A stretch of DNA of 32,000 nt from Vibrio cholerae ATCC 14035 (lineage in GTDB: Bacteria > Pseudomonadota > Gammaproteobacteria > Enterobacterales > Vibrionaceae), in contig NZ_JHXR01000003.1 in NCBI RefSeq assembly GCF_000621645.1, forward strand, positions 120,001-152,000, written 5' to 3'. Under the pieces are notes generated by a model, which worked only from the letters and a program-made list of their open reading frames with translations, was not told the origin of the DNA and did no database searches. Below, piece by piece: positions 1-32,000 of this stretch; positions within the stretch are counted from its first letter, which is position 1, and each line of letters begins with the position of its first letter. The position numbers were made by a program, and so were the translations under genes.

Positions 1-2435
1 ACGCCTCTTTGGCGGTACTGCGTGAAATCGGCGTAGAAACCGGCGGTTCAAACGTTCAGTTTGGTATCAACCCGAAAGATGGTCGCATGGTGATCATCGA
101 GATGAACCCACGTGTGTCGCGCTCTTCGGCGTTGGCTTCCAAAGCCACCGGTTTCCCAATTGCGAAAGTGGCGGCCAAACTGGCGGTGGGTTTCACTCTC
201 GATGAGTTGATGAACGACATCACAGGCGGCGCAACGCCAGCTTCGTTCGAACCGACCATCGACTACGTGGTCACTAAGATTCCTCGTTTCAACTTCGAAA
301 AATTCGCCGGTGCCAATGACCGCCTGACCACACAAATGAAGTCAGTCGGTGAAGTGATGGCGATTGGTCGTAACCAACAAGAATCACTGCAAAAAGCACT
401 GCGCGGCTTGGAAGTCGGTGCGGCTGGTCTGGATGAGAAAGTGGATCTGGACGCGCCAGATGCCCTGACCAAAATTCGTTATGAGCTGAAAGAAGCAGGC
501 GCAGAGCGTATTTGGTACATCGCGGATGCCTTCCGTGCCGGTATGTCAGTGGATGGGGTATTTAACCTGACCAACATTGATCGCTGGTTCCTAGTGCAAA
601 TCGAAGAACTGGTGAAGCTTGAAGCCGAAGTGAAAGCCGGTGGCTTTGCGGGCTTGAACCAAGACGTATTGCGTAAGATGAAGCGCAAAGGCTTCTCTGA
701 TGCGCGTCTGTCAAAACTGCTGGGCGTTAGCGAAAACGAAATCCGTCGTCTGCGTGACCAATACAACATCCACCCAGTTTACAAGCGTGTGGATACCTGC
801 GCGGCAGAATTTAAGTCAGATACCGCTTACATGTACTCCACGTATGATGAAGAGTGTGAAGCCAATCCGACTGACAAAGACAAGATCATGGTGCTGGGCG
901 GTGGTCCAAACCGTATCGGTCAAGGTATCGAGTTTGACTACTGCTGTGTACACGCCGCGCTTGCACTGCGTGAAGATGGTTACGAAACCATCATGGTTAA
1001 CTGTAACCCAGAAACCGTATCAACCGATTACGACACCTCAGATCGCCTCTACTTTGAGCCTGTAACTCTAGAGGATGTGCTGGCTATCGTGCGTGTTGAG
1101 AAGCCAAAAGGCGTGATCGTGCAGTACGGCGGTCAAACACCACTGAAACTGGCGCGAGCGCTGGAAGCGGCTGGCGTACCTGTGATTGGTACCAGCCCAG
1201 ATGCGATTGACCGCGCTGAAGACCGTGAACGTTTCCAACAAGCGGTACAGCGTTTAGGCCTCAAACAGCCAGACAACGCAACCGTAACCGCTATCGAGCA
1301 AGCGATTGAGAAGTCGCGTGAAATCGGTTTCCCACTCGTAGTTCGCCCCTCTTATGTTCTGGGTGGCCGTGCGATGGAGATTGTGTACGATGAGCAAGAT
1401 CTGCGTCGTTACTTCAACGAAGCGGTGAGCGTGTCGAATGAATCACCAGTTCTGCTGGATCGCTTCCTTGATGATGCAACCGAAGTGGACGTGGATGCGA
1501 TTTGTGACGGTGAGCGCGTGGTGATTGGCGGCATCATGGAGCACATTGAACAAGCGGGTGTTCACTCAGGTGACTCAGCCTGTTCTCTGCCGGCTTACAC
1601 CTTGAGCCAAGAAATCCAAGACAAGATGCGTGAGCAAGTTGAGAAGTTGGCATTTGAACTCGGTGTTCGTGGCCTGATGAACATTCAGTTTGCAGTCAAA
1701 GACAACGAAGTTTACCTGATTGAAGTAAACCCACGTGCTGCGCGTACTGTGCCGTTTGTTTCTAAAGCAACCGGTGCTCCGCTGGCGAAAATCGCGGCGC
1801 GCGTGATGGTTGGACAAACTCTGGAGCAACAAGGCTTCACCAAAGAGATCATTCCACCTTACTACTCAGTTAAAGAAGTGGTTCTGCCGTTCAACAAGTT
1901 CCCGGGGGTTGACCCACTGCTTGGCCCTGAAATGCGCTCAACCGGTGAAGTGATGGGTGTGGGTGCCACGTTTGCTGAAGCCTATGCTAAAGCAGAGTTG
2001 GGCTGTGGCTCGGTTTACCCTGAAGGTGGTCGTGCGCTACTTTCGGTGCGTGAAGGTGACAAACAGCGTGTAGTGGATCTGGCTTCTAAGCTAGTGAAAC
2101 TGGGTTACCAGTTGGATGCGACTCACGGTACTGCAGTGATTCTGGGCGAAGCGGGCATCAACCCACGTCTGGTTAACAAAGTGCATGAAGGTCGTCCACA
2201 CATTCTGGATCGCATCAAAAACCACGAGTACACCTACATTGTGAACACGGCTTCTGGCCGCCAAGCAATTGAAGACTCAAAAGTACTGCGCCGTGGTGCA
2301 TTGGCTCACAAAGTGAACTACACCACCACACTGAACGCCGCCTTCGCAACTTGTATGTCACACACGGCGGATGCCAAAGCATCCGTCACTTCAGTACAAG
2401 AGCTGCATGCGCGTGTAAAAGCGAACCAAGCTTAA
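1..2435 (+). CDS. carB: Carbamoyl-phosphate synthase large subunit, C-terminal ~808 aa; the 5' end lies upstream of the window
   Basis: The frame is open from the window edge to the stop at 2433-2435. The product has the ATP-grasp repeat motifs ([16 protein letters not shown] and [16 protein letters not shown]), the [12 protein letters not shown] motif and the C-terminal MGS-like allosteric domain. It is colinear with E. coli CarB as I recall it. The M at position 9 is an ORF-finder artefact. Confidence 0.97.
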
Positions 2436-2482
2436 TTGGTATTACAACAAGAGAGGCTCAAGGCCTCTCTGACAACCTCTTT

Positions 2483-2506
2483 GCCCGCTCGTCAGCGGGC
2501 TTTTTT
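2483..2506 (+). terminator. Rho-independent terminator downstream of carB, preceded by a second hairpin at 2450-2470
   Basis: Stem gcccgct (2483-2489) pairs with agcgggc (2494-2500) around a 4-nt loop, followed by TTTTTT (2501-2506). An upstream hairpin agagaggc/gcctctct (2450-2470) could serve the convergent minus-strand gene. Confidence 0.8.
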
Positions 2507-2524
2507 ATGCACGGATTTTGGGGT

Positions 2525-3007
2525 TCAGTTTGATGTAGCGTCTGTGGCTACCAATGTCGCGGCAGTGTCGAGCTTGCCATCCTTATCAACCAAAACCAGA
2601 CGTTGATGATCACTTGAGAGTTTGACCCATTTGATCTGCTCAATTTCTGGCTGACGCCAATTCAGGATAAACAGTGATGTATTCTCATCTTGCTCAAAGC
2701 CGCGCTCGGTATTGAGTTCCCCAAGCGTTACCTGCCCATCAACAGACATCCGATAGCCATCACCGTGACCAATGATCTCCAAGCTGACGGATTTACCATC
2801 CACTACGCCATGGTAGATCACACCATCGAAAGCATCGTAGGCAATATCATCCATGCTGTGATCACAACTTTGCGTTGCCTGCTGGTAAGCACCTCCCGCA
2901 TCTAAACAGCGATCTTGAGCGATAAACTCCCGTCCCCAAAATTGATAAAGCAAGCCGATGGAGACAAGGCCAATGCCTAGCAAAGCCGTGATGCTCTTTT
3001 TACTCAT
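2525..3007 (-). CDS. Hypothetical membrane-anchored or secreted protein (160 aa)
   Basis: The ORF has GC content typical of the core genome. The N-terminal hydrophobic segment MSKKSITALLGIGLVSIGLLY suggests a signal peptide or anchor. I recognise no family motifs. Confidence 0.55.
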   Translation of the reverse strand: MSKKSITALLGIGLVSIGLLYQFWGREFIAQDRCLDAGGAYQQATQSCDHSMDDIAYDAFDGVIYHGVVDGKSVSLEIIGHGDGYRMSVDGQVTLGELNTERGFEQDENTSLFILNWRQPEIEQIKWVKLSSDHQRLVLVDKDGKLDTAATLVATDATSN

Positions 3008-3130
3008 GAATATTTCTCTGTCGTTATGTGGTGAAAATTGCCATGCATCATAGTTGGGTTTTATTGGTTGGCCAAAGATATTTGTGAGGCAAATGAAAAG
3101 AGTGGGGGAATTTTCTTCGAGAAGAATGGT

Positions 3131-3142
3131 GGGGGGGGGGGG
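3131..3142. repeat. Homopolymeric G12 (C12 on the minus strand) tract in a region with no supported gene
   Basis: Direct read: ...aatggt GGGGGGGGGGGG cgaagg. It lies 124-135 nt upstream of the minus-strand start codon at 3007. Confidence 0.9.
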
Positions 3143-3619
3143 CGAAGGACACGCTAACCCTTGCCCACTTATCGCGCCACGATTTGCTGAGGCTTGGATG
3201 CTGGTTATTCCAAGTATTCACGAACAGATGTGCCTGTTTTGCTTGCTACAATGTGGCTGGGGCATAAATGGTTTTAAGATCTGCTGCAAGGGCTTACATT
3301 GTTTCCAACTTACAAAGCAGAGGCTATTGGATTTTTGGTGCACTACACTATCGAGTATATTGGTGCTAATGCCCGCAGCTGCAAAGCTGTTTATCTCATT
3401 TCTTTATGAGCTTAAGATCAAAGTTGCCGTTGCGAGTGTTTACACTGTTTTTATCGGCAACATCATGTTTGGCGTAACTAAGATGCTGCTCTATCTCGGC
3501 CCAAGTGCATGTTAGGCGAGTGTTTTTGTTAGCTGCTTATACTATATATTGTTCACCAAGCAGGTATTTTAGGTATTTGTAGTCCGCTACTAACTGAACG
3601 ATAAGCTGGTCTTATATTG

Positions 3620-4237
3620 TCACATTGTAAGTTCTCGTAAAATATATTTAAAATTACCACTTTTTATAAATTTATTGGTTAGTTCATGTCTATTGTGTTT
3701 TGTTGCTTTTAAAATGTATATTAATCTTTCTATTTGTTTTTTTCTTTCTAGTTGTAGGTGTGGTTTATTTAAGCCTAACATGTCGATTGTAGTTTGAATA
3801 CTATGCTTTTCTTTTCTGTTTTTAAACCCGCGAGGATTTATAAAACCATCAGTGTTTAAAGAGAAATGACTATTGCATGATGGTGATGTCGGCTCAATAA
3901 ATAAAATGTTATCTTTCTTTTTTTGTCCACAAGTTTGAGTCTTACGATTTTCTTGAATACATGAAACAGCATAATTACTGTAGGTGAAACAGAGATTAGG
4001 TTGAGCATTTCTTCCCGATTTTGGTTTAATATGTTCAACTTGCATTTCATCAACGCTATATTTTTTTTCACAGTATACACATAGTTCACCTTGGAGAGTG
4101 TGTAGTCTATCTCTTACAATTTTCTTTACTCCTTGAAAGTCATGTGCACTGAAATCTTGAATGGTCAAAGATTGACCTTTTAATTTGACATAATTTTCAA
4201 GTTCAGTAGGAGTATTATTGTGTGATAATGGAATCAT
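3620..4237 (-). CDS. Retron-associated HNH endonuclease (PtuB-like effector subunit), 205 aa
   Basis: This is the last gene of the cassette and starts 12 nt after the ATPase stop. The HNH/zinc-ribbon pattern is present: LCVYCEKK ... VEHIKPKS ... N ... AVSCIQENRKTQTCGQKK. The 205-codon size matches orf205 of retron-Vc95 as I recall it. Confidence 0.8.
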   Translation of the reverse strand: MIPLSHNNTPTELENYVKLKGQSLTIQDFSAHDFQGVKKIVRDRLHTLQGELCVYCEKKYSVDEMQVEHIKPKSGRNAQPNLCFTYSNYAVSCIQENRKTQTCGQKKKDNILFIEPTSPSCNSHFSLNTDGFINPRGFKNRKEKHSIQTTIDMLGLNKPHLQLERKKQIERLIYILKATKHNRHELTNKFIKSGNFKYILRELTM

Positions 4238-4249
4238 AATATTTATCTC

Positions 4250-5871
4250 TTAGTCATCACTTTCAGATTTATCGATAAAAAATTCACGATTTTCTGCTAT
4301 AAAACGCCACATTTCAATGTCTGCTATATCAAATGTATATCCAGTGCTTTCTATGCGTTTTTTAATCTCTTTGGTCTTTCGACAATCTTCTTGTCCTCTT
4401 TTCACCAGAGATTCATATTTTTTTATAAGAGCTAAAATTTCTTCACTATGAACTAATGGAGATTCGGATGTTTCCATGATAGCTAGTGCATCCGAGGCAT
4501 TTTTGCCAAATGGATTGCTTGTTGGAGATAGTAATTTGAATCTATAGTCTAATTCATTAATTATTTTTATTTGTTCCGAAGTAACTGTTGTTAGAACTAG
4601 TGGGCTATGCGTTGATAGGATGAATTGGATATTTGGGAAGGTATTTTCTAGTTTTTGAACAATAGTTTGTTGCCATTTAGGATGTAAATGAAGATCAATT
4701 TCATCGATTAAAACAATACCATATCCATTTAACGGATTTTCTAAGCTAGGATTTAGTATTACTAATCTTCGAGCGATATCAGAAACCAAAGCGATAAGTG
4801 TTTTCTCACCCTGAGATAGATTAAAAATACTAATCTCACTTCCATTTTTTATAACTGTCATATCTAAGTGAGGTGTTCTACTTATCTTAACTTGATCTAT
4901 ATCGGATACAAAAGTTTTTATGGACTCTTGAATTACTTTTTGTTGTCTAATTAAAAATTCTCTATCTTCATTATTGTTGTAATTATTTTTTTTCTCTAGT
5001 AATTGAGAAATAAGACTTCCTATTTTCTCTTTGTTATCAGTCTTAGATAATAAATATTCAATTTCCTCCTTTGTTATAGAGTCATTTGCTTTGAATTCAT
5101 TAATAATATCATCAATTTCTTTGTACCAAGAAAAAAATCATTGAAATTAGATGTGCCATCAAAGGCATTTTTTAGACCTTCACTTTTATCACTATATTTG
5201 GCTTTTTTTCGTTCATAATATTTTACAGCGTCATCTCTTTTAAGAGTTACTGAACGTTCAACTGGATAATAGGCTAATAAAGGGTAAGAGAGAGTATTAT
5301 TATCCAGTTCATTAGAGCGTTGGTACATGCGTGCTAGAGCTTTAAATTCTTCAAGCTCACTAGACACTTTTCTTGATATGTTTTCTCTGTTCTTTGTTAG
5401 GCTACATGAAAAAGAAAAATCATTTTCTATTTCCAAAATACATCTTACAATGGTTTGTCCGCTTATTGAATGGATATTAATTTCTGAATCTTGGAATTTG
5501 TAGTTGTTATTATTTTGGATTCTGATGTTATCAGAAAGAAATTGTAGGCATTTGGATATAGATTCAAGGATAGTACTTTTTCCGGAACCGTTATTACCAA
5601 TAATGATCGTTGTATTTTTTTCTGATGACGTGAATTTTAATTTGGAGAATTTCTTGTAATCATACAAGGAGATATTTCTGAGTCTGATTTTAGCATTGTT
5701 GATAATACGTGACACGTTTCTTAGATATAGTTCACTCTGTTCTATGTCCCTTTCTAAAACTTCACCATCGTAGTAATACTCAGAAACAGTAAAGGATGAG
5801 TACAGATCTCCCTGTTTAGCCTGTCTAATTTTATCTTTAACATATTTGGGGATTCTAGTTGGCTCATTCAT
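4250..5871 (-). pseudogene. Retron-associated ABC/SMC-like ATPase (PtuA-like), interrupted by a 1-nt frameshift in a T7 run
   Basis: The 5074-5871 fragment carries Walker A (GNNGSGKST). The 4250-4861 ORF carries the signature-like LSQGEK, Walker B (VLIDEIDLHLHP) and the H-loop (LSTHSP). My manual translation shows the downstream frame is open from 5137 all the way to 4250. The two frames overlap at the run A7(+)/T7(-) at 5131-5137. One extra T gives a single ORF of 1623 nt, which is 540 aa plus a stop. Confidence 0.85.
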
Positions 5872-6843
5872 TTAGTTACTTCCTCTGAGAATTTTTTCAA
5901 CGATGTTCACTTTATATTTATGGCTAAGTCGATGAATATATATAGGCTCTATATTATATGCGAACGCTAACATCCCTTTCATGTGATTAATTTCATCAAT
6001 GTCAAGATTTTTATTTATGTATTTAAATACTAGAGAAGAGATATATCTTTTCCTACTTCTTCCTATTGATATTTTACTATCGTTAGTTAATGTTATACCA
6101 GTAACATGACGATTGTGCTTTTTAGATGAGAAAACGGTTTTTCTTTTATTAATTATTATTCTTCCAGCATATGTTTGTATAATTAACTGCTCAACTATTT
6201 CTGGTAGCTTATTTAAAGTGTTTTTTATGTTGGTTGAGAATGTGATATCGTCTGCGTACCTGGTATAGTTAATGCCATGCTTAGTGCATATATCATTAAT
6301 TATTTTGTCAAATGGGTACATAATAGCATTGGATATTAATGGTGATATAGGAGATCCAACGCTCAATATTAGCTTTCCGTTCCTTTTTTTACTTGGGTTC
6401 CAGAATATCAATTGTTCTAGTTTTTCTAACTCATTTACTGAAAGTAGAATGTCATTTTGAATTAAACATTGTCGTAGAATGGTTGGAGTAATACTATTAA
6501 AAAAATTTTGGAAGTCCATTTTTAATACATAGGCAGAGTGACTGTGTACTAGAGCATTATCTTTTATACTTCTACCCTTGACATATGCATAGCTTGAGTC
6601 ATGTACCTTCAATAATGGATTTAGGATAGCATTCAAATGGCGCTGACAAATTTTGAGCTTACTAGAAGGATGCGCGATTGTCCGCCGCCCTGCTTTTCTT
6701 TTGGGAATTGAGTATACCTTATATGCATGAGAGCCTCTAACCTCAAGTCTCTCGAACTCCTGAGGCATAATTACATTGTTTGTTAAAAGTTGCTCTCTTA
6801 ATGTGGTTAGTATATTCAATTTTGTCCTTTTAAGAGTAAACAA
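5872..6843 (-). CDS. ret: Retron-type reverse transcriptase (323 aa from a TTG start; the N-terminus is uncertain)
   Basis: RT motifs are present: [10 protein letters not shown] (motif A region), [12 protein letters not shown], and the YADD catalytic box ([11 protein letters not shown]). The retron-specific VTG motif ([22 protein letters not shown]) aligns with the Ec86 RT as I recall it. The gene lies immediately downstream of an msr/msd-like structure. Its stop abuts the ATPase ATG (TAAATG at 5869-5874). Confidence 0.9.
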
Positions 6844-6865
6844 CCCAAGTATAAATTAACTTGGG

Positions 6866-7049
6866 TTGTTGCTAGCTCTTTACTAGAGACAGCGAAATGG
6901 AGGTTTTTCTCTCCTCTCGCAGTTCAGGGAAATGCGAGAGGAGAGAAAAACCTCCATTTCGCAACCCCAGTGTCGTTCAATAAATTTCAGTCTGGCTAAA
7001 CGCCCGACTAGACTAATATGTGTAGTCCATTCGCTAAAGAGCACAACAA
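6866..7049 (-). ncRNA. msr-msd: Retron non-coding RNA (msr-msd); the msd template lies at roughly 6883-6977
   Basis: On the minus strand, a1 is TTGTTGTGCTCTTTA (7049-7035), followed at once by an AGC triplet (7035-7033) with the putative branching G opposite c7034. The context TTAGCGA is the same as in Ec86 as I recall it. a2 is TAAAGAGCTAGCAACAA (6882-6866); it is complementary to a1 with a small bulge. msr hairpins occur at about 6990-7030. A 30-bp msd stem is also present. Confidence 0.8.
6892..6962. repeat. Perfect 30-bp inverted repeat with an 11-nt loop (the msd stem-loop)
   Basis: gcgaaatggaggtttttctctcctctcgca (6892-6921) is the exact reverse complement of tgcgagaggagagaaaaacctccatttcgc (6933-6962). 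The loop is gttcagggaaa (6922-6932). Confidence 0.95.
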
Positions 7050-7077
7050 TTTTAATTCATATAGAATCACTTCACAA
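7049..7077 (-). promoter_or_regulatory. Candidate sigma70 promoter for the retron transcript
   Basis: On the minus strand, TTGTGA (7077-7072) is followed by a 17-nt spacer and TAAAAT (7054-7049), placing initiation at about the a1 repeat. This rests on sequence pattern only. Confidence 0.35.
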
Positions 7078-7304
7078 GCATACCGATTGCGCAGTAATGT
7101 GAGTCTAATGGATCTAATGGATAGATTAATTGAGGAATGGGTATAGGAACCTGTGACCAGCCGCCTAGGGCTAGGTGGTACATGTAATAGGGATATGTGT
7201 AATATCGATGAATAAATGGAATAGATTGTCGTCTTGCGTTTCGCTGTTTTGATGTTTTGAGCAGTGATACTGTTGGGCTTTGTCATTCAAGATGTTGATT
7301 AGAA

Positions 7305-8090
7305 ATGGAACTTTCACTGGAAGTATTGGGGCTGCTGTTTTTAGTGGCGGGAGTTGCGGGATTCATTGATGCCATGGCGGGCGGTGGCGGTTTGCTGACT
7401 TTACCAGCCTTGCTGGCCGCAGGGGTTCCTCCGACTCAAGCTCTGGCGACCAACAAACTGCAAAGCTCCTTTGGTAGCTTTTCGGCCACGCTCTATTTTG
7501 TGCGCAAGGGCGTTGTGAGCCTAAAAGCGATGCGATTGGCGATTGCTTGTACTTTTGTCGGCGCGGCGCTTGGCGCAGAAGCGGTGCAATATATTGATGC
7601 CACTTTGCTGACCAGCCTTATCCCCCTGTTACTGCTCGGAATTTCGCTCTATTTCTTATTGGCACCGACCACCAAAACGCACACAGGGCCTGCGCCTTTA
7701 TCCGAAACCGCGTTTGCCTTCACGGTAGGTTTTGGTATCGGTTTTTATGATGGCTTTTTTGGCCCCGGTACAGGCTCAATTTTTACCGTCTGCTTTGTGG
7801 CTTTGGGGCATTTTAGTTTAGTTGAAGCCACCGCTCGCACCAAGGTACTCAATTTTACGTCCAACATTGCCGCGTTGACCTTCTTCTTAATCGCTGGTTT
7901 GCCGATTTGGGAAATTGGCTTAACCATGGCGGTAGGTGGATTTATCGGCGCTCGTATGGGCGCAAAAGTGGTGATTAGCAAAGGGCAGCGTTGGATCCGC
8001 CCGTTGGTGATCACCATGTCTATGCTGATGGCGCTAAAACTGCTTTGGGAACAGCATCATGCAGCGCTGTTATCAATGCTTGGACTCTAG
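7305..8090 (+). CDS. yfcA: TauE/SafE-family membrane protein (YfcA-like, UPF0721)
   Basis: The 261-aa polytopic membrane protein has an N-terminus GFIDAMAGGGGLLTLPALL ... ATNKLQSSFGS that is characteristic of YfcA/TauE proteins. Confidence 0.75.
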   Translation: MELSLEVLGLLFLVAGVAGFIDAMAGGGGLLTLPALLAAGVPPTQALATNKLQSSFGSFSATLYFVRKGVVSLKAMRLAIACTFVGAALGAEAVQYIDATLLTSLIPLLLLGISLYFLLAPTTKTHTGPAPLSETAFAFTVGFGIGFYDGFFGPGTGSIFTVCFVALGHFSLVEATARTKVLNFTSNIAALTFFLIAGLPIWEIGLTMAVGGFIGARMGAKVVISKGQRWIRPLVITMSMLMALKLLWEQHHAALLSMLGL

Positions 8091-31218: not shown

Positions 31219-31935
31219 TTAATCTTCTAAATCACCACAGAAGCGGTAGCCTTCACCGTGAATGGTGGCAATGATTTCTGGCGTACCTGACACAGATTCA
31301 AAGTGCTTACGGATACGACGAATAGTTACATCAACAGTACGATCGTGTGGTTTGAGTTCACGGCCTGTCATCTTTTTCAGGAGATCGGCACGAGTTTGAA
31401 TTTTGCCCGGATTTTCACAGAAGTGCAGCAGAGCACGGAACTCAGAACGTGGCAGCTTGTAGCTATCACCATCAGGGCTCACCAGTGAACGACTGTTGAT
31501 GTCCAGTTCCCAACCATTAAACACGTATTTTTCGACGCTACGTTTTTCTTCTTGTGTGGTGCCCGCATGCATTGAGCGGCTCAACAAGTTACGTGCGCGA
31601 ATGGTTAATTCACGTGGGTTGAAAGGCTTGGTGATGTAATCATCTGCGCCGATCTCTAGGCCCAGAATCTTATCTACTTCATTGTCGCGACCGGTCAGGA
31701 ACATCAGCGCTACATCCGCTTGTTCACGCAGTTCGCGTGCAAGCAGCAGGCCATTTTTTCCTGGCAGGTTGATGTCCATAATCACCAAGTTAATTGGATA
31801 ATCGGACAGCACTTGGTGCATCTCTTCACCATTGCTGGCCTCAAAAACAGCGTATCCCTCTGCTTCAAAAATACTCTTAAGAGTGTTACGAGTTACTTGC
31901 TCGTCTTCGACGATAAGGATCTGCGGGGTTTGCAT
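31219..31935 (-). CDS. arcA: Aerobic respiration control response regulator ArcA (OmpR family)
   Basis: The 238-aa product begins [28 protein letters not shown] and ends [17 protein letters not shown]. It is nearly identical in pattern to E. coli ArcA. Confidence 0.97.
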
Positions 31936-32000
31936 TAGCGTTACCTAAACTTGTGAAAAAATCGTGCTAGTAGAAGTCATTCTAGGCAAAAAGATTACAT

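Follow-up and report, generated by a model that had tools for sequence, protein, structure and literature searches.

Retron-Vch1, also referred to as Vc95, is an anti-phage element of Vibrio cholerae that was reportedly first described in 1999. Since 2020 it has been classed as a type I-A retron (PMC7736814, Table 1), a class of the scheme of Mestre et al. 2020. It adjoins VC2384 and includes a reverse transcriptase (RT) together with an ATPase and an HNH protein (bioRxiv 10.1101/2024.07.25.605194), and msDNA-Vc95 is among the experimentally verified retrons (Millman et al., bioRxiv 10.1101/2020.06.21.156273). For its close homologues, Ec83, FORC82 and Ec78 (Retron-Eco7), structures have been solved and the mechanism worked out: the msDNA senses phage nucleases and holds back a tRNA-cleaving ATPase-HNH pair (PMC11974896, PMC12673091, PMC11555353). 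In a type I-A retron the HNH protein is held by the C-terminal helices of the ATPase and the msDNA by the ATPase coiled coils, and active-site mutants of either the ATPase or the HNH protein abolish defence (PMC11974896). The effector pair of the Vc95 copy described here is also homologous to that of Septu (PDB 8ee4, E about 1e-33, and 8ee7, E about 1e-7). In contrast to the retrons, Septu stands alone without RT or ncRNA.

This mechanism is presumed to be common to Vc95. By analogy with the homologues, an intact Vc95 would be expressed as a single minus-strand transcript carrying the msr-msd ncRNA, the RT, a PtuA-like ATPase and a PtuB-like HNH protein. The RT would prime at the 2'-OH of the branching G (7034 in the copy described here) and copy the msd into a hairpin msDNA of roughly 95 nt. 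RT, msDNA and ncRNA would then join four subunits of the ATPase and one of the HNH protein in a complex that keeps the nuclease silent. On infection, phage nucleases would degrade the msDNA, the complex would disassemble and the ATPase-HNH pair set free would cleave specific host tRNAs, halting translation and resulting in abortive infection. A literature search found no report of Vc95 defence against vibriophages in V. cholerae.

The DNA analysed here, referred to as the window, is a stretch of 32,000 nucleotides from V. cholerae ATCC 14035 (NZ_JHXR01000003.1:120001-152000), to which all coordinates refer. Its place is the carB to VC2384 region of chromosome 1. An earlier note, drawn from the sequence alone, had described at 3620-7077 a minus-strand cassette of ncRNA, RT, ATPase and HNH protein, had likened the last two to PtuA/PtuB and had pointed out that the sizes fit retron-Vc95, described with ret, orf540 and orf205. 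All of these features are present: the cassette matches the PADLOC RT_I-A, PtuA and PtuB profiles and the Rfam msr model, and the intact allele indeed encodes proteins of 540 and 205 aa. Genomic context and the published placement next to VC2384 both agree with the identification. In exact-protein look-ups the RT and the TauE protein turn up together in V. cholerae genomes, flanked by the same genes, the retron sitting between carB and the TauE gene. The islet is thus Retron-Vch1 (Vc95), a type I-A 'retron-Septu' system, with the chromosomal site and gene order (msr-msd, RT, 540-aa ATPase, 205-aa HNH) of the element in V. cholerae O1/O139. Being a known, textbook retron, it therefore brings no novelty at the system level. 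The names orf540 and orf205 were not found for Vc95 in our literature search, which did not take in the primary papers of 1999 and 2011. The copy in the window is, with high probability, the O395 allele of this retron, in which a one-base deletion frameshifts the ATPase gene, leaving the effector non-functional and defence lost.

The longest RT ORF (5872..6843, minus strand) encodes 323 aa and includes YADD at residue 196 and the retron-type VTG at residue 247, as the earlier note had read it. The probable start is a TTG at 6819, preceded by AGGA, which would give a protein of 315 aa. The RT scores 418 bits against PADLOC RT_I-A, 308.7 against NCBIfam retron_St85_RT (curated cut-off 235) and 292 bits against the Ec83 RT in PDB, and is identical to the RT of El Tor-type genomes. 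That it might instead belong to another class (group II intron, DGR or Abi/UG/DRT) with an unrelated Septu system beside it is refuted, and its probability is negligible. This reading draws on the ATPase and HNH proteins, which score slightly higher on the generic PADLOC PtuA and PtuB profiles than on ATPase_I-A and HNH_I-A. Against it, the RT remains far below the family cut-offs for group II RTs (TIGR04416, 71.8 against 300) and Drt2 (51.8 against 390), a bona fide msr lies directly upstream, and the order msr-RT-ATPase(-HNH) recurs in distant relatives. The profile searches place the RT among retron RTs and the effectors with PtuA/PtuB, and the solved structures best matching RT, ATPase and HNH are chains of the Ec83, FORC82 and Ec78 retrons. 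These three share the architecture and ncRNA family of the window copy, with 265-292 bits for the RT, 170-222 bits for the ATPase and a detectable HNH match.

The ncRNA lies immediately upstream on the same strand. Its RNA part, msr (6972..7042), matches the full Rfam model RF00170 with 78.6 bits (gathering score 52). The region 6866-7060 folds on the minus strand at -95 kcal/mol (z = -11.8) and, in agreement with the span of 6866-7049 given by the earlier note, this fold brings the 5' end (7049) into pairing with the 3' end (6866). The inverted repeats a1 (6866..6882) and a2 (7049/7042-7035) are supported by the fold, a repeat scan and covariation. A scan of species-representative genomes with the RT gave no V. 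cholerae record and only distant relatives (43-54% identity); the scan served the covariation and gene-order comparisons, not estimates of allele frequency. Among 11 relatives, compensatory changes occur in 22 of 39 consensus pairs, many of them in the msd stem, while in a1/a2 all 8 pairs are kept in 11 of 11 sequences, two of them with compensatory changes. The Vibrio fluvialis copy discussed below likewise carries paired substitutions within the msd stem, whose long hairpin (6892-6962, minus strand) is an inverted repeat of 34 nt with 97% complementarity. The putative branching G (7034, minus strand) is assigned from its conserved position in TTTAGCG. The msd, template of a predicted 95-nt msDNA in agreement with the name Vc95, would extend over 6883..6977 (minus strand); these end points come from counting 95 nt from the a1-adjacent base and overlap the msr 3' end by 6 nt. 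The predicted msDNA starts with CTAGAG and so includes TAGA, a motif reported near the 5' end of msDNA-Vc95 in a comparison that includes its sequence (PMC11701397).

Two further elements flank the ncRNA. Between a1 and the RT start is a 12-bp hairpin with perfectly complementary arms (6839..6870, minus strand; repeat scan), whose position recurs in most relatives, often with a T run after it. A sub-threshold match to Rfam STnc400 (6969..6825; 69 bits, gathering score 80) covers it. Just upstream of msr is a weak promoter-like site (TTGTGA, 17 nt, TAAAAT; 7049..7077, minus strand) that matches the consensus at 9 of 12 positions, although promoter and terminator scans of the region gave no more sites than expected by chance. 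The site falls within the stretch conserved in V. fluvialis, where homology begins at 7097.

At the other end of the cassette is the 205-aa PtuB-like HNH endonuclease (3620..4237, minus strand), of the size read previously. It scores 350 bits with PADLOC PtuB, 101 bits with HNH_I-A and 80 with TIGR02646 ('retron system putative HNH endonuclease', cut-off 52), and matches the FORC82 HNH protein and Septu PtuB in PDB at E about 1e-7. It has CxxC at residue 53, EH at 68-69 and SN at 87-88.

The intervening gene is the PtuA-like SMC/ABC ATPase, presumably orf540 (4250..5871, minus strand). It is separated from the HNH gene by 12 nt and its start abuts the RT stop in the sequence TAAATG, both junctions being as the earlier note gave them. 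Its motifs, Walker A (GNNGSGKST), the signature LSQGEK and Walker B (VLIDEID), are likewise present as described, but the gene is not the single one implied there: it is split into two ORFs, 5871..5074 (265 aa) and 4861..4250 (203 aa). The earlier note hinted at a problem with the ATPase frame solely in its suggested checks. The whole stretch (5871..4250) is 1622 nt long (3n+2) and the frame switches at a run of seven T residues (T7; 5131..5137, minus strand), one T short of the T8 of intact alleles. The deletion affects codon 245-247, between Walker A and the signature/Walker B. Both fragments are recognized by PADLOC PtuA (N-terminal 215 bits, C-terminal 258 bits) and ATPase_I-A (178 and 220 bits, respectively). 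Once repaired, the 540-aa protein can be aligned over its full length with the ATPase of retron Ec83 (222 bits), and the alignment spans the repair site (FFSWYKE against FFRWFKE in Ec83). In this allele the ATPase thus lacks the intact ORF expected of a functional type I-A ATPase.

Could the frameshift be a sequencing or assembly error in a gene that is really intact? Homopolymers are error-prone, and assemblies that resemble long-read data (L007, L009 and L043) do show extra homopolymer indels at this locus. We nevertheless give this explanation almost no weight. The window is identical to CP001235 (O395) over 12.8 kb (0 mismatches) and CP001235 carries the same split into 265 and 203 aa; the two fragments are also the NCBI proteins ABQ19872.1 (265 aa, '[Vibrio cholerae O395]') and ABQ20843.1 (203 aa). 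The same T7 thus occurs in two independent O395 records, and the split recurs in several assemblies of the same SNP haplotype (L004, L006 and L010). Since independent assemblies, including both of O395, carry the same deletion, the frameshift is real. T8 loci with an intact 540-aa protein also exist (L001, L002, L013, L018, L047, L048 and L050), and since the T8 allele encodes the protein in a single frame, T7 is a derived deletion.

Over roughly 3.5 kb the window copy differs from the El Tor-type retron by 3 SNPs and 1 indel: the HNH protein has N128 rather than D128, two changes are synonymous, and the ATPase run is T7 rather than T8. The window copy matches the O395 allele. T8-to-T7 is found in every compared locus with this O395-type SNP haplotype. 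T7 occurs on two SNP backgrounds, that of the window, L003, L004, L006 and L010 and that of L005/L040. In other strains, including many genomes of El Tor haplotype, the gene is disrupted in a second way, by an A8-to-A7 frameshift at the site corresponding to window positions 4986-4993. The ncRNA is unchanged in all T7/A7 loci and the RT is intact except in three assemblies with other homopolymer indels. Some T7/A7 calls on the El Tor background suggest sequencing noise, because the assemblies concerned (L007, L009) have other homopolymer indels. The protein index contains 13116 blocks with the TauE protein, 8517 with the 315-aa RT, which is the commoner gene call, 571 with the 323-aa RT, 1636 with the 203-aa ATPase fragment and 213 with the 265-aa fragment; these counts are rough proxies, since a block does not equal a genome and a pseudogene lacking a protein call goes uncounted. 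A listing of homologues of the repaired ATPase cannot separate the alleles because the representative of its V. cholerae cluster is itself a 306-aa frameshift fragment. Many 'partial' ATPase members are not further alleles but genes truncated at contig ends within this AT-rich gene.

It is conceivable that the system is still active, T7 being a recoding site (-1 ribosomal frameshifting or transcriptional slippage) or a reversible ON/OFF phase switch. The site (GATTTTTTTCTT) reads GAT TTT TTT C and includes a slippery heptamer of the type X_XXY_YYZ, in frame as T_TTT_TTT. With a -1 shift here, or with slippage of transcription along the T run, the exact native NDFFSWYKE would result, so that some full-length ATPase is possible. 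The presence of T7 on two SNP backgrounds and of a second homopolymer frameshift (A8 to A7) in other strains also favours such a reading. Against this, the T8 allele encodes the ATPase in one frame and T7 is derived, the homopolymer runs lack conservation (T6 and no A8 in V. fluvialis), by eye the sequence downstream of the T7 run offers no evident stimulatory hairpin, and some T7 and A7 calls on the El Tor background (L007, L009) look like noise. Overall, continued activity by these routes seems improbable.

Heads of the SMC/Rad50 type can be rebuilt from N- and C-terminal halves supplied separately. The two ATPase fragments, one of 265 aa with Walker A and one of 203 aa with the signature, Walker B and the HNH-binding C-terminus, keep their motifs in long ORFs, and both might be made and reassemble into a working head. 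The result would miss residues 248-337, the insertion between the head halves, and in a solved type I-A retron the coiled-coil insertion IS2 of the ATPase wraps the msDNA (PMC11974896). In addition, the ATG of the 203-aa fragment (4861) is not preceded by a Shine-Dalgarno-like sequence, and one would expect a C-terminal fragment bound to HNH and free of restraint to be toxic or inert. We therefore regard reassembly as very improbable. The favoured reading is that the deletion inactivates the effector: with the ATPase broken between Walker A and the signature/Walker B, ncRNA and RT are most likely intact and the effector non-functional. The window copy probably still makes msDNA but, because published work indicates that type I-A defence requires the ATPase, it is probably defence-dead.

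A related copy outside the species is a V. fluvialis retron (L051), which has the same four parts and is 81% identical in nucleotide sequence over window 7097-3629. Its ATPase (P0001) is 84% identical, intact and 538 aa long, and has neither the T8 nor the A8 run (T6 at the T8 site). Its site differs, lying beside a tRNA-like sequence between flgT and ompA/gltX. Other relatives are distant (ATPase about 27-35% and HNH about 23-31% identical). The effectors also diverge from PtuA/PtuB of Ec78, scoring below the NCBIfam equivalog cut-offs (ATPase 410.6 against 500; HNH 88 against 150) although these are by far their best hits. Vc95 may differ from the studied homologues in target specificity, for instance in the tRNA that it cuts. 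In contrast to Septu, the window pair is contiguous and co-oriented with RT and msr-msd.

The unit common to the window and V. fluvialis (3629-7097) lies within a larger strain-variable cassette (3136..7202, no strand assigned) between a 160-aa gene and the TauE gene. In four V. cholerae loci with other cargo (L012, L014, L016 and L017) homology to the window stops at ~3046-3135 and resumes at ~7184-7204, so that the replaceable cassette extends beyond the 3620-7077 of the earlier note. The segments 3136-3628 and 7098-7202 matched nothing in Rfam or NCBIfam, nor any DNA of the compared loci. GC content is 0.25-0.35 over about 3500-6500 and 0.50-0.55 in the flanks, in keeping with the AT-rich islet of that note. 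That note's view of the islet as the window's only clearly horizontally acquired unit is plausible: both further GC dips, at about 19000-19500 and 25500-26000, are intergenic.

The recurrent homopolymer frameshifts are possibly the sole detail not yet reported: a literature search, which again did not take in the primary papers of 1999 and 2011, found no report of a Vc95 frameshift. It is a rather unlikely but conceivable interpretation that repeated ATPase knock-out in pandemic V. cholerae by slippage at two homopolymer runs reflects selection against the retron toxin, reversible ON/OFF switching or an effector-independent role of RT/msDNA. The last of these echoes older speculation about virulence. 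In annotation, the window allele is better labelled a retron with a pseudogenised effector, and defence-system finders that demand an intact ATPase may overlook or miscall it. In whether Vc95 defence can work, O395-type genomes and some of El Tor type seem to be unlike other pandemic strains, and these allele differences could bear on the interpretation of contrasts in phage susceptibility between lineages.

A retron cassette occupies the minus strand of an AT-rich islet, with a GC content of 0.25-0.35 over window 3500-6500 vs 0.50-0.55 in both flanks. The cassette recognized in the earlier note was confirmed and all its parts were located on this strand: the msr (7042..6972; Rfam msr match 78.6 bits, gathering score 52), an msd forming a near-perfect 34-bp hairpin (6962..6892), the mutually pairing a2 (7049-7035) and a1 (6882-6866) repeats, the reverse transcriptase (RT) ORF (6843..5872), the ATPase region (5871..4250) and the HNH ORF (4237..3620). 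Both junctions noted earlier are present in the sequence, TAAATG between RT and ATPase and 12 nt between ATPase and HNH.

The profile searches proposed as a check assign the proteins to a type I-A retron. With PADLOC, the RT matches RT_I-A (418 bits), the two ATPase fragments match PtuA (215 and 258 bits) and ATPase_I-A (178 and 220 bits), and the HNH protein matches PtuB (350 bits) and HNH_I-A (101 bits). Among NCBIfam models, the RT passes retron_St85_RT (308.7; cut-off 235) and TIGR02646 is also passed (80; cut-off 52), while the Ec78-specific equivalogs are not reached (PtuA 410.6 vs 500; PtuB 88 vs 150). A group II intron or DRT class RT was rejected, the corresponding NCBIfam models being far under their cut-offs. 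The best solved-structure matches are type I-A retron chains for both the RT (Ec83 RT, 292 bits) and the ATPase (Ec83 ATPase, 222 bits), and the HNH protein matches the FORC82 HNH and Septu PtuB (E ~1e-7). These matches support the earlier interpretation as a retron with a PtuA/PtuB-like pair.

The a2 and a1 repeats close the entire ncRNA (-95 kcal/mol, z = -11.8). In an alignment of 11 sequences (the window, V. fluvialis and nine distant gammaproteobacterial loci with Rfam msr hits), 22 of the 39 consensus pairs show compensatory changes, and the covarying pairs span a1/a2, one msr stem-loop and the long msd stem. A 95-nt stretch measured from the a1-adjacent base 6883 ends at 6977, 6 bases within the 3′ end of the msr; the msDNA predicted from it begins CTAGAG, which includes the TAGA motif described for msDNA-Vc95 (PMC11701397). 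This is a consistency check, not proof. A perfect 12-bp hairpin (6870-6839, minus strand) between a1 and the RT start overlaps the TTG of the 323-aa RT ORF, and relatives carry a hairpin at the equivalent position, often followed by a T run. It is covered by a sub-threshold match to the Rfam sRNA family STnc400 (6969-6825; 69 bits vs 80), which suggests that a retron msd region was used to build this family.

Exact matching of the RT and of the adjacent TauE protein places the locus on chromosome 1 of V. cholerae, with carB on one side and a TauE/LysR pair on the other. Retron-Vch1 (Vc95), a type I-A element with RT, ATPase and HNH, adjoins VC2384, and Vc81 and Vc137 take its place at the same site (PMC7736814; PMC6868368; bioRxiv 10.1101/2024.07.25.605194). 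Over 12.8 kb, the window differs from the O395 record CP001235 by 0 mismatches and 1 poly-G indel, and the ATPase fragments are the NCBI proteins ABQ19872.1, whose name reads '[Vibrio cholerae O395]', and ABQ20843.1. The retron is thus an already known element, present here as its O395-type allele. The SNPs of this haplotype are synonymous at RT D281 and ATPase Q354; that at HNH codon 128 (window 3856) is the only one by which the proteins of the two V. cholerae retron haplotypes differ, with N128 in the window/O395 type instead of D128 in the El Tor type.

V. cholerae loci with other cargo share window sequence only to ~3046-3135 and from ~7184-7204 on, which delimits a replaceable cassette of ~3136-7202. 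The retron proper, which V. fluvialis also carries in other chromosomal surroundings, covers 3629-7097, close to the 3620-7077 proposed earlier. Neither an integrase nor a tRNA occurs in the window. Alternative cargo between the 160-aa gene and TauE (database loci L012, L014, L016 and L017) includes proteins of 351, 507 and 253 aa without a Pfam hit and a CsgG/DUF4810/GNA1162 operon with a Tn5-like transposase; such unrelated cargo agrees with the description of the site as a defence hotspot. On the carB side, the edge of the strain-variable cassette coincides exactly with a poly-G run (3131-3142, G12) whose length ranges from 8 to 12 among V. cholerae loci. Some 25-45 nt inside the TauE-side boundary, the L012, L014 and L017 cassettes carry the palindrome CCTCCCCCTAGAAGGGGGAGG, a possible terminator or recombination-related element; the window has the degenerate CCGCCTAGGGCTAGGTGG (7161-7178). 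The ~480 bp downstream of HNH (3143-3619) belong to the V. cholerae cassette, are absent from the V. fluvialis retron, match no family or RNA and include a 105-aa plus-strand ORF (3198-3515) called in some genomes. In one V. cholerae genome, an IS with a 536-aa DDE transposase lies downstream of HNH inside the cassette (L011 2369-3979), inserted at window ~3303-3309.

Unlike the V. cholerae site, which has no tRNA, V. fluvialis carries a tRNA-like sequence just upstream of the msr (L051 ~4550-4625), and three distant relatives have an Rfam tRNA match there (L031 4475-4547, L024 4122-4203, L036 3501-3573). Elsewhere in the window, a 1530-aa ORF (20828-25420, minus strand) is preceded by an AT-rich intergenic region with an Rfam gltS RNA match (25481-25582, minus strand; 101.7 bits vs gathering score 47.5).

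The ATPase resembles PtuA as the earlier note proposed, but that note under-weighted that it is a pseudogene in the window allele. The 1622-nt stretch switches frame at a T7 run (5137-5131): Walker A (residues 92-100) is read in frame 0, which runs to a stop at 5074, and LSQGEK (352-357), VLIDEID of Walker B (387-393) and the C-terminus are read in frame 2. Genomes with T8 (L001, L002, L013, L018, L047, L048, L050) encode a single 540-aa ATPase, and the repaired protein aligns with the Ec83 ATPase straight over the site. A sequencing error is excluded, since T7 is common to both O395 records, L004, L006 and L010, all with the same three SNPs. Low-level recoding could possibly still yield native ATPase, the run being phased as T_TTT_TTT so that a -1 slip would rebuild it; beyond this phasing, however, nothing points to recoding.

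A second lesion affects many genomes of the El Tor-type haplotype, in which A8 is reduced to A7 at the equivalent of window 4993-4986, giving 306 + 203 aa (L011, L015, L019, L039, L042, L045, L046, L049). This one-base deletion is independent of T7, and the window keeps A8. The shared 203-aa fragment occurs in 1636 index blocks vs 8517 for the 315-aa RT call, and by these rough counts disrupted alleles form a sizeable minority; some assemblies (L007, L009, L043) are clearly noisy. In the V. cholerae ATPase cluster (P0003), many public assemblies break off a contig inside this very AT-rich gene; the resulting 'partial' proteins (135-285 aa) follow the length of the contig, an assembly artefact which can mimic truncation. 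At the corresponding sites, V. fluvialis carries T6 and lacks the A8 run, so the homopolymer runs are not conserved features.

In a type I-A retron, mutating the RT causes toxicity that a further mutation in the ATPase or HNH removes, msDNA is held by the ATPase coiled coils and the HNH is gripped by the C-terminal helices of the ATPase (PMC11974896); phage flap nucleases degrade msDNA and thereby release the tRNA-cutting nuclease (PMC11974896; also PMC12673091, PMC11555353). Given these published roles, we infer that interrupting the ATPase at codon 245-247 should abolish the effector but spare RT and msDNA production. Recurrent homopolymer frameshifts in the Vc95 ATPase may be a modest, previously unreported detail of this retron.

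Follow-up and report, generated by a model that had tools for sequence, protein, structure and literature searches.

What kind of RNA is encoded on the minus strand at positions 6866-7049 of the window, by which we mean the whole 32,000-nt stretch of Vibrio cholerae ATCC 14035 DNA that was analysed, and how closely can its parts be placed? A previous sequence-only reading of this DNA had proposed the msr-msd architecture of a retron. That architecture is borne out by Rfam and by the adjoining reverse transcriptase (RT) gene, while the element to which it belongs had gone unrecognised. We find that the region is almost certainly the msr-msd non-coding RNA (ncRNA) gene of a type I-A retron, Retron-Vch1 (Vc95), preceded by its promoter and followed by a trailing hairpin. 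The Vc95 msr-msd locus is already known, and there is nothing new in the anatomy or the class of the element. The analysis is therefore of use mainly for annotation, as it provides coordinates for the promoter, a1/a2, the branch G, the opposing G, the msDNA ends and the trailing hairpin, and as it sees the retron architecture covary across the family. Its discovery value is small, since structures of type I-A retrons have already been solved and their mechanism of defence is understood. All features described below lie on the minus strand unless stated otherwise.

A search against Rfam gave a full-length match to the msr family (RF00170) at 6972-7042, scoring 78.6 bits where the gathering threshold is 52 (E = 5e-13). 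The gene that adjoins the ncRNA on the same strand (5872-6843) was identified as a retron RT using Pfam (RVT_1), PADLOC (RT_I-A, 5.5e-126) and NCBIfam (retron_St85_RT, 308.6 bits with a cut-off of 235), and its translation shows the YADD and HVTG (VTG) motifs. Translation likely starts at 6819, with a TTG codon that is preceded by an AAGGA ribosome-binding site, to give a protein of 315 aa, the length of the gene call taken from public genomes. Further downstream lies a ptuA-like SMC/ABC ATPase gene (orf540, 4250-5871) that is split by a frameshift. Its two fragments match the PADLOC models PtuA (3.9e-64 and 7.1e-77) and ATPase_I-A (1e-52 and 1.4e-65), and the NCBIfam PtuA model scores 410.6 bits, under its strict equivalog cut-off of 500. 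The last gene (orf205, 3620-4237) encodes a ptuB-like HNH nuclease, with PADLOC matches to PtuB (9.5e-106) and HNH_I-A (1.7e-29). It scores 80 bits with TIGR02646, the ‘retron system putative HNH endonuclease’ (cut-off 52), and 88 with the NCBIfam PtuB model, under the strict equivalog cut-off of 150. The order msr-msd, RT, PtuA-like ATPase and PtuB-like HNH is that of a type I-A retron (PMC7736814), the class in which Vc95 is placed in the literature. As regards the components that define this class (Mestre et al. 2020), the window holds a clade-1 RT and a PtuB-like HNH protein, but its PtuA-like ATPase is not intact.

The assignment to Vc95 draws on the match to V. cholerae genomes, on the genes present and on a predicted msDNA length of 95 nt. 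Positions 3500-7300 (3.8 kb) match V. cholerae O395 (CP001235.1) and further chromosomes of the species at 100% identity, and the O395 proteins ABQ19872.1 and ABQ20843.1 are the same ATPase fragments as those in the window. The retron island sits between carB and TauE/LysR genes, with the same neighbourhood in every V. cholerae chromosome that was fetched. The match to V. cholerae was established via exact-protein look-ups. The species was not returned by an RT-alignment scan of species-representative genomes in which 80 loci were kept, apparently because the species representative lacks Vc95 or falls outside the 80 kept loci. Repair of the frameshift yields a 540-aa ATPase, which together with the 205-aa HNH protein agrees with what we take to be the orf540 and orf205 of the original Vc95 papers. 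Vc95 was reportedly first described in 1999 by Shimamoto et al. in V. cholerae O1/O139, and is said to be covered also by Inouye et al. in 2011. In published work, Vc95, consisting of RT, ATPase, HNH and msr-msd, adjoins VC2384 in all pandemic strains, and Vc95, Vc81 and Vc137 share one common insertion site. The branched msDNA of Vc95 is reported in literature cited by PMC6868368. In its chromosome match, insertion site, gene order, protein lengths (540 aa once repaired, and 205 aa) and predicted 95-nt msDNA with a TAGA start, the locus agrees with Retron-Vch1 and is almost certainly the same element. It differs in having a run of seven rather than eight T residues in ptuA, and in a few SNPs outside the ncRNA.

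Folding of 6840-7060 as a minus-strand RNA, a check that the sequence-only reading had itself proposed, revealed structure far beyond chance, with a dG of -109.3 kcal/mol against a shuffle mean of -51.8 (z = -13.3; 0 of 200 shuffles were as stable). The msd hairpin (6892-6962) was located using an inverted-repeat search, and is the longest inverted repeat of the 32-kb window. Its stem is just as had been described, with 6933-6962 pairing with 6892-6921 in a perfect, mismatch-free Watson-Crick duplex of 30 bp around an 11-nt loop (TTTCCCTGAAC, 6922-6932), inside which three more pairs are possible. The perfection of the stem had also been called notable, and here we disagree: homologous msd hairpins measure 21-37 bp and many of them are mismatch-free, so that the Vc95 stem, though among the longer ones, is not unusual. 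The lack of mismatches in the msDNAs of Vc95's group has already been noted (PMC3335539). Matches of the region to microRNA-precursor and H/ACA models were set aside as generic long-hairpin matches, far below threshold.

We then see from homologous loci which parts of this structure are conserved. Twenty-six RT homologues were aligned and 80 loci were fetched from species-representative genomes. The RTs of these 80 loci share 43-54% identity with that of the window, and RT identity within Vc95's retron subgroup is given as ~40-58% (PMC6868368). An msr-like sequence was found upstream of the RT in 74 of the 80 loci. Minimum-free-energy folds of 265-nt windows, made for each homologue, were rejected as they gave noisy outer helices and swallowed downstream hairpins. 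The homologue search was anchored on the branch G and used a trimmed MAFFT alignment with the stems in register; each anchored locus shows CUUUA-G, followed by UAAAG(A/G)G 117-168 nt downstream. The covariation alignment comprises 20 diverse loci, and its consensus has 48 pairs in four helices, namely a1/a2, the two msr hairpins and the msd stem, with compensatory double changes in 31 of the 48 pairs. Across these 20 loci, 96.7% of cells form a standard pair, compared to 72.1% when the 3' letters are shuffled and 38-43% when the 3' partners are slid by 1-3 columns. The covariation score is 0.662 for the observed alignment and 0.190 for the shuffled one, and 0 of 500 shuffles reached the observed value.

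The msd helix contributes much of this signal, having compensatory changes in 23 of 27 pairs, almost all of them Watson-Crick, with 97.9% of cells paired. G-U cells number only 2 in ~490 in the core of the msd stem, as against 27 in 240 in the two msr hairpins. Since a G-U pair of the RNA template is copied into a C-A mismatch, the scarcity of such cells is what one would expect of a stem that has to pair in its DNA form too. Both msr hairpins proposed earlier were recovered in the RNA fold, and both covary. Stem-loop 1 (7010-7028) pairs GGACUA with UAGUCU around a 7-nt loop and shows compensatory changes in three of five pairs. Stem-loop 2 (6989-7009) is formed by AGUCGGGC and GCCAGACU, that is (A)GUCGGGC/GCCAGAC(U), with one internal G/A mismatch that is kept in homologues; 99.3% of its cells are paired, and both AU<->UA and CG<->UA swaps are seen. 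In solved type I-A retrons, stem-loop 2 is the handle that is held by the RT thumb (PMC12673091, PMC11974896). It is followed by the linker GAAAUUUAUU (6979-6988), recognised from invariant alignment columns, which ends in the UUAUU termination/clamp motif. The comparison with homologous ncRNAs had been named in advance as one on which the proposed architecture might fail, but covariation was seen in a1/a2, in the msr hairpins and in the msd stem alike, and the four-helix consensus structure can be regarded as strongly supported by these alignments.

The 5' end of the RNA was approached through its promoter. A promoter scan, combined with boxes conserved in homologous loci, places a -35 hexamer, TTGTGA, at 7072-7077 and a -10 hexamer, TAAAAT, at 7049-7054. 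In 73 homologous loci, a TTGa.. box at -43..-38 and a TAaacT consensus box at -20..-15 from the branch G keep a constant register. Transcription would thus start at about 7042-7044, 6-8 nt past the -10 hexamer and near position 7042, where the Rfam msr model begins. The a1 core GCUCUUUA (7035-7042) pairs with the a2 core UAAAGAGC (6875-6882), and this 8-bp core, which leads up to G7034 and the opposing G6883, is conserved across 75 loci. Its inner seven pairs are (nearly) invariant and its outer pairs covary (GC in 8, AU in 7 and GU in 3 sequences). The base opposite position 7034 had been put forward as the branching guanosine, and this finds support in the alignment, where a G directly follows CUUUA in 75 of 75 loci. 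The accompanying claim that AGC follows a1 is correct in that G7034 is the next base, within the context TTTAGCGA, but it counts the last A of a1 twice. G7034 is the putative branch point by homology to Ec86 and Eco7, and its 2'-OH would prime cDNA synthesis. The facing base, at 6883, is a G in 70 of 70 loci; the concept of an opposing G comes from the structure of Eco7, where the branch G faces it at the end of the a1/a2 stem (PMC12673091). Directly after a2, the RNA fold shows a 12-bp hairpin (AACAACCCAAGU / ACUUGGGUUGUU, 6839-6870) with a weak U-rich tail, which resembles a terminator or attenuator. Of 67 homologous loci, 65 have a hairpin at this place, its sequence being unrelated from locus to locus and a T-run often accompanying it; the Rfam STnc400 model also includes this hairpin.

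These data bear on two other ways of reading the RNA. The sequence-only reading had paired a1 (TTGTTGTGCTCTTTA, 7049-7035) with a2 (TAAAGAGCTAGCAACAA, 6882-6866) over their full 15 and 17 nt, with an internal loop of T versus TAG, which would need a transcript that starts upstream of 7049. Both sequences are present as given and their outer 6 bp, TTGTTG/CAACAA, are complementary; contiguous stems reach 13 bp in some homologues, and the single-RNA fold of 7060-6840 does contain an outer helix, but in another register (UGUUG with UAGCA). However, a -10 hexamer whose register is kept in 73 loci ends at 7049. As the start would fall 6-8 nt after this hexamer, the outer half of a1 (7049-7044) would be mostly promoter, and largely untranscribed. 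On the a2 side, positions 6866-6870 are the 5' arm of the trailing hairpin so widely present among the homologues, whose contiguous a1/a2 stems are mostly of 8-9 bp (range 7-13), and the Rfam msr model does not begin until 7042. We therefore consider the long pairing unlikely and its outer six pairs (7049-7044 with 6871-6866) doubtful, because on one side they lie between the -10 box and the likely start of transcription, and on the other they overlap the trailing hairpin. The conserved a1/a2 pairing is probably the 8-bp core only, 7042-7035 with 6882-6875. A more radical proposal is that the long hairpin is a stand-alone sRNA, an intrinsic terminator or the palindromic end of a mobile element, unrelated to reverse transcription. 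STnc400, a Salmonella sRNA candidate, does align with 6825-6969, from the msd hairpin through the hairpin after a2, although its 69 bits are below the gathering score of 80, and there are weak microRNA-precursor matches of the kind that any long hairpin gives. But what the STnc400 model covers here is retron ncRNA, and we infer, by our own reasoning rather than from the output of a tool, that STnc400 in Salmonella itself represents the msd region of the St85 retron. The hairpin is moreover flanked by an above-threshold msr and by a2, directly upstream of a retron RT, and its stem covaries with almost exclusively Watson-Crick pairs, unlike RNA-only helices. Neither a U-tract directly after the hairpin nor a second copy of it within the 32-kb window was found. 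The proposal is hardly credible in the face of this evidence, and we continue with the retron ncRNA and its short a1/a2 core.

To place the ends of the msDNA, boundary rules were taken from Eco7, where a 6-bp RNA-DNA hybrid directly follows the 10-nt linker behind stem-loop 2 and the last U of the linker is flipped out and not copied; at termination, the active site is taken up by A(-47), with U(-49) flipped out (PMC12673091). Applied to the window, these rules make 6884 the first templated base and G6978 the last. The msd template would then span 6884-6978, exactly 95 nt, which matches the name Vc95, and its plus-strand complement is the predicted msDNA, with 6973-6978 as the short 3' RNA-DNA hybrid. 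An msDNA of 95 nt running from about 6883 to about 6977 had been suggested earlier; its length and short 3' overlap agree with our prediction, but its span is off by one base, and a cDNA start at 6884 rather than 6883 is more likely. The same rule gives 80 nt for a Yersinia frederiksenii locus whose msDNA, Yf79, was named from a computational prediction, so an error of ~1 nt in the msDNA ends is possible. At an E. coli type I-A locus (L093), the distance from branch G to opposing G is 133, compared to the 127 quoted for Eco7. The L093 retron thus differs from Eco7, and confirms only the relative layout of a 10-nt linker followed by a 6-nt hybrid. The second E. coli match (L092) is a type II-A retron. 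Folded as DNA, the predicted 95-mer has a dG of -41.5 kcal/mol (z = -13.7). By the boundary rules, its first four nucleotides are TAGA (6884-6887, plus strand), the tetranucleotide with which homologous msDNAs would most often begin (26 of 70). TAGA is listed for Vc95 as a recognition and cleavage motif (PMC11701397). Retrons of the Ec78/Ec83 type lose the first four nucleotides of their msDNA through an ExoVII-dependent cut, and TAGA is probably clipped from the Vc95 msDNA in the same way.

Among known systems, Retron-Eco7 (Ec78), Retron-Eco4 (Ec83) and the E. coli FORC82 retron share with the locus their architecture and protein families, as well as msr stem-loop 2, the UUAUUG termination motif, the opposing G and a long msd hairpin. 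Their msd stems are unrelated in sequence and the Vc95 stem is longer (30 bp, with an msDNA of 95 nt versus 77-83 nt). The same mechanism would be expected, with msDNA as scaffold and sensor of a PtuAB toxin that cuts tRNA. Retron-Sen2 (St85), a type II-A1 retron linked to STnc400, is alike in RT clade, in ncRNA family (IA/IIA1) and in the 69-bit STnc400 alignment, although this match is below 80 and the effector of Sen2 is nucleoside deoxyribosyltransferase-like rather than PtuA plus PtuB. Retron-Eco1 (Ec86) shares the general msr/msd logic and presumably also the UUAGCGA context of the branch G. It differs in RT clade and effector, its msDNA stays branched and its a1/a2 stem is longer. The effector pair is homologous to that of Septu (PtuA-PtuB), the best PADLOC matches being the PtuA and PtuB models, but Septu has no RT or msDNA, whereas in the retron the PtuAB pair is controlled by msDNA.

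For Vc95 itself, it is homology to these relatives that suggests where the branch point and the exact ends of the RNA and DNA lie, that TAGA is cut off and how the system defends the cell. A sigma-70 promoter (-35 at 7077-7072, -10 at 7054-7049) would start the transcript at ~7042-7044, and pairing of the a1 core (7042-7035) with a2 (6882-6875) would bring branch G7034 to face the invariant G6883. The RT encoded downstream would hold msr stem-loop 2, prime on the 2'-OH of G7034 and copy the template from 6884 to G6978, stopping at the conserved UUAUU|G motif. The product would be a 95-nt msDNA that folds into a perfect DNA hairpin of 30 bp, remains attached to the msr RNA via a 6-bp RNA-DNA hybrid and probably has its first four nucleotides clipped off as in Ec78 and Ec83. 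This hairpin may then serve as a scaffold that keeps PtuA ATPase dimers and the PtuB HNH nuclease inactive, until phage nucleases destroy the msDNA and free PtuAB to cut host tRNA and abort the infection. In the solved E. coli type I-A retrons, two PtuA dimers are threaded by the DNA hairpin and in turn hold PtuB. The triggers are T3 exonuclease and the D15 nuclease of T5, which degrade the msDNA; the complex then falls apart, the HNH nuclease cuts tRNA-Ser or tRNA-Tyr and translation stops (PMC11974896 / PMC12475279, PMC12673091). The earlier suggestion that the msd stem is the part that is sensed agrees, by homology, with these solved systems. Phage defence by E. coli type I-A retrons needs RT, ATPase and HNH (PMC11974896, PMC12673091). 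No phage-defence test of Vc95 itself was found in the literature searched.

The need for the ATPase draws attention to the ptuA allele of the window, which a frameshift in a run of seven T residues (T7, 5131-5137) splits into reading frames of 265 aa and 203 aa, with Walker A in the first fragment and Walker B in the second. One added T in this run restores the 540-aa ATPase. Within the collection, the exact 540-aa protein is found in 7271 blocks, the HNH allele of the window in 169 blocks and the 265-aa fragment in 133 contigs. Most other V. cholerae genomes have the intact 540-aa allele, and the T7 form of the window is a minority allele. Five loci with intact ptuA have T8 and are otherwise nearly identical to the window; the few SNPs between the T7 window and the T8 loci all lie outside the ncRNA, which is 100% identical.

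Whether the locus is a decaying relic, with its ncRNA and RT no longer under selection and their intact structure reflecting only a recent inactivation of ptuA, is a question on which we find the evidence evenly balanced. The T7 allele separates Walker A from Walker B, and PGAP calls no gene at the split ptuA in two genomes. As the ATPase is required for defence in the type I-A family, the T7 allele is probably defence-dead. The RT, HNH and ncRNA are nevertheless intact, the latter being identical to that of strains with intact ptuA, and decay would concern present function only, leaving the identity of the sequence unchanged. It seems probable that defence has been lost from the T7 allele while msDNA is still made. 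It is also conceivable, but highly unlikely, that the full ATPase is produced by a -1 ribosomal or transcriptional slip, as low-level or switchable (phase-variable) control of a toxic effector; read in the original frame, the T7 run is the heptamer U UUU UUU, at which a -1 slip would restore exactly 540 aa. For studies of retron defence in ATCC 14035, or for retron-based editing with this ncRNA, the broken ATPase matters. Finally, phase variation between T7 and T8 was rated unlikely. Position 3856 is A in 6 of 6 T7 loci and G in 5 of 5 T8 loci, and with this SNP linked to the T7 run, the frameshift looks like a single mutation in one lineage and not like a phase switch.

Directly 3′ of the a2 repeat of retron Vc95, the sequence can form a hairpin at window positions 6839–6870 on the minus strand. 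A hairpin at this same position, directly after a2, recurs among homologous retron loci (65 of 67 from the RT-homologue set L007–L086); the sequences of these hairpins are unrelated to each other, and a T-run is often present. The structure, in the stretch that separates the ncRNA from the RT gene, resembles a terminator or attenuator. In Vc95, the 3′ arm of the 6839–6870 hairpin includes the RT reading frame's first in-frame TTG. The RT start is probably the TTG at 6819 (minus strand), which lies downstream of an AAGGA ribosome-binding site and gives a protein of 315 amino acids, the length annotated in most genomes. Position 6843, where the longest RT reading frame on the minus strand begins, is probably not the true start. 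Elsewhere in the window, the Rfam gltS RNA (RF02982) was matched over its full length at 25481–25582 on the minus strand (101.7 bits, threshold 47.5), and has no relation to the retron.

At the top of the msd hairpin, a conserved 9-nt motif, TCRTKCYTC, was observed in 32 of the 62 homologous msd regions taken from loci L007–L086 (e.g. L049 and L036), set against a shuffling expectation of 0.4 loci. The motif is absent from the msd loop of Vc95 (TTTCCCTGAAC). Separately, runs of N are found at or beside the msd hairpin in two draft V. cholerae assemblies (L002, 3257–3391; L004, 3223–3265), and the perfect msd palindrome probably disrupts short-read assembly.

The retron ATPase gene ptuA (4250–5871, minus strand) carries a frameshift at a run of seven T, window 5131–5137. 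Most V. cholerae genomes have eight T and an intact ATPase of 540 amino acids; the seven-T allele was found in O395-like genomes, together with a linked SNP at 3856. The seven-T site constitutes a U UUU UUU heptamer, at which a −1 slip would restore the ptuA reading frame.

Finally, the window was compared with locus L091, which comes from a V. cholerae strain of greater divergence. The retron island, from about 3140 to 7400, is almost identical between the two, whereas the flanks (7418 and higher, 2888 and lower) show many differing sites. A near-identical island between divergent flanks is consistent with recent sharing of a mobile island at what is known as a defence hotspot. In the interval from the HNH gene to carB, which flanks the island, lies a 160-aa reading frame (2525–3007, minus strand) that gave no match in Pfam, PADLOC or NCBIfam; a gene call for it is present in all V. 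cholerae loci examined.
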